Of a DNA stretch of 64,000 nt, positions 1-64,000 are shown piece by piece (positions within the stretch are counted from its first letter, which is position 1; each line of letters begins with the position of its first letter). The DNA comes from Candidatus Daviesbacteria bacterium RIFCSPHIGHO2_01_FULL_41_45 (GTDB lineage Bacteria; Patescibacteriota; Microgenomatia; Daviesbacterales; UBA10151). The stretch is taken from NCBI GenBank assembly GCA_001776975.1, contig MFCS01000025.1:37407-101406 (forward strand), given 5' to 3'. A program made the translations under genes and the position numbers. A model generated the notes under the pieces. The model was not told where the DNA came from, did not search any database, and saw only the letters and a list, made by a program, of their open reading frames with translations.

Positions 1-1686
1 GTATACCAATTCCCGTTTTAGAGGAATTCCTCTCTTCATGTATATGAAGTTTTTCAATATATTGAACGCCTCTATCTTATTTGATCCATCTGTATACTCC
101 TTAAATACAATATTAATGACTGCTCTATTCAAAAAGTCAGGCTTACTCTTGGAGACTTGCTTTTCCCTCTGGGATATAAGTTTGTCTGTAATAAATCTCC
201 ATGCTTCGTCTTTATTATTATAATAATACTCCTCAAGAGCTGGAGTAATAACGTTTGTAACCAAATGCTTATCTCTATCACTTCCCATATGCTCCCAGCC
301 TTCAAACCCTAAGCCTTTTCCAAACTTTTTATAATATTTTGCATATTGTTCCGAAAACATCTTCGACAGGTATAATAATCGCTCTTCTATATTCTCACCT
401 TCTAATGCATACACTTTTAATATTTCAAACAGCTCCCCTGGACTTTCGTGCCAGAATTCCCCCTCTTCAATACTTAGATTAAAGGCATCAAATATGAAAT
501 GGGCAATTTGCTTTTTTAGCACCTCATTATCAGTGTTTAGATAAAGCTCTTTTAAAACCTTCGAGATTTCTTCTTTTTCCCATTCATCACTATTGGATCT
601 TTGTTTTATGTAAAAGAAGTCGCTAATTTTTCTGTCATACAACTGCTTCAATATTCCAAAAATCTGATTATCATATTTACGAGTTCTAGATAATACACTC
701 TGACATATACGTGCTGAGTCAACTACCACAAACTCCTCTCTATATAAGTTCACAATATTCCTCAGTATGTCAGGCAATAGAGTGATCAAATAATCTTGAT
801 TTTCATCATTATCAATATTCTTCTTAAAAATATTGAAAACCTGTAGGGATAAACTTCCCTTTGCAGCTGCTCGCCATAATTTATCCCACTGTCTTAAATT
901 TAGTTGAATTGCTTCATCAAGTCTTTTTATTGCAAGAAAATATAGGGTGGGCGAAGCTGTTAACGCCGAGAGTTCTTTGTTAATAATCCAGCTTTTACTG
1001 TTTGGGTCTTTTACGGAGTTTAAAACATTCTCTATTTTCACTAAATGACTGTCCACCTGACTGTAATATACCGAATCGTTTTTAATTTCATTTTTCCTCT
1101 GTTCTATCAAAGACAGAAACTCTTCTTTAGTAAACTTTCCACCTTTTTCTGACTGGTAATAAACATTCTTAAGCAAAATATTACTGAGCATGTCGTTAAA
1201 ATAAGAATCAGGTATCCAGATTCCTAATATTTGAGCAAACAAAGACTCTATAACTAACTTATTTACCTCAGAGTCTATCTCCCAAAATTTAACCCTTTCC
1301 AAAAGCTGAATATGCTCTTTTGAAAAACTACTTTTCTTTAGTCTCTTAAGCGACTCGTCAAAATATTTGTAATATTCCAAGTCTGTTTTTAAATTTGAGC
1401 TTACTCTGGTACAAATAACTAATACTTCATCCTTCTCTTCTACCCTATTATTTTTTATAAGTCCATCCAGAATCTCTTTTAATAACCTATGCGTTACCTT
1501 AAGGGACTTCGACTCGCTTATAATCTTTTTATTTTCGAATACCAGATCAAAATCTTTTAATTTTTCCTGCTCAAAAGCTATATACTTAAAGCTACTATAT
1601 CCAACATTTTGCAGAAAGAGAGAGATAGAGGCCAGTGCTTGGTAGTTTATTCCTTTAAAAGTAGCTCGGCCACCTGTTTTATTCAT
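1..1686 (-). CDS. Large uncharacterized protein, partial (over 562 aa). The start is inside the window and the C-terminus runs off the edge. The N-terminus resembles a Cap4/DUF4297-type PD-(D/E)xK nuclease domain.
   Basis: Not in the ORF track, because there is no stop inside the window. I translated the minus strand from the ATG at 1686..1684: MNKTGGRATFKGINYQALASISLFLQNVGYSSFKYIAFEQEKLKDFDLVFENKKIISESKSLKVTHRLLKEILDGLIKNNRVEEKDEVLVICTRVSSNLKTDLEYYKYF... I checked triplet by triplet that the frame stays open down to nt 1. The ATG overlaps the stop of the upstream gene (ATGAATAA). It has a G-x-x-YQ motif followed by acidic residues and an E-S-K (ExK-like) motif. Confidence 0.6.
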   Translation of the reverse strand, partial: MNKTGGRATFKGINYQALASISLFLQNVGYSSFKYIAFEQEKLKDFDLVFENKKIISESKSLKVTHRLLKEILDGLIKNNRVEEKDEVLVICTRVSSNLKTDLEYYKYFDESLKRLKKSSFSKEHIQLLERVKFWEIDSEVNKLVIESLFAQILGIWIPDSYFNDMLSNILLKNVYYQSEKGGKFTKEEFLSLIEQRKNEIKNDSVYYSQVDSHLVKIENVLNSVKDPNSKSWIINKELSALTASPTLYFLAIKRLDEAIQLNLRQWDKLWRAAAKGSLSLQVFNIFKKNIDNDENQDYLITLLPDILRNIVNLYREEFVVVDSARICQSVLSRTRKYDNQIFGILKQLYDRKISDFFYIKQRSNSDEWEKEEISKVLKELYLNTDNEVLKKQIAHFIFDAFNLSIEEGEFWHESPGELFEILKVYALEGENIEERLLYLSKMFSEQYAKYYKKFGKGLGFEGWEHMGSDRDKHLVTNVITPALEEYYYNNKDEAWRFITDKLISQREKQVSKSKPDFLNRAVINIVFKEYTDGSNKIEAFNILKNFIYMKRGIPLKRELVY

Positions 1687-2590
1687 TAATATTTCCTCCT
1701 TCCGATGCCACTGCTGGGGATATTTGTGGCAATGGAGTTACAACAACAAGAAGATCAGCCTCTTCCCAAGTTTTACATCTTCTTTCAATTTCTCGTAGTG
1801 ATTCTCCAAAATCTGCAGTTCCACTACGATTTATCATATTTCGGTGTGCAAAAAAATTAAGAATATTCATTTTAAGTATTGGAGCTATATCTATTCCAGT
1901 ACCAGCATGCTTCTGACAAAGGTACAGCATTTGGTGAAAAAGCAATTCAGGTGGCAATTCGGTATCAGTAGAATTTACTCCTAATGTCTCTGCAAATTTT
2001 TGGATCTTCCTAATTATAATTGCATCCAAAGGGGATTCATCCTCTCCTTCACCATCAGGAATATCAGGATAGCTATCCCTAATCTTAATTTTCTTTAAAA
2101 AAGTAAACATTCCTCTTCCATTAGCGAATTCAGCTATTTCCAAATAATCAAAAAGCCAATCTGCTGCATTTTTAGCCTCACCTCCATAGTTAGCTTTACC
2201 ATCAAGCTTTTCTAATTGATTCCAGCAATCTGCAATCTTACTTTTTAAGGGAGGACTTATAATCAATAGCATATCTAGGATCGCCAGATGTGGGACTGCT
2301 TCATAAAGCCTTAGTTCTTTAAAGGCTTCTTTAATTTGAGAAGAATGTTCAGTTGTCATATCCAGCTTAAAACTCTCGCCAGTTTTTATTCCATAAACTT
2401 TCTCAACCCGATCCTCACTCTCCTTAAGTATTAAACGTAAGTCCATAGACCTTTGTTGAGCAGTTTCTCCAAAAGGGTAATCAATATAAAGTTCAGCCAG
2501 ATTTTTTGACAAAAAATGAGTTAGAAATAGCCACAATGCGTATTTATCCTGATACAAAAATCCTTGCCTAGTAGCTTTAATTGTAGACAT
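1679..2590 (-). CDS. Uncharacterized 303-aa protein, paralogous at its N-terminus to the downstream large protein. Candidate Cap4/DUF4297-like nuclease N-domain.
   Basis: ORF-track entry. The N-terminus KATRQGFLYQDKYALWLFL parallels GRATFKGINYQALASISLFL of the next gene. Its stop overlaps the next gene's ATG by 8 nt. No other recognisable motif. Confidence 0.55.
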   Translation of the reverse strand: MSTIKATRQGFLYQDKYALWLFLTHFLSKNLAELYIDYPFGETAQQRSMDLRLILKESEDRVEKVYGIKTGESFKLDMTTEHSSQIKEAFKELRLYEAVPHLAILDMLLIISPPLKSKIADCWNQLEKLDGKANYGGEAKNAADWLFDYLEIAEFANGRGMFTFLKKIKIRDSYPDIPDGEGEDESPLDAIIIRKIQKFAETLGVNSTDTELPPELLFHQMLYLCQKHAGTGIDIAPILKMNILNFFAHRNMINRSGTADFGESLREIERRCKTWEEADLLVVVTPLPQISPAVASEGGNINE

Positions 2591-2916
2591 CTAATGTCTG
2601 CATTTTACCTTCTCTGTAAGAATGCAGCAATTACTTAAACCCACGCAGTTTCATCATAGGAGCTCTGGTCTTCTCTATTTGACCAAATTGATTTCGCTCA
2701 AGAATTAGCCTAGCAATCCTAAGGGGCGGAAGTTTAATTTTGAGGCTAAAGGGAATAAATTGTGGGTGTTCGTCCTGTGAGTTCCTACTTTCAGAGCCAT
2801 ACTCGACATCCTTTGAATTTGATTTTCGTCATGTTTTGTGCTAGTATATATTCATCACAAGGGAGAAACGAACATATGACTACGTGTCATATGCAACGCC
2901 TCCCATTTTGATGCTT

Positions 2917-3438
2917 TCATCTCTCAAGTTTGTTCTTTTCAAACTCAATAAATACCTTATATTTCTGAAAAGGCTTTATAAGAGAAGATTCAGATTTTGA
3001 ATTAGGGATAATTATTCTCAGTAGTTTTTTATTTTTCTCCAAATATTCATGCAAACAATAAAAATCTCCATCTCCAGATACAATAACCGCTTTATCATAG
3101 TTTGAAAACTCTATTGCAGCTGCATGTAGTACCAACTCAGCATCCACATTCCCTTTAGGCTTACCTGCATGATCTTTAACTGTTGGTTTGAATATTAATT
3201 CATAACCTGCTGATCTTAGATTTTTATAAAGACTCTCATTTTGCTTTATATATCCTATAAAAATAAGGGCTTTCTCAACACGAAATTTATCTGATAAGTA
3301 TCTTCTGAACTTCTTAAAATCTAGCTTCCAACCTTGATAAATCAGCTTCCCGTTTTTAGTCAGGTCCTTTCCTGTACCTAAGTTCAAGTTTTGACTATCA
3401 ATAAAAGCATAGACTTTCATTGGCTGATTATGCCACAA
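2917..3438 (-). CDS. NYN/LabA-like domain protein (PIN-like ribonuclease fold)
   Basis: KVYAFIDSQNLNLG at the N-terminus and DAELVLHAAAIEFSNYDKAVIVSGDGDFYCL match the NYN/LabA signature (acidic residues plus a SGDGDF-type motif). Confidence 0.7.
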   Translation of the reverse strand: MWHNQPMKVYAFIDSQNLNLGTGKDLTKNGKLIYQGWKLDFKKFRRYLSDKFRVEKALIFIGYIKQNESLYKNLRSAGYELIFKPTVKDHAGKPKGNVDAELVLHAAAIEFSNYDKAVIVSGDGDFYCLHEYLEKNKKLLRIIIPNSKSESSLIKPFQKYKVFIEFEKNKLER

Positions 3439-3573
3439 AAAACCTCACCGAGCCAGAGGCATCGACGAGGTGTTTATACTGGAAACCACTCGCAAGGGCG
3501 GTTTTTTGATAGCCTTTAATTTACAAAGTAGTCACTGGACGAGATTGTACAATATAAAACTTATCTTTCTAAG

Positions 3574-4044
3574 TTAAACCATGTGTGGGGTTCTATTGTG
3601 CAGAGCGTATTCAATCAATAGTAGTTGACTTTTTGAGATAGAAGGGAGATTTTCAAATGCGAAAAAGCCAAATTCAATTACTTCTGCAGACTTCTTAAAT
3701 TCTCCTCCAATATGCTGACCTACTACGGCTATCTCTAAGCGCGATGCTTCTCTATCAGTTCTAATTTTGAGTTGCTCTTCAGTACTCACCACAAGTCCTG
3801 ACTCTTCCATTATCTCCCGTTCAAGTGCTTCAAAAGGATGTTCTTTTGACTTAATGTATCCACCAGGCAAACTCCAAACTGTTTGTCGGTAAGTATGTTT
3901 AAAGAGTAAAATCTCCTTATTTTCATTAAAAATAATACCTGTTACTCCAATTAGAAACTGATCTTGAAAAATACGCATAAGCGTTAGCTGAATACCCTTA
4001 GGAAAGGACAGAGCACGCCAGGCCTTAGCAAGAAGGGTTTTCAC
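3574..4044 (-). CDS. NUDIX hydrolase
   Basis: Canonical Nudix box: LPGGYIKSKEHPFEALEREIMEESGL (GX5EX7REUXEEXGU). Confidence 0.8.
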   Translation of the reverse strand: MKTLLAKAWRALSFPKGIQLTLMRIFQDQFLIGVTGIIFNENKEILLFKHTYRQTVWSLPGGYIKSKEHPFEALEREIMEESGLVVSTEEQLKIRTDREASRLEIAVVGQHIGGEFKKSAEVIEFGFFAFENLPSISKSQLLLIEYALHNRTPHMV

Positions 4045-4382
4045 AAGGATTTATCATCTAAAGGAGCGTTTGTCTCTGCCTTAAGTTTAGTATTTTCAAG
4101 CTCTAATTGATGGTTTGACCTAAGTAGTGCGGCATTCTCTTCTCCAGAGTCCTTAATTTTAATATCTTTACCCCGCATAGCAAAACCAGTTGCAATATTG
4201 TTTACAAAACTAATAATCCAGGAAAGGAATAATCCAACGAGAAGCGAACCAACTACTACAATATAGGTAGGTACACCTGATATTTGGTAGTTTAAGAAAT
4301 GAAGTGAGATAACAGCTGTATTTTGAATAGCAAAGTAAGCAATTATAAGTCCAAATAAAACAGTAACGATTAATGTTGCCAT
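4041..4382 (-). CDS. LapA/DUF1049-family inner-membrane protein
   Basis: Two N-terminal transmembrane helices followed by a charged coiled C-tail. 4-nt overlap with the NUDIX gene. Confidence 0.5.
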   Translation of the reverse strand: MATLIVTVLFGLIIAYFAIQNTAVISLHFLNYQISGVPTYIVVVGSLLVGLFLSWIISFVNNIATGFAMRGKDIKIKDSGEENAALLRSNHQLELENTKLKAETNAPLDDKSL

Positions 4383-4432
4383 ATATTATTCCTTCCCATT
4401 CATATGATACTCCGAAATATCTGCAAAGACTA

Positions 4433-4621
4433 CTAATCGTTTAGCATAGCTTTTTTTAACTCCGTCCCAGATCCCATCATAGGTGATAAGATTGAATAAG
4501 AGGCAGCAGTTCCCAGACTGGGAGATGTTGCAGCATATGTTTTTGATATTGGTATAAAGATAAACTGTATTAAAATAATAAGGAGAAATGCTACAAACTT
4601 CATTTTATTAAGGGTTTTCAT
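4433..4621 (-). CDS. Small putative secreted protein (62 aa)
   Basis: N-terminal signal-peptide-like stretch KMKFVAFLLIILIQFIFIPISKTYA. No homology recognised. Confidence 0.3.
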   Translation of the reverse strand: MKTLNKMKFVAFLLIILIQFIFIPISKTYAATSPSLGTAASYSILSPMMGSGTELKKAMLND

Positions 4622-4650
4622 AAAATATATCTCCGCTACCTAACCAGGAG

Positions 4651-4890
4651 TTACAATAACCTACTAATTAATAGGACAAGTAACGAACCAGCCACTGCAA
4701 CCACAAAAGAGATTAAATTAAATCCTGTCACCCCAACTCCAAAAAATATTTGTCCCAAGTAACCACCTACTACTGCTCCAATGATTCCCAGAATAATTGA
4801 ACCTAAAATCCCACCTTGAGAACTCGGTGCAATAAAATTTGCGATACTTCCAGCAATTAGCCCAAAAATAACCCAATAAATAATAGTCAT
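4651..4890 (-). CDS. GlsB/YeaQ/YmgE-family stress-associated membrane protein
   Basis: IIYWVIFGLIAGSIANFI...GIIGAVVGGYLG are glycine-zipper transmembrane helices typical of the family. The ORF-track start at 4917 corresponds to a TTG. The ATG at 4890 is the more likely start. Confidence 0.7.
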   Translation of the reverse strand: MTIIYWVIFGLIAGSIANFIAPSSQGGILGSIILGIIGAVVGGYLGQIFFGVGVTGFNLISFVVAVAGSLLVLLISRLL

Positions 4891-4897
4891 ATTTTTT

Positions 4898-5074
4898 TCA
4901 CTTATTCTGAATTTCAACTTTCTTGATTACTGTTTCTATTGGTAAATATTTGATTAAAGCTTTTTCTACAAGTTCAGTTAGAGTTAACTCCTCAACAACA
5001 GCTTGAACTTTAGATTGCTTAGCAATAGAGGGGTTAATAAAAAGGGTTATTCTCTGTTTTGTATTAGTTGACAT
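4898..5074 (-). CDS. Small ribbon-helix-helix-like protein (58 aa), missed by the ORF track (under 60 aa)
   Basis: Translated by hand: MSTNTKQRITLFINPSIAKQSKVQAVVEELTLTELVEKALIKYLPIETVIKKVEIQNK. It has the beta-strand then two helices pattern of RHH/CopG-like proteins. It fills an otherwise empty gap between the GlsB-like and M23 genes. Confidence 0.45.
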   Translation of the reverse strand: MSTNTKQRITLFINPSIAKQSKVQAVVEELTLTELVEKALIKYLPIETVIKKVEIQNK

Positions 5075-5127
5075 ATTTCATATATTACAACTATTGGTAG
5101 TTCCTGTCAAATAGCAAGCTAAGTATT

Positions 5128-5868
5128 TTAACCCTTTATTGGATCAGGGATTAAACAACCTGGAACTGTTAATAGCTCATCATATAGACTTGTGTTTCCA
5201 GTATATTCTTCCCAATCTCTAAACAAATTCTTCAATTTTATAAAAGTTTCTTCTTTAATAGAATCGTCAAGATAAGCAAACGGACAAATATGTTGGGGAG
5301 GATTACCTCCTTTTAGAATTCCTATTTCCACAGTCCCAAATCCAGCTGGCGCTCCTTTGTCAAAATCGCTAACCTCCGCAATGATTTGCCCTGCTGTTAC
5401 CCTATCACCTACTTTAACCTTAGGATTTATGACATGTTCTGTTTCATAAACCCATTTTTGCATTTTGCCATCTGCTGTAACTTGAATGGAGTAATCCCCA
5501 CTCCAAACAGTTGGCATGGCAGCTACTATCCCATCTACAATTGATCTGACTGGAGTACCTAATGGAACAATAAAAGTAGGCTGTGGATTATATTTTGCTG
5601 GATTATCATTACCTTTGGGAATATAAAAACCATATCCCATGAAAAGCCTTCCAACTTGCAGTTTCTCTTTAGTAAATTTAAAGTCAGAAAACTCTACCCC
5701 AATACTTTTAAGCTTAAGGGGTGGTTCATTTTCATTTTGAACTTGTACAGCTGGTGCAGAATATACCTGAGCAGAAGGACCATTTTGAACAACAGGTGCA
5801 GATTTTAATAGAAAAAAGGTTACAAGGCCTAAAATTAAAGTCAAACCAATGATTTTTATTAGCATCAA
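5128..5868 (-). CDS. Membrane-anchored M23/LytM-like peptidase-domain protein (possibly degenerate)
   Basis: N-terminal transmembrane segment. The C-terminal region GTPVRSIVDGIVAAM...YETEHV...VKVGDRVTAGQIIAEV resembles the M23 beta-barrel. Confidence 0.5.
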   Translation of the reverse strand: MMLIKIIGLTLILGLVTFFLLKSAPVVQNGPSAQVYSAPAVQVQNENEPPLKLKSIGVEFSDFKFTKEKLQVGRLFMGYGFYIPKGNDNPAKYNPQPTFIVPLGTPVRSIVDGIVAAMPTVWSGDYSIQVTADGKMQKWVYETEHVINPKVKVGDRVTAGQIIAEVSDFDKGAPAGFGTVEIGILKGGNPPQHICPFAYLDDSIKEETFIKLKNLFRDWEEYTGNTSLYDELLTVPGCLIPDPIKG

Positions 5869-6076
5869 TAATAATTTAGCACTTATATTACGTTAAAACC
5901 ATGACAAAGTATATTTTAGTAAAATAACTTCCTCCTTGAGTGTCTACAAGGTGTTTCCTTGGAGCCTCAACACTACAAAATTATTAAATCCTATTCCAAC
6001 GAGTGCATAACAACACCTACGAAAATGCTTTATACACTAAAGAGTATAAGTAATGAAATTTTATCCCTCTATATTC

Positions 6077-8764
6077 TTAAACTAAGGAAACTTTCAAGCT
6101 TCGCCTATAAATCATCTTTCTAATTTCCTCAACAATCACTATTGATGAAGCAACTGGTATTATTATCAGCCAATCAGATAAATCAAGGGCTGTGGTGCGT
6201 AATATTTTTTGCATGAATGGTGTGTAAATAGCAAGCAGTTGCAGGACAATAACAGTTAAGGTAGCCCCAATCAAAAACTTATTTGAGAACGGATTTAACT
6301 GAAAAATAGACTTGCTTTCATGCCGACAGTTCCAAGCATTAAACCACTGGAAAGCTGCTAGGACAGTTAAAGAAACTGTCCACGCTTTAACCATATCAAC
6401 CTGATAGTACCCTTTAAAAAGAAACAATGTTCCGACCATCATAGGTATTGCCATTAAAAACATCCTTTGTATGACTAGGCCATCAATGAGGTATTTCTTA
6501 GGACGTTCGAACGTACCTTTAAGCAAACTTTCTTCTTTTGGTTCCATAGCTAAGGACACATCAAGAAATCCATCAGTAACAAAATTCAACCAAAGTATTT
6601 GTGCTGCTAAAATCGGTAGGGGTAAACCTAAAAACAATGCTCCTGTTATAGTGAGTACCTCTCCAAAACTGGTTGAGAACAGATAAAGGATAACTTTTTT
6701 AATAGTTTTATAGATACTCCGTCCCTCTTCAATAGCTGCAATAATGCTAGCAAAATTGTCATCAAGTAAAACTATATCTGAAGCCTCTTTTGCCACCTCA
6801 GTACCAATCTTACCCATGGAAACCCCTAAATCCGCTGCTACCAGTGACGGAGCATCGTTTACCCCATCTCCAGTCATAGCTATAACTTCCCCCCGTTTTT
6901 TGTACCCTCTGACAATCTTTAATTTATGCTCTGGTGTAACCCTGGCAAAAACAGATACTTTATCAAGCATATCTGCAAATTCATCATCAGACAGAGAGTC
7001 TATATCTTCTCCCGTAAGAATGGTATCTCCTTCATGGTAAATACCAGCTTCTCTGGCTATAGCTTCTGCTGTGATCTTATGGTCGCCAGTTATCATTACC
7101 ACTTTAATTCCAGCGGAGATAGCTTTTTGCATGGCCTCATGAACTTCCGGGCGTAGGGTATCTTTTAATCCAAAGAAACCTACAAAGGTAAGTTCTTCCA
7201 CATCCTTAAGTTTAATATCACCACTGACATTACCTTTCAAAGCAAAGGCCAGAACCCTTAGCCCTTCCTGAGACATTTTGACTAACATTGCCTCAAGCTC
7301 TTTTTTCTTTTCTTGGGATAAAGGATGAGGCTTACCTTCATGCCATATTTTAGTTGTTAATTCTAAAATCTCCTCAGGAGCACCAAGAACAGTTAAATCA
7401 ATAGTTCCATGGATCTTATGTGAGACAGCATGATATTTATTTTTATAATCAAACGGTATCTCAGAAAGTCTGGGAGACTCTTTTTCTAAAATATCTTTGT
7501 GAAATCCCACCTTTCGAGCAAAAACAGAGAGTGATGATTCTGTTGGATCGCCAGTCGCCTCCCACTCCCTGCTATCTTTATCAAAAACAACACTATTATT
7601 AGTAACAAAGGCTGCCAACTTTCCTGCTAAAAGTAACTCTGGATGATTGAGAGGGTCAATTTTATCATCATTTAAAGTTACCCCTCCTTCTGGTTTATAT
7701 CCCTCACCCTCTATTTTGAATGTTTTGCCATCAACATAGACTTCTTGCAGTAATATCTCATTTTTAGTAAGAGTGCCTGTTTTATCAACAGCAATTACTC
7801 TAGCTTGTCCTAATGCTTCAACTGCCTGAAGTTTTTTAACCAAAGCATTACGCTTACTCATCCTCCAAACGCCTGTGGCTAGAACTAGCGTCATCACAAT
7901 AGGCAGTCCTTCTGGAATGATAGATACTGCAAGGGACACAACAGTGGTAAACATCTCCCTTATTGAATGGCCCAATAAAATTCCCAAGACAAATATAGAA
8001 GTACAAATAGTAGCTACAGTGATAATAATTAGTCTGGTTAGATAGCGGATATTGGCTTTAAGAGGTATTTCTGTATTGATAACAGCAATTTCTTTAGAGA
8101 TTTTACCAAGTACTGTTCCTAACCCTGTGGCAACTACAACAGCTCTTCCGTTGCCAGCCACAATATTTGTTCCCTTAAAAACCATATTTCTCTGGTCAGC
8201 AGTTGGTAAATTTATGGTGGACAATACCTCATCAAATTTATAAACTGGCTGGGATTCACCAGTCATGGCAGCTTCATTAACTGTCAGGTTATTTGATTCA
8301 ATTATTCTGGCATCTGCTGGAACCTTTTCTCCTTCCTGTAAAATTATTACATCCCCAGGTACAACCTCATAATCAGGGATTACAAGATCTTTTCCATCAC
8401 GAATAACCTTTGTATTAGTTTCTGCAAATTTTTTAAGTGCAAGCAGTGTGTTTTGTGCTTTACCTTCCTGGATTGTGCCAACTATGGCGTTAAAGAAAAG
8501 TACAAACAAAATAATGGAACCATCAATAAACTCCTTCATTAAAAACACAATTAAACTGGCAACAAAGAGGATATAAATAAGCGGGCTTTGGAACTGCCGA
8601 AGAAAGATAATTAACAAACTGTCTACTTTTGCATCTGGTAACTTATTTAACCCATACTTTTCAAGACGTTTTTTTGCTTCATCGGATGATAATCCATCTG
8701 CACTTGAGTCAAGAGTCTCAAAAACTTCTTTTGTCGTTTTTGAATAACCAGCATCTTCCAACAT
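6077..8764 (-). CDS. P-type cation-transporting ATPase (type II, Ca2+/Mg2+-like)
   Basis: DKTGTLT phosphorylation motif, TGDGVNDAPSL hinge, MITGDH, 895 aa with about 10 transmembrane segments. Confidence 0.92.
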   Translation of the reverse strand: MLEDAGYSKTTKEVFETLDSSADGLSSDEAKKRLEKYGLNKLPDAKVDSLLIIFLRQFQSPLIYILFVASLIVFLMKEFIDGSIILFVLFFNAIVGTIQEGKAQNTLLALKKFAETNTKVIRDGKDLVIPDYEVVPGDVIILQEGEKVPADARIIESNNLTVNEAAMTGESQPVYKFDEVLSTINLPTADQRNMVFKGTNIVAGNGRAVVVATGLGTVLGKISKEIAVINTEIPLKANIRYLTRLIIITVATICTSIFVLGILLGHSIREMFTTVVSLAVSIIPEGLPIVMTLVLATGVWRMSKRNALVKKLQAVEALGQARVIAVDKTGTLTKNEILLQEVYVDGKTFKIEGEGYKPEGGVTLNDDKIDPLNHPELLLAGKLAAFVTNNSVVFDKDSREWEATGDPTESSLSVFARKVGFHKDILEKESPRLSEIPFDYKNKYHAVSHKIHGTIDLTVLGAPEEILELTTKIWHEGKPHPLSQEKKKELEAMLVKMSQEGLRVLAFALKGNVSGDIKLKDVEELTFVGFFGLKDTLRPEVHEAMQKAISAGIKVVMITGDHKITAEAIAREAGIYHEGDTILTGEDIDSLSDDEFADMLDKVSVFARVTPEHKLKIVRGYKKRGEVIAMTGDGVNDAPSLVAADLGVSMGKIGTEVAKEASDIVLLDDNFASIIAAIEEGRSIYKTIKKVILYLFSTSFGEVLTITGALFLGLPLPILAAQILWLNFVTDGFLDVSLAMEPKEESLLKGTFERPKKYLIDGLVIQRMFLMAIPMMVGTLFLFKGYYQVDMVKAWTVSLTVLAAFQWFNAWNCRHESKSIFQLNPFSNKFLIGATLTVIVLQLLAIYTPFMQKILRTTALDLSDWLIIIPVASSIVIVEEIRKMIYRRSLKVSLV

Positions 8765-8794
8765 TAATTTATTGTATCAGAATCTTTGAAAGAG

Positions 8795-9322
8795 TTACTC
8801 TTGTGGGGGTAGGTGCTCTTCACCGTTATTGCCAACTGGAACCTCACCTGGTTTGAGCCAACGAACATAAGTACAACCCGTAGCTGCCTTATTTTGAGCA
8901 TCCCAACCAGCGGTTGAACACTTCTCCATCTTTTTTCCGCTTGAGGTGGTAAACAAAACTAATTTGTCTCCACATTGAGGACAAGTTATATCTAATGGTT
9001 CACTACTACCGTTGATCCATTCCACAAAATCACAACCGGTAGCTTGTTTGGCAGCAGCATCCCACCCACCCGTACTACATTTTTTCATCTTTTTGCCAAA
9101 TCTAGTCACCTGCATAACTAAAGCTGCCCCACATTTAGGACACTTCTCGTCTAACGCTTGTGGTTCCACCTGAAGCCATTTAACATAATCACAACCCTCA
9201 GACTGTCTGGTTTCTTTATTCCAAGACCCGGTACTACACCGCTGGAGTTTCCGCCCTGTTGGAGTTTCACTTATTGGAGATAAAGGTGCACCACACTTGG
9301 GACATGCTTCTTGATCAGACAT
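8795..9322 (-). CDS. Triple tandem zinc-ribbon repeat protein (topoisomerase-type C4 zinc-finger-like modules)
   Basis: Three ~55-aa repeats of CP(K/Q)CG...GKKMKKCSTGGWD...ATGC.(Y/F)V.W. Confidence 0.7.
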   Translation of the reverse strand: MSDQEACPKCGAPLSPISETPTGRKLQRCSTGSWNKETRQSEGCDYVKWLQVEPQALDEKCPKCGAALVMQVTRFGKKMKKCSTGGWDAAAKQATGCDFVEWINGSSEPLDITCPQCGDKLVLFTTSSGKKMEKCSTAGWDAQNKAATGCTYVRWLKPGEVPVGNNGEEHLPPQE

Positions 9323-9571
9323 TTATTCAGATTACTATATTTACAGAACTCTTGCAACCCCATTGTTGCTAAATTATAGGTTATGTGTTATGATTCTTTT
9401 TAGTGGATTCAGAATCCTGAGCTGTTCGTTAATTTCTCCGTTGAGTTATTTTCATTCTAGCTCCTTAAGTTTTATTCGGAGCAATCCTAATTTTAATTCT
9501 TATTGTTTCTTGTTTCACTAAATTATTCTTCTTGGTCTCGCTTTTTTGTGGGACAAGAAGACTTAAGTAAT

Positions 9572-10774
9572 ATGTACAAATATAATCGCAGTCGTAGCTA
9601 CGGATCTTCCCGACCAACTTCAGGTGGCCATTTTCAAGGCCAAAGAAGGAATAACTTCCGCATCAGGTCGCTACCTAACGATCCCAGCTTATTTATCCGA
9701 AAATCTATTCAGGGTCTAACTGCCTATGAACAGACTATCCAACACAGTTTTGCTGATTTTAACTTAACTCCAAGGCTTAAATCTAACATTACTAACAAGG
9801 GCTACACCACCCCCACCCCCATCCAAGACCAAGCTATCAACCCCATACTTGAAGGAAGAGACTTAATCGGCCTAGCCTCTACTGGAAGTGGTAAAACTGC
9901 AGCATTTTTAATTCCCTTAATTAACAATCTTTATCTCAATCAGCACCAAAAAACCTTGATTATCGTTCCTACCAGAGAACTAGCCTTACAAATCCGGGAT
10001 GAATTTAAGTGTTTTGCAGAAGGCATGAATCTTTACTCCTGCATTATTATTGGGGGGGCTAATATTAACCGACAGGTTCAAGAGATCAGAAGATCACCCC
10101 AGGTGGTAATCGCCACCCCTGGCAGACTTAAAGATTTAATTCAGCGTCACATTATTAATTTAAAAGATTACAGCAGTATTGTATTAGATGAGGTTGATTT
10201 AATGGTGGATATTGGCTTTATTAATGATATTAGATTTTTCATCTCTTTAATGCCCTCCTCCCGCCAATCATTATTTTTCTCAGCCACCATACCCTCAAAG
10301 GTTCAGGGAGTTTTACAATCATTTGTGCAAGACCCAATTACTATATCGGTCAAAAATCAGGACACCTCGGAAAACGTTGATCAAGACGTTGTTCGGGTCA
10401 CAAATCCGGCAGAAAAGGTTAGTAAACTACACGACCTGTTAGTACAAGAAGAGTTCAAAAAAGTGTTGATTTTTGGTCGGACTAAACACGGTGTTGAAAA
10501 ATTGTACCAGGAGTTAACTTTTAGAGGATTTAAGATCGGTGCTATTCATGGTAATAAATCACAAGGTCAACGTCAAAGGGCTTTGGACAGCTTTAAAAAT
10601 GATGAGATTCAAATTCTTTTGGCTACAGATGTAGCCTCGAGGGGGTTAGATATTGATAATGTCACTCATGTTATAAATTACGAGCTTCCAGAAACTTACG
10701 AAGACTATATCCATCGCATTGGCAGAACCGGACGGGCCGGTAAGATGGGTACAGCTTTGACATTTATCAGTTAA
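9572..10774 (+). CDS. DEAD-box ATP-dependent RNA helicase (DEVD variant)
   Basis: Q-motif, GSGKTAAF (motif I), PTRELA, VLDEVD (motif II), SAT, HRIGRTGRAG. The track ORF starts at 9503. The in-frame ATG at 9572 is the more plausible start. Confidence 0.9.
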   Translation: MYKYNRSRSYGSSRPTSGGHFQGQRRNNFRIRSLPNDPSLFIRKSIQGLTAYEQTIQHSFADFNLTPRLKSNITNKGYTTPTPIQDQAINPILEGRDLIGLASTGSGKTAAFLIPLINNLYLNQHQKTLIIVPTRELALQIRDEFKCFAEGMNLYSCIIIGGANINRQVQEIRRSPQVVIATPGRLKDLIQRHIINLKDYSSIVLDEVDLMVDIGFINDIRFFISLMPSSRQSLFFSATIPSKVQGVLQSFVQDPITISVKNQDTSENVDQDVVRVTNPAEKVSKLHDLLVQEEFKKVLIFGRTKHGVEKLYQELTFRGFKIGAIHGNKSQGQRQRALDSFKNDEIQILLATDVASRGLDIDNVTHVINYELPETYEDYIHRIGRTGRAGKMGTALTFIS

Positions 10775-10796
10775 CTTTTACGAAAGGAGGAAAATC

Positions 10797-11081
10797 ATGA
10801 CAAAATTATTCGTTGGCGGACTTCCGTACTCCATTGATAGTCAAAAATTACAAGAGTTATTTGCCCAATTTGGACAAGTTATCTCAGCTAATGTAATTGT
10901 TGATAAATTTACTAACCAAAGCAAAGGTTTTGGTTTTGTAGAGATGGCTGATCAAGCGGCAGCTCAGGAAGCAATTAAAAGCTTAGATGGCTCGTCTTTA
11001 GAAGGCAGACGTCTGGGAGTTTCTATTGCTAAACCTAGAGAAGATAGGCCAAGAAACGACAACTATCGAGACCGAAGATAA
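10797..11081 (+). CDS. RRM-type RNA-binding protein
   Basis: RNP-2 LFVGGL and RNP-1 KGFGFVEM, with an R/D-rich tail. Confidence 0.85.
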   Translation: MTKLFVGGLPYSIDSQKLQELFAQFGQVISANVIVDKFTNQSKGFGFVEMADQAAAQEAIKSLDGSSLEGRRLGVSIAKPREDRPRNDNYRDRR

Positions 11082-11136
11082 TTAATTAATTTTCGGTACT
11101 TTCAAAACTATCCAGGATTGGTTAATATCTATTATT

Positions 11137-11925
11137 ATGGATATACCAATTCTGGGTTTTGGAACTTGGCAACTAAAGGGCCAGGATTGTGTTGATTCAG
11201 CCTTACACGCCCTAAGGGTGGGCTACCGACATATTGATACTGCTGATAGCTATGGTAACCACCTTGAGGTAGCGCAGGCAATTAAATCCTCTGGAGTCAA
11301 ACGGGAAGATCTGTTTATTACTACCAAGGTTCCTCGTTCTCTTTTAGGGTACGACGATGTCCTATTGAGTTGTGATAGATATTTAGTTGAACTGGACATT
11401 CCGTATATTGACCTACTATTAATCCATTGGCCCAATAAAGATATCCCAATTGAAAAAACCTTAGAGGCTTTTGAGCGGTTAAAGCAACAGGAAAAGATAA
11501 AAGAGGTTGGTGTATCCAATTTTACTATCCATCATCTGGAAGATATTAAAAGCAAGAGCTTCAAGGTGGTAAATAATCAGATTGAGCTCCATCCCACTTT
11601 TAATCAGTTAGCTATTCAACAATACTGTGATCAAAATAATATTAAATTGACGGCTTATTCTCCGGTTGGCAGAGGAGTTGATTTAGAGCTAGATACCATA
11701 AGAGAGTTGGCGATGAAGCACGGTCGAACCCCCTCCCAGATTATCTTAAGATGGATCATGCAAAGAGGAATTATAGCCATCCCTAAATCCTCAAACCCCA
11801 AACATATCGAAGAGAATTTTAATACAGCTGATTTTGAGTTAACTGATGAAGAGGTAAAACTACTAAACAATATCCCCCAGGAAGAACGAATTGTAAACCC
11901 ACCCACCTCCGAATTTCATTACTAA
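11137..11925 (+). CDS. Aldo/keto reductase
   Basis: GFGTWQ and IDTADSYGN motifs of the AKR family. Confidence 0.85.
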   Translation: MDIPILGFGTWQLKGQDCVDSALHALRVGYRHIDTADSYGNHLEVAQAIKSSGVKREDLFITTKVPRSLLGYDDVLLSCDRYLVELDIPYIDLLLIHWPNKDIPIEKTLEAFERLKQQEKIKEVGVSNFTIHHLEDIKSKSFKVVNNQIELHPTFNQLAIQQYCDQNNIKLTAYSPVGRGVDLELDTIRELAMKHGRTPSQIILRWIMQRGIIAIPKSSNPKHIEENFNTADFELTDEEVKLLNNIPQEERIVNPPTSEFHY

Positions 11926-11943
11926 AGCGTAGTTATGACTAGA

Positions 11944-11970
11944 GGTAGCACAAAGAACATTTGTGCTACC
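11944..11970. terminator. Perfect 11-bp-stem hairpin between convergent genes (likely bidirectional terminator)
   Basis: ggtagcacaaa-gaaca-tttgtgctacc. No strong T-run. Confidence 0.45.
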
Positions 11971-11986
11971 CAAGAAATAATTACAC

Positions 11987-12190
11987 TTACCCCTTACCTA
12001 AGGAGTTAGCCGCAACATATACTGCTGAGGCTCCAACAGCAACATAAACCAATGTTGTCAACATTGATCCATCACCAAGTATCATGGTCACCACATTTGT
12101 ATTGGCAACTCCTACTAGTCCCCAATTCAAACCTCCAACTATTAAAAGCCAATTTGCTAATGTACCTAAACTTTTCATCTGTCTCATCAC
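11987..12190 (-). CDS. DUF378-family small membrane protein
   Basis: GGLNWGLVG motif. Confidence 0.6.
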   Translation of the reverse strand: MMRQMKSLGTLANWLLIVGGLNWGLVGVANTNVVTMILGDGSMLTTLVYVAVGASAVYVAANSLGKG

Positions 12191-12257
12191 CCCCTTTTGT
12201 TCATCATGACAAAGTATATTACAAATGTAAATATCACGATTTAGATGTTAATATAAT

Positions 12258-13313
12258 ATGGTGAGTCTATCCACTGATCCTGCCATTAAATCACAACTAG
12301 CTGAAGAAGGATTAAAGTATTTTTCTGATCAAAATGCAGGTTATTTCCGGCATAAAGTAGAAAATAAATTTATCTATTATGACCTGAGGGGCAGTAAAAT
12401 CTCTACTCCAAAAATTCTTAAAAGAATAGGTGGCCTGGCGATACCTCCAGCCTGGAGAAATGTTTGGGTATCACCTCTAGAGAACTCCCACCTTCAAGCC
12501 ACAGGAGTTGATGATAGAGATAGAAAACAGTATATCTATCATAAATCATGGACCAAAATCTGTCAGCAAAATAAATTCTCTAAAATGGTTGATTTTGGAC
12601 TATCTTTACCCAACCTCAGATCCAAAATTAAGTATGATTTGAGTGTTCCCAAATTAGATAAACGCAAGATTTTAGCAACCGTTGTCTGGCTTTTAGAAAA
12701 CACCTTTATTAGGGTTGGCAACGACGAATATTCCAAAGAAAACCATTCTTTTGGATTAACCACCCTCAGAAATAAACATGCCAATGTTGATGGTTCCAAG
12801 ATTATCTTTAGATTTATCGGTAAAAGCGGAGTAGCCCACTTAATTAAGGTTGGCCATCCCACCATCGCCAAAACTATCAGACGCTGTATTGAGCTTCCGG
12901 GTTATGAGTTGTTTCAATATATTGAAGAAGACGGCAGTAAACACACCGTTACATCTGAAGATGTAAATCATTTTTTAAAAGATGTCACTAAAGAAGATTT
13001 TACGGCCAAAGATTTTAGAACTTGGGGGGCTAGTGATATTTGCGCAGTTCACTTTTATGAAATAGGTCTCCCAGAAGATAAGCGGGGACTTCTGAAAAAT
13101 ATCCATGCTGCTGTAAAAAAAGTATCAACTCATTTAAACAATACCGCCAAGATTTGCAGAAATTATTACATTCACCCTACAGTGATTGAGACATATCAAA
13201 CAAATATCTTAGTGCCACATTTTAGTAAATTTAAAGCCTCAAAATATACTAAGAGTGGACTAAGTTGGCATGAGTATGCTTTAATTAGACTCTTGGAGAG
13301 ACATGCTGTCTAA
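12258..13313 (+). CDS. Type IB DNA topoisomerase (poxvirus/bacterial TopIB type)
   Basis: IPPAWRNVWV, GVDDRDRKQYIYH, GLTTLRNKH, FRFIGKSG, KDFRTWGAS, and the C-terminal NYYIHP with the catalytic tyrosine context. Confidence 0.85.
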   Translation: MVSLSTDPAIKSQLAEEGLKYFSDQNAGYFRHKVENKFIYYDLRGSKISTPKILKRIGGLAIPPAWRNVWVSPLENSHLQATGVDDRDRKQYIYHKSWTKICQQNKFSKMVDFGLSLPNLRSKIKYDLSVPKLDKRKILATVVWLLENTFIRVGNDEYSKENHSFGLTTLRNKHANVDGSKIIFRFIGKSGVAHLIKVGHPTIAKTIRRCIELPGYELFQYIEEDGSKHTVTSEDVNHFLKDVTKEDFTAKDFRTWGASDICAVHFYEIGLPEDKRGLLKNIHAAVKKVSTHLNNTAKICRNYYIHPTVIETYQTNILVPHFSKFKASKYTKSGLSWHEYALIRLLERHAV

Positions 13314-13716
13314 AAATATATCACTTTTTTATTTAGCCTGGATTATCTCAGTTGTTGCCACTGTTGGTAGCTTAGTGTTTAGCGAGATCCTTAAATTTCC
13401 TCCTTGTGTTTTGTGCTGGTACCAAAGAATTATACTTTATCCACTGGTATTAATTATCGCTGTCGGTATATTAAGGAAAGACAAGAATCTTCCCTATTAT
13501 GTATTACCATTATCAATCACTGGTATGGCTGTAGCTTCCTACCACAATCTATTGTATTACTCAATAATTCCAGAGAATATTGCTCCTTGTACTCTGGGCA
13601 TTTCTTGTATCAGTAAGTTTATCGAGTGGTTTGGTTTTGTTAGCATTCCGCTCTTATCGCTACTGTCATTTGCGGTCATTACCTTAATAATGATATTATC
13701 CAGAAAGTCAAAATGA
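13303..13716 (+). CDS. dsbB: Disulfide bond formation protein B (DsbB/BdbC family)
   Basis: Four transmembrane segments with Cys pairs CVLCWYQR and CTLGISC. Confidence 0.8.
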   Translation: MLSKNISLFYLAWIISVVATVGSLVFSEILKFPPCVLCWYQRIILYPLVLIIAVGILRKDKNLPYYVLPLSITGMAVASYHNLLYYSIIPENIAPCTLGISCISKFIEWFGFVSIPLLSLLSFAVITLIMILSRKSK

Positions 13717-14351
13717 GTACCGACGCTAAAATTCTTTCAGTCATAGGAATTGTCACCACATTAGTATTAGCAGGAGGGGTATTTTTATTAAACAGGTCAA
13801 TCACTACCCCCACAGCTACTATTACAACGGATAGCCCTAATTTGATCCGAAATGATAGCTATCAAACAGCCACTGGCTCAGCCAAGGTTAATTTAGTTGA
13901 GTTTGGAGACTACCAATGCCCAGCCTGTGCCAGTGCCCATCAGGTAGTAAAGTCTGTTATGACTCTTGATGTTAATTTTGTTTTTCGCCACTTCCCACTA
14001 CCCTTGCATAAAAATGCGGTTATCGCCTCCTTGGCTGCTGAAGCAGCTGGAGTCCAGGGAAAGTACTGGGAGATGCACAACTTCTTATATGAGGATCAAG
14101 CCAATTGGTCAGAGTCAAGCAACCCCAAAGAGGTTTTCTTGGGTTATGCCGGCAAGATCCAATTAGATATTGATAAGTTTAGCCAGGATATTGAAAGTCC
14201 ACAGCTTAAATCCAAGATAGAAAGAGATCGACTTGATGGAATCAGTTTGGGAATCAACGCCACCCCAACCTTTTTTATCAACGGCGAGAAACTAGCGGGG
14301 ATGCCTAACTTTACTCAGTTTAAAAACATGATTCAGGAAAAGTCCCGCTAA
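13713..14351 (+). CDS. DsbA-family thiol:disulfide oxidoreductase (membrane-anchored)
   Basis: CPAC active site in YQCPACAS, with an N-terminal transmembrane anchor. Confidence 0.85.
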   Translation: MSTDAKILSVIGIVTTLVLAGGVFLLNRSITTPTATITTDSPNLIRNDSYQTATGSAKVNLVEFGDYQCPACASAHQVVKSVMTLDVNFVFRHFPLPLHKNAVIASLAAEAAGVQGKYWEMHNFLYEDQANWSESSNPKEVFLGYAGKIQLDIDKFSQDIESPQLKSKIERDRLDGISLGINATPTFFINGEKLAGMPNFTQFKNMIQEKSR

Positions 14352-14354
14352 AAT

Positions 14355-14729
14355 ATGGAACCATCTAGGAAACCTGGCAGAATTCTTGCTTTTAAATACG
14401 CTTTTCGGGGTATCGTTTCGGCATTTATTGAAGAGCCGAACTTAAAATTTCATTTTTTTGTAGCTTTTGTAATTATACTGGCAGGGTGGTTTTTTCAGAT
14501 TAATAAACTAGAGTGGACCGCAATTATTACCATAATCGGGTTAGTCTTGACTGCAGAGCTCACCAATACCTCAATTGAGGCAGTAGTTGATTCCTTTACT
14601 AATAAGGAACATCCTGGAGCCAAATTAGCCAAAGATATCTCCGCTGGTGCTGTTTTAATTGTCTCAATAACCGCTACAACTGTTGGGATAATTATATTTT
14701 TACCCTATATTTTAGGATTACTCACTTAA
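14355..14729 (+). CDS. dgkA: Diacylglycerol/undecaprenol kinase (DgkA family)
   Basis: AELTNTSIEAVVD and AKDISAGAVL motifs, three transmembrane segments. Confidence 0.8.
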   Translation: MEPSRKPGRILAFKYAFRGIVSAFIEEPNLKFHFFVAFVIILAGWFFQINKLEWTAIITIIGLVLTAELTNTSIEAVVDSFTNKEHPGAKLAKDISAGAVLIVSITATTVGIIIFLPYILGLLT

Positions 14730-15989
14730 TATTTTTTCAAATTTAGCTGGGGATTTGAAGGGGCCAACTAGTTGCAGATTATACCGCTCAGATCTAAACA
14801 ACTCTTTGGCTATCTCTTGGATCTCCTCCAAACTTACCGCTTCTATCTGTTGTAAATATTCATCAAATGTCTCTATCTTTCTATCCAAAACAAACTCTAC
14901 TCCAAAATGGGTAGCTAAAAAATTGGTGGACTCAGACCTAAGGGCCAAGTGCCCCCGCTCCATCTCTTTGGCTTTTTGTAATTCCTCACTAGTTACCCCC
15001 TCTTTGGCTACTTTTTCTAACTCCTCTTTAATCACTCTAATTCCCTCCTCAATTTTTTCTAACTTTAATCCGGCATAAACAATAAATACCCCACTATCAA
15101 CATATGGGGCATATGCTGCCTTCACTCGGTAAGCTAAACCTCGCCTTTCTCTAATCTGTATAAATAATCTACTAGACATACCTTCCCCTAATATTGTAGA
15201 CAACAAACTGGCTGCGTATCTTTTTTTATTGTTTCTATCATAAGCCTCAACCCCAAAAACCAAACTAACCTGCTCGGTTTTTTTATAATGGATGCTGACT
15301 TTTGGTTTAGATTGTTTAACCTGTTTGTATGGTAAAAATTTAGAACGTCTGGCTTTGGGTAAATCTAGAAAATACTTTCGGGCAATATCTTCTATGTTTT
15401 TGGGGAGTTTACCAACATAAATTAAAGCCATGTTTTCCGGTGAGTAGAGGGAGTTTATATACTCCAAAAAGTCTTCCCTTTTCATACTTTTTATTGCTTT
15501 TTCTGTACCAATAACCTCCCAACCTAATGGTTGATCCCCAAACTGTAACATCTCATAAAGATCCAGAGAGTACCTGGCCGGATCATCCCTATACATTCTC
15601 ATCTCCTCTAAAATCACCCCTTTTTCTCTCTCTATTTCTTCAGCTACCATCAGTGGTTCTTTCAACATTGAGGACAAAATATCTGAGGCAGTTTCCAGGT
15701 GCTTTGCTGATGACTTAATCCAATAATAGGTAATCTCTTTGTCAGTAGCAGCGTTATTAATTGCTCCAATTGAATCAACTATCTTACTGATCTCCTCTGC
15801 TGTCGGATATTTTTTACTCCCTTTAAAAAACATGTGTTCCAAGAAATGAGAGATTCCATTTACCCTACGGGTTTCATATCTGGATCCAGCACCAACAGAG
15901 ATAAAAGTAGTTACCGAATCTAAATGTGGGAGGTCAACGGTGATCAAAGTCAGACCGTTCTTGAGTGTTTTAGTTTTATGATTAACCAT
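14718..15989 (-). CDS. M16-family zinc peptidase (insulinase-like)
   Basis: Inverted zinc motif HFLEHMFFKG (HxxEH). Confidence 0.85.
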   Translation of the reverse strand: MVNHKTKTLKNGLTLITVDLPHLDSVTTFISVGAGSRYETRRVNGISHFLEHMFFKGSKKYPTAEEISKIVDSIGAINNAATDKEITYYWIKSSAKHLETASDILSSMLKEPLMVAEEIEREKGVILEEMRMYRDDPARYSLDLYEMLQFGDQPLGWEVIGTEKAIKSMKREDFLEYINSLYSPENMALIYVGKLPKNIEDIARKYFLDLPKARRSKFLPYKQVKQSKPKVSIHYKKTEQVSLVFGVEAYDRNNKKRYAASLLSTILGEGMSSRLFIQIRERRGLAYRVKAAYAPYVDSGVFIVYAGLKLEKIEEGIRVIKEELEKVAKEGVTSEELQKAKEMERGHLALRSESTNFLATHFGVEFVLDRKIETFDEYLQQIEAVSLEEIQEIAKELFRSERYNLQLVGPFKSPAKFEKILSE

Positions 15990-16026
15990 ACAAACTTTAG
16001 AAGTCTAACAGATCGGAGAAGATAAG

Positions 16027-17235
16027 TTAAGGTATTTCTTTTTTCGGAAAATATTTTTTTCCCATTAGTTTTTCTGGAAGGAGATCTTTTTCAGTATACA
16101 TCTCATATCCTTTTCCATAACTTAAATCTTGCATCAATTTTGTGGGAGCATTTCTGACCATTAAAGGAATCGGTAAATTCCCATATCTTTTAACATCTTC
16201 TACAGCAGAAAAATATCCATCATACGCTGACCTGTCTTTTTTGGCTGAGGCTAAATAAGCTACACCGTGCGCTAAGTTAATCTGACATTCGGGATAACCA
16301 ATGGTTTCACAAGCCCGAAAAACTTCATTGGCAACAACTAAGGCCGTCGGCTGAATCATACCAATATCCTCTGAGGCAAAGATCACCATCCTTCTGGCAA
16401 TAAATAAAGGATCCTCCCCGGCCTCCACCATCCGGGCTAAATAATATAAAGCTGCATCTATATTTGAAGCCCGCATCGATTTAATAAAAGCACTGATGGT
16501 ATCGTAATGCTCCTCACCTGCCTTATCATAAATTAAAGCCTTTTTCTGCAGTGCCTCTGCAACCACCTCCTGAGTGATGAGAGTTGCAGACGATGCAGCA
16601 ATCTCTAGGGTATTCAAAACCTTTCTGGCATCCCCATTTGCTCCTTCTGTTAAAAATTCAAGGGCCTTTTTGTCTATTTTAATTTTCTGATTTCCCAATC
16701 CTCTTTTTTTGTCCTTGATTGCTCTACTAATAATCCCCAGCAGATGATCTCTCTCAAGTTGCTTCATGACAAAAACTCTTGTCCTGGAGAGCAACGGGCC
16801 GATAATCTCAAATGAGGGATTCTCAGTAGTAGCCCCAATTAAAACTATGGTACCGTTTTCAACATAAGGCAAAAAAGCATCTTGTTGGGCTTTATTGAAC
16901 CTATGAATCTCATCTATAAAAATAATCGGTGCTTTAAAATTTGCAAATACGGTTGGATCATTTTTGGTGGATTTAATATCCTCAAACAATTTTTTTAATT
17001 CTATAATTGAGGTAGTTACAGCCGAAAACTCCTTAAATTCAGTTCCAGCCTCTATAGCTATCACTCTAGCTAGGGTAGTTTTGCCAACCCCTGGAGGACC
17101 CCATAAAATCATCGAGAATAATTGTTTGGATTTTATGGCTTGGTGCAACAATCTTCCCGGAGCTATGATGTGTTCTTGTCCAATAATTTCCGATAAAGTT
17201 GTTGGCCTCATCCGGTCAGCAAGTGGAGAGTTCAT
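16027..17235 (-). CDS. rarA: Replication-associated recombination protein A (AAA+ ATPase)
   Basis: GPPGVGKTTLARVIA Walker A and the MgsA C-terminal domain. Confidence 0.9.
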   Translation of the reverse strand: MNSPLADRMRPTTLSEIIGQEHIIAPGRLLHQAIKSKQLFSMILWGPPGVGKTTLARVIAIEAGTEFKEFSAVTTSIIELKKLFEDIKSTKNDPTVFANFKAPIIFIDEIHRFNKAQQDAFLPYVENGTIVLIGATTENPSFEIIGPLLSRTRVFVMKQLERDHLLGIISRAIKDKKRGLGNQKIKIDKKALEFLTEGANGDARKVLNTLEIAASSATLITQEVVAEALQKKALIYDKAGEEHYDTISAFIKSMRASNIDAALYYLARMVEAGEDPLFIARRMVIFASEDIGMIQPTALVVANEVFRACETIGYPECQINLAHGVAYLASAKKDRSAYDGYFSAVEDVKRYGNLPIPLMVRNAPTKLMQDLSYGKGYEMYTEKDLLPEKLMGKKYFPKKEIP

Positions 17236-17237
17236 GA

Positions 17238-18584
17238 TCAGTTAATTTTGTTGACCTTTGATCCATCAAGTGTATCTAAAACCTCAAAGCCTAAATCTTT
17301 AATTTGTTTCCTAAGTTGATCTGATTTATGGTAATCACTATTCTTTCTAGCCTCTTCCCGTTGGCTAACTAACTCCATAACATTTTCTGGAACATCAATT
17401 TTTTTAGCAACAAACTCTGCTAACCCTAGTCCCAAAACCTGGTCCATCTTGAGCAGCGACCCTGCTTTAGCTGAGGTTGGATAATCAGACTTTACTAATT
17501 CCCATAGTATAGCCAGAGCCTGCGCTGTATTTAGATCATTATCTAAGGCTTCTGTGAATCTCTGCTCGTGCTCTGCACAACCAACTACCGGCTGATCCCA
17601 ATTTCTGATAGTCTCCCTTAAGTTATTCAAAGCGTTTTGAGCAGCAGTTAAACTCTCCCAGGTAAAATTTAATTTATCTCGGTAATGAGCTGTTAAAAAT
17701 AGATACCTTAAGGCTAAAGGATCAATCCCTTTATTCTCAATATCAACCAGGGTATAAAAATTACCCAGAGATTTACTCATCTTAGCCCCATCAACTAACA
17801 GATGTTCACCGTGCACCCAATACCTAACAAAGGATTTCCCACTTACTCCCTCACTTTGAGCTATCTCGTTTTCATGATGAGGAAATAATAAATCTACCCC
17901 ACCAGCATGGATATCAATTGTATCCCCCAAAAATTGTTGAGACATCACTGAACACTCGATATGCCAACCTGGCCTACCCTTACCCCAAGGTGAATCCCAA
18001 CCCACCTCACTACCTTTAACCATTTTCCACAAAGCAAAATCCTGAACGTCATCTTTACTATACTCATCAGACAAAATTCTGGTGCCACTTTTGATCTGCG
18101 ATTTATCTACTCCCGATAATTTTCCGTAATTTGCAAATTTTGAAACATCAAAATATACTGATCCGTCCGCTTCCTGATATGCCAGACCTTTTCCTAGCAA
18201 AACTTCAATAAACTTAATCATCTCACTAACATGTTCTGTAGCTTTTGGATAATTATTGGCGGGCAAAATATTTAATTTTGAGATATCATCAAAAAAAACT
18301 TTACTGAATTTTTCGCTTAACTCAGAAGGTGAAATCCCCATCTCGGCGGATCTTTTTATAATCTTGTCGTCTACATCCGTTAAATTTTCTATAAACTGGA
18401 CTTGAAAATTATTAAATTCTAAAACCCTTTTTAAAAGATCATACAAAACAAAACTTCTTAAGTTTCCAATATGGACATGGTCATATACAGTTGGTCCACA
18501 ACCATAAAATGTTACATTGGCAGGATTTAAAGGCTTAAACTCCTCAATGGTTTTAGTCAGAGAGTTAAAAATCCGCAAATTCAC
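17238..18584 (-). CDS. cysS: Cysteinyl-tRNA synthetase
   Basis: HIGN (HIGH) and KMSKS motifs. Confidence 0.93.
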   Translation of the reverse strand: MNLRIFNSLTKTIEEFKPLNPANVTFYGCGPTVYDHVHIGNLRSFVLYDLLKRVLEFNNFQVQFIENLTDVDDKIIKRSAEMGISPSELSEKFSKVFFDDISKLNILPANNYPKATEHVSEMIKFIEVLLGKGLAYQEADGSVYFDVSKFANYGKLSGVDKSQIKSGTRILSDEYSKDDVQDFALWKMVKGSEVGWDSPWGKGRPGWHIECSVMSQQFLGDTIDIHAGGVDLLFPHHENEIAQSEGVSGKSFVRYWVHGEHLLVDGAKMSKSLGNFYTLVDIENKGIDPLALRYLFLTAHYRDKLNFTWESLTAAQNALNNLRETIRNWDQPVVGCAEHEQRFTEALDNDLNTAQALAILWELVKSDYPTSAKAGSLLKMDQVLGLGLAEFVAKKIDVPENVMELVSQREEARKNSDYHKSDQLRKQIKDLGFEVLDTLDGSKVNKIN

Positions 18585-18668
18585 ATCTCTAGTATACGAT
18601 AATTATTCTGATAGACAAGTGCGCCAAAAAATTTGAAGTAATCCAATTAGTCTGGTAGTATTCAGGCT

Positions 18669-19406
18669 ATGAGTACTCACGAATCAAGAGCTTCACTTTC
18701 AACTTTCACAACCACTCTCCATTGGATGCAAAAACCCAATGATCCAGAGATGCTTCAACTTTATCTTCGACCGATCCAAAAACAACCCTTATCATTGACT
18801 GTTATGGTTCGCCCACTAGATTCCGATCGAATAATCATTAACTTTCCTAGTGCTGGTGAGGATTGCGATGGACCTGGTGGTCGTTATAAACGGCTTGCAG
18901 ATTTGATGTATCAGCAAAAATTAGGTGCGGTTGTTAGATCGAACAACCCTGGATCTGAACTTTTCTTACCCTCAACCTATCTTTCTCGGCTCATAGATTA
19001 CACTATTCGTCGTGCCAGACTCATCTCAGGTACTACCAACCCCGATCTATTATTGATAGGCTATTCATCTGGTGCCAGTGCAGTTGCCGCCTTAGCTGCT
19101 TCTTATCAAAAAGTATCACGAATTTTACTTATTGCACCTTCAGGAGATATGCCCCAAACATCAGTTCAAAAAAGCCTGAGTCAGTTTACTGGTGAAGTTT
19201 ATACCATAATCGGAGAAGATGATGAAGTTGTAGGTGCTCGCGCAGGTTACATATATCACGACCTAGCCACAGCAGCCTCTCGTAAACAGCTAGTTATCGT
19301 CTCCGATTGTGGCCATTCATTCCAAGGTGAGCAAAACGAACGGGTTCTTCAACAAGCACCATTCCACGCATTTAACAGATCTGAACTAGTTCGTTGGGGC
19401 TACTAG
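18669..19406 (+). CDS. Alpha/beta-hydrolase fold protein
   Basis: GYSSGA nucleophile elbow (GxSxG), with later Asp and His (CGHSF). GC content is visibly higher than the flanking genes. Confidence 0.65.
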   Translation: MSTHESRASLSTFTTTLHWMQKPNDPEMLQLYLRPIQKQPLSLTVMVRPLDSDRIIINFPSAGEDCDGPGGRYKRLADLMYQQKLGAVVRSNNPGSELFLPSTYLSRLIDYTIRRARLISGTTNPDLLLIGYSSGASAVAALAASYQKVSRILLIAPSGDMPQTSVQKSLSQFTGEVYTIIGEDDEVVGARAGYIYHDLATAASRKQLVIVSDCGHSFQGEQNERVLQQAPFHAFNRSELVRWGY

Positions 19407-20309
19407 GTAATGGTCTCGTCTTTCATTAAAACTACCGCTACCATAATGCTCAATTCCACCAAAAACCGATTTAACTGCCGCCGAAGATCCAGTGTACTCA
19501 AGCTCAAGAGCCATATAATCTATCCCTGAAACAAAATCAACATATCCTTCGATTACTCTACGGAAAGTGGTTAGCGAGATCACAACCGGAGTAATTACAA
19601 AACAGGTCCTTCTTAGTCCAGAACCTAATTCATACTGCAATAAATACGAGAGGTGGTTTTTACCTAGAATCGCTGGAATATTTGGCGCTATCCATTTATC
19701 TGCACCCGAAAAATAATTTGAGCAGCCAACCATTGCCCTATAACCTTTAAAATTATCGGATACTGCTTGCTCCTTCTTTTTATCAGTCAACATCACAAGC
19801 TCTCCACAATTATCAATAGCAAACGCGCCCCTTCTCTCATTTTCGGGAACTGGTCTAAAGGGTACGACCGTATCTGCTCCTTCCAAATAAAATCCATTAT
19901 TGGGTAATCCTTCCGGCAATCCCTTTTCGTTGTGGGTTGGCCCAGTAAAATAGGCAAAAGCGTCCCGGTCTAAACTCATAGAATGCACTGTATCTAGACA
20001 CTTTTTATCTCTCGGAGTAACCACCATCCTTACTCTACTTGACATAGGATAATCATAAATTCGAAAAGGGATTGTATGAGGGGTTCCTCCGGGTATAACA
20101 TTAGGAATTTTTAAACCATAATCTGCGACCGTTAAATCTGGAACGCCTGCATAATCACAAATAACAGTTGGTCCCACTAAGACCCCACTTTTCTCCCTTA
20201 ATGATTCAACTAGTCCCGCTAGCTGTCTACCACCGCTTACTAGGGTCTCTATTCTCAAGTCCCCATCTATAAGATGTCGAACCCCTTTTTGCACTATTGT
20301 TTCTGGCAT
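19386..20309 (-). CDS. Hypothetical protein. Weak resemblance to the phosphodiester-glycosidase (DUF2233/NAGPA-like) fold.
   Basis: 307-aa ORF with no firm motif. The assignment is tentative. Its 3' end overlaps the convergent hydrolase gene by 21 nt. Confidence 0.4.
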   Translation of the reverse strand: MPETIVQKGVRHLIDGDLRIETLVSGGRQLAGLVESLREKSGVLVGPTVICDYAGVPDLTVADYGLKIPNVIPGGTPHTIPFRIYDYPMSSRVRMVVTPRDKKCLDTVHSMSLDRDAFAYFTGPTHNEKGLPEGLPNNGFYLEGADTVVPFRPVPENERRGAFAIDNCGELVMLTDKKKEQAVSDNFKGYRAMVGCSNYFSGADKWIAPNIPAILGKNHLSYLLQYELGSGLRRTCFVITPVVISLTTFRRVIEGYVDFVSGIDYMALELEYTGSSAAVKSVFGGIEHYGSGSFNERRDHYLVAPTN

Positions 20310-20498
20310 ATATTTATACTCTAAATTAAAGAATCGACTCTCTGTCGATGCTATTGGTTAATAATATCAAATTTGAAAACTTAAATCAAACTATGGGACT
20401 GTTTGTTATCGGGATTGATAATTATTGTGCGTGGTGCTTTATCGAAGCCAATGTTTTTTGAAAACTATGTTCTATGTTGCTTCTCAAAGCTCTTCCAT

Positions 20499-21332
20499 TT
20501 AGAACACTTGCAGAGTTTTCTCTAAACCCCCGATACATCCTGGATGCCTCTGCAATAAGGATTCTTCCTTTATATGGAAATCCAGAGTGATGTAAATAAG
20601 CCAAAACGTACCCACGTCACGAGCTGCTGCTGTTTCAAACCCATCAAATCTAGCTTGTCTCTCTTGACCATACCCATAGCCAGTGTGAAACCTCTTCCAT
20701 CTAAAATCATCATCGGCTAATATTGTAGAAGTTTCAAGATCAAAAAAAATCGGTCTAATAGATTCTTCCTCGCTAAACTGATCTCCAATATTTCCTAAAT
20801 GTAAGTCTCCATGAACAACACCACAATCGTGCATCTCAGCAATTGCGTTAAGATAAAAATTGAGGAGTTCGTCTGGCGGAAAAACTCGAAGATCAGTAAT
20901 TTTATAATCAATACGCTTTAAACTTAATGGCTGGACTGATCTCATAAGCGCTGTTAGTAAAAAAGAGTCTGTATTCCCGAGTGTAATCAAAGCAAGCGGA
21001 GGTGGAACATTAACACCTCGAGATATGGCTGTTTCTGTATTACGAAACTCCCGATCAGCTAAAACACCCCCCTCGTTACCAGAAAAGTGTTTCGCTAAAA
21101 CATCAATTGGAACTACAGTCCTACCTGAATCAACGCGGACAGATGTTGGCATGGCTTTATGAGCTGTGGTACCTATACCTGATAGCCAACTTCTAGCATG
21201 AGTTTCTAGCAAGGGTCTTTCCCAATTACTCAACATAACTTTTTCTAATAGAGAAACTGGTGCTACCTGTGGATATTTAAGCTGAAACTCTCTACTAATT
21301 CTTATTCTTACATTTCCAAATTCAGAAAACAT
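20499..21332 (-). CDS. Protein-kinase-like/aminoglycoside-phosphotransferase-like phosphotransferase
   Basis: Catalytic loop HDCGVVHGDLHLGNI (HGDLHxGN) and a downstream FFDLETS metal-binding motif. Confidence 0.6.
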   Translation of the reverse strand: MFSEFGNVRIRISREFQLKYPQVAPVSLLEKVMLSNWERPLLETHARSWLSGIGTTAHKAMPTSVRVDSGRTVVPIDVLAKHFSGNEGGVLADREFRNTETAISRGVNVPPPLALITLGNTDSFLLTALMRSVQPLSLKRIDYKITDLRVFPPDELLNFYLNAIAEMHDCGVVHGDLHLGNIGDQFSEEESIRPIFFDLETSTILADDDFRWKRFHTGYGYGQERQARFDGFETAAARDVGTFWLIYITLDFHIKEESLLQRHPGCIGGLEKTLQVF

Positions 21333-21374
21333 AGAGAAATTATATCCTATAATAGTAAGAAACGCAAATAAGAA

Positions 21375-21782
21375 CTACCCTCCCACGCCTTTTCTGCTCT
21401 CGGTAGTGTTTCTTACTGCCAGAGCAGATGGAGTCTGTTTTTTCTTCTCCTCCACCTTGTACTGCTTAACCTGCTCCTCTTGTTGCTTAACCTGCGACTC
21501 CTCGATCTTTTTTTGTTGGTTTTGCATCCTTATTTTTTGAGCATCATCTGTCAACTTTTTATTCCAATCAATAACTCTTAAAGCCCACTGTCTTCTCTTC
21601 TCCTCATCAACCTTTTTTTGAGCTTGGATTTTAGGATCAACCAAAGGTTGTTGTGGACCATGAATAACAGTACTGACCCCTGTTTCTAAGGCCTTGCCAA
21701 TTTCATCAGTTACTGGTTTAATGATAGTTTCACCAATATCAGTAGCAAGTTGGATAGTTGCCCCTTTAACTCCATCAGCCAT
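21375..21782 (-). CDS. Hypothetical charged coiled-coil protein
   Basis: K/E/Q-rich repeats (EEKRRQW...QQKKIEESQVKQQEEQVKQYKVEEKKK). Confidence 0.45.
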   Translation of the reverse strand: MADGVKGATIQLATDIGETIIKPVTDEIGKALETGVSTVIHGPQQPLVDPKIQAQKKVDEEKRRQWALRVIDWNKKLTDDAQKIRMQNQQKKIEESQVKQQEEQVKQYKVEEKKKQTPSALAVRNTTESRKGVGG

Positions 21783-21797
21783 ATCTTGAGTATAACA

Positions 21798-22394
21798 TCA
21801 ATACGCTTTTCTTCCCTCTAAGGCACGATTGAGGGTTGTCTCGTCAGCATACTCAATATCTCCTCCCACCGGTAAACCTCTGGCAATCCTGGTAACCTTT
21901 ACCCCCAACGGTGAGATTAAACGATCAATATACATCGCTGTAGCCTCTCCTTCCATGGTTGGGTTAGTGGCCAAAATAATCTCCTTAATACTTCCATCTT
22001 TCAATCGGGGTAGTAGCTCTCTAATTTTTAACTCCTCCGGCCCAATATTTTCTAAAGGTGAGATCGATCCATGTAAGACATGGTACAACCCCTTGTATGA
22101 AGCTCTTTCTAGAGCTAATACATCTAGTGGGTCCTCTACCACTGCCAGGGTTGTTTTATCCCGATTTGGGTCAGTATCCAGCTCACAAGGATCCACCTCG
22201 GCAATGTTAAAACATACTGAACAGATAACGGTTTTTTCTTTCAAGTCTACGGCTGCTTGAGCGAGAGCCTTGGTTTCCTCAATCGGGGCATGAAGCAGAT
22301 GATAGGTTAATCTTTGGGCAGTTTTGGGACCAATTCCAGGTAATCTTTCAAAAGCTTCTATCAGACTCTGAACTACTTTGGGGACTGATGCCAT
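21798..22394 (-). CDS. recR: Recombination protein RecR
   Basis: HhH motif, C4 zinc finger CSVCFNIAEVDPC, Toprim domain. Confidence 0.92.
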   Translation of the reverse strand: MASVPKVVQSLIEAFERLPGIGPKTAQRLTYHLLHAPIEETKALAQAAVDLKEKTVICSVCFNIAEVDPCELDTDPNRDKTTLAVVEDPLDVLALERASYKGLYHVLHGSISPLENIGPEELKIRELLPRLKDGSIKEIILATNPTMEGEATAMYIDRLISPLGVKVTRIARGLPVGGDIEYADETTLNRALEGRKAY

Positions 22395-22419
22395 AATCTC
22401 AGGAATTGTAGCACTTTAA

Positions 22420-22698
22420 TTACATTCCCGGGAGACCCATACCACCCATTAAGGGCTTCATCTCTTCTGCTGCTACTTTTTGGGATTGTTTAAGTGCCTC
22501 ATTTACCGCTTCAGCAACTTTATCCAAATTATTGTCCCCACTTATGGAGACTACTTTCTGATCAGCGGTCATGACTACAGTCACACCTTTGTGCTCCACA
22601 GTAATCTTAATCCCGGCCAATAGTTTTTGAACCTCCATGGCTTGATCCCTCATCTTTTTGAGGTCTCCCAACTGTTTTAAATTATCCATGATACCCAT
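22420..22698 (-). CDS. ybaB: YbaB/EbfC nucleoid-associated protein
   Basis: MDNLKQLGDLKKMRDQAMEVQKLL...MGGMGLPGM. Confidence 0.88.
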   Translation of the reverse strand: MGIMDNLKQLGDLKKMRDQAMEVQKLLAGIKITVEHKGVTVVMTADQKVVSISGDNNLDKVAEAVNEALKQSQKVAAEEMKPLMGGMGLPGM

Positions 22699-22704
22699 AA
22701 TTAT

Positions 22705-23508
22705 TTATATTCTCCTAGAGAAAGATTCTACCACATTCTCCATTAAAGAGATAACCGTCATCGGTCCCACCCCTCCAAATTTTCCTGTATATTTAGAGGC
22801 TTTGGCAAAACAGCTCACATCAAAATCCCCTAACCCCACATCAATTAACACCGCTCCCTCTTTAATCATCTCGGCCTTAATTAAATTTTCCCTTCCCACA
22901 CAGGAGATAACAATACCACACAGTGTTAAGTCATGGTCAAGATCTCCTTGTCCTCTATCAATCCTTAGGGGTTTAACTCCTAAATTAGATTGCTCCAAAA
23001 ATCTTAGTAAGGGTTTGCCCACCTCTCCTTCTGATCCTACCACTCCAATTCTTTGCTCTTGCCACCCTTTAACCTCAGCATTTAATATCGAGACTACGCT
23101 CTTAACTGTTGCCGGCAAAAAAACCCTTTGTCCCTCCTCAGTCAACCCATCTACATCCTTATCAGTATTTATTAACCTCAACAGATCACTTCGAAAAACA
23201 GTTAAATCCAGCGGTAAGGGTAGCTGAACCATAATTCCATCCACTACCTCAGATTGATTATATTGATTAACTTTATCCTGCAGATCGTTGTAAAGAGTTT
23301 TGGTATTATAATTTTCTACCCTAAACTCAATACCTACCTCCTCAGCCTTGCTTTTTTTCATCTGAGTGTACCTCACAGAAGGCCCATTCTCAGTGTTACA
23401 GAAACTGACTATTCTGGGCGCCCTACTAGATCTAAAACTTCGCAGATGACTCACTAACGCCAGTTGGTGTTTTTCAGCCAAAGCCCTACAATCTATTCTT
23501 CGTTCCAT
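22705..23508 (-). CDS. folD: Methylenetetrahydrofolate dehydrogenase/cyclohydrolase FolD
   Basis: FolD catalytic and NAD(P)-binding domains (GIMVQLPLP). Somewhat short at 267 aa. Confidence 0.85.
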   Translation of the reverse strand: MERRIDCRALAEKHQLALVSHLRSFRSSRAPRIVSFCNTENGPSVRYTQMKKSKAEEVGIEFRVENYNTKTLYNDLQDKVNQYNQSEVVDGIMVQLPLPLDLTVFRSDLLRLINTDKDVDGLTEEGQRVFLPATVKSVVSILNAEVKGWQEQRIGVVGSEGEVGKPLLRFLEQSNLGVKPLRIDRGQGDLDHDLTLCGIVISCVGRENLIKAEMIKEGAVLIDVGLGDFDVSCFAKASKYTGKFGGVGPMTVISLMENVVESFSRRI

Positions 23509-24799
23509 AATGTTTATATAAACCCGGGATAGGGTATTTTTTAGTAAAATCTTCTACCTCAGCTTTAATTTTTTGAAGATTTTTATTTTTGACTAATAGC
23601 TTCTTAATATCTTTTATGAAATCTTTTCTCTTTTCCTGTTCTGTTGGCAAATCCAAGCCTTTAATCTCTTGTAAAACTCTTTTAATCCATGCTGCCACCT
23701 TTATCATGTCAGCCTCTTTCATCCCTCTGGAGGTTAAAGCTGGTGTCCCAAGCCTTATCCCAGAAGGGTAAAAAGGCGAGGCCTTATCTCCTGGAATAGT
23801 ATTTTTATTAACCGTAATCCCAGCATACTCTAAAGCTACCTGAGCCTGATAACCCAAACCAAATCCCAACTCAGACAGATCCTTGAGCACTAAATGATTC
23901 TCACTAATTGTCCCTAACTCTTTGGCTAAAACTGCAGCATTTTTCACAACTTGTAGTGCGTATTTTTTAAACGATGGCTTAAAGGCTTCTTCTAAACTAA
24001 CCGCAATGGCAGCTGTTTGGTGATTGTGGGGACCACCCTGTAACCCCGGGATTATTGCCCTTTCAATTTTTGATTTTAAATCAGGGTCTTTTTGCAACCC
24101 TTTTTCTGTCACCAAGATCATGGCTCCCCTGGGACCTCTTAATGTTTTATGGGTAGTTGTGGTGATAATATGGACATGATTAACTGGTGTTGGATGTACT
24201 CCTCCCACAATTAAGCCTGAGATATGAGAGATATCCGCTATTAGATAAGCCCCCACCGCATCAGCAATCGCAGCATACTTTTCATAATCCAATTTGTAAG
24301 GATAGGCTGTGGTGCCGGCCCAGATAAGTTTTGGTTGGTGTTGCTTAGCTAACCTTTCCAGACTATCATAATCAATCTTGCCATCTTTCCCAACGTTATA
24401 GTTAACTGCTTTATAAAAAATCGAGGAAAAGGATAGATTAGCCCCATGTGTTAAATGACCCCCAGATGTCAAAGCTAACCCCATCACTACATCACCTGGA
24501 TTACAAACAGCCATTGTGGCTGCCATGTTGGCTGGAGAACCTGAGTATGGCTGAACAAAGGCTGCTTTGGTACCAAATAGCGTGTTCGCTAACTCGCTTG
24601 CGTAGACCTCTATCTCATCAATAACCTCATTTCCGCCATAATATCTACGGCCGGGAAATCCTTCAGAATATTTATTAGTTAAAATAGATCCCAGAGCTTT
24701 CAAGACATCTTCCGAAACATAATTTTCAGAAGGGATCATCTCCAAGCCAGTAATTTGGCGGTGTGCCTCTTTTTTAATTAATGCAAAAACTTTGGACAC
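23486..24799 (-). CDS. glyA: Serine hydroxymethyltransferase
   Basis: TTTTHKTLRGPRG PLP-lysine motif and HLTHGANLSFSS. Confidence 0.95.
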   Translation of the reverse strand: MSKVFALIKKEAHRQITGLEMIPSENYVSEDVLKALGSILTNKYSEGFPGRRYYGGNEVIDEIEVYASELANTLFGTKAAFVQPYSGSPANMAATMAVCNPGDVVMGLALTSGGHLTHGANLSFSSIFYKAVNYNVGKDGKIDYDSLERLAKQHQPKLIWAGTTAYPYKLDYEKYAAIADAVGAYLIADISHISGLIVGGVHPTPVNHVHIITTTTHKTLRGPRGAMILVTEKGLQKDPDLKSKIERAIIPGLQGGPHNHQTAAIAVSLEEAFKPSFKKYALQVVKNAAVLAKELGTISENHLVLKDLSELGFGLGYQAQVALEYAGITVNKNTIPGDKASPFYPSGIRLGTPALTSRGMKEADMIKVAAWIKRVLQEIKGLDLPTEQEKRKDFIKDIKKLLVKNKNLQKIKAEVEDFTKKYPIPGLYKHYGTKNRL

Positions 24800-24845
24800 A
24801 ATGGCTTATACCTTAAAGGCTTTTTAAGTAATTTGCAATATGGAA

Positions 24846-26387
24846 TCAGTTTGGAGCATCAGCAGAGAAAATCTCCGAAGCAAGCCTGACCAACTCATCA
24901 TCGGCTGCCACCTCAATATTGGCAACATCCTCGCGTTTTACAGACCTTTTTGCCAAAATAGTTGAGATGCGGATCGGACGAGATAAAATATCAGATAAGA
25001 TTGACTCCAACATATCCCGGGATTTTGGAACCTCTAGCATTCGTTGGTGAAAAGCATAGGGAACCTCTATTACTACTAGCTTCTCTTCACAGCGGGCTAT
25101 TTTCACAGATCTTAACAAGGCCTCCAATGAATAATTAAAAGATCTGGCAGTCTCTAAAATATAGGTCCATCTCTCCTCAATTTTTTGCAGATCTAAAGAG
25201 TCGTTAATTTCGATATTACTCGTTTCACTTACAATAATAGCCGGCGCAACACTTAGAACCTCTTCTTTTAACTCTTGAACATGCTCAGATGGTAAGACCT
25301 GCTGATTCACATCTTTAGTTTCTAAACAACTTTTAACTACCGCTACCTCCAAAGGCAAATAAGCAATAGGCACAAATTTTCCTTTTTCCAAACTTTCTTG
25401 AAGATTGTCCAAAGTTTTTATTAAATCCGCTGTTGTAAATTCCTTAGACAAATTTACTAATATTTCAAACTTCTGCACTCCAACATCTATTTTTACCAAT
25501 TCTTCTCCCAAGTCATTTTGAATTAAAATTAACTGGCGCAATAGTTCCAAAAGTGAGAGATTTAAATCTTTGGCAACCACCCCCAATGATTGTTGCTCGT
25601 GTAAGGCTCTCAAGGAATCTGTAGTATTTTTCTTGGCGATGCTACCAATAAGCTGGGCGATAGCATCAAAGGACGAACCAAGTAGCATCTTTTCTAAAGT
25701 CTCCCGGTCTATCTTACCCATCGAAGACAGCTGGTCTAAAAGCTTCTCTCCATCTCTAAAACTACCTTGGGCAGCTTGCGCCACCAATAATAGTTCCTCA
25801 TCAGCAATTTTTATCTTCTCACTGCTAACTATATTCTTTAAGTCCTGTAATATATCCTCAACCTTCGCCAACTTAAATTCTAACTTCTGAACCCGGGACA
25901 ATATCGTTTGGGGAATTTTTTGCGGGTCGGTAGTCGCTAATATAAATAGAACATGAGAGGGTGGTTCCTCTAAAGTTTTTAACAAGGCGTTAAAAGCATC
26001 GTTGGTTAACATGTGTACCTCATCAATAATATAGATCTTCTTTTTAGCTTTTGCAGGAGCTAATTTAATATTTTCTCTTAAAGATCTGATGTCCTCAATC
26101 CCACGGTTAGAGGCAGCATCAATTTCAATTAAATCTAAATTGGAGCCATCAGTGATGGATGTACAGAGTTCACATTTATTACAGGGAGCATTTTTTTCAT
26201 CCAAACAGTTCACCATCTTAGCTAGGATTCTGGCTGTTGAGGTCTTACCAGTACCCCGGGGACCGCAAAAAAGATAGGCATGAGCTAATTTTCCAGAGGC
26301 ATGAGCTGCTAATAAAGTTTGTTTAACTAGCTCTTGACCAATTAACTCATCTAAAGATTGAGGACGATACTTTCGATAAAAAACCAT
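24846..26387 (-). CDS. dnaX: DNA polymerase III subunit gamma/tau
   Basis: GPRGTGKTS Walker A, zinc module CNKCELC, SRVQKLEF sensor. Confidence 0.92.
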   Translation of the reverse strand: MVFYRKYRPQSLDELIGQELVKQTLLAAHASGKLAHAYLFCGPRGTGKTSTARILAKMVNCLDEKNAPCNKCELCTSITDGSNLDLIEIDAASNRGIEDIRSLRENIKLAPAKAKKKIYIIDEVHMLTNDAFNALLKTLEEPPSHVLFILATTDPQKIPQTILSRVQKLEFKLAKVEDILQDLKNIVSSEKIKIADEELLLVAQAAQGSFRDGEKLLDQLSSMGKIDRETLEKMLLGSSFDAIAQLIGSIAKKNTTDSLRALHEQQSLGVVAKDLNLSLLELLRQLILIQNDLGEELVKIDVGVQKFEILVNLSKEFTTADLIKTLDNLQESLEKGKFVPIAYLPLEVAVVKSCLETKDVNQQVLPSEHVQELKEEVLSVAPAIIVSETSNIEINDSLDLQKIEERWTYILETARSFNYSLEALLRSVKIARCEEKLVVIEVPYAFHQRMLEVPKSRDMLESILSDILSRPIRISTILAKRSVKREDVANIEVAADDELVRLASEIFSADAPN

Positions 26388-26453
26388 AAGTTTAGGGTTT
26401 AGTAGCTAGATTATAGCGTTTACCAATAAAATACAATGAATCAAACTGTACCC

Positions 26454-26867
26454 CTAACTATGATGAATTCCTAACAAATGTTTACAGCCATGCTCTACTA
26501 AAAAAGATATCTCTTCATCTACTGATTTACCATCCGTTGCTGCATCTTTCAAGGCTTGTGGATAAGAGATCAGCACCGAACCAAGTCTTAACCAGTTGTC
26601 TGGATATGAAATAAAACCAACTGAGCGTTGCTGAGTTATATTTTGAGGGGTAGGATCTTCCAAAGCAAAAGTGAGAATATCAGTAGTTGCATCAATCCCG
26701 CGGTAAGTTCTATTTAACTGATGCATCTTTCTATCCCCAACTATTGATACTTCAACCTCTACTTTTCCATGGGTTCCATAATTACTAAGAGTTGAAACTA
26801 CCGCTGATTGAATCACTGTCTTACTAACTTTATATCTGGAATCACCATTTATAATAATGTTAACCAT
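26454..26867 (-). CDS. ybeY: rRNA maturation endoribonuclease YbeY
   Basis: HGCKHLLGIHH zinc-binding motif. Confidence 0.88.
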   Translation of the reverse strand: MVNIIINGDSRYKVSKTVIQSAVVSTLSNYGTHGKVEVEVSIVGDRKMHQLNRTYRGIDATTDILTFALEDPTPQNITQQRSVGFISYPDNWLRLGSVLISYPQALKDAATDGKSVDEEISFLVEHGCKHLLGIHHS

Positions 26868-27300
26868 GGAGTTTTTCCCTTACCAAAGAGCTGACCCGAC
26901 CTCCATCGACCCGAGCTCCAGCCTTAGTCATCACCAATCCAATAACCTTTCCCATATCAGCCATATTAGAAGCATTGGTTTGGGTGATCGCCTCCTGAAT
27001 TAAAGCATCCAGCTCCATATCTGATAAAGGTTCCGGTAGATATGTTTTTAAAATGTCAGCCTCCTTCTCCTCTTTTTTGGCCATCTCTTCTCTATCTCCA
27101 TTTCTAAAAGCTACGACCGATTCCGCTCTTTTTTTGACCTCTTTTTGGATAATTGATTGGATTTCTACTTCAACTAACTCACTACCTTTGTGAATTTGGG
27201 CATTATAAATCTCAGACAATAACAACCTCAAAGTTGAGACTTTAAGATCATCTTTATCAAGAATAGATTGTTTTAGATCCTGCTGAAGCTTATCAAACAT
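26860..27300 (-). CDS. GatB/YqeY-domain protein
   Basis: YqeY-like helical protein. Confidence 0.8.
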   Translation of the reverse strand: MFDKLQQDLKQSILDKDDLKVSTLRLLLSEIYNAQIHKGSELVEVEIQSIIQKEVKKRAESVVAFRNGDREEMAKKEEKEADILKTYLPEPLSDMELDALIQEAITQTNASNMADMGKVIGLVMTKAGARVDGGRVSSLVREKLHG

Positions 27301-27490
27301 TGTAACGCTTTGCTCGCATAATCTTTCTCATTCTTTCTTTTTTGACTTCCTGCCTTTTTTCAGAAGCTGATTTGTGAAACTCCCTATCCCGATACTCTTG
27401 CACTACATTCTCCAAAGCAGAACGCTTTTGAAATTTCCTAATCACCGAATCATTGGTATCGTTTGGGCCACGTTTAACTATAATACTCAT
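27293..27490 (-). CDS. rpsU: 30S ribosomal protein S21
   Basis: MSIIVKRGPNDTNDSVIRKFQKRS...RMRKIMRAKR. Internal ATG at 27490 preceded by an AAGGAGG SD. The track ORF is extended upstream to 27526. Confidence 0.85.
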   Translation of the reverse strand: MSIIVKRGPNDTNDSVIRKFQKRSALENVVQEYRDREFHKSASEKRQEVKKERMRKIMRAKRYNV

Positions 27491-27593
27491 AAAAAATAAA
27501 AACACCTCCTTTTTAAGGTAGGGCAATTATAATCCCAATAGGGTGAGTATTACAAGATCTTTGAGCCTAACGAGAGATTGACTTAGACTACTA

Positions 27594-28676
27594 TTAAGCA
27601 GGCTTTAGCAGTTTTTTTAGTAAATCTAGGGTTTTAATCTGCCTAAGGTTATGTTTCAAGTGAAGTCTTGGTTCTTGGGACTCAAATTGTGATTTTAACC
27701 TAGCGTCCTGAATTTTATCAATCTCAGCTTGGACCTCCTCGTCAGAGATGACTACGTTTTCTAGTCTAGCAACCTCTGCTAAACCCAACTCCATCCGCAC
27801 ATTTTTCTCTGCTTGGGGTCTCCATTTATTTTTAATCCCTTCCGAAGTTTCATTTTGTGATCTTAAATAATCATCCATTAACATCCCCATATCTGATACC
27901 CGTCTTTGTAGTGACACCATCATTCTGTTTAACTCATCCTCAACCAAAACATCCGGAATATCAACCTGGGTAATTTTTTCCACCTCTTGTAATAATGCCT
28001 CTTCATAATCCAACTCATTATTATATTTGGCTTCAGCCTCTAGGTCAGTTTTGATCTTTAATGTCAAATCCTCTAAACTTTGAGCTCCCATGGATTTAGC
28101 GAAAGCATCATCTGGGATATCCGAAATTACCGGTTGAGGGGTGCTGGCTTGAGGCTGATTAAAAGATACTGAACCACTAGTGACACCGTTTTGGGAGCTC
28201 TGAGCAACTGGATTTTTAACCTTCCATCGTTTGAATAAATCCTCAATGACCTTATCTTTATCCGTATCTCCAATCACTTTTAGCTCCGGCCTTTGCACCT
28301 TGAGTCCTTTGTAATCCCCTGAGATCTTTACCTCGGGACGGTTGGTTACCTGTGCTGTAAAGATTAGAGATTGTCCTTTAAAAAATGAGGTTAGTTGGTA
28401 CTTGGGGTAATTAATGGGAACCACAGTACTACCCTGTAAAGACTCAACCAGCATTTGAGGCATTACTACTTTTAAAAACTCATCTTGTAGTTTATTACCG
28501 ATACTATTCTCCACCATGTTGAGTGGAGCCTGGCCTTTTCTAAAACCCGGAATCTCAACCTCTTGAGATAATCTAGTTAAAGTTTCATCCCATTTGGCAG
28601 ATATATCTTCCCAGGGAACAGTGATCGCCACCTCAACAACTGATTTTGGTAAATTGGTTATATTTTTAGTAATCAT
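27594..28676 (-). CDS. tig: Trigger factor (short form)
   Basis: N-terminal PGFRKGQAPLNMVE ribosome-binding motif. Confidence 0.85.
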   Translation of the reverse strand: MITKNITNLPKSVVEVAITVPWEDISAKWDETLTRLSQEVEIPGFRKGQAPLNMVENSIGNKLQDEFLKVVMPQMLVESLQGSTVVPINYPKYQLTSFFKGQSLIFTAQVTNRPEVKISGDYKGLKVQRPELKVIGDTDKDKVIEDLFKRWKVKNPVAQSSQNGVTSGSVSFNQPQASTPQPVISDIPDDAFAKSMGAQSLEDLTLKIKTDLEAEAKYNNELDYEEALLQEVEKITQVDIPDVLVEDELNRMMVSLQRRVSDMGMLMDDYLRSQNETSEGIKNKWRPQAEKNVRMELGLAEVARLENVVISDEEVQAEIDKIQDARLKSQFESQEPRLHLKHNLRQIKTLDLLKKLLKPA

Positions 28677-28716
28677 ATTTTCCGAATGTAAAGATTAGCA
28701 GAATTCAGCTGTAAAA

Positions 28717-29955
28717 TCAACGGATCTGCTCCAACAACTCAGTTACACTCATAAAATTGGTATTTTTATCTGCTCTTTTTTTAACCTCAATCTGATCATG
28801 GGTTCTTTTAGAGACAACTAGCCTGTAAGGAACGCCTATTAAATCGGCATCGGAAAACTTCTCACCAGCTGAGAGTCCGACTCTATCATCATATAGTACC
28901 TCCACACCGTCTGCGCTCAGTAATTGATAAACTTTTTCTGCCTGTGCTTTAATCTCTTCGTTCTCCAGATCCAACCCAATTAAGTGAGTTTTAAATGGGG
29001 CCACACTCTCCGGCCAGATAATCCCTCTCTCATCATGGAATTTTTCTACCAAAACTCCCAAAAGCCTGGAAACCCCGATTCCATAGCTGGCAAACCAGAG
29101 AGGTTTTTTATTTCCTGTTTCATCAGTAAAATTAACATTCATATTAGCAGCATACTTTGTACCCAGAGTAAAGATATGTCCTACCTCCACTGTCTTAACT
29201 TCTTTTAAAAGACCACTGCACTCAGGACAGTTGTTACTCTTTATTACCTCTACATTGGCAGCAAAATCACACTTTTCACAAAATAACACCATATCCTCCC
29301 CCGCGTCACATTCAACCTGAAATTCCTGAGTAAAATGCTCCGTGAACACCCCTCCAGACGCATTGACCACCCTAGTTTCCAAATCCATCCGGGTAAATAT
29401 CTTTAAATAGGCCTCTCTCACTTGGGCAAAATATACCTCCAGATCCTCCAAGGATACGTGAGCCGAATATAGATCCTTCATCAAAAACTCTCGGCCTCTT
29501 AAGATACCGGATTTAGCTCGCAGCTCGTTTCTGAATTTAGTAGAGAACTGATAAATTTTGATTGGTAGGTCTTTATAAGACAAATTATACTTTCCTAACA
29601 AATCCATCACTATCTCTTCATGAGTAAACGATAAACAGTACTCCCGTTCGGAGCGATCTTTTAAGCGGTACATAATTTCAGCTACCGCTGGGTCATCCCA
29701 TCTCCCCGATCTCGACCAGATTTCTTTGGGATGTAGTAAAGGAAGTTGAGCCTCCCAAGCGCCTGTGCTGTTTAATTCCTGACGGATAATCTGGTTTATC
29801 TTTGATACCACACGCAAACCCAAAGGGAGCAAGGTCCAAGATCCGGCCATTAATTGATCAATAAATCCACCCCTAGCTAATAACTGGTGGTTTATGGATT
29901 CAGCTCCACTCGGAGCCATTTTTAATGTCTTGGGGAAAATTGTTGAGTATCTCAT
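28717..29955 (-). CDS. proS: Prolyl-tRNA synthetase (bacterial-type, lacking the INS editing domain)
   Basis: Class II motifs and an anticodon-binding domain. 412 aa. Confidence 0.9.
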   Translation of the reverse strand: MRYSTIFPKTLKMAPSGAESINHQLLARGGFIDQLMAGSWTLLPLGLRVVSKINQIIRQELNSTGAWEAQLPLLHPKEIWSRSGRWDDPAVAEIMYRLKDRSEREYCLSFTHEEIVMDLLGKYNLSYKDLPIKIYQFSTKFRNELRAKSGILRGREFLMKDLYSAHVSLEDLEVYFAQVREAYLKIFTRMDLETRVVNASGGVFTEHFTQEFQVECDAGEDMVLFCEKCDFAANVEVIKSNNCPECSGLLKEVKTVEVGHIFTLGTKYAANMNVNFTDETGNKKPLWFASYGIGVSRLLGVLVEKFHDERGIIWPESVAPFKTHLIGLDLENEEIKAQAEKVYQLLSADGVEVLYDDRVGLSAGEKFSDADLIGVPYRLVVSKRTHDQIEVKKRADKNTNFMSVTELLEQIR

Positions 29956-29987
29956 CAGGTAATCTTACATTTTTAGAAGGATTTTAT

Positions 29988-31070
29988 CTAGGGAGGACAG
30001 CTACCACAAGATTGTAAACAAATATAAGCTAGGGCCACTCCAGCGCTATCATAACAGATGGCATTAGTTTGATTTTGATAACCCGCCTGTTCTGCCTCTG
30101 ACATACATTGAGCCGAGTTTGTTCCTTGTGGACACCCGGGGTAGGTAAAGGCTGGCGTAGGTGTTATTGAAGGACGAGGCGTAGGAGTGGCCAGCTCATC
30201 ACCCACCAAACTAAACCCTGAGCCATCAGTGGTTGGGGTAGGTGTCGCAAGTCTGGGAGTTGGGGTAAAAATTCTAATTACTCTCGGGGTTGGGGTGGCT
30301 GATAGTTGAGGCATCGGGGTTGGAGTATTAGCTGGAGTACTACTCCGCAGAAGGTTGGCAAGTGGTTGCAGTACTCCAATGGCAGTATCTATATTATCAA
30401 TTGCTTCTTCCACCGGACCTGATGAAGGCTGAGTTCCAGCAGGAATTACAACTACGGGAGCCTGTGGGGCTGTACTTGGTCTGGGAGTTGGGGTAATAGT
30501 CGAGCGGGGAATGGGACGTGGTGTAGCTGTAATAACTATAATGACCACCTCTGTTCCCTGTCTTTGAGGAACCTGAATTAAAACTGGTGGGGGGGTGGGT
30601 GTTGCAGGGACGGTTTCTGTCCTGGTAGAACTTGGTTGTTGGGATACTTGTGATTGAATATCTACCAGCTTTTTTCGTCTATCTTTTAACTCCTCCAACA
30701 TCTTATTGGCTAACTCTTTTTTTTGCTGTTGGTTCTGTAAATTTATAATCTCAGATGTGGCGATATCAGTTTGGGATATTAACTCTCGAAGAGTCTCAAC
30801 TGCCCTGGTATTATCACCTTTGGTAAATAATGCTGCTGACTCTTTAAACCTCCTTTGGGAAAAATCTACTCTAAAATAGGCTCTGGTAGACGGATGAACC
30901 GAAAAAACAGCAATAATCACGTCTTCTAACTTCCTTTTGATTGGATAGGTTGCATCTCCTGGAACAGCATTTTGCGAAGCTAACACTAATCCCGTTGGAA
31001 TCAACAGAACAAACATCGCCACCAAAAGCAATAGACTGAGCAGCTTCGCCATAATTTCAGAGACTACCAC
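29988..31070 (-). CDS. Secreted/membrane-anchored Pro/Thr-rich protein with an N-terminal DUF5667-like domain and a Cys-rich C-terminus
   Basis: Signal anchor. PGDATYPIKRKLEDV (DUF5667-like). Long TPTPRP low-complexity linker. C-terminal CPQG...CMSE...CYDS...CLQSCGSC. Confidence 0.6.
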   Translation of the reverse strand: MVVSEIMAKLLSLLLLVAMFVLLIPTGLVLASQNAVPGDATYPIKRKLEDVIIAVFSVHPSTRAYFRVDFSQRRFKESAALFTKGDNTRAVETLRELISQTDIATSEIINLQNQQQKKELANKMLEELKDRRKKLVDIQSQVSQQPSSTRTETVPATPTPPPVLIQVPQRQGTEVVIIVITATPRPIPRSTITPTPRPSTAPQAPVVVIPAGTQPSSGPVEEAIDNIDTAIGVLQPLANLLRSSTPANTPTPMPQLSATPTPRVIRIFTPTPRLATPTPTTDGSGFSLVGDELATPTPRPSITPTPAFTYPGCPQGTNSAQCMSEAEQAGYQNQTNAICYDSAGVALAYICLQSCGSCPP

Positions 31071-31074
31071 TACA

Positions 31075-32163
31075 CTATACCAGGAATTTGTAGATATCGG
31101 ATAAAGCGACCAGTACCATCAAGGTTAATAGAATCACCATGCCAACAGTATGCACCCACTTCTCAAGGTTAGCATTAATTTTTCTTCTGGTAATCAACTC
31201 TACTAACATAAATAATATTCTGCCCCCATCCAAAGCCGGGAAAGGCAAAGAATTAAAGATAGTTAAAGTTAGAGAGATCACTCCCACAAACCACAGGTAA
31301 GGTATGGTCGCTTGCCAACCATTGGAGACAAAATTGTGAGCTACTGCCCCTATTTGAATGGGTCCAGCCACTGAAGCTGAGACTTGTTTGTAGTTTCCCT
31401 GCCCAACATCAGAAACTAATCTTCCTAAACCTTGAAAGGTTAAGCGGGTTATATCAAACGAGTAAGTAATACCTGAGAAAAATTTCTCCAGGGGAGTTTG
31501 GTATATCTTAAATGGGACCGGGGAAAAAGCCACCCCAATCCTACCTTCACCGTTTTCCATCAACTTTGGGATTACCTCTACCACTCTGGTGGTTTTACCG
31601 TCAACATCCGAGAGCGTTAAGCTCACCTGATTATTTGCCTGAGAACGGATTAATCTAACAGCGGTATCGACATTTTCTATCTGCACCGAATCAACCTTGG
31701 TAATCTTCTCTCCCACTCTTATACCCGCTTCTTTAGCAGGAAAATTATCACTCAACTCTGCCACCACCACAGCTGATTCCAGGGTTGGGTAAATTATTCT
31801 CCAGTTCTGATTAATTAAAACTATGTAAAATAACATCCAGGATAAAACCAGATTAACTACCACTCCTGCCCCAACTATTAAGATTCTTTGTCCTACTGGT
31901 TTGGTCGCAAACGATCTAGGGTCGCTACGGACAATCTTGTCTGCTTCGTCCTCACCCAAAAGCCTGACAAACCCTCCGATCGGCAAAGCATTAACTGATA
32001 CTCTCGTTTCACCAAACATCCTGGACCAAATTTTGGGAGGAATTCCAAATCCAAACTCTAATACCTTTACCCCAAACTTACGAGCCACTAAAAAATGTCC
32101 CAACTCATGGGAAACAACCAAAACTAGTAAGGTAATAGCAAAAACCACAATACTTACTAACAT
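31075..32163 (-). CDS. rseP: RseP-type site-2 zinc metalloprotease (M50, PDZ-containing)
   Basis: HELGHFLVARKFGV HExxH in the first transmembrane segment. PDZ domain. C-terminal LDGG motif. Confidence 0.9.
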   Translation of the reverse strand: MLVSIVVFAITLLVLVVSHELGHFLVARKFGVKVLEFGFGIPPKIWSRMFGETRVSVNALPIGGFVRLLGEDEADKIVRSDPRSFATKPVGQRILIVGAGVVVNLVLSWMLFYIVLINQNWRIIYPTLESAVVVAELSDNFPAKEAGIRVGEKITKVDSVQIENVDTAVRLIRSQANNQVSLTLSDVDGKTTRVVEVIPKLMENGEGRIGVAFSPVPFKIYQTPLEKFFSGITYSFDITRLTFQGLGRLVSDVGQGNYKQVSASVAGPIQIGAVAHNFVSNGWQATIPYLWFVGVISLTLTIFNSLPFPALDGGRILFMLVELITRRKINANLEKWVHTVGMVILLTLMVLVALSDIYKFLV

Positions 32164-32717
32164 TAAATTTGCATTAACTCAGCTTCTTTTTGTTTTCCCA
32201 ACTCATCAATAATACCGATGCTTCTATCAATCAACTCCTGAAGAATCTTCGCTCTTCGATCAAACTCGTCCTCCCCAAAGACGTTACTTTCCATCTCCTG
32301 ACCCCAACCCTCCCTAATATCCTGCCTAATCTGTCTCACCTCAATCCGCACTCCCTCCATTTTTTGATGTGATAACTTGATATACTCGACCCTTCTTTCT
32401 TCTGTTAGCTGGGGAATGGGTAGTCTGATTAATGTTCCATCATTAGAGGGATTTAGACCTAAATTAGCCTCCTGAATACTTTTTATAACATCCTGCAAGA
32501 TTGAGACATCCCAAATTTGGACAGTTAATAAATTTGGTTGGGGAGCGCTAATCGTTCCTACCTCCAGTAACTTCATTGTGCCACCATAAGCTGAGACTGG
32601 AACATTCTCAATCAAAGATGGGTTGGCTCTACCAGCTCTGATGGATGATAACTCCACTTTTAAGTGTTCTAGGGCTGATTGGATTCGCTGGTGTGCTTCA
32701 ATAAGGACTGGATCCAT
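32163..32717 (-). CDS. frr: Ribosome recycling factor
   Basis: Full-length RRF similarity. Confidence 0.92.
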   Translation of the reverse strand: MDPVLIEAHQRIQSALEHLKVELSSIRAGRANPSLIENVPVSAYGGTMKLLEVGTISAPQPNLLTVQIWDVSILQDVIKSIQEANLGLNPSNDGTLIRLPIPQLTEERRVEYIKLSHQKMEGVRIEVRQIRQDIREGWGQEMESNVFGEDEFDRRAKILQELIDRSIGIIDELGKQKEAELMQI

Positions 32718-32752
32718 AACCTCATTATCTACGAACTATTCGTTATTTACAA

Positions 32753-33208
32753 TTATTGTCCCAAGACTATCCGTTCAAATCTGCCTATTTGGATATTCTC
32801 ACCCAGTTTAGCTACCACCGATTTAACCAAAATATCAATTGTTAACGAACTATCTCTAATGTATTCCTGAGTTAATAATTCCTCTACTGTTGAAGGGTTC
32901 ATAGAAGCTACCTGTAGCACCAACTCATGGGCTAAATTTTTAAAATCATCCGTTTTGGCCACAAAATCTGTCTCACACAAAAGTTCTAGTAAAACCCCAA
33001 CCTTACCATTATGTGAGTAAACCTCAACTACCCCATTTTTAACCTCTCTGTCTGATTTCGAGTTTGCTTTATCCAGGCCTTTTTTCTTTAAAACTTCTTT
33101 AGCTTGCGCCACATCTCCATCTGCTTCTTCTAACGCAGACCTGACATCGGCAATTCCTGCCCCAGTTTCTTCTCTAATTTTTTTGATGTCTTCAATATTT
33201 ACACTCAT
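32753..33208 (-). CDS. tsf: Elongation factor Ts (short form)
   Basis: N-terminal UBA-like IKKIREETGAGIADVRSALEEADGDVAQAKEVLKKKG. Confidence 0.88.
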   Translation of the reverse strand: MSVNIEDIKKIREETGAGIADVRSALEEADGDVAQAKEVLKKKGLDKANSKSDREVKNGVVEVYSHNGKVGVLLELLCETDFVAKTDDFKNLAHELVLQVASMNPSTVEELLTQEYIRDSSLTIDILVKSVVAKLGENIQIGRFERIVLGQ

Positions 33209-33214
33209 GAATAT

Positions 33215-34057
33215 TTAGACTACTTTACGCTCTGACTCCGCCAAAACTTTTTTCTCAACTTCTTCTTCAGCCACTGCTACTTCTGTAGCAATTACCGCAC
33301 CTACTGTCTCCTCCGGTTTTGACTCTGAATCAGCTGGCTTAACTGTTCCCACAACGATACCCCCATCTTGTAATCCTTTGCCATAGCTGTCAGCCACAGC
33401 GTCTATTAAAATCTTTAATGATTTAGTAGCGTCATCATTACCCGGAATTGGGTGAGAAATGATTAAAGGATTAGAGTTAGAGTCAGAGATGGCCACCACC
33501 GGAATTCCCACCCTAGTTGCTTCATTTACTGCAGTTTTCTCCCCCACTGAATCTACAACAAAGATGGCTGCTGGGATTCCTTCCATACTGGCCACCCCAC
33601 CCCATTGAAGTTCAAACCTTACCAATTTACGAGTTATTAGCAGTTGTTCCTTTTTAGTATACCGGGTTAGCTCACCTTTGGCTTTTTCCTCTTTTAAGGC
33701 ATTTAGTTTGTTGATATTTTTCTTGATCTCATCAAAATTAGTTAACAACCCCCCCATCCATTTAAAGGTTACATAGGGGGCCTTAACTCTGGTGGCAGCT
33801 TCTTCAATCAATGGTTGAGCCTGCTTTTTACTTCCTACAAACAACAAGACCTTGCCATTTTTACCTAAATCATAAACAAACTCACAGGCCTCTTTTAATT
33901 TAGCCTCTGATTGTTCCAGGTTAATTATATGAACCCCATCGCGCTCACCAAAGATAAACCTCATCATCCGAGGGTCAGATCTTCTGGTTTGGTGCCCAAA
34001 ATGAACACCGGCCTCCAATAGCTCTTGCATGGTGGGAACTTTAATGGTACTTGGCAT
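33215..34057 (-). CDS. rpsB: 30S ribosomal protein S2
   Basis: Full-length uS2 similarity with an acidic C-terminal extension. Confidence 0.93.
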   Translation of the reverse strand: MPSTIKVPTMQELLEAGVHFGHQTRRSDPRMMRFIFGERDGVHIINLEQSEAKLKEACEFVYDLGKNGKVLLFVGSKKQAQPLIEEAATRVKAPYVTFKWMGGLLTNFDEIKKNINKLNALKEEKAKGELTRYTKKEQLLITRKLVRFELQWGGVASMEGIPAAIFVVDSVGEKTAVNEATRVGIPVVAISDSNSNPLIISHPIPGNDDATKSLKILIDAVADSYGKGLQDGGIVVGTVKPADSESKPEETVGAVIATEVAVAEEEVEKKVLAESERKVV

Positions 34058-34111
34058 AGGTTTTCCTTCAACACCTCCAACGTATGAATATTCAGGAAAA
34101 CAAAACGCTGG

Positions 34112-34957
34112 ATGTTAGATAAGGGTCATTCTATCAAACTCAAGCCTATAAAATCAAGACATTGCATCAATCAACTAAAAAGGCTTAAGGTAGGAGCAAT
34201 AAACTTTAAATTTATGCCTGAGATTTGTTTAACTGGTCAAATTGCCGATCTTTTCAGACTTCAACAAGAAGAAAACAAGCGCGATTTTATTCCCATAAAC
34301 GATTTCACTAGTCAGCACTCTGTTTTTAACGGTTTTTTGGCCTCCAGACTTTTTGGATCTATTTTAGCTGATTTGAAAACATCCTCATGCAGGACAGCGT
34401 TGTCTAATCCAAGTGTCTGGGAATATTTTTTTAAAGAACTGCGCGGACGAGTCTTCCAGGACTTAGCATTTTATAAACTAAGCAAGCAACAACCTGTGAA
34501 TCAGACGGTGTTATCACCCAAGCATACCCTTACCATTTTTCATACTCTATACCCTGATATACCCAAAAAGAAACACCGATTAGGATTAGACACCCTCCGA
34601 TCAGTCCCTCCACATGACGCACTAATTATCCGCGATATGGCAGGTATACCTATTACAATTGGGGCCTGTGAAATGACACTTCATGATGATCTTGGGAATT
34701 ATAGGCGCAAATACTCCTGGTATAAAAGACATAAAAGTCGGTCACCAGATCTAAGGTACGCTAAGTGTTTATTTATTGTTCCCCAGGGCACTAAATCTAC
34801 CCCGAAAGAAAAACCGACCTTACAGATTATATCTGTAGACTTTGATCGCATGAGGTTTAATTCGTTAATGGGAGAAGTTCTGCAAATCTCTGGAGACGCA
34901 TCTTTAGTCAAAGCTCATCTATTACATACATTAAGAAACAGAGTGTTACCTGGCTAA
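34112..34957 (+). CDS. Hypothetical protein (281 aa), no recognisable domain
   Basis: Long ORF filling the rpsB-folA gap. Lone plus-strand gene in a long minus-strand run. Confidence 0.45.
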   Translation: MLDKGHSIKLKPIKSRHCINQLKRLKVGAINFKFMPEICLTGQIADLFRLQQEENKRDFIPINDFTSQHSVFNGFLASRLFGSILADLKTSSCRTALSNPSVWEYFFKELRGRVFQDLAFYKLSKQQPVNQTVLSPKHTLTIFHTLYPDIPKKKHRLGLDTLRSVPPHDALIIRDMAGIPITIGACEMTLHDDLGNYRRKYSWYKRHKSRSPDLRYAKCLFIVPQGTKSTPKEKPTLQIISVDFDRMRFNSLMGEVLQISGDASLVKAHLLHTLRNRVLPG

Positions 34958-35436
34958 CTGCCTCTTTCCAAAGTCATATATTTATAACTGTAATCTCCTG
35001 ATTGATGATTCTCTTCTTCTATTACCTTATTAAACCCAGAATAATCCGGGAAATAAACATCACCATCTAAGTCTCCTTTTATGAGTGTTAAATAAATCCG
35101 CTCTACTTTATTCATTACCTGTTGGTAGATCTCACCTCCACCGATAATAAATATCTCCTGGGCTCCAGGATTACCTTGAGCTTGTTGTAGAGCCTGCTCT
35201 ACAGAGTTCACTACAATACACCCCTCTGCTTTATATGTTGCATCCCTGGTGATAATAATATTTGTCCTGTTTGGTAAAGGTCTGCCAATAGATTGATGAG
35301 TTTTCCTACCCATAATAATCGGGTGTCCAGTGGTAATATTTTTAAATCTTTTTAAATCCTCTGGGATGTACCAAGGTAACCCTCCTTTTTTCCCAATCAC
35401 CATATTTTCAGAAGCAGCAACAATAATACTAATCAT
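34954..35436 (-). CDS. folA: Dihydrofolate reductase
   Basis: MISIIVAASENMVIGKKGGLPWYIPEDLKRFKNITTGHPIIMGRKT. Confidence 0.93.
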   Translation of the reverse strand: MISIIVAASENMVIGKKGGLPWYIPEDLKRFKNITTGHPIIMGRKTHQSIGRPLPNRTNIIITRDATYKAEGCIVVNSVEQALQQAQGNPGAQEIFIIGGGEIYQQVMNKVERIYLTLIKGDLDGDVYFPDYSGFNKVIEEENHQSGDYSYKYMTLERGS

Positions 35437-35567
35437 TGATTCATTGTGGCAACACCGGGTGTTGATTAGCTTCTAACATCGGGTTAATTACCTATTCCCA
35501 CCTCCAATGTAGGATGTTAACTTTTGGAAATCATAATTTCTGGAGTGGCATACATAAATTCTCATTG

Positions 35568-36578
35568 TTAAATTGTTTTAGGTTTTCCTTCAAATAATCC
35601 ACCCGAGACAGAAAGCTCGGCTTTTAAAACTGGGTGGGGATCATAATTTAATAGTTGAACATGCTCTGGCTGAAAATCCTCAAGTGTGGTGAGCGCCGGA
35701 TTTAGTTGGATGGTTGGCAACTGTTTTGGGATTCTGATTAGCTGTTCTTTAGCTTGATCCAAATGATTTTCATAGATATGAACATCCCCAAAAGTATGGA
35801 CAAAATCACCTACTTCGTAACCAGTAACCCTTGCCAAAATTATAGTTAACAGTGCATAAGAAGCAATATTAAACGGTACCCCCAAAAAGATGTCGGCACT
35901 TCTCTGGTAAAGATGGAGTGACAGCTTTCCATCAATTTGATTAATTTGGAACATATTATGGCAGATCGGAAAACGGCAGGCATCCTCATAAGATGCCATA
36001 GTATAAAGGTACTCTGGATTCCAGGAATTAACGATACAATTGTGGGCATTTGGATCCTCAACAATCTCATTGATCGCCCATTTTAACTGGTCAATAGTTC
36101 TCCCCTCCGTTCTGGTTGGCCACTTCCTCCAAAGCTCTCCATAAATCCTCGGCAACTCTCCCCATTTTTTAGAAAATTTTGCATCACTGGTAATTTTTTC
36201 AATAAACTCATCTTTACTTAAAACCGGTAAAATATTATCCTCACAGAATTTTTTATAAATTTTGTAGGGGTAATCGTCCCATATGTGAACCCCGTTATCC
36301 AGTAAATATTTAATATTGCTGTCACCTTTTATAAACCAACACAGTTCATGCAAAACCCCTTTCCAAAACACCTTCTTAGTAGTTAAGAGTGGAAAGCCTT
36401 TTGAAAGGTCAAACCTTATCTGACGACCAAATAAAGAATAGGAGGCATCCCCAGTCCCTCGGTCAACTTTTCTAAACCCCGTTTCTAGGATCTCTTTTAA
36501 TAAATTCAAATATTGATGCTCCGGATGTTCAGTCTCGCTATGTAAATCTACACCATTACCTGCTTTTGTCTTTAACAT
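35568..36578 (-). CDS. thyA: Thymidylate synthase ThyA (N-terminally extended)
   Basis: FPICHNMFQ...LHLYQRSADIFLGVPFNIASYALLT. Confidence 0.93.
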   Translation of the reverse strand: MLKTKAGNGVDLHSETEHPEHQYLNLLKEILETGFRKVDRGTGDASYSLFGRQIRFDLSKGFPLLTTKKVFWKGVLHELCWFIKGDSNIKYLLDNGVHIWDDYPYKIYKKFCEDNILPVLSKDEFIEKITSDAKFSKKWGELPRIYGELWRKWPTRTEGRTIDQLKWAINEIVEDPNAHNCIVNSWNPEYLYTMASYEDACRFPICHNMFQINQIDGKLSLHLYQRSADIFLGVPFNIASYALLTIILARVTGYEVGDFVHTFGDVHIYENHLDQAKEQLIRIPKQLPTIQLNPALTTLEDFQPEHVQLLNYDPHPVLKAELSVSGGLFEGKPKTI

Positions 36579-36579
36579 A

Positions 36580-37308
36580 CTACATTACTACTCCCAAACT
36601 GGGAGCAATCTCCTCTCTAAATAAAACGTGACTCCAAGCCTCTGGTTGAATCTGTCCACCTCTGGATAGGGCTAAGTACTCAGCAGGAGTAGTATACAGA
36701 TATCTAACATTCTCTCCTCCCTCTGTCCTAACCAACAACTCACTTTTGGGTAATATCAGGTCAATCCTACAAGCCAAACCTATGTGAACCTTGCTAATCT
36801 CATCAGTCTCATCCTTAATCAGTCCAGTAGGGGTAATTTTCATAACTTTTTTCATCGCTCTTAAATCTAACTTTCCATCAGTACCCATGAACTGTAACGG
36901 CTGTCCACCCACCCTTACCTCAGCCTCTTCATCCATCTCCCTATAAAAAGAATCTCCCAGTTTTAGATCACTTGGTTCAATATGTCCTCCAAGTCCTAAA
37001 GAAATCTTTCCAGCTAGCCTAGTCTCAGTATACTGCCCACCACCACCTCGCTGATACATTAAAAAACTATTATCTGGACGAATAACATATCCTACCAAAA
37101 TCAGTTGTTGCCACGATAAATCATTTTCTACGTTTTGTTCGCCATATCTTGGACGATACTCACCAACTCTATGTGCTAAATTCAGAAAACTTCGTAGAGT
37201 GCCCCGTTCATCCAATCGTTGATATAAAGATTGTCCATCACAATCTGCAGGAATAAATCCTGCTTCAACTAAGCTAGATCTCGGTATAGCGAAACACTCT
37301 TTAGCCAT
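36580..37308 (-). CDS. Nudix-superfamily hydrolase with a non-canonical Nudix box
   Basis: LILVGYVIRPDNSFLMYQRGGG...GLGGHIEPSDLKLGDSFYREMDEEAEV, with an extended loop between the G-x5-E and RE-x-EE elements. The probable start is the internal ATG at 37308, 1 nt after the stop of the upstream dcd paralog. The track ORF extends to 37407. Confidence 0.55.
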   Translation of the reverse strand: MAKECFAIPRSSLVEAGFIPADCDGQSLYQRLDERGTLRSFLNLAHRVGEYRPRYGEQNVENDLSWQQLILVGYVIRPDNSFLMYQRGGGGQYTETRLAGKISLGLGGHIEPSDLKLGDSFYREMDEEAEVRVGGQPLQFMGTDGKLDLRAMKKVMKITPTGLIKDETDEISKVHIGLACRIDLILPKSELLVRTEGGENVRYLYTTPAEYLALSRGGQIQPEAWSHVLFREEIAPSLGVVM

Positions 37309-37309
37309 C

Positions 37310-37879
37310 TTAAACTTGTTGCTCCTTTTTGTGGGATGAGACCCTACCGCCTTGGTGCTGTCCGCGATAGGAGACAGTTTTGCCTGAAATTTGTAAAAAT
37401 ACCACATTACAAATCCTAGCTCCTAATTGAAGTTTGACCGGAAAAGGTCCTAAATTTGTTAACCCCATGGTTAACCCGCCCTGATAACCCGGATCGGTTT
37501 TAGTGTTTAATAACAATAGTCCAGCCCTAAAAAGACTACTCCTGACATAAACTATCGGCATTAAATCTTGTGGGGTATTTAAACTCTCCCAGGTTTGCAC
37601 TAAATAATAATCCCCTGGCTTAACTGTCAACGTCTTTTGATTATCCGAGTCTGGATCAAATCTATATATCTCTTTGGTAGTAACCCCTTTTCTTTTTCCT
37701 AACCCCACCTTCCCATCAGCTTCTATAAAAGCTCCACCTTTGATAATTTTGTGGACTGATCCCAACCGTAAATCTACCCCCACTCCTTCCGGGTTCTCTA
37801 ATTCCCTAGCTCCTAGATTCTCCAGCAATTTATCTTTTTTAATTCTTTTTAATACTTGATCTAACCCCAAAACAGCCAT
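37310..37879 (-). CDS. dCTP deaminase/dUTPase-superfamily protein (divergent paralog)
   Basis: GVDLRLG and PGYQGGLT motifs of the Dcd/dUTPase beta-barrel. Confidence 0.7.
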   Translation of the reverse strand: MAVLGLDQVLKRIKKDKLLENLGARELENPEGVGVDLRLGSVHKIIKGGAFIEADGKVGLGKRKGVTTKEIYRFDPDSDNQKTLTVKPGDYYLVQTWESLNTPQDLMPIVYVRSSLFRAGLLLLNTKTDPGYQGGLTMGLTNLGPFPVKLQLGARICNVVFLQISGKTVSYRGQHQGGRVSSHKKEQQV

Positions 37880-38611
37880 CTAAATTTTCACCTTTCTAAC
37901 CCCTGGTTCATCTGCCACAATCGGAGTATTACTCCCCCCATATCTACTGGTTGGGCGTTCCATATAACTTCTGTCCACTGAAGCTCCTAGCTTTTCAAAT
38001 GAGAAAGCACAGATCGGTGCACCCTCATAAATGACAATTTTTTTACCTCTTAAAAATGTACCAAACTCTAAAACTGGCGCCCCATCCCAACCTGGATCAA
38101 ATCTAGCAGCTGTTGAATGAACCACCACCCCTATTCTGGCCAAAGACGATTTACCATTAAGATGGCCTACTATATTGTCCGGTAAAGTTAACCTCTCTTT
38201 GGTAGTAGCTATCACAAAATCATTCTCGGTGAGAATAAAGGGTTGTCCCGGTTTTAAAACTACTGTTTTCATCATCTCCTCTATATCAGCTTTACTGGCA
38301 TGCTTAGTATCAATAGTGTCCAACCCTTCCCGGTTAAAAACCTTTAAAACATTCCCTAAATGAAAATCTATGGTTACCTCATCTACCTCCAACTCCCAAT
38401 TTTCTGGAAGGGGATCAATTTTAATCACTCCCTTTTTAATCAACTCCCGGATGGCCCAATCAGGTAAAGTTCCTGTTAAGTTACCTGCTGAAAGCGAAGT
38501 CTTATTCGACTCTTTTTGAGAAACTGTTTGTTTTAGAAACTGCAATATATCGGAGTTGCTGGGTCCAGACATATTCAAGCCATTGATGTTAGCCTTTTTT
38601 ATTCTTGGCAT
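37880..38611 (-). CDS. dcd: dCTP deaminase
   Basis: VDEVTIDFHLG, GHLNGKSSLARIGVVVHSTAARFDPGWDG, GAPICAFSF. About 45-aa low-complexity N-terminal extension. Confidence 0.85.
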   Translation of the reverse strand: MPRIKKANINGLNMSGPSNSDILQFLKQTVSQKESNKTSLSAGNLTGTLPDWAIRELIKKGVIKIDPLPENWELEVDEVTIDFHLGNVLKVFNREGLDTIDTKHASKADIEEMMKTVVLKPGQPFILTENDFVIATTKERLTLPDNIVGHLNGKSSLARIGVVVHSTAARFDPGWDGAPVLEFGTFLRGKKIVIYEGAPICAFSFEKLGASVDRSYMERPTSRYGGSNTPIVADEPGVRKVKI

Positions 38612-38650
38612 AATCGAGTCTAACTAAGTTATACAAACTACTCAATATTT

Positions 38651-40267
38651 TCAAGTAGGCAAATGTACCTTACTGGCAGCTTGGATGAAACCTAAAAATA
38701 ACGGGTGGGGATTTAAAGGACGGCTTTTTAACTCTGGATGAAATTGGGTTCCCACAAAAAAAGGGTGTTTTTTAAGCTCTATTATCTCCACTAATTTTCC
38801 ATCAGGTGAGGTTCCCGAGATCGCCAAACCGTTTTTTAAAAACTCCTTCAGAAAATCATTGTTAAACTCAAAGCGGTGTCTGTGACGTTCTGAGATCTTT
38901 GGTCTTCCATAAAGTTTTCGCACCAAAGTCCCAGTTTTTAACTTACACTCCCAAGCCCCAAGTCTCATCGTCCCACCATAGTCTTTTTTTAGCAACTTTT
39001 TCTGCTGATCCGTCATCACATGAACCACCGGATATTTAGTATCAGGATCAATCTCGGTACTATTGGCTCCTAGATATCCCAAGACATTTCTGGCGTATTC
39101 AATTACCGCCATCTGTAATCCATAACAAAGACCAAAATAAGGCAGGTTATTCTCCCGGCAATATTTAACAGTTAAAATCTTTCCTTCTATATCCCGGGCT
39201 CCAAATCCGCCTGGAACAATAATTCCCTGGTAACCCTGTAAAAGCTCTGGATTTTTTTCCACCTTCCCGGAATCTAACCAAACCACCTCTGGCTTATACC
39301 CTAAGGTAAACGAGGCATGTTTTATCGCCTCAATCACCGAGATATAGGAATCGGTTAATACCCCACTCCCTGAGGTAAAATATTTTCCCACTATGCCAAT
39401 TTTCACTACCTTGTCTGCTTTTTCTGCCTTTTTAACAAAATCCCTCCAGAGTTTTAAGTTATTCTTTTTTCTCTTCAGCTTTAATTTTTTGAGAATTCTA
39501 TCTGTTAGATTCCCTTCCTCAAAGTTCAACGGGATATTATAGATATTATCTACATCAGGCGCTGCAATAATATCCTCCGCCTCGATGCCAGTATTAAAAG
39601 ACAATCTTTTAATTCTAGGCGCATCAATTGCCACCTCGGCCCGAGCTAGTAAAATATCCGGTTGAATACCTACTGAATTTAGCTCTTTGACACTCATCTG
39701 AACGGGCTTACTCTTCATCTCACCCAAAGTCCTAGGGATTGGTAGGTAGCTGATGTGGATATGAATCACATCGTCATGCTTCTTGAGTTTCAGCAGGCGG
39801 TTGGCTTCAAGAAACAAAACATTTTGGTACTCACCGGTAGTTCCTCCAATCTCCACTAAAACGATATCCGCGTTTTTATTCCTCCCAGCTTGATGAATCC
39901 GGTCAATAATTTCTTGGGTCACATTATGGATATCAACATAATCTCCGTCATACTCTAAATTTCTCTCTTTTTGGATAACCGATAAATAAATACTGCCTTG
40001 GGTGGCAATATTACTTGAATCAAGACTTTCATTCATAAATCTCTCGTAATGACCTAAATCCTGATCTGTTTCTTTACCATCATCTAAAACAAAAGTTTCC
40101 CCGTGCGCCAGCGGATTCATTGTCCCAGCATCAACATTTAAATAAGGATCCATTTTGATCACTGAGACCTTAAAGCCTGCTGATTTTAACAGTAGTCCAA
40201 TGGAGGCAGCAGCTATCCCTTTACCAATGCCTGATATCACACCACCAGAGACAAAAATATATTTCAT
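38651..40267 (-). CDS. pyrG: CTP synthase
   Basis: N-terminal GGVISGIGKGI and glutaminase GLCYGLQ motifs. Confidence 0.95.
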   Translation of the reverse strand: MKYIFVSGGVISGIGKGIAAASIGLLLKSAGFKVSVIKMDPYLNVDAGTMNPLAHGETFVLDDGKETDQDLGHYERFMNESLDSSNIATQGSIYLSVIQKERNLEYDGDYVDIHNVTQEIIDRIHQAGRNKNADIVLVEIGGTTGEYQNVLFLEANRLLKLKKHDDVIHIHISYLPIPRTLGEMKSKPVQMSVKELNSVGIQPDILLARAEVAIDAPRIKRLSFNTGIEAEDIIAAPDVDNIYNIPLNFEEGNLTDRILKKLKLKRKKNNLKLWRDFVKKAEKADKVVKIGIVGKYFTSGSGVLTDSYISVIEAIKHASFTLGYKPEVVWLDSGKVEKNPELLQGYQGIIVPGGFGARDIEGKILTVKYCRENNLPYFGLCYGLQMAVIEYARNVLGYLGANSTEIDPDTKYPVVHVMTDQQKKLLKKDYGGTMRLGAWECKLKTGTLVRKLYGRPKISERHRHRFEFNNDFLKEFLKNGLAISGTSPDGKLVEIIELKKHPFFVGTQFHPELKSRPLNPHPLFLGFIQAASKVHLPT

Positions 40268-40549
40268 AATTTGTTAACTAAAATTAATTTGACCTGCAAA
40301 CACATCATCTGCTTGACGCTCCAAATCTAAAACCCTCTGCCAATAACCAACTCCTGATTGTGCAGACCTGACCCCAAATACCTGCTTCAGGTACCTACCC
40401 GGAATCAATACTTCTCTGGCTCTAATTACACCAAAAGTTGCCGGAATAGCGCAATCTTCCACGATACTAGATGGCAAGTTAAGTATTTCAACTGACAGCA
40501 TGATTATTGCGAACAGAATAACCTAGAATGTGGACAAGTTGTCAATACC

Positions 40550-42634
40550 TCAGTTGGATATTACCAGGTCGGGCTTTGGTTTATCCCAAGAAGCAAAATC
40601 ACATTTTGGATAGTTACTACAACCATAAAACGGCCTGCCTTTTTTAGTCCGCTTAACAATCACCTCACCATCACACTTAGAGCACTTAACGCCCACCCTT
40701 TCTTCAAAAGCTTTAGTAAATTTACAATCTGGAAAACCTGAACAGGCCAAAAATTTACCAAATTTACCAAATTTAACTATTAACTGTTTATTGCATTCAG
40801 GACAAAGTTCATCAACCGTCACTATCTCCAATTTTACCCGACTAGCTGTTTCCAGAGTTTCGTTAACTTGTTTAACAAACGGTTTATAAAACTCCTCCAT
40901 CATTGGCTGCCACTTTCTCTCTCCCTTGGCAACCTCATCCAACTTTTCCTCCATCTCAGCAGTAAATGAATAGTCAACGATATCTGGAAAGTGTTCCCCT
41001 AAAAAGTCAGCTACACTCATCCCTAGATCAGTTGGCACAAACTTCCGATCTACCCGCTCAACGTAATACCTTTCCTGAATAGTTGACAAAGTTGGAGCAT
41101 AAGTAGAGGGTCGGCCAATCCCTAGCTCCTCTAATTTTTTTATCAACGAGGCCTCAGTATATCTAGCCGGAGGTTCAGTAAAATGCTGAGAGGGAATAAG
41201 TTCTATTAGTTTTAGCTGTTGATTGGCATCCAAATTGGGCAGCGTCTTCTCCTCTTGTTGATCCTCATCCTGATCATTTTGACCATAAACTTTCAACCAT
41301 CCATCAAACTTGACTACACTACCCGTGGCCCGCAGGAGATATTCTATACTCTCTGACTTGGCAGAAACATTAACAGTAGTCACCTCTAATACCGCCTCAC
41401 TCATCTGTGACGAGACCATCCGCTTCCAAATTAAATCATAGAGTCTAAGGTGGTCTCTGGTCATACCCTCCATGATCTGTGATTCTAAACTTTTGATTGT
41501 GGCATCAGTCGGACGTATCGCCTCGTGAGCTTCCTGAGCCGATTTAGACTTAGTTTTAAATACCCGTGCCCCTGTAGGTAGGTATTTATCTCCATACTCA
41601 GCTTTAATTACCTGCCTGGCAACAGAGATAGCTATTGGTGCCAAATTAACAGAATCAGTTCTCATATAAGTAATCAGTCCATTCTCGTACAAATTTTGAG
41701 CTAACATCATAGTTTTCTTAGAGGTAAATCCTAATTTATTAGAGGCAGTTTGTTGGAGAGTTGAGGTGGTAAAAGGGGGAGACGGATATCTTTTGACCTC
41801 TTTTTTGCTTATCTCAGCAATATTATATAAGGCCTTCTCTAAAACCCTAACATGACCCTCAGCCTCAGATTTATTTTTAATCTCCAACCGCTTCCCTTTT
41901 AGTTGCACTAGATCCGCTGTAAATCTGGCTTCTTTATTTTGACTGGCTGTTTCTAACTGCGCTTCCACACTCCAATACTCCTGGGAATTGAAAGAACCAA
42001 TCCCTTTCTCTCGCTCCACAATGAGCTTTAAAGCTACTGATTGAACCCTACCAGCAGACAATCCAGATTTGACCTTCTTCCATAAAATAGGTGAGAGATT
42101 ATAACCAACTAATCTATCTAAGACTCTCCTTGCCTGTTGTGCATCAACTAGCCTCAGATCAATCCTGCGAGGATTTTGAAAAGCCTCTTTGATGGCCTCT
42201 TCTGTAATCTCATGAAAAACCACCCTCTTAATCTCCTGTTCTATCTTTTTAGCTTGGAGATTTTTTCTTTTTCCCTCGCTGTTGTGTAATAACTCAGACA
42301 AATGCCAAGATATAGCCTCTCCCTCACGATCAGGATCTGTTGCTAACCAGATCGTTTTAGCAGAAGCCATCACTTTTTTTAGTTGGTTAATCCGTTTTGA
42401 TTTATCTCTAGGAATGATGTAGTGTGGTTCAAAGTTGTGATCTACATCCACCCCAATATCAGACTTGGGCAAGTCTCTGACGTGACCCATCGAGGCCTCA
42501 ACTTGATACTGGCTACCCAAATATTTAGCCAGAGTCCTACCTTTTGTAGGTGATTCAACAACAACTAAATTCTTCATAATATAATCCTCAATTTCCCCTT
42601 TATTCACGCTAGAGTAGTGTAACAGTGATGTCAA
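40550..42634 (-). CDS. topA: DNA topoisomerase I
   Basis: Toprim VVVESPTKGRTLAKYLG, catalytic Tyr GLITYMRTDS, C-terminal C4 zinc ribbons. Confidence 0.95.
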   Translation of the reverse strand: MTSLLHYSSVNKGEIEDYIMKNLVVVESPTKGRTLAKYLGSQYQVEASMGHVRDLPKSDIGVDVDHNFEPHYIIPRDKSKRINQLKKVMASAKTIWLATDPDREGEAISWHLSELLHNSEGKRKNLQAKKIEQEIKRVVFHEITEEAIKEAFQNPRRIDLRLVDAQQARRVLDRLVGYNLSPILWKKVKSGLSAGRVQSVALKLIVEREKGIGSFNSQEYWSVEAQLETASQNKEARFTADLVQLKGKRLEIKNKSEAEGHVRVLEKALYNIAEISKKEVKRYPSPPFTTSTLQQTASNKLGFTSKKTMMLAQNLYENGLITYMRTDSVNLAPIAISVARQVIKAEYGDKYLPTGARVFKTKSKSAQEAHEAIRPTDATIKSLESQIMEGMTRDHLRLYDLIWKRMVSSQMSEAVLEVTTVNVSAKSESIEYLLRATGSVVKFDGWLKVYGQNDQDEDQQEEKTLPNLDANQQLKLIELIPSQHFTEPPARYTEASLIKKLEELGIGRPSTYAPTLSTIQERYYVERVDRKFVPTDLGMSVADFLGEHFPDIVDYSFTAEMEEKLDEVAKGERKWQPMMEEFYKPFVKQVNETLETASRVKLEIVTVDELCPECNKQLIVKFGKFGKFLACSGFPDCKFTKAFEERVGVKCSKCDGEVIVKRTKKGRPFYGCSNYPKCDFASWDKPKPDLVISN

Positions 42635-42639
42635 GAAGA

Positions 42640-43014
42640 TTATCTAACTCTGACCACGTTTCCTGAAGGATCTAGTTCTACTATATGTTTCGAGAATCCA
42701 TCCACATATCTTTGGCATAAATTATGAGATAAATCATCTACATCCTCTCGGGGCGAATGAACCACATCAACCACCCAATCTGGCATTAAGTCATTTGTTA
42801 AACAAGGGCCTTGAGATAAATCTGTGCCGTTTGATAAAGCCTTCTTATATAAAGCCCTAGCTTTAGCTGTTGCTTGATCAGCTGTTGAGACTGAAGCATC
42901 TTTTTTAATAACCCTAGTCTCATTTAACTTCATCACCCCAACCCCCACTACTAAGACAAAAATTAATGACATAACAAACAACTTAGTTCTTTGATCCATA
43001 TATCTAGTATACAT
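42640..43014 (-). CDS. Hypothetical membrane-anchored protein
   Basis: N-terminal transmembrane segment. Tightly packed between dprA and topA. Confidence 0.5.
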   Translation of the reverse strand: MYTRYMDQRTKLFVMSLIFVLVVGVGVMKLNETRVIKKDASVSTADQATAKARALYKKALSNGTDLSQGPCLTNDLMPDWVVDVVHSPREDVDDLSHNLCQRYVDGFSKHIVELDPSGNVVRVR

Positions 43015-43015
43015 T

Positions 43016-44107
43016 TTAACCTAACCTGAGGTACACCCCTGCTCCCATATTTTTAACCAATCCATAGATCTCCATCTTTATTAAGGCTGCAGATACAGCC
43101 GAAACTGGTAGATTAACCTGCCGACAGATCTCATCAACATGCCTATTATCCAAAGCCAATACCTCTAAAACTCTTCTTTCAACATCGCTCAGCTCTAAAT
43201 TAGGTTTATTTTTAAAGTTTAAGGTTTGAATTTGGTCTAACCCCAACTCCTCTATAATCTCTTCTGGAGAGGTAACCAACCGGGCACCTTGTTTAATTAA
43301 AGCAGCCGTTCCAAATGACTGATCTGAGGTAATCGGACCAGGAATAGCAAAGACCTCTCGACCTTGATCAATCGCTTCTCTAGCAGTAATCAGCGAACCA
43401 CTATCCTCAGCTGCCTCTGTTACCAAAACTGCTTTTGATAAACCAGAGATAATTCTGTTTCTGGCTGGGAAATTACCTGGTAAAGACGGCTCATCTGGTA
43501 AAAACTCAGAGGTCACCGCCCCAAACCCTCCGTCAACAATCTCCTTAACCAATCTCTCGTTTTCTGGAGGGAATATTTTGTTTAACCCGCCACCCAACAC
43601 AGCAATTGTTTTTCCCTTCACCTCCAAAGCAGCACGGTGAGCGATCGTATCCACACCTCTGGCAAGCCCGGAAACAATAGTTAATCTGTTAGATGCTAGA
43701 TGGGTCGTAAACTTTTGGGTAACCAAGCTTCCATATCCAGTGACCTTTCTTGTTCCCACCACAGCTACACATAAAGTATTAAATATCGACCTATCACCCT
43801 TAAAATATAACACCACTGGAGGATTATGAATCTCCTTTAAAGGAGCTGGATAATCAGCATCAAAAATAGTTACAAAATTAATTCCTGACTTATTTAACTC
43901 CTCTACCAGACTTTCGGGCTTTAAAGTAGCCTTTAATCTCTGCCAATCCTCTATGACTGATCGAGCAACATTGATCCCTTCCCACTCTGATCTTCTTGCT
44001 TCCCAAGCAACTTTTGAGTCAGAAAAATACTCGAGTAATAATTTTAACCTAATAGGTCCCAGCCCTTTGACATGATGTAGGGCTAAAAGGTACTCAATAT
44101 TATCCAT
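43016..44107 (-). CDS. dprA: DNA processing protein DprA (Smf)
   Basis: Rossmann-like DprA core (VVGTRKVTGYG...GLARGVDTIAHRAAL) plus a C-terminal winged-helix domain. Confidence 0.9.
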   Translation of the reverse strand: MDNIEYLLALHHVKGLGPIRLKLLLEYFSDSKVAWEARRSEWEGINVARSVIEDWQRLKATLKPESLVEELNKSGINFVTIFDADYPAPLKEIHNPPVVLYFKGDRSIFNTLCVAVVGTRKVTGYGSLVTQKFTTHLASNRLTIVSGLARGVDTIAHRAALEVKGKTIAVLGGGLNKIFPPENERLVKEIVDGGFGAVTSEFLPDEPSLPGNFPARNRIISGLSKAVLVTEAAEDSGSLITAREAIDQGREVFAIPGPITSDQSFGTAALIKQGARLVTSPEEIIEELGLDQIQTLNFKNKPNLELSDVERRVLEVLALDNRHVDEICRQVNLPVSAVSAALIKMEIYGLVKNMGAGVYLRLG

Positions 44108-45960
44108 TATTCACCAAGTCTCCTTGACTCAATATCAAGCGGTGCCACATCCAAGCTTTTGATCTGAGACTTGTCAGAATTGAAATACCAGGTATAAATA
44201 TGTTTCACTACCGGCGAGGCAACAGTTGATCCCTCTCCCCCTGCTTCCACCAAAGCTGTCACCGATAATTGTGGGTCGTCGACAGGCGCATAAGATGTAT
44301 ACCAGGCATGAGTTCTGTCTCTCGGGTCACCAAATTCCGCTGTACCCGTCTTGCCAGCAGTGGGAATTGAAAAATTAAAGAACGGCCAGGCAGTACCACC
44401 TTGTTTAGTCACCCTCTCAAGGCCTTGTTTTACAAGCAATAGATGCTCTTTGGGAAATAGATCTGCGGAGAGAAGTTGCGGTACAATGCGTTTAATAAAG
44501 CTTCCATCAGAGCGACTAATAGCAGTCACTAAGTAAGGTTTATACAACTTCCCATTTGCTGCTATATAGGAGGTTTGGGCAAGGACCTGCAGTGGAGTTG
44601 CCAGCAAAAATCCTTGCCCGATCGCCATATGTAAACTATCGCCCGGGAACCATACTTCATCTAGCACTTGTCGTTTCCATTCATCTGAGGGGATTAATCC
44701 TTCAACTTCACCAGGTAGATCAATTCCCAACTTTTTCCCCATGCCCATTTTTCTAGCTGCATCAGCCAACGCTTTTTCACCCACTAGCTCCCCAACCTTA
44801 TAAAAAAAGGTGTCATTAGATCGCTCCAACGCTCTGACTATATCGACCATCCCTTCTTTTCTACCATGTTGGGTAAAATACCAATTAGCGAAGGTGTAGG
44901 GTCCTAAATTAATCACTCCGGTATCTTCAATAACAGTTGAGGCTGTAATCCGACCGCTTCCCAAAGCAGCCAGAGATGAAGCTATCTTAAAGGTAGATCC
45001 AGGCGGATAAGTTCCAGCTATGGCGCGATTTAAAAGTGGTGAAAATTGTGAGGTGAAATAAGCACTAACCAATTGACTCTTAGTAGGATCGGTAAAGCTG
45101 TTTCCATCAAAGGTAGGCAAAGACACCATCGCCAAAATTTCACCTGTTTTGGGATTTTCGGCAATAACACTTCCGCAACAAGATCCTACTTTGGTCACCG
45201 CCTCTTTCAAACGGTTGTAAGCTTGATTCTGTAAATCGGCATCAATTGACAGATGAAGATTATGACCGGGTATTGGTTCAATCCTCCTTAAGGATCTCAA
45301 TTTTTTACCAGTCGAATCTACCTCAATAATCTCAGCCCCATCTGTACCTTTTAGATAGCGCTCATACACTTGTTCAACTCCGGCTCGCCCGAGCTTATCA
45401 CCAATCTTATAATCCTTAAACTCATCACTTTTCAACTCAGACTCAGTAATCTCACTAACATAACCAAGAATGTGAGATGTAACCTCACTCATCGGATATG
45501 ACCTAATAGTATCTGTTTCCAGTTTGTCATAGCCCTGATGACCGGTCGCTTCTAATCTTAAGGCCTCATCATGGCCAACAAATCTTCCCTCTAATCTATA
45601 CCCAGGATTTGACTCAGCTAAAACTTTACCATTTCGGTCATAAATTACTCCCCGAGGGGCATGAATTATCCGGCTATGAATCCTGTTTGAATCTGCCAAA
45701 CCCCGAAAAGTGGCTCCTTCTATAATCTGCAGGTGAAATAACCGAAGAAACAAGCCAAACAGGGAAATTAAGATGATACAGGCTGTGATCAAAACCCTCC
45801 AGGATGATATGGAATCCTTTATGAAACTGGGGCGAAAATTTGGTAAAAAACCATCCTGCCAACCAGAATCCAAGCCTTTAAAATCCTTAAAGTGGCCAAA
45901 CTTTTTGGCACTCTTAACAACTTCATCTGAGAATGCGTAACCAAGTTTTTTTCTGGGCAT
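44107..45960 (-). CDS. mrdA: Penicillin-binding protein 2 (elongasome transpeptidase)
   Basis: STFK active site (PPGSTFKIASS), KTGTAE, N-terminal transmembrane anchor. Confidence 0.9.
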   Translation of the reverse strand: MPRKKLGYAFSDEVVKSAKKFGHFKDFKGLDSGWQDGFLPNFRPSFIKDSISSWRVLITACIILISLFGLFLRLFHLQIIEGATFRGLADSNRIHSRIIHAPRGVIYDRNGKVLAESNPGYRLEGRFVGHDEALRLEATGHQGYDKLETDTIRSYPMSEVTSHILGYVSEITESELKSDEFKDYKIGDKLGRAGVEQVYERYLKGTDGAEIIEVDSTGKKLRSLRRIEPIPGHNLHLSIDADLQNQAYNRLKEAVTKVGSCCGSVIAENPKTGEILAMVSLPTFDGNSFTDPTKSQLVSAYFTSQFSPLLNRAIAGTYPPGSTFKIASSLAALGSGRITASTVIEDTGVINLGPYTFANWYFTQHGRKEGMVDIVRALERSNDTFFYKVGELVGEKALADAARKMGMGKKLGIDLPGEVEGLIPSDEWKRQVLDEVWFPGDSLHMAIGQGFLLATPLQVLAQTSYIAANGKLYKPYLVTAISRSDGSFIKRIVPQLLSADLFPKEHLLLVKQGLERVTKQGGTAWPFFNFSIPTAGKTGTAEFGDPRDRTHAWYTSYAPVDDPQLSVTALVEAGGEGSTVASPVVKHIYTWYFNSDKSQIKSLDVAPLDIESRRLGE

Positions 45961-46403
45961 TATATTTTCAGCTTAATAACTGACCTACCAATAAACCTCT
46001 CCTCCCAAAATCCGATGATAAGATAGAGCGGAACCACCATAATCATCTGGACTGGCACATACCACAGATTTAAGCTAATCCCCAATAAAAATTTAGAGAG
46101 TAGATAATAAATCATCACAGTAATAAATGTTACCGGGATGCTGACTGACCAATGGGAGGCAAAAGCAGCCAGACGGATACTGTGCACCACTTTCACAACT
46201 AAAAGATAGACAATACTCATGATCCCCAAAGGTTGTCCTGATAAGAAAGCTACCAATAACCCCATTAAAAACGCTAAGTAATAGTTTGACCGAGAATTCA
46301 TTAAAAAACTGCGGACTATAATGACAATTAAAATTAAATCAAACGGCAACAACGCAGATTGGATAAAGGTTAGCAACAATAACAATACTATCGGTACAAT
46401 CAC
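45960..46403 (-). CDS. mreD: Rod shape-determining protein MreD
   Basis: Polytopic small membrane protein in the mreC-mreD-mrdA order. Confidence 0.65.
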   Translation of the reverse strand: MIVPIVLLLLLTFIQSALLPFDLILIVIIVRSFLMNSRSNYYLAFLMGLLVAFLSGQPLGIMSIVYLLVVKVVHSIRLAAFASHWSVSIPVTFITVMIYYLLSKFLLGISLNLWYVPVQMIMVVPLYLIIGFWEERFIGRSVIKLKI

Positions 46404-47191
46404 ACACCCTCCATTACAAACACAACGTCCAGATTCTTGGTGTCAAATACCCCTTCAACTTTGGCCTGTTTAAAAACCTCATTCTCTCGGGTAAATACTT
46501 GACTCACTTTTCCAATGATTAGCCCTCTGGGAAGCTCTCCTTCTAAACCTTCTGAGTAAACTAAATCTCCAATATTTATCGGTTCCTGGTGCAATATTTT
46601 ATCCATTAGCATCTCTGAACCGAATTGACCTATCAGTATTCCCTGAGACCTACCTGCCTCCCCTTGAGAGAAAACTGATAGCTTGGAATCAGGATCAGAG
46701 GGCAGTAGAACCTGTGAGGTATTGCCACTCACTACCCTAACCACTCCTACGTACTGATCCTTATATAAAACTGCCTGGCCAGGCTGTAAATTTTTATCAG
46801 TGCCGTGATCAAGAATTAGGTATCTCCCCACCCCAATTACTCTTGTGGGAATTAATGAATAAGCCCGAGGTAACAAAGTTGACTCCTGATTGCTTAAGGC
46901 TGTTAATTCATTTAACTCCCGTTGTATCCTAGCTTTATCCAAAACCAATCCTGCTAGCTGTTCTTTTAAAGCCACATTTTGTTGAGCAGCAAAACGGGCC
47001 TCGGTAAGAAAACTGAATTGACGCCCCACCACCTTAGTTGATTCATAAATTCCATATTGGATCGGGGTAGTTACTGTTTGGACAACTATTTTGGGAAAGT
47101 TTAACCAACCAACCTTATCTAAAACCAATACTGATGAGGAGATTAAAACCAGGGTAATAAATAGCCTAAAATCCAGTAGTAAGGTTTTCAT
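46400..47191 (-). CDS. mreC: Rod shape-determining protein MreC
   Basis: Transmembrane anchor, coiled coil and the MreC beta-domain. Confidence 0.8.
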   Translation of the reverse strand: MKTLLLDFRLFITLVLISSSVLVLDKVGWLNFPKIVVQTVTTPIQYGIYESTKVVGRQFSFLTEARFAAQQNVALKEQLAGLVLDKARIQRELNELTALSNQESTLLPRAYSLIPTRVIGVGRYLILDHGTDKNLQPGQAVLYKDQYVGVVRVVSGNTSQVLLPSDPDSKLSVFSQGEAGRSQGILIGQFGSEMLMDKILHQEPINIGDLVYSEGLEGELPRGLIIGKVSQVFTRENEVFKQAKVEGVFDTKNLDVVFVMEGV

Positions 47192-47193
47192 GA

Positions 47194-48009
47194 GTGGGTA
47201 TCACTCTGGCTAATATACCACAAAAGTTTTTTGATGTATTGACAGAGAAAATAGTTATCACTATAGTCTTTTTAAGTATGTACCCTGAATTTTCTCGATT
47301 ACAAAGGGAGGTTGCTGACAGCTTTTTAACCACTACTGTTCAGGGAAAAGCCAGTAGAGTTGTATTGAGGCCGGATGGAACCCATTATATTGACTCCCAA
47401 ACCCGTCCTGTTCATATGATTGATTTCCCCAAACGACCCAGAGAATTTGCCCTAAAGATTCATGAAACAAGACCCACCGACCCTCCTTCTCCGTACTTTG
47501 TGAATTTTAGAAATCTACCACCAGAGATGCTGGTACAATTTGGCAGGCTATTAGAAGAGTCCCCCATCTCCTTCCATGTACCCGATGTCTGTACCGGAAT
47601 CCCTAAAGCTGGGGTGGATATAGCCAAAGCTTACTCCCTAGCAAGTGGAGTACCCTATCTGGATATATATTCTAAAGAGGAGCATACCGATGGAACTAGG
47701 AGAATTATTGGTAGAGAAGGGACCCCAGATGGCAATCAGAAAAAACTTCTGATTATTGATGATCTGATTACCAGGGCAGGAACAAAATTAGAAGCGATCC
47801 AGGTAGCCAGAGAACAGGGATTTAATGTGACTGGAGTAGCTGTAATCTTAGATCGGGAGCAGGGAGGGCAGGAGGAGCTGACAAGCTTTGGAGTTTGGTT
47901 ATCTACAGTTTTCTCGATTAGATCATTATTGGAGTACTACTGTGATACTAGGCAGATCAGTCAGTATAGATTTGACAAGATTAGAAGATACCTCGCTGCC
48001 CAGGAATAA
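47194..48009 (+). CDS. Type I phosphoribosyltransferase-domain protein (orotate-PRTase-like) with an N-terminal extension
   Basis: PRPP-binding motif KKLLIIDDLITRAGT. Confidence 0.7.
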   Translation: MGITLANIPQKFFDVLTEKIVITIVFLSMYPEFSRLQREVADSFLTTTVQGKASRVVLRPDGTHYIDSQTRPVHMIDFPKRPREFALKIHETRPTDPPSPYFVNFRNLPPEMLVQFGRLLEESPISFHVPDVCTGIPKAGVDIAKAYSLASGVPYLDIYSKEEHTDGTRRIIGREGTPDGNQKKLLIIDDLITRAGTKLEAIQVAREQGFNVTGVAVILDREQGGQEELTSFGVWLSTVFSIRSLLEYYCDTRQISQYRFDKIRRYLAAQE

Positions 48010-48011
48010 TT

Positions 48012-49067
48012 TTACCTCAATCCACCGGTAACTCTGACTTTAGTTAATAAATCCAAGTTTTGTAAAACCTTGCCACAACCCCTGACTACTGTAGTTAATG
48101 GATCATCTGCCACCAGGATTGGCATCTTGGTCTCCTCCGCCAACCTTTTATCAAATCCTTTCAGTAATGCCCCACCTCCGGTGATCATCACCCCTCTTTC
48201 CATAATATCTGAGGTTAACTCAGGCGGAGTCTCCTCTAAAACCCCGGAGATAGCTGAGATGATCTGGTTTATTGTCCCCATTAAGGCCTCCCTAATCTCC
48301 ACACTAGAAACCTTAATTGATTTTGGCAAACCGGTCTGTAAATCCCGACCCCTGATCACCGCTTCTTTTTCCTCTTTTAATGGTGACGCTGAACCAATCT
48401 CTATTTTAATATCCTCAGCAGTTTTTTCCCCGATAATTAATCCATACCTCATCCTCATATAATTGATAATGTCCTCATCTAACTCATCCCCAGCTACTCT
48501 TAAAGATCTATTAATCACCATCCCTCCCATGGAGATCACCGCTATCTCGGTTGTTCCCCCGCCAATATCCACAATCATTGTTCCTTCTGGTTCCTCAATT
48601 GGTAGCCCAGCTCCAATGGCTGCTGCCATCGGCTCCTCAATCAAATAACAAACCCGGGCTCCAGCAGTTAAAGCTGCATCCTGCACCGCTCTTCTTTCTA
48701 CCTCAGTGACTCCGGAGGGAATCCCAATCACAACTCTAGGTTTAGGAATCTTAGGAATAGACAATCCTTTTTTGGGATTTTGGTGTACCCTCTGGATAAA
48801 ATACCGCAACATCGCCTCAGTTGAGTCAAAGTCTGAGATCACACCGTCCCTTAAAGGTCTTATTGCCTCAATAGCCATTGGGGTACGACCCAACATCCGC
48901 TTGGCTTCAGTACCAATCGCTAAAATTTGCCGGCTTTTTTTATGTAGCGCTACCACCGATGGCTCTCTTACCACTATTCCCTTACCGTCAACCAATACCA
49001 AGGTATTAACAGTCCCTAAATCAATGCCAATATCAAATGAAACGAGCTTCCAGAAGAAGTCAAACAT
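48012..49067 (-). CDS. mreB: Rod shape-determining protein MreB (actin homolog)
   Basis: IGIDLGTVNTLV phosphate-1 motif. Confidence 0.95.
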   Translation of the reverse strand: MFDFFWKLVSFDIGIDLGTVNTLVLVDGKGIVVREPSVVALHKKSRQILAIGTEAKRMLGRTPMAIEAIRPLRDGVISDFDSTEAMLRYFIQRVHQNPKKGLSIPKIPKPRVVIGIPSGVTEVERRAVQDAALTAGARVCYLIEEPMAAAIGAGLPIEEPEGTMIVDIGGGTTEIAVISMGGMVINRSLRVAGDELDEDIINYMRMRYGLIIGEKTAEDIKIEIGSASPLKEEKEAVIRGRDLQTGLPKSIKVSSVEIREALMGTINQIISAISGVLEETPPELTSDIMERGVMITGGGALLKGFDKRLAEETKMPILVADDPLTTVVRGCGKVLQNLDLLTKVRVTGGLR

Positions 49068-49130
49068 GTGAAATTGAGTTTAACATTTGTGGTTGGCAAC
49101 AACAAGCAGGTCTGGTAGGATAATTACCAC

Positions 49131-51125
49131 ATGCTTCACAAAATCTTAATCTCGCTATTCCAATTCCTACTATTTTTTACCCCTTTGTTTTGGCTGCCTT
49201 TAACCTCTGAACTATTTGAGTTTAACAAGATGATGTTGGTTTACCTTTTGACTACCCTGATTACCACAGTTTGGATGCTGAAAATATTGCATCAAAAACA
49301 GCTAATATTTAAAAGAACACCCCTCGACATTCCCATCTTGCTCTTTTTAATGTCTCAAATCCTCTCCACTATTTTTTCTATTGATCAACATCTCTCTATC
49401 TGGGGTTATTACTCAAGACAAAATGGTGGACTTTTATCAATTGTTGCCTACCTGCTACTTTTTTATGCTTTTGTCTCAAACCTCAGCCGAGATGATGTTC
49501 ACAAACTATTAAAGACCGCTATTTTAGGTGGAGTTGCAGTTTCAATTTGGGCCATCCCAGAACACTTTGGAGCCTCCCCTTCTTGTTTACTGCTTACTGG
49601 TTCACTGGATACTAACTGCTGGATTCAAGACGTTCAAGCCCGGGTGTTTGCTACTCTAGGCCAACCTAATTGGTTAGCCTCATATTTAGCCATATTGATC
49701 TACCCAAGTATCTATTTCCTGCTGACCGCTGTTTCTAAAAAATCCTTGCTTCTTAATTTCACATACGTCATATTGCTCTATCTGGCTTTTACATTCACTT
49801 ACTCAAGAGGGGCAACACTAGGGCTTATAGCAGGACTAGGGGTATTTTTATCATTCTGGTTTATTCAGAATCTACGCAACAATTTTAAGCTCACTTCAAC
49901 TCCCGTTATTACCCTACTCTTAGTACTTATTCTCCTTCTGATGATTAACTTAATTTTTGGTTCAGCTCTCACCTCTTTTACATTATTTACTAAAAACTCT
50001 GCTCCAACCCGAGAATCTATTAGCGAATCTTTCAATAAACCCAGTGTTGGCACCCAACTAGAAAACGGTGGCACCGAATCGGGAGTAATCAGATTAATTG
50101 TCTGGAAGGGAGCTGTCGATATCTTTAAGTACTACCCATTAACGGGCTCTGGAGTAGAGACTTTTGCCTATGCTTATTATCAGTTTAGACCTATTGAACA
50201 CAATTTAGTCTCAGAGTGGGATTATCTTTACAACAAGGCACATAATGAGTACTTAAATTACCTGTCAACCACTGGAGCTCTTGGTTTAATTAGCTATCTA
50301 TCACTTATATTGATATTTATTATGTGGTCTGTCAGACAGATTACTAAACGTCCATATACTTCTTACACACTACTTCAGATCTCGTTACTTTCGTCATATG
50401 TTAGTTACCTAGTCTCTAACTTTTTTGGTTTCTCGGTAGTAAATACCGCCCTGTTGTTTTTTCTGATACCATCACTTGTTTTTACCATAACTCCCAAATC
50501 TCTAACACCTGTCCCTGTTAATTTTTTCCATAATACAAAAAAAATTATAGCCAGCATGGTAGTGTTACTGTTGATTTCCGTGATCATTTTATATAACTTA
50601 TTCGGGTGGTGGGTAGCCGATCATCTATATGCTAAAAGTTCCAAACAGATCGATTCAGGCGATATCGGATTAGCCTACAACAACCTCGTTACCGCAGTTT
50701 ACTTAAATCCCTTTGAACCACTATATTTATCTGAGCTATCATTCGCTGCTGCCAATTCGGCCGTAGCCCTCGAAGCAGAGGAGTCCACTGCCTCTTCACA
50801 AATGAAAGATATCTCAGCTTCTATCACTGCCAGGTTGTTAATAACACATCCCCACAACACCACATTGTTTAGAAATGCTACCCGCACTTATTACACCCTA
50901 TCGTTAATCGATCCTACTTTTATCCAAAAGACTCTCCAGGTAATTGACCAGGGAATTGACCTGGCTCCAACTGACCCCAAGTTGCTCTACAATAAAGCTC
51001 TAGTTTTAGGTTCCATGCAGAGGTTTGATGAAGCTAAAGAATTACTAATCAAAGCTTTACAGCTTAAGCCAAACTATAAAGAGGCACAAGATTTATTGGA
51101 AGAATATTTAAGGACAAAACTATAG
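49131..51125 (+). CDS. O-antigen ligase-like (Wzy_C) polytopic membrane protein fused to C-terminal TPR repeats
   Basis: Multiple transmembrane segments with a WaaL/O-antigen-ligase-like loop. C-terminal YNKALVLGSMQRFDEAKELLIKALQLKPNYKEA TPR repeats. Confidence 0.7.
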   Translation: MLHKILISLFQFLLFFTPLFWLPLTSELFEFNKMMLVYLLTTLITTVWMLKILHQKQLIFKRTPLDIPILLFLMSQILSTIFSIDQHLSIWGYYSRQNGGLLSIVAYLLLFYAFVSNLSRDDVHKLLKTAILGGVAVSIWAIPEHFGASPSCLLLTGSLDTNCWIQDVQARVFATLGQPNWLASYLAILIYPSIYFLLTAVSKKSLLLNFTYVILLYLAFTFTYSRGATLGLIAGLGVFLSFWFIQNLRNNFKLTSTPVITLLLVLILLLMINLIFGSALTSFTLFTKNSAPTRESISESFNKPSVGTQLENGGTESGVIRLIVWKGAVDIFKYYPLTGSGVETFAYAYYQFRPIEHNLVSEWDYLYNKAHNEYLNYLSTTGALGLISYLSLILIFIMWSVRQITKRPYTSYTLLQISLLSSYVSYLVSNFFGFSVVNTALLFFLIPSLVFTITPKSLTPVPVNFFHNTKKIIASMVVLLLISVIILYNLFGWWVADHLYAKSSKQIDSGDIGLAYNNLVTAVYLNPFEPLYLSELSFAAANSAVALEAEESTASSQMKDISASITARLLITHPHNTTLFRNATRTYYTLSLIDPTFIQKTLQVIDQGIDLAPTDPKLLYNKALVLGSMQRFDEAKELLIKALQLKPNYKEAQDLLEEYLRTKL

Positions 51126-51129
51126 AACC

Positions 51130-51426
51130 ATGAAAAAGATATCTTTAATCATTAATGAAACTAAATTTAAAGACAGACCTAAAAACTTATCCCAGGAGTT
51201 TCAAGTTTATGGAATATATCTGGCTGAGACTCTGGCAGACACCAAGCATTATTCACTTTATATCAAGCTAGCTAAACACTACGAAAGAAGCCTTTTGGAG
51301 CAAGCCTTAAACTTTGTTAAAGATGCCAATAAGGTTAAATCCCGAGGACGATTATTTATGTGGAAACTAAAGAATCTGAAAGATTCGCAAGGAACTACCC
51401 AAGACACTATAAAAAAAACAGATTAA
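51130..51426 (+). CDS. Hypothetical protein (98 aa)
   Basis: ORF only. Starts 5 nt after the upstream gene. Confidence 0.4.
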   Translation: MKKISLIINETKFKDRPKNLSQEFQVYGIYLAETLADTKHYSLYIKLAKHYERSLLEQALNFVKDANKVKSRGRLFMWKLKNLKDSQGTTQDTIKKTD

Positions 51427-51780
51427 TTATGGAGTTTCAGATCCAGAGGCCATTAAGTATGCCCCAGCACACGCTCCCATTATTAAAGCTGCTCCAGCTA
51501 TGGTGGCAGCCTTTGCTACCAACCTGGTTGGAAGATATACCAGAGCTGGGTGGGATAGCCCCTGTCTAGCCCATGCTAGTTGTGGGTGATGTTGTTCAAC
51601 TGTAGAAAATAACCCTCTTAAAGTAATGTCTGTACTGCCATAAGGATAGTGGTTCTTTCTGGCTACTTGTATAAAGCGGGTTTTTAATTCAAAAGCCCTA
51701 CTTGCATCAAGTAATATAAACCCTGTGTCTGCTACTTTACCCAAGAACCCTGCCCCATCTTCCAAATCACGGTCTATCAT
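51427..51780 (-). CDS. Hypothetical protein with a C-terminal hydrophobic segment
   Basis: ORF only. GC content is above the local average. Confidence 0.4.
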   Translation of the reverse strand: MIDRDLEDGAGFLGKVADTGFILLDASRAFELKTRFIQVARKNHYPYGSTDITLRGLFSTVEQHHPQLAWARQGLSHPALVYLPTRLVAKAATIAGAALIMGACAGAYLMASGSETP

Positions 51781-51828
51781 AATGAACGGAATATAGAATA
51801 TTTTTGATACATTGTCAAATAGAGAGCC

Positions 51829-52389
51829 TTGCCCGTTTACCTAGCTTTGGGTAAAATACCAGATATGGAGATTGTTAAAGCACCCGATGCCAGATTAAGG
51901 GTAAAAACAAAACAGGTTAAAAAAATTACCCCGGAACTTTTAAAAACCATTAAAGAGATGGTGCTATTAACCAAGTCCTTTGCTGATCCAGAAGGAGTGG
52001 GCTTGGCAGCAACTCAAATAGGAAACGGGGGACAATATTTTGTTAGTAAAACTAAGTCCGGGTCTTTTAGATCCGTCATTAATCCTGCAATTTTGAACTT
52101 CTCCAAAAAGACTAAAGTATTTTTTGAAGGTTGTTTGTCTATTCCAGATTACTACGGTGAGGTAAAACGTCCCATCGGAGTTACTGTTTTGTATCTTGAT
52201 GAGAAAGGTCAAAAAATTAAAAAGAAATTAACCGGACTGGAAGCGTGGATATTTCAACATGAATATGATCACCTGCAGGGCAAATTGTTTGTGGATTATG
52301 TTTTAGCACAAAAATCCCGGTTGTACAAAGTAGTAGGTAAGGATAAAACCGGAGCCGAGGTTTTTGAAGAGGTGTCTCTGGAGATATGA
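51829..52389 (+). CDS. def: Peptide deformylase
   Basis: GVGLAATQIG, EGCLSIPD, QHEYDHLQG. The real start is possibly the internal ATG near 51865. Confidence 0.93.
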   Translation: MPVYLALGKIPDMEIVKAPDARLRVKTKQVKKITPELLKTIKEMVLLTKSFADPEGVGLAATQIGNGGQYFVSKTKSGSFRSVINPAILNFSKKTKVFFEGCLSIPDYYGEVKRPIGVTVLYLDEKGQKIKKKLTGLEAWIFQHEYDHLQGKLFVDYVLAQKSRLYKVVGKDKTGAEVFEEVSLEI

Positions 52390-53213
52390 GAATCATATTT
52401 TTTGGCACTCCAGATTATGTCGTCCCGATCGTGAACGCCCTTCATAAACATTTCTCTATAGTGGCAGTTGTTACTCAACCCCCTCGACCTGTGGGTAGAA
52501 AGCAGGTCGTTACTCCATCCCCTGTCTCAGAGTGGGCAGAAAAGAATCAGATCCCGATTTTCGACAAGAAACCCGAACAGATTATTGATGAATTAAAGAA
52601 ATTAAAAGCTGACGTAGGGATCTTAGAATCTTATGGGGAAATTTTATCCTCAGAGTTAATTACATTATTTCCTCATGGGATAATTAATATTCACCCTTCA
52701 TTATTACCTAAATATCGAGGGTCCTCTCCAAATCAGGCAGTATTACTAAACGGAGACAGTGCCACAGGTATCACAGCGATTAAACTTGACTCTGAGATGG
52801 ACCATGGTCCTATACTCTTCCAAGTAGAAAAGTCAGTTTATCAGAACGATACTTTTAAAGCACTCCGAGAAAGACTCTTCGCTGACTCTGCAATCACACT
52901 CCTCGAAATATTACCCCAATATATTGCTGGAGAGATTAAACTTAGACCCCAAGATGACAAAAAGTCCACTTATACCTGGAAAACAGATCAGACAAAAGCT
53001 AAGGCCTACTTTGATATTAATAACCCCCCATCAGTTGAGGTATTAGATCGGATGAGCCGAGCTTTTTATCCCTGGCCTAATGCTTGGACAAAGTGGAACG
53101 GTAAGATTGTTAAATTGTTACCTGAAAAAAAAGTTCAGATCGAGGGTAAAAAACCAGTTTCCTTAGAAGAATTTTTGAGAGGCTATCCGGATTTTCCGAT
53201 CAAGGCACTTTAA
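52386..53213 (+). CDS. fmt: Methionyl-tRNA formyltransferase (short form)
   Basis: IIFFGTPDYVVPI, HPSLLPKYRGSSP. Overlaps def by 4 nt. Confidence 0.9.
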   Translation: MRIIFFGTPDYVVPIVNALHKHFSIVAVVTQPPRPVGRKQVVTPSPVSEWAEKNQIPIFDKKPEQIIDELKKLKADVGILESYGEILSSELITLFPHGIINIHPSLLPKYRGSSPNQAVLLNGDSATGITAIKLDSEMDHGPILFQVEKSVYQNDTFKALRERLFADSAITLLEILPQYIAGEIKLRPQDDKKSTYTWKTDQTKAKAYFDINNPPSVEVLDRMSRAFYPWPNAWTKWNGKIVKLLPEKKVQIEGKKPVSLEEFLRGYPDFPIKAL

Positions 53214-53422
53214 GCAGAAACTACGACAAAAATTTTCTTTACCACTCTTAGGCATTTAGTACAATATTTCTGACCTTTAAAAGTATGCAGATTTGGCCTT
53301 TGTATTTTAGAGTGAATGGGCGCCCTAAGTTTCCAAGTACCTCCTCCTCCAGACGAACCTTTTTTGTGGCGCGAGTACGCCAACCTTTTCATCCCTTTGT
53401 TGCAAACTGTACAAACTAACAT
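53210..53422 (-). CDS. rpmB: 50S ribosomal protein L28 (zinc-ribbon form with a Gly-rich insertion)
   Basis: CTVCNKG...RPNLH...CTKCLR, matching bL28 with two Cys pairs. Confidence 0.7.
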   Translation of the reverse strand: MLVCTVCNKGMKRLAYSRHKKGSSGGGGTWKLRAPIHSKIQRPNLHTFKGQKYCTKCLRVVKKIFVVVSA

Positions 53423-53461
53423 AAGTTTGGAAATTATACCGTATTGTGCTTAAAATTTCTA

Positions 53462-54853
53462 CTAGTTTAAGGCGCAATATTGCAAATTGCCTCTGTAAGC
53501 ATCTCTTCGCAAAACCGCGGTTGGCAGATAATCAAATAATAAAACGGCAGCAGCAAAATCAATAAACGGATCGCCTCTAACTACCTGACGATTTAAATTA
53601 ACAATCCTACCTCTTAAAAAATCATACCTATCACCTCTAGTTCTTGATTCATATTCCCTAATTCCACTATATCTACCTAGTTCATTTAATCTAGTATGAG
53701 CATAGACTAGGTAGGTCGGCAAGTGCGGGCTAAGTAGAAAATCCCTCCAGGAATGAGCCTCTTCATCTCTACCTTTTTCAATTAAAATACTAAAATCAAC
53801 TCCTCTGGCAAACGATTGAGTGACGTTGTCCGGACTACCTCCAGGCATATCAGCAACCACTAAATTATTAAACACCCTGGCTTTATTTAAATCTGTCACA
53901 CCTCTCGCTATTAATTGATCATTCCATCTTAGATTTGGGTTTCTGATAACTGGTTGTGGGCGAACTATTGATTCAATTGTTGGTGAAACTAAGTCTAAAT
54001 CAACTACACATACCTCTATATCATTCGGGTTAAATATTCCATCGCTGGCACAGTGGTAAATTAAATCTTTGGCAGATGATACGAGTGAGGCTGCAGTTGT
54101 ACTCTTGCCGGAATGGGGTGACCCACCAACAACCATCACAAATCTCTGACCTTTAAGTAGCTTACTTTTACCCCGATCTAATGCAAAGATAGCTTTTTCA
54201 TAACTATTACCTCCATCATCAAGAGTTTTAATTCTGGGGACTGTAAAATCAGTTGGGATATGTTCCAATCTGGGGTACCTAACTGGTTTCCGTAAATTAT
54301 CTCTGCTCTGACTATTATTTAATTCAACAGGAAATTGCATGATAGATCTTAAAAAATTATCGGAGGGAAGTGAATATAGGCTACCTAGAACTTGGCTTGC
54401 ATCTACATATCCAGCAGATGGAATGCCAAAATTAGCTAAAAGTTGTCTAGCTAATAATTTTGAGAGATACCCATGCTCTGGCTTGAGATTTGGTAGGGAA
54501 CGGATTCTCCACCACTCATCTTCCCTCAACCTACGGAACGGCTCCAAGGCCAAGGTTATCTGTCTTAAAGATGCTCTATCTTGTCTAGACAAGGGGCTTT
54601 CTTTAATTATCCCTTCCAATACTCCCGGATTAAGATAATCTATCTCTATATTACCCTCTCCAGTTTTAAATAACGGAATGGCCTCAGCTAATAATCCCCT
54701 GCTAACTCTTTTATCAGCTCGAATAACTAGCTCAGCCTGTGGGGCAATTACTCCTAATTTTTCCAAAACAAATCCGGCGATAACAGCAGAAGGGCTAAGC
54801 TCATCTAAAATTAAAACTTTATTAAAAGGGCCGGGAAACTTTCTTTCTTCCAT
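53462..54853 (-). CDS. Uncharacterized P-loop NTPase (463 aa)
   Basis: Walker A VVGGSPHSGKSTTAASL. Probable Walker B VCVVDLDLV. No further family-level match. Confidence 0.55.
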   Translation of the reverse strand: MEERKFPGPFNKVLILDELSPSAVIAGFVLEKLGVIAPQAELVIRADKRVSRGLLAEAIPLFKTGEGNIEIDYLNPGVLEGIIKESPLSRQDRASLRQITLALEPFRRLREDEWWRIRSLPNLKPEHGYLSKLLARQLLANFGIPSAGYVDASQVLGSLYSLPSDNFLRSIMQFPVELNNSQSRDNLRKPVRYPRLEHIPTDFTVPRIKTLDDGGNSYEKAIFALDRGKSKLLKGQRFVMVVGGSPHSGKSTTAASLVSSAKDLIYHCASDGIFNPNDIEVCVVDLDLVSPTIESIVRPQPVIRNPNLRWNDQLIARGVTDLNKARVFNNLVVADMPGGSPDNVTQSFARGVDFSILIEKGRDEEAHSWRDFLLSPHLPTYLVYAHTRLNELGRYSGIREYESRTRGDRYDFLRGRIVNLNRQVVRGDPFIDFAAAVLLFDYLPTAVLRRDAYRGNLQYCALN

Positions 54854-54890
54854 AATTCCGGGCAGAACGGTGCTTATTATAGGGCATTAG

Positions 54891-55619
54891 TTACACTAAA
54901 TCAAACTCAGACTCAATCTCCAGGAGCTGTTGTTTACGTAATACCAGATCAGAGTTGCTATCAATTATCTTTTTTGCCTCCATTAAGTGTAGTTTTGCTT
55001 TTTCTGGATTGTCACTTTTTAACATCTTGGCTAGCCTTAAGTGAGCTCCCGAGAGCCATACGTCTTTGTTATATCTTGATAACTCAACTGATTCTTCTAA
55101 ATCCCTTAAGGCTTCCTCAGCCTGTCCTATCGCTGATTTATCACCTGTCAGATACTCTGCAGCAAATTGGTGTCCTACAAAATCAGCTATCACTGCCGGC
55201 CGATTGTGTCTTTCTGGTGGTGAGGACTTTATATACTCAACAGCCATTTTAAAAGCCTTAGCTGCTTCTTTATATTCTCCAGCTTCACTATAGTACTTTC
55301 CTAAATTATGATACGGGATTGCCAAAGACTCGCTCACTCCACTCATTTTGGCCACCTCAACTGAACTCAAAACAGCGTGTTTTGCCAAAACCAAAAATTC
55401 TGGCTTTTTGGTAGCTTGATAAAGATGCTTAAAAGTAGCAAACCGAGATGATTGAATCTCAGCCAACCCCAATAAATCACCGTCCTCACTATAAGCAATA
55501 GTAGCCTGGTCACAATATTCTAAAGCCTGCTGAAACTGTCCAGACTCTTTAGCCACCTCAGCTTTAGAGTGTAGCTCACGACCTTTTTTAGACGTTACCA
55601 TAATTGGATTATACATCAT
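54891..55619 (-). CDS. TPR-repeat protein
   Basis: Repeated helical A/Y/L/K-rich modules. Confidence 0.6.
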   Translation of the reverse strand: MMYNPIMVTSKKGRELHSKAEVAKESGQFQQALEYCDQATIAYSEDGDLLGLAEIQSSRFATFKHLYQATKKPEFLVLAKHAVLSSVEVAKMSGVSESLAIPYHNLGKYYSEAGEYKEAAKAFKMAVEYIKSSPPERHNRPAVIADFVGHQFAAEYLTGDKSAIGQAEEALRDLEESVELSRYNKDVWLSGAHLRLAKMLKSDNPEKAKLHLMEAKKIIDSNSDLVLRKQQLLEIESEFDLV

Positions 55620-56299
55620 TAGAAAAGCATACTAAAATTTGTGTTAGAATAATCTTTATGACTCCTGAGACATTTGCCGGTGCTATCTTAGTTTTATTGT
55701 TTTCTATCATTTTACATGAGGTAATGCACGGGCTGGCAGCTTTATACTTTGGGGATAAAACTGCCCAAAAAATGGGTAGACTCACCTTAAATCCTCTACC
55801 TCATATTGATCCCATTGGCTCTATTTTACTACCAGGTATCCTCTTGGCTACTTCAGCCCTAACCGGGGCGGGTGGATTTTTGTTTGGCTGGGCCAAACCG
55901 GTACCTGTTAATCCTTTAAACTTTAACAACATCAGAGTTGGCGAAGCGGTAGTAGCTATCGCTGGAGTAGCTGCTAATTTAGCTTTAGCTGTTTTAGCTG
56001 CTATATTCTTCCACCTGTTTGGATCCAGTCTGTTTTTCCCACACTTAGCAAACATCTTAAGCTTTGCCGTCTCCATCAATCTTGTCTTGGCTTTTTTTAA
56101 CCTTTTACCAATCCCACCCCTTGACGGGTCAAAGCTTTTAGCTACCATCTTACCTGTGCATCTAGAAATGAAGTATCGGTCGTTGGAAAAATATGGATTT
56201 TTAATCCTCTTATTTATACTGTTTACACCTTTGGGTAATATTGTTTGGGGAATACTAAGGATCTTCATCAACTTCTTCCACAAACTACTTGGAGTTTAA
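55604..56299 (+). CDS. M50-family (site-2 protease-like) zinc metalloprotease
   Basis: HEVMHGLAA HExxH in a transmembrane segment, later LDGSKLL. Likely start at the internal ATG at 55661. Confidence 0.8.
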   Translation: MDYTSLEKHTKICVRIIFMTPETFAGAILVLLFSIILHEVMHGLAALYFGDKTAQKMGRLTLNPLPHIDPIGSILLPGILLATSALTGAGGFLFGWAKPVPVNPLNFNNIRVGEAVVAIAGVAANLALAVLAAIFFHLFGSSLFFPHLANILSFAVSINLVLAFFNLLPIPPLDGSKLLATILPVHLEMKYRSLEKYGFLILLFILFTPLGNIVWGILRIFINFFHKLLGV

Positions 56300-56567
56300 A
56301 TTCTGAGGCTAAATTAACATGTTTTGCCCCTTAAGACAACCCCTTTTTAGCTTGACTAAGAAGATGCCTTTTGCTATTCTGGTCTAAGTCTGCTTGGCAC
56401 GTTTAAATTTGAGGGTTTATTTTCCTCCATCGTTGATCTACAACGGGAGCTAAAAAGGGGTTCCGTCGTCGCTAAAGCTACGATGGACCAGGCACCCACT
56501 TGTTTTCTTAGGGGAAAAGACCTCAAATCACGTCTGAGCAGACAGAAATAATTTAGATTCCGTACTG

Positions 56568-56594
56568 TCCACCTCGCAAGGGGTGGATTTTTTT
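56568..56594 (+). terminator. Rho-independent terminator
   Basis: tCCACC-tcgcaagg-GGTGGa followed by 7 T. Confidence 0.65.
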
Positions 56595-56668
56595 GGTAAA
56601 ATACCCATATAGTCGAGATAGCTCAGTGCGAACGCTAGTGAGCGCGAGATATCGAGGCTGTACATCAT

Positions 56669-56742
56669 GCCGAGATAGCTCAGTTGGCTAGAGCGCCACT
56701 TTTGTAAAGTGGATGTCCGGGGTTCGAATCCCCGTCTCGGCT
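56669..56742 (+). tRNA. tRNA-Thr (anticodon UGU)
   Basis: Manual cloverleaf: acceptor GCCGAGA/TCTCGGC, D-arm GCTC..GAGC, anticodon stem CCACT/AGTGG with loop TTTGTAA, T-arm CGGGG-TTCGAAT-CCCCG. Confidence 0.85.
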
Positions 56743-56808
56743 CTCAGAGCGTTGCATACCTATTGTGGGTGGAACCAAGCATAAAGTTTGATAGAATTCA
56801 CTAACTAC

Positions 56809-56880
56809 GCCGAAGTGGCTCAGTGGTAGAGCACGTTCTTGGTAAGAACGGGGTCACGGGTCCGATTCCCGTCTTCGGCT
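56809..56880 (+). tRNA. tRNA-Thr (anticodon GGU), CCA encoded at 56881-56883
   Basis: Acceptor GCCGAAG/CTTCGGC, anticodon stem CGTTC/GAACG with loop TTGGTAA, T-loop TCCGATT. Confidence 0.85.
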
Positions 56881-56907
56881 CCATGTTGCTCTTTGTGTCC
56901 TTTGGAA

Positions 56908-56936
56908 TTGTAAAATCTGTGAACCTACAGTATAAT
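56908..56936 (+). promoter_or_regulatory. Sigma70-like promoter for rpmG (TTGTAA, 17 nt spacer, TATAAT). Near-leaderless transcript.
   Basis: Perfect -10 TATAAT 7 nt before the rpmG ATG. No SD. Confidence 0.4.
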
Positions 56937-56943
56937 TCTACCC

Positions 56944-57114
56944 ATGGCTAAAAAATCAAACCGACAATTAATAACTTTTGAGTGTTCTGTTTGTAAGAAT
57001 AGAAACTATTTATCAGAAAAAAATACCAATACTACTAAAGACAAAGTATCTTTGAGTAAGTATTGTAAGAGCTGTCAAAAACATACCTCTCACAGCGAGG
57101 GAAAAGTCAAATAA
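56944..57114 (+). CDS. rpmG: 50S ribosomal protein L33 (zinc-ribbon form), missed by the ORF track (56 aa)
   Basis: MAKKSNRQLITFECSVCKNRNYLSEKNTNTTKDKVSLSKYCKSCQKHTSHSEGKVK. Confidence 0.85.
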   Translation: MAKKSNRQLITFECSVCKNRNYLSEKNTNTTKDKVSLSKYCKSCQKHTSHSEGKVK

Positions 57115-57115
57115 A

Positions 57116-57670
57116 ATGTCTGAGATCCCAGATCCTTTAACTGGTCCTTCTACAGAACAGGTAAATCCTTCAACCGATAATCCCCGAGAATTTATGGATA
57201 AATTTTATGAGAGTAATATTTATCTTAAAGCTAAACAAGACTTTTTTATAGACAAAACCTTACCTGACGATGTAACTGATAAAGAAAAACAGGAGGCATT
57301 TGAACAAAGTGAAGATGCCAAGTTTGCTATGGTAGATTTTGCCAGAAAAGCATTAACATTCAAATATAATCCCGACTTATTTCCAGCTCCTTCAGCACAC
57401 GCACTTAGTACATACATTGAGAGTGTGAAAGATATGATGAAGATGTCCAGATCTGGTGTCAGCAGTACTGAAATAGAAAGCTTGGATTCACTAAGATCTA
57501 TTTATCACAATACAGCCGCTCAGACTCTGGTTGAGGACAAAGTTGTACGGTCTATCAAACTAGGCAGATCTCTTGCTAGATTGGTATTAGTTGATAAGGG
57601 TCTGGATACATTCGAGAATGCCACTAAAAAAGATATTGATCAAATCAAACGCAAGTTTGGAGCAGTATAG
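57116..57670 (+). CDS. Hypothetical acidic protein (184 aa) coupled to rpmG
   Basis: The ATG sits 1 nt after the rpmG stop (TAAAATG). No recognisable domain. Confidence 0.5.
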   Translation: MSEIPDPLTGPSTEQVNPSTDNPREFMDKFYESNIYLKAKQDFFIDKTLPDDVTDKEKQEAFEQSEDAKFAMVDFARKALTFKYNPDLFPAPSAHALSTYIESVKDMMKMSRSGVSSTEIESLDSLRSIYHNTAAQTLVEDKVVRSIKLGRSLARLVLVDKGLDTFENATKKDIDQIKRKFGAV

Positions 57671-57726
57671 TTTCTATTCTAGCTTCTTTAATAATTTACT
57701 CATTTTAAAGTATAATTTCTATGCTT

Positions 57727-57797
57727 AGGCCTGTCGTTCAATGGTAGGACAGCGGTCTCCAAAACCACTAACGAGGGTTCGATTCCTTCCAGGCCTG
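57727..57797 (+). tRNA. tRNA-Trp (anticodon CCA)
   Basis: Acceptor AGGCCTG/CAGGCCT, anticodon stem GCGGT/ACCAC (one C-A mismatch) with loop CTCCAAA, T-arm GAGGG-TTCGATT-CCTTC. Confidence 0.75.
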
Positions 57798-57799
57798 CA
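57783..57799 (+). repeat. 17-bp direct repeat, copy 1 (the 3' end of tRNA-Trp)
   Basis: ttccttccaggcctgca, identical to 57938-57954. Confidence 0.8.
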
Positions 57800-57937
57800 G
57801 GTTTCAGGTTCTCCAATTTATTGGAGGTTCTGAAAACTGCTGGGAATGAATATTAAGCGAAACCTCCCTGAGGGTTTACATAATTTCGAACTTGTGAGAA
57901 ATTACAGGATCGTTTGCCGAAGGCAAAGGTAGCCCTC

Positions 57938-57954
57938 TTCCTTCCAGGCCTGCA
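57938..57954 (+). repeat. 17-bp direct repeat, copy 2 (att-like duplicate of the tRNA-Trp 3' end)
   Basis: ttccttccaggcctgca. Preceded by the hairpin gtttgccgaaggcaaagg. Confidence 0.8.
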
Positions 57955-58073
57955 ATCTTATATACATATGCTCTTCTTGCTTGACTCAGAGGATCCAATA
58001 GTCTAGAATCTAAATTGAGGCAGAGGGCTTGACCCTGACCCCATTATTGCACCTGCATAAAGTGGAAGATGCC

Positions 58074-58454
58074 TCACCAAAGTACCATCAGAGAGTAAAA
58101 ATATTTCTGTCCTTCAAAGTTCTTTGAGCGGACCACGACTTTTATTTTTCTGCCTCCAATATATCCACTAAAAGCAAAGTAATGTCCAATTTTATCTTTT
58201 CTGTGTTCTTGAAAAGTTTGAGCAGTTTCCAACATCTTTCTGGCTAACGGTAAAATAGCAAACCTTTCCATTTGCTCAACCTTGGTTCGTTTATGAGGCG
58301 GATTTATTAAGTGATCCCAGCCTGATCTAGTTACTAATATTTTCTGCTTAAAAGCTGGTGTTGGTTTTTCATGGCCCGACCAATAACTAAAATAATACAT
58401 CTTAGCTTTTCTTCTCGCTCTATCAAACTTACTAACTCTTTTACCTTTGGGCAT
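58074..58454 (-). CDS. Hypothetical basic protein (126 aa)
   Basis: ORF only (MPKGKRVSKFDRARRKAKMYYFSYW...). Confidence 0.45.
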   Translation of the reverse strand: MPKGKRVSKFDRARRKAKMYYFSYWSGHEKPTPAFKQKILVTRSGWDHLINPPHKRTKVEQMERFAILPLARKMLETAQTFQEHRKDKIGHYFAFSGYIGGRKIKVVVRSKNFEGQKYFYSLMVLW

Positions 58455-58617
58455 ATCTGGATTATATCTAAATTTCGAGAAATCGAATAGACTTCTGGTA
58501 AACTAAGTTAGGGAATTTGATATTTTCAGTCCATTTAGAAGTTCGGAAATCATCAACTAGTCCCTGCAAAATAGTCCGATAGTTAACAAAACAAATCATT
58601 ATGGTATAATTCTTCTC

Positions 58618-59187
58618 ATGGAAGTGGAATACCAGTACCCACAAGTCCAATCTCAAACTAGTCATGCTTCTAAGGACGCAGTTCAACTGGCTGCTTTTAG
58701 AGAGTTAGTGCATGGCCTTCAAATGATGTCCTCTAATTTAAAGCCGTTACTTTATAATTTTGCCTGGGCAGCAGGACAAATTGCAGGAGACCCAGATGCT
58801 CCAGCAAAAATAAGAGGAATGATGGAATTTGCAGCTGCTTACCATCAGTTTGGTCTAGAAACCGCAATGGATGCAATCGGAGACAATAATGGTGTTCGTG
58901 TAGATATTATGTCCGGACAAGATGGTAGAGATATAAGTTACAGACCAGGTATATTAGTTGGACTAGTTGGGGTTGAGCATTCTTTAGCAACAAGGAGAGT
59001 AGATTTTGATGGAGTAGCAATGATAGAAGATAACAGAGGAAGGGATAGGTTTATAGCAGTTACAATAAGTCCAAACGGATCTACTCAACTACATCGTGAG
59101 CAATATGATTTTCACAAACCTGATCTAATTTCCGATAAGCCAATAGAAGAAATTTTTCCTCCTACAACTAGATGTAAACCACTTTAA
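58618..59187 (+). CDS. Hypothetical protein (189 aa)
   Basis: ORF only. GC content is above the local average. Confidence 0.45.
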   Translation: MEVEYQYPQVQSQTSHASKDAVQLAAFRELVHGLQMMSSNLKPLLYNFAWAAGQIAGDPDAPAKIRGMMEFAAAYHQFGLETAMDAIGDNNGVRVDIMSGQDGRDISYRPGILVGLVGVEHSLATRRVDFDGVAMIEDNRGRDRFIAVTISPNGSTQLHREQYDFHKPDLISDKPIEEIFPPTTRCKPL

Positions 59188-59370
59188 AAATTACAACCTC
59201 GATACATCCACTGTAAATTAATTGGTATGGACAAATTTTATATCTTTAGTAAAATGGCACTAATGGAAGCCGAGGCTATAAGAAGAATGGTTGATATTGT
59301 CTAACGAGCCGAACAGGATGGAATCCAACCAGAAAGATATATTCAGAAGATTATCCAAACAGCAATTAGA

Positions 59371-59592
59371 TTGAGTAATCCTTTTGTAAGTCTAGGTGAT
59401 AAATTTGTAGTTTTGGGCTTTGATGGTTTTAATAGAACCATCTTCCCTTGTGGCTCGTTTAATTCCGCCGATGAGGCTCGTTCTTTTGCTATATCAAAAA
59501 CTCAAGAGGAACCCCAATACTCTGATGACCAAGTCCTGTCAACAACCTTCTATGCTTTCACAATCGAAGGAACCCACATTCCATTGGAATGA
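59371..59592 (+). CDS. Hypothetical small protein (73 aa)
   Basis: ORF only. Confidence 0.3.
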   Translation: MSNPFVSLGDKFVVLGFDGFNRTIFPCGSFNSADEARSFAISKTQEEPQYSDDQVLSTTFYAFTIEGTHIPLE

Positions 59593-59620
59593 GAGGACTC
59601 AAAAACAACCGGGATACTAG

Positions 59621-60151
59621 CTAATATAACTTGGGGTTTTTGAAGGGGATTAAAGCCAAGATCATGGCTTGTTCGTAATAAGTTGTCCTGGTAATAGTAT
59701 CATTTGTTAATATACCTACCGCACCATTTGCTTGTTTCGAATTAGTTCTACCAAAAACAATATCATCTGCCTCCCCTAATTCTTTACCTTGTTTAATTAA
59801 TTCAGTCACTTTTTTAGGCAGGTAAAACGATGCCGTCCGACCTTTCCCTATTTTACCATTTTTAGCTTTAACCACTATCCAAGCAAAGGCTTCCATCTCA
59901 CGACCTACTTCCTGCAAACCACCCTCTATCCCTACCCAGTAGTCAGAGGTGGGTTTTAATTTAGAAACGTTTTCTACTCTATTGATGGCTCCCTTTAATG
60001 TCTCCTCCTCACTTAGTGGTTGATCTGAAACATTTGACGGGGTAGATTCTCCTTCGATTTTAATCAACATTTCTGGGAACATCTTTGCAAATCCAATCTC
60101 AACAGCATTTATCTTCACTGGATTAGTTGACGCCACAAATACCTTTTTCAT
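59621..60151 (-). CDS. Inosine/xanthosine triphosphatase (YjjX/NTPase_I-T family)
   Basis: VFVASTNPVKINAV...SDQPLSEEETLKGAINR...DYWVGIEGG...ELG...NGAVGILT...ALIPFKN. Confidence 0.8.
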   Translation of the reverse strand: MKKVFVASTNPVKINAVEIGFAKMFPEMLIKIEGESTPSNVSDQPLSEEETLKGAINRVENVSKLKPTSDYWVGIEGGLQEVGREMEAFAWIVVKAKNGKIGKGRTASFYLPKKVTELIKQGKELGEADDIVFGRTNSKQANGAVGILTNDTITRTTYYEQAMILALIPFKNPKLY

Positions 60152-60158
60152 TTAATAA

Positions 60159-61175
60159 TTACTTCTTAAAAGCCTCAATAATATCTTTTTTAACTTCACC
60201 GGTACTTTTTCCTTGAAACTCAAATCCACAAGCATTAAAATGTCCCCCTCCAATACCCCCAATTTTAGACAGCTCCTCTGGTAGGTTTATTAAATTATTT
60301 TTGCTCCCCCGGCAAGAAACACTGACTCTGCCATGATTTTTTTCCCGAAGCACAATTCCTCGGTCATAACCCTCAATCGAGGTAGAGATTTCGCTATTAA
60401 AAATATTTTTTATCATTTTTTGTTGATCTTCATTAAATCCTGATTTTTTAATCTGCTCAAAAGACAGGTCTAAAAAAATAGTTTTTACCTCATCTGAAAA
60501 TTCTAAATTTTGAATAATCCAGGAAAGTAAAAATAAATAATCTTTAGATTTTGAGGAAAACATTTTGTGAATAAGAGTTTTATTATCTGCTCCAAGTTGG
60601 ATTAATTTTGCAGCCAACATCAATGTTTTATCAGTAAAGGCCCACTGAAAATTTCCAGTGTCTCCCATTATTGCGACATAAGCCAGGGTGGCTGTTTTAT
60701 CATCTAAAAAACTTGGGTTAACAACCTGATCAAGTAAAACCTCCATTGTTGATGAGGCTTGAGGATCATGAATAATTAATTTACCCAACTCCTCTGTCCT
60801 ACTTGAATGATGGTCTATATGAATCCTCTTGGGATAAATCTCTAAGTTAGGTGGATTCTCTTTTGTTTCATCAGTATCATAATATTGAGTTAAACTAGAT
60901 CCATCTAAAAATATTAGCGTATCAGCATTTCTTTTTGATAAAATTTCTCTGCTATCTTGTTCTATTATCTCATCAAAATATGGTAAAAAATTATTAGCCT
61001 GTTTTTCCTGCTCGGTTAGTTTTCTGGGGAACATTAACATAACTTCTTTATTTAAACTTTCCAGATATTTTTTCAAAACTAGTCCGCTACCAAGACAATC
61101 AAGATCCAATGGGTCAGAGGAGATTACCAGTATTTTCTGGTCTCCTTGGATATACTCCAGAAATTTATTATTCAT
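60159..61175 (-). CDS. nrnA: DHH/DHHA1 phosphoesterase (NrnA-like nanoRNase/pAp phosphatase)
   Basis: DHH motif in IHIDHHSS, DHHA1 GGGH motif in IGGIGGGHFNACGF. Confidence 0.8.
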   Translation of the reverse strand: MNNKFLEYIQGDQKILVISSDPLDLDCLGSGLVLKKYLESLNKEVMLMFPRKLTEQEKQANNFLPYFDEIIEQDSREILSKRNADTLIFLDGSSLTQYYDTDETKENPPNLEIYPKRIHIDHHSSRTEELGKLIIHDPQASSTMEVLLDQVVNPSFLDDKTATLAYVAIMGDTGNFQWAFTDKTLMLAAKLIQLGADNKTLIHKMFSSKSKDYLFLLSWIIQNLEFSDEVKTIFLDLSFEQIKKSGFNEDQQKMIKNIFNSEISTSIEGYDRGIVLREKNHGRVSVSCRGSKNNLINLPEELSKIGGIGGGHFNACGFEFQGKSTGEVKKDIIEAFKK

Positions 61176-61215
61176 ATTAGGTTATAATTGTAACAGAAGG
61201 AGGTGAGAAAATTAA

Positions 61216-61413
61216 ATGTGCTTAAATTGTGGGTGTAATATGATGAGTGATGATATGGGTAACCCTAAAAACCTCACCTTAAAAACGTTAGCGGAGGCAG
61301 CTGTGGCTGGAAATGATGGTAGCGCTCAGGATTTATTAAGTAAAACTAAGGAGGCTTTAAATAACCTATCGACTGAGGATCTACAAAAAGAGATTGACTT
61401 GCAAACTAGTTAG
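61216..61413 (+). CDS. Small hypothetical protein (65 aa) with an N-terminal CxxCxC
   Basis: Strong SD (AAGGAGGTGA) 8 nt upstream. MCLNCGCNMM... Confidence 0.5.
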   Translation: MCLNCGCNMMSDDMGNPKNLTLKTLAEAAVAGNDGSAQDLLSKTKEALNNLSTEDLQKEIDLQTS

Positions 61414-62000
61414 GACCTAAATTTTTGTCTGAACTCGTCAGCTGTAAGCCAGATGGGTTCAGGCAAATTTTGATACTTGGGATTTTTAACTGCCCTAATA
61501 TCCCCGCCTGTTTCTACTAAATAATAAGCTAGTCCTTGTTGTTTTTCTATTGGTTCGTAATCTGTTGGAGTATGACCTGTTCTCCAATTATCAAAAGAGA
61601 TTAGAGGCACACTGCCAACATTACTCCAAGAGTGACCCCAATTCGGATTAATTTCAATCTCATCTCCAGGTTTAGCTGTGATTAAGTAAACCTCCTCAAC
61701 CTCATCAAGCTGCAACTCTCCAGCAATCACTCTTTTTTTTTGCATCTGTAAAATACCCTCACCTGCAACCAGATGATAAACTTCCACTGGTACCCCATTT
61801 GGGTGATAGTGACCAAAAGTTTTGGGGAACTCCTGACCTAACTTTCCTGGAGCAATAACAGTACAATTCTCCCATCCATCAGCTGGCGGACTATTACTGA
61901 CCTCCTTAAATACCCAATAGACAGGATCAACCCCCTCAAGTTCTGGATCTTTTAAAACTAACTTCATCCCCGATAGCTCTCTCACCGATCCAAGTTTCAT
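61410..62000 (-). CDS. Cupin-type glucose-6-phosphate isomerase (archaeal-type cPGI)
   Basis: TFGHYHPNGVPVEVYHLVAGEG metal-binding signature of the cupin PGI family. Confidence 0.7.
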   Translation of the reverse strand: MKLGSVRELSGMKLVLKDPELEGVDPVYWVFKEVSNSPPADGWENCTVIAPGKLGQEFPKTFGHYHPNGVPVEVYHLVAGEGILQMQKKRVIAGELQLDEVEEVYLITAKPGDEIEINPNWGHSWSNVGSVPLISFDNWRTGHTPTDYEPIEKQQGLAYYLVETGGDIRAVKNPKYQNLPEPIWLTADEFRQKFRS

Positions 62001-62059
62001 TACACCATTAGTTTACCACTTAACATAACTGCCACAATAGTGTAGATTAATGGTTATCG

Positions 62060-63355
62060 ATGACTCAGCCTTTTACCCTAGTAATCTTTGGAGTAACTTC
62101 CAACCTAGCTCAAAAATATCTCCTCCCAGCTTTATATGACCTGGAAGATAAAGGCTTATTGCCAGATGGCTCACATATTATTGGTATTGCCAGGTCTCCC
62201 CAAAAAGAAGGTTGGATCCAAGAACACCTGCACCAAATCCTTCACAAAGAGAATCTTCATCACAAACATGAGATTAAAGACCAAATTAAAGAGTTATTAT
62301 TTACAAGACTACATTATCTTGATGGACACCTAGACAACCCCGATTTTTATCAAAAATTAAAAATTAAACTGGATGGGTTAAACTCCCAAAACATCATCTT
62401 CTATCTAGCAACTTACCCGGATTTATACCAGCCTATTTTTGAAAATCTGAAACTTTCTGGGTTAAGTAATTTAGCAGATGGGTTTGTCCGCTTGATGATT
62501 GAAAAACCTTTTGGAAGTAATCTTAAAACTGCTAAGCAATTAAATAAGACTCTCCATCAATATTTTAAAGAAGAACAAATTTATAGACTAGATCATTATT
62601 TAGGCAAAGAGGCTTTAAGAGATATTCTTAGCTTCCGCTTCGGATCCTCTTCAGTTGAATCAATCATCAACAAAGATCATATTGATCACATCCAGGTCAG
62701 CGCCACTGAGAATTTTGGGGTAGGTGAGCGGGGTGCATTTTATGATAAAGTAGGAGCCTTAAAAGACGTTGGTCAAAACCACTTATTACAAATGTTAACC
62801 GCTGCCACTATGGAAAAGCCGATAACCTTCACTAACGAAGAGGTTACTAAAGAACGGGTTAAAATTTTAAAAAAATTGCTTCCCCAAAAGGAAAATATAA
62901 TTTTTGGACAATATGAGGATTACACTGCAGAAAAAAATATCTCTCCTGATTCTTTAACCGAAACTTTTTTTGCGCTAAAAACTTTTATTAATAATGACCG
63001 TTACCAAAATGTACCCATTTATTTACGGGCGGGTAAGAAATTAGCTCAGACCTTAACTGAGGTGACGATCGTTTTTAAAGATAAAAAGAACCAGCCTCTC
63101 AGATACCACGTTCATTCTCAAAGAGATAATTTTTTAGTCCAAGATCCATACGAAGCGTTGATATTGGATGCCATCCGTGGTGACCAAACCTACTTTAATG
63201 ATGTACAAGAGGTTGAGGCTCAATGGGCTTTCACAGACCCCCTCTCTGCCGAGTCCGAGAAAGGCATACCTGTAATTTACCAACCAGGTTCTTGGGGTCC
63301 CCAAGAAGCGGATGAATTAATAGAACAAGACGGTAGACACTGGATTAATTTCTAA
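62060..63355 (+). CDS. zwf: Glucose-6-phosphate 1-dehydrogenase
   Basis: N-terminal NADP motif (IFGVTSNLAQKYLLPALYDL), EKPFGSNL, RLDHYLGKE. Confidence 0.92.
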   Translation: MTQPFTLVIFGVTSNLAQKYLLPALYDLEDKGLLPDGSHIIGIARSPQKEGWIQEHLHQILHKENLHHKHEIKDQIKELLFTRLHYLDGHLDNPDFYQKLKIKLDGLNSQNIIFYLATYPDLYQPIFENLKLSGLSNLADGFVRLMIEKPFGSNLKTAKQLNKTLHQYFKEEQIYRLDHYLGKEALRDILSFRFGSSSVESIINKDHIDHIQVSATENFGVGERGAFYDKVGALKDVGQNHLLQMLTAATMEKPITFTNEEVTKERVKILKKLLPQKENIIFGQYEDYTAEKNISPDSLTETFFALKTFINNDRYQNVPIYLRAGKKLAQTLTEVTIVFKDKKNQPLRYHVHSQRDNFLVQDPYEALILDAIRGDQTYFNDVQEVEAQWAFTDPLSAESEKGIPVIYQPGSWGPQEADELIEQDGRHWINF

Positions 63356-64000
63356 GATTTCTTAACCGAATGTCCACCAAACTTACCCCGCATTGCTGAG
63401 ACAGCCCGGTTTCTAATGTTATCTGGGTCATGTACTGAGTGTACCCGCACCTGAAACGACTTATCAATCACCGGAGCATCGACATTTAATTCCTTAGCGG
63501 TTTTGATAGTCCACTCACCCTCACCGGTATGCCCAATAGTAGAGGAGTACTCTTGTAATTTTGGATCCTCTGCCACTGCTTCTTGCAACCAACCCACTAA
63601 GCGGGACTCCACCACCGAGCGTTTATTATAAAGCTCCATCACTTGAGATAAATTAAAATCAAAATTAGAGCTGTCTAGGATCATCGCGCCCTCCGCTATA
63701 GCCTCCATCATCCCATATTCAATACCATTATGAACCATCTTGGCAAAATGACCGGCTCCAACTTCTCCTAAGTGAGCATACGCCCCAGGAGCTGCTGCTA
63801 ACTTACACAGTTCTTCTACCTTCTCAAAGTCTTCTTTTTCTCCTCCAATCATCAAACAGGCTCCGTTTCTTGCCCCGCTAGGCCCCCCTGATGTGCCAAT
63901 ATCCATAAAATGAATACTCTTAGAACTCAACCTTTTATTTCTATCAAGCGTATCCTTGTAAAACGAGTTCCCGCCATCAATTATTAAGTCCCCTGGTGCA
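63352..64000 (-). CDS. gnd: 6-phosphogluconate dehydrogenase (decarboxylating)-like. 5' end lies outside the window.
   Basis: HFAKMVHNGIEYGMMEAIAEGA. Translating upstream of the track ORF gives APGDLIIDGGNS (GDIIIDGGNS motif) continuing to the window edge. The track start at 63930 is an internal Met. Confidence 0.8.
   Translation of the reverse strand, partial: APGDLIIDGGNSFYKDTLDRNKRLSSKSIHFMDIGTSGGPSGARNGACLMIGGEKEDFEKVEELCKLAAAPGAYAHLGEVGAGHFAKMVHNGIEYGMMEAIAEGAMILDSSNFDFNLSQVMELYNKRSVVESRLVGWLQEAVAEDPKLQEYSSTIGHTGEGEWTIKTAKELNVDAPVIDKSFQVRVHSVHDPDNIRNRAVSAMRGKFGGHSVKKS

Follow-up and report, generated by a model that had tools for sequence, protein, structure and literature searches.

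A 17-bp duplication of the 3' end of the tRNA-Trp gene, enclosing just 138 bp of unique DNA, was found in a stretch of 64,000 nucleotides from the genome of the CPR/Patescibacteria organism Candidatus Daviesbacteria bacterium RIFCSPHIGHO2_01_FULL_41_45 (hereafter the window). The best explanation, to which a probability of about 0.55 is given, is that the repeat pair is a small attachment-site (att) scar of a former insertion with an RNA-protein module next to it, and that the genes further downstream are not cargo enclosed by the repeats. The repeat unit looks like a small leftover of an old site-specific insertion, a known and ordinary kind of structure, and as one more displaced tRNA fragment it adds little. 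The more useful by-product is the gene adjacent to the scar, which belongs to a very large, highly conserved and unannotated CPR family with a predicted RNase-toxin fold and which is always linked to a small RNA (sRNA) gene that has covariation support and is absent from Rfam. The features of the region are listed in Table 1.

Table 1. Features of the tRNA-Trp region (positions in the window).
Feature	Position	Strand	Remarks
Sigma-70-like promoter of tRNA-Trp	57688..57716	+	TTAATA-17-TATAAT; stops 10 nt upstream of the tRNA start
tRNA-Trp (CCA)	57727..57798	+	ARAGORN; Rfam tRNA 54.6 bits
Direct repeat copy A, attL-like	57783..57799	+	tRNA-Trp 3' end
Unique spacer, 138 bp	57800..57937	+	Three hairpins (57802-57835, 57881-57904, 57913-57927)
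Direct repeat copy B, attR-like, displaced 3' tDNA fragment	57938..57954	+	
sRNA promoter	57981..58009	+	TTGACT-17-TAGAAT
Predicted sRNA core	58016..58076	+	7-bp outer stem around two hairpins
126-aa conserved protein	58074..58454	-	Predicted BECR (RelE/CdiA-CT-like) RNase fold
72-aa ORF	58468..58686	-	Not called in any of four public assemblies of the organism
ORF189, 189-aa conserved hypothetical	58618..59187	+	Promoter TTAACA-16-TATAAT at 58583-58610
Stop-disrupted gene, ~115-130-aa family	59227..59592	+	In-frame TAA at 59302-59304

The repeat pair at the tRNA-Trp gene

The tRNA-Trp gene is intact, and the CCA end is absent from the encoded gene. Copy A comprises T-loop nucleotides 59-60, the 3' T-stem, the 3' acceptor strand, the discriminator and a following CA, and copy B lies downstream of the intact gene in the same orientation, its start 155 bp after that of copy A. 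The first-pass annotation, which had seen in this duplication a sign of integrase-mediated insertion, described the repeat accurately: both copies are exact, and TTCCTTCCAGGCCTGCA (17 nt) occurs exactly twice in the window, still twice when 2 mismatches are allowed, as against an expectation of 0 by chance (100 shuffles). In its geometry, the pair matches an integrase attachment site. The tight hairpin described before copy B was also recovered (TTTGCCGAAGGCAAA, at 57913-57927), and so was the lack of an integrase, since the gene tables list no integrase domain for ~10 kb on either side. On the other hand, the proposed search for a further repeat copy yielded no third one in the window, either with up to 2 mismatches or in degenerate form; for the latter, the tRNA was aligned locally to 57955-64000, where the best scores were within the shuffled range.

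On the favoured reading, DNA would once have inserted site-specifically at the T-loop/3' end of tRNA-Trp, and copies A and B would mark the attL-like and attR-like ends of that insertion, copy A being a new 3' end brought in by the incoming DNA and copy B the displaced original. A tyrosine integrase would have made the insertion, and the interior would have been lost later. Because just 138 bp are left between the copies, the unit at 57783-57954 may be what a deletion left of a larger insert or else a miniature element that lacks an integrase; in either case it is now fixed in the population, and the spacer is read in the same two ways. The empty junction of the site, with the unit removed, would be GGTTCGATTCCTTCCAGGCCTGCAATCTTATATACAT, and the circle junction of the repeat-bounded unit would be GGTAGCCCTCTTCCTTCCAGGCCTGCAGGTTTCAGG.

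Other copies of the spacer were found neither in the window nor in any fetched locus. A group I intron or split tRNA was rejected as an identity for it, with no intron covariance-model match even at E-values up to 10, and 138 nt is too short for such an intron. The tRNA group I introns of Patescibacteria have been described at position 35/36, in the anticodon loop (PMC13011429).

Downstream open reading frames

The four ORFs listed earlier for the ~1.8 kb downstream (58074..58454, 58468..58686, 58618..59187 and 59371..59592) are all present, and most of what had been concluded about them was revised. They had been taken as a possible integrated element, but the repeats enclose just 138 bp and the ORFs lie outside the pair. 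The GC content, which had been called somewhat higher, is 0.35-0.42 and equals that of the surroundings. Instead of ORFans without function, 58074-58454 and 58618-59187 have homologue clusters, and 59371-59592 is the tail of a family gene. The suggested comparison with phages and plasmids gave no similarity to either or to IMG/VR contigs, and a phage or plasmid origin of the ORFs was rejected after searches of INPHARED phages, PLSDB plasmids, IMG/VR, PHROGs and PADLOC returned no match.

The 72-aa ORF overlaps the promoter and the start of ORF189 and is probably spurious, not a gene. ORF189 has 4 homologue clusters (51-66% identity) in other gene contexts, a narrow and patchy distribution, and no match in Pfam, PHROG, PADLOC or NCBIfam; its structure model is of low confidence, and a fold search with the model was uninformative. 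The 73-aa ORF at 59371-59592 corresponds to the C-terminal two thirds of the disrupted gene: phmmer matches to it cover just the C-terminal ~70 aa of longer proteins, and the alignment of 59227-59592 to two family members (P0043 and P0045) continues across the stop. ORF189 and this gene would complete a small, variable and partly decaying patch before 59621, where housekeeping genes resume with an NTPase gene (59621-60151). The ORFs are best read as a lineage-variable chromosomal patch composed of a relocating protein and sRNA module (described below), a rare gene and a pseudogene, and they are not demonstrable island cargo.

A different view, in which 57800-59620 is wholly old integrated DNA, appears unlikely. 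Copy B would then join a newer, mostly deleted 138-bp element to an older gene-bearing one, consisting of the module, ORF189 and the pseudogene, whose distal att and integrase were lost. Such an arrangement has precedent in the tandem arrays known at tDNAs (PMC4383910), and it agrees with the lineage-variable nature of the three genes, with a module context that differs in each relative, with the rarity of ORF189 and its occurrence in other contexts, and with the stop in one gene. Neither the absence of a third copy (tRNA alignments to 57955-64000 remaining within the shuffled range) nor the unremarkable GC content nor the lack of phage, plasmid, IMG/VR, PHROG or PADLOC matches would be expected from it. 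The closest partly syntenic genome (L015) bears on both sides of the question: the genes that separate its module from tRNA-Trp on one side and from G6PD on the other are wholly different, as an island would suggest, while the module is likewise located between G6PD and tRNA-Trp/rpmG, the same relative place as in the window. Because of this shared place, no element is required to account for the arrival of the module here.

Duplications of the same tRNA in other lineages

The 3' end of the same tRNA-Trp type has been duplicated independently in three other CPR lineages, with duplicates of 17 nt in copies ~1.36 kb apart (L076/L065/L072), 27 nt with 1 mismatch in copies ~124 bp apart (L075) and 13 nt in copies ~219 bp apart (L074). 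The left boundary of the duplicates is nearly identical across three lineages, lying in the T-loop at A58 or T59, which points to a site-specific crossover and not to random breakpoints. Spacer lengths across the duplicated sites range from 107 bp to 1.34 kb, and no homology was detected among the spacers of the four sites, including between the 138-bp spacer and those of L074 and L075. Since the sequences enclosed by the independent duplications are unrelated, tRNA-Trp appears to be a recurrently used site, and its 3' end has the look of a hotspot where insertions recur and leave small scars behind. The duplication would then document a recurrent insertion site in Microgenomates and suggest that CPR genomes trim insertions to scars of about 100-200 bp.

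None of the four duplicated cases yielded an integrase, and none was apparent downstream of tRNA-Trp in 22 related loci, where translations judged by eye resembled glycosyltransferases, Fic, methyltransferase and similar proteins. That all four cases are integrase-less and three of them shorter than 250 bp speaks against a scar, being not what random decay would be expected to leave, although cases with one repeat lost would escape detection in this tally. The occupied and empty states of the site, which were to be compared among relatives, could be followed in five same-species contigs from different samples: the site is occupied and identical throughout, and no empty-site or excision variant is present among them. 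All contigs of the Daviesbacteria organism are occupied. In L015, the tRNA-Trp that follows rpmG at the corresponding place is quite different in sequence. The earlier proposal of an integrase-type insertion is upheld in part, by the orientation, position and extent of the repeats and by their recurrence in three lineages, but not by an integrase or an empty site.

An origin without any integrase, through duplication by illegitimate or short-homology recombination, is considered quite improbable. For example, a horizontally acquired tRNA-Trp gene with its own trailer might have replaced the resident gene and left the old last 17 nt behind. The different tRNA-Trp of L015 suggests that the gene was replaced in one lineage, as it lies at the same place after rpmG, and a 153-kb viral contig (L062/L085) has a tRNA-Trp-like gene with an identical 3' half; the lack of an integrase in the four duplicated cases also agrees with such an origin. 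It accounts poorly for repeats that are exact and stop sharply, and for a left boundary nearly common to three independent lineages.

It is very improbable that the spacer and copy B form a structured trailer or decoy that is co-transcribed with tRNA-Trp and might process or regulate, linking tRNA-Trp to the downstream sRNA. In favour of this, the spacer fold is more stable than that of shuffled sequence (z = -3.3), TGCAGG at the junction pairs with CCTGCA in copy B, the stretch from tRNA-Trp to the sRNA has no predicted intrinsic terminator, and in L074 and L075, too, a GAA-loop hairpin precedes copy B, at a distance of 10-13 nt. Against it, the spacer is unique to one species, has no Rfam match, varies across duplicated sites over the lengths given above and shows no sequence conservation between lineages.

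Comparison with known integrated elements

Genomic islands and prophages have been reported in Patescibacteria (PMC12455944). According to the principle used by Islander, an island is recognized by an intact tDNA and a cognate end fragment in the same orientation, with a 3' fragment lying downstream; a tyrosine integrase gene is located between the tDNA and the fragment, and the length is 2-200 kb (PMC4383910). The scar shares with tDNA islands an exact 3'-end fragment in the same orientation downstream of an intact tRNA gene, a block of identity running from the T-loop to the gene end, and the repeated use of the same tRNA in different lineages. Unlike these islands of at least 2 kb, the unit measures 155 bp and holds neither an integrase nor cargo in the 138 bp between its repeats, no integrase Pfam family occurs within ~10 kb, and no occupied/empty polymorphism or cognate autonomous element was found here.

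Integrase-less remnants flanked by att sites are exemplified by the CIME-type cis-mobilisable elements of streptococcal ICEs, and partial tRNA repeats occur inside Prochlorococcus islands and tycheposon arrays. The scar resembles CIME-type remnants in that both att-like repeats are kept, no recombinase or other recombination gene is left, the unit is small, and the site is a tRNA hotspot. It differs from CIMEs in being far smaller, in belonging to a CPR genome and in having no known mobilising partner element: neither a related autonomous element at the same att nor an intact element with this att or the 138-bp spacer was seen in the 22 tRNA-Trp loci (by eye) or in IMG/VR.

The adjacent putative RNA-protein module

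The 126-aa protein and the convergent sRNA make up a conserved two-gene module, widespread and unannotated in the ultra-small bacteria of the CPR, which is possibly new. Close homologues of the protein fall into 36 clusters, and more distant clusters number in the hundreds across the CPR, while a 159-aa subfamily contains at least 643 protein clusters, all annotated as hypothetical. Its gene is probably leaderless, with TATAAT at 58461-58466 on the minus strand, 6 nt upstream of the ATG. In the predicted structure, this small basic protein has a BECR fold, in which helices are followed by a four-stranded antiparallel sheet, and the residues invariant across both subfamilies (H48, R56, R64, E83, K103 and K105) would be compatible with a catalytic site. 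BECR RNase toxins, which include type II toxins (RelE/ParE/YoeB/HigB) and CdiA-CT tRNases such as that of Klebsiella pneumoniae 342 (PDB 6CP9), are similar in the predicted helices and antiparallel sheet, in small size and basic character, in invariant His, Arg, Lys and Glu, and in a stand-alone gene that moves between contexts. No RelE, ParE or other toxin family was matched by the 126-aa family in Pfam, NCBIfam or PADLOC, and there is no adjacent gene for a cognate protein antitoxin or immunity protein, the neighbouring genes varying from genome to genome. Pfam LPD3 (PF18798) was rejected at 20.8 bits (E 4.5e-4), below its 27-bit gathering threshold; it gave 17.1 bits on a member of the 159-aa subfamily, and some homologues have a weak precomputed LPD3 match.

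The sRNA overlaps the stop codon of the 126-aa gene, and its -35 and -10 boxes keep the 17-nt spacing in 12 of 12 Daviesbacteria-type loci while the sequence between them varies. RNAalifold on these 12 loci gave 19 pairs, 3 of them with compensatory changes; pair 31-49 is U.G in 11 of the 12 sequences, a combination that the opposite strand would read as C.A. An RNA of the same topology is the counterpart in the 159-aa subfamily, with 99.8% of cells paired, 2 pairs with compensatory changes and 50 G.U cells that would mismatch on the other strand. Covariation thus supports the predicted structure and strand. A covariance model also recognized divergent members in L056 (E 2e-13) and L053 (E 3e-8), which carry compensatory changes, and no Rfam family matched either RNA. 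As a proof of homology, the covariance model of the 159-aa-subfamily RNA was rejected: L011 and L012 reached just 13.7 bits (E about 0.6), with matches that fell in the expected position and on the expected strand but were sub-significant, and the model did not pick up the RNA of the window. That the two RNAs are homologous is suggested by their common position, strand and topology.

It is conceivable, if somewhat short of probable, that the window contains one instance of an undescribed CPR-wide module in which a RelE/CdiA-CT-like RNase is partnered by a structured RNA and not by a protein antitoxin. The most likely mechanism would be an RNase restrained by, or acting with, its cognate structured RNA. 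Such a module could constitute an RNA-antitoxin system of a new kind, or else serve these reduced bacteria as a small housekeeping ribonucleoprotein. If the two genes are a functional pair, the CPR, whose biology is largely uncharted, would possess either a toxin under RNA control with a new architecture or a ribonucleoprotein specific to the lineage. As in RNA-antitoxin systems of type I (txpA/RatA) and type III (ToxIN), the sRNA gene is tightly linked to a putative toxin gene, yet the module conforms to neither type. The Daviesbacteria-type RNA is antisense to the 3' end of the mRNA, like the convergent 3' overlap of txpA/RatA, but type I toxins are small membrane peptides, whereas a soluble alpha/beta protein of 126-159 aa is predicted here, and in the 159-aa subfamily a bidirectional terminator is all that the RNA and the mRNA have in common. 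In type III systems, the antitoxin consists of tandem repeats located upstream on the toxin strand, in contrast to the single three-helix unit on the opposite strand.

The module changes its neighbourhood between close relatives. In L082, whose protein is 90% identical, it is located beside RRM and DEAD-helicase genes, the orthologues of which lie at 8.8-11 kb in the window without the module, and further contexts were recorded in L009, L011, L012, L015 and L084. The CCACCTCCAAAAACTC repeats that flank it in L009, L011, L019 and L020 were rejected as cassette ends; they represent a repeat found generally between the genes of those genomes, and the window has none of them. Beside the 126-aa family in other tRNA-near loci, tRNA 3'-end duplications gave no matches of at least 11 nt. 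A tRNA end lies within 300 nt upstream of the sRNA in 6 of 45 loci, as against about 0.37 expected. Because the module relocates and favours a position downstream of tRNA genes, the tRNA-Trp scar may mark the type of site that it uses. With the 155-bp unit removed, tRNA-Trp would stand 62 nt upstream of the sRNA gene, and the corresponding distances in other CPR genomes are 84 to 298 nt.

The tRNA-Trp 3' End Repeat and the DNA It Encloses

The locus runs from two tRNA-Thr genes, rpmG, and a 184-aa ORF through tRNA-Trp into the region under study, which is followed by genes for an NTPase (DUF84), a DHH phosphoesterase, GPI, G6PD, and 6PGD. Contig MFDC01000005.1 (GCA_001776755.1) matches the window, and the same sequence was assembled from several metagenome samples. 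The names given to its closest homologues place it, indirectly, in Candidatus Daviesbacteria/Microgenomates (CPR/Patescibacteria). The 17-nt direct repeat of the tRNA 3' end described in the first-pass annotation was borne out, as TTCCTTCCAGGCCTGCA is present at the end of tRNA-Trp (copy A) and again downstream (copy B); no further copy occurs in the 64 kb with up to two mismatches allowed, and shuffled sequence yields 0. Projected onto the tRNA, the repeat begins with the final two bases of the T-loop, continues through the 3' strands of the T-stem and the acceptor stem and the discriminator G, and extends two bases further. The hairpin claimed before copy B was also found, and the reported absence of an integrase holds, with no integrase family annotated within ~10 kb on either side. 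The DNA between the copies comprises just 138 bp, which form three hairpins and fold better than shuffles (z = -3.3), with no Rfam match and no second copy in the window or any fetched locus. A third copy, including degenerate ones, was sought across 57955-64000 and none was detected, the best local alignments of the tRNA end lying within the shuffled range. Since the repeats enclose only 138 bp and no third copy is present, the four downstream ORFs fall outside the repeat-bounded unit. Five same-organism contigs, originating in different samples, show no differences across 57701-58100, with both copies in each, and no excision or empty-site variant was found among them.

When the 22-nt 3' portion of the window tRNA-Trp served as query against JGI metagenomes, 22 loci were obtained, among which a partial 3'-end duplicate downstream of an intact tRNA-Trp was found in three other lineages as well as in the same-organism contig L077 (L-numbers denote fetched comparison loci). 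The repeat starts at A58 or T59 of the T-loop in three of the four cases, including the window. The enclosed sequences of the four duplicated sites have no mutual homology, so they represent independent events at one site. No obvious integrase was seen within 4.5 kb downstream in the tRNA-Trp loci, with translations judged by eye only. A regenerated tDNA together with a displaced end fragment is the Islander signature of tDNA islands (PMC4383910); the window site shares both features, but it encloses no integrase and is smaller than these islands. Genomic islands and prophages are on record in Patescibacteria (PMC12455944). Because the Islander-type signature is combined with recurrence at tRNA-Trp, 57783-57954 is interpreted as either a small scar or a miniature element without integrase, at a site of recurrent insertion. 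An integrase would have acted at the tRNA-Trp site, and the interior of the inserted DNA would have been deleted afterwards. The earlier att-scar idea is reasonable for the 155-bp unit but unsupported for the downstream 1.8 kb, which had been considered as possible ORFan island cargo. The displaced tRNA fragment is an ordinary case of a known kind, and what stands out in the interval is an unannotated module of a protein with a predicted RNase fold and a small RNA.

The GC content, which had been described as elevated, is 0.35-0.42 across 57.7-59.6 kb, the same as in the flanks. The 463-aa ORF at 53462-54853 corresponds to separate 282-aa and 145-aa genes in the same-species assembly L001, where the 184-aa ORF has 177 aa; both amount to minor variation between strains or assemblies. 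The tRNA-Trp genes of the window and of L015 (11121-11195), a partly syntenic genome, are wholly different in sequence and occupy the same place after rpmG, which suggests that the gene was replaced in one of the two lineages. A 153-kb viral contig (L062/L085; Ga0163144_10000165 = IMGVR_UViG_3300015360_001243) contains a tRNA-Trp(CCA)-like gene that matches CPR tRNA-Trp exactly over its 3' half and is followed by an apparent partial second tRNA gene; the contig may belong to a phage of CPR bacteria that encodes its own tRNA-Trp.

Features of the window and of comparison loci
Feature	Locus	Position	Strand	Remark
tRNA-Trp	window	57727-57798		
Repeat copy A	window	57783-57799		17 nt
Enclosed DNA	window	57800-57937		
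Hairpin	window	57913-57927		
Repeat copy B	window	57938-57954		17 nt
Small-RNA promoter	window	57981-58009	+	TTGACT-17-TAGAAT
RNA core	window	58016-58076	+	overlaps stop codon of 126-aa gene
126-aa gene	window	58074-58454	-	
Promoter-like stretch	window	58458-58505		upstream of 126-aa gene
72-aa ORF	window	58468-58686	-	
ORF189	window	58618-59187		
Truncated gene or pseudogene	window	59227-59592		in-frame TAA, 59302-59304
73-aa ORF	window	59371-59592		
Promoter-like stretch	L015	6498-6545		downstream of module, before ORF read as dcd
Protein gene; RNA	L037	5992-6471; 6467-6561	opposite	hairpin is a bidirectional terminator
tRNA-Trp repeat ATTCCTTCCAGGCCTGC	L076/L065/L072	~1.36 kb apart		encloses 72-aa ORF and methyltransferase-like ORF
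tRNA-Trp repeat, 27 nt	L075	~124 bp apart		one mismatch; reaches 10 nt beyond tRNA
tRNA-Trp repeat, 13 nt	L074	~219 bp apart		
CCACCTCCAAAAACTC repeat	L009	7951-7979, 8513-8545		
CCACCTCCAAAAACTC repeat	L011	7952, 8491, 11228, 11806, 13084		
CCACCTCCAAAAACTC repeat	L012	6408, 7941		
CCACCTCCAAAAACTC repeat	L019	771		
CCACCTCCAAAAACTC repeat	L020	5923, 6498		

Downstream ORFs and the 126-aa Protein Family

None of the downstream ORFs can be retained as an ORFan gene. ORF189 has four homologue clusters (51-66% identity) in unrelated contexts, with no family match and an unusable structure model. The 73-aa ORF corresponds to the C-terminal portion of a longer gene similar to 115-130-aa proteins, and since this similarity continues across an in-frame TAA, the gene is a pseudogene or truncated. 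The 72-aa minus-strand ORF is called in no assembly and overlaps the ORF189 promoter.

The 126-aa protein has 36 homologue clusters in Microgenomates (50-90% identity); almost all of them share its length of 126 aa, and 25 columns are invariant. Across GTDB species genomes, a pattern scan identified 44 loci, among them relatives of ~30% identity in Parcubacteria-type lineages, Saccharibacteria-labelled MAGs, Woesebacteria, and Peregrinibacteria. A distant subfamily of 159 aa includes at least 643 clusters, every one annotated as 'hypothetical' and without a Pfam domain; across CPR, its members share 70-86% mutual identity, and the fetched loci L023-L058 belong to it. The sole family match of the 126-aa protein is a sub-threshold one to Pfam LPD3, an uncharacterised domain of phage and conjugative-element polyvalent proteins, some of which also contain predicted BECR RNase domains (PMC5512222). 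AlphaFold2 models the protein with confidence (pLDDT 92), and His48, Arg56, Arg64, Glu83, Lys103, and Lys105 are invariant in both subfamilies; from the modelled fold and these residues, the protein is a putative RNase.

A TATAAT box ends 6-7 nt before the ATG of both the 126-aa gene (58455-58466) and ORF189 (58583-58617), and thus their mRNAs are probably leaderless; genes of the 126-aa family in relatives are arranged alike. Public contigs carrying either subfamily are mostly ~1-3 kb long, and some stop 15-160 bp past the protein gene (L012-L014); the highly conserved module seems to be a point where assemblies fragment, as rRNA genes are.

The Predicted Convergent Small RNA

In 33 of 36 loci of the 159-aa subfamily, three features lie downstream of the protein gene in this order: a hairpin bearing U-runs on either strand, a ~56-nt element with almost no variation, and a TATAAT-like box. 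On the strand opposite the protein gene, this element folds into a 7-bp outer stem around 4-bp and 7-bp hairpins, with 99.8% of 594 cells pairing and double compensatory changes in two pairs; its 50 G.U cells become C.A mismatches if read on the protein-coding strand. A covariance model built from these RNAs detects the divergent L056 (E 2e-13) and L053 (E 3e-8), whose RNAs have the same position and strand and many compensatory substitutions.

In the Daviesbacteria-type loci (which include the window), conservation is higher in the ~60 nt immediately beyond the stop codon than in the coding sequence, and this stretch is preceded on the opposite strand in all 12 loci by a -35/-10 pair with invariant 17-nt spacing and variable spacer sequence. 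RNAalifold gives the same three-helix topology as in the 159-aa subfamily, with three compensatory pairs and one U.G pair in 11 of the 12 sequences. The covariance model of the 159-aa subfamily finds L011 and L012 weakly (13.7 bits, right place and strand) and does not detect the window RNA, so that the case for the two RNAs being homologous is made by their position, strand, and topology. Neither matches any Rfam family. In the mechanism proposed for the module, the putative RNase would be held in check by, or act with, its cognate RNA.

Mobility of the Module and Proximity to tRNA Genes

The protein and RNA unit of ~540 bp is set among different genes in nearly all genomes, and neither part was found in the phage, plasmid, or IMG/VR sequences searched. 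In L082, the module (protein 90% identical) adjoins RRM and DEAD-helicase genes, whose window orthologues at 8.8-11 kb (73-85% amino-acid identity) have no module alongside. L015, the only partly syntenic genome, carries the module between G6PD and tRNA-Trp/rpmG as in the window, with 4.7 kb of other genes separating it from its quite different tRNA-Trp. The promoter-like stretches of L015 and the window are 81% identical and lie on different sides of the module, which implies a local rearrangement around it.

In 6 of 45 loci (L048 and L053, Arg; L057 and L047, Gln; L037, Asn; window, Trp), the small RNA has a same-strand tRNA gene ending 84-298 nt upstream of it, against ~0.37 expected with a 300-nt limit, an excess that is only suggestive because these loci are phylogenetically related. 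The proximity could result from co-transcription, from insertion at a preferred site, or from synteny kept by descent. Without the 155-bp repeat unit, the tRNA-to-RNA gap in the window would be 62 nt, comparable to the shortest gaps elsewhere, 84 nt (L048) and 100 nt (L053). No tRNA-end duplication occurs in the other tRNA-linked module loci, and the module is absent from the other duplicated tRNA-Trp loci; scar and module are therefore treated as neighbours rather than as one element.

In several Daviesbacteria-like genomes, the module is flanked by an intergenic repeat of up to ~55 nt ending in CCACCTCCAAAAACTC, which is not present in the window. This repeat separates further genes as well (Fic, TspO, M23 peptidase), keeping to one strand throughout, and could be an element of the cassette-boundary or REP-like type.
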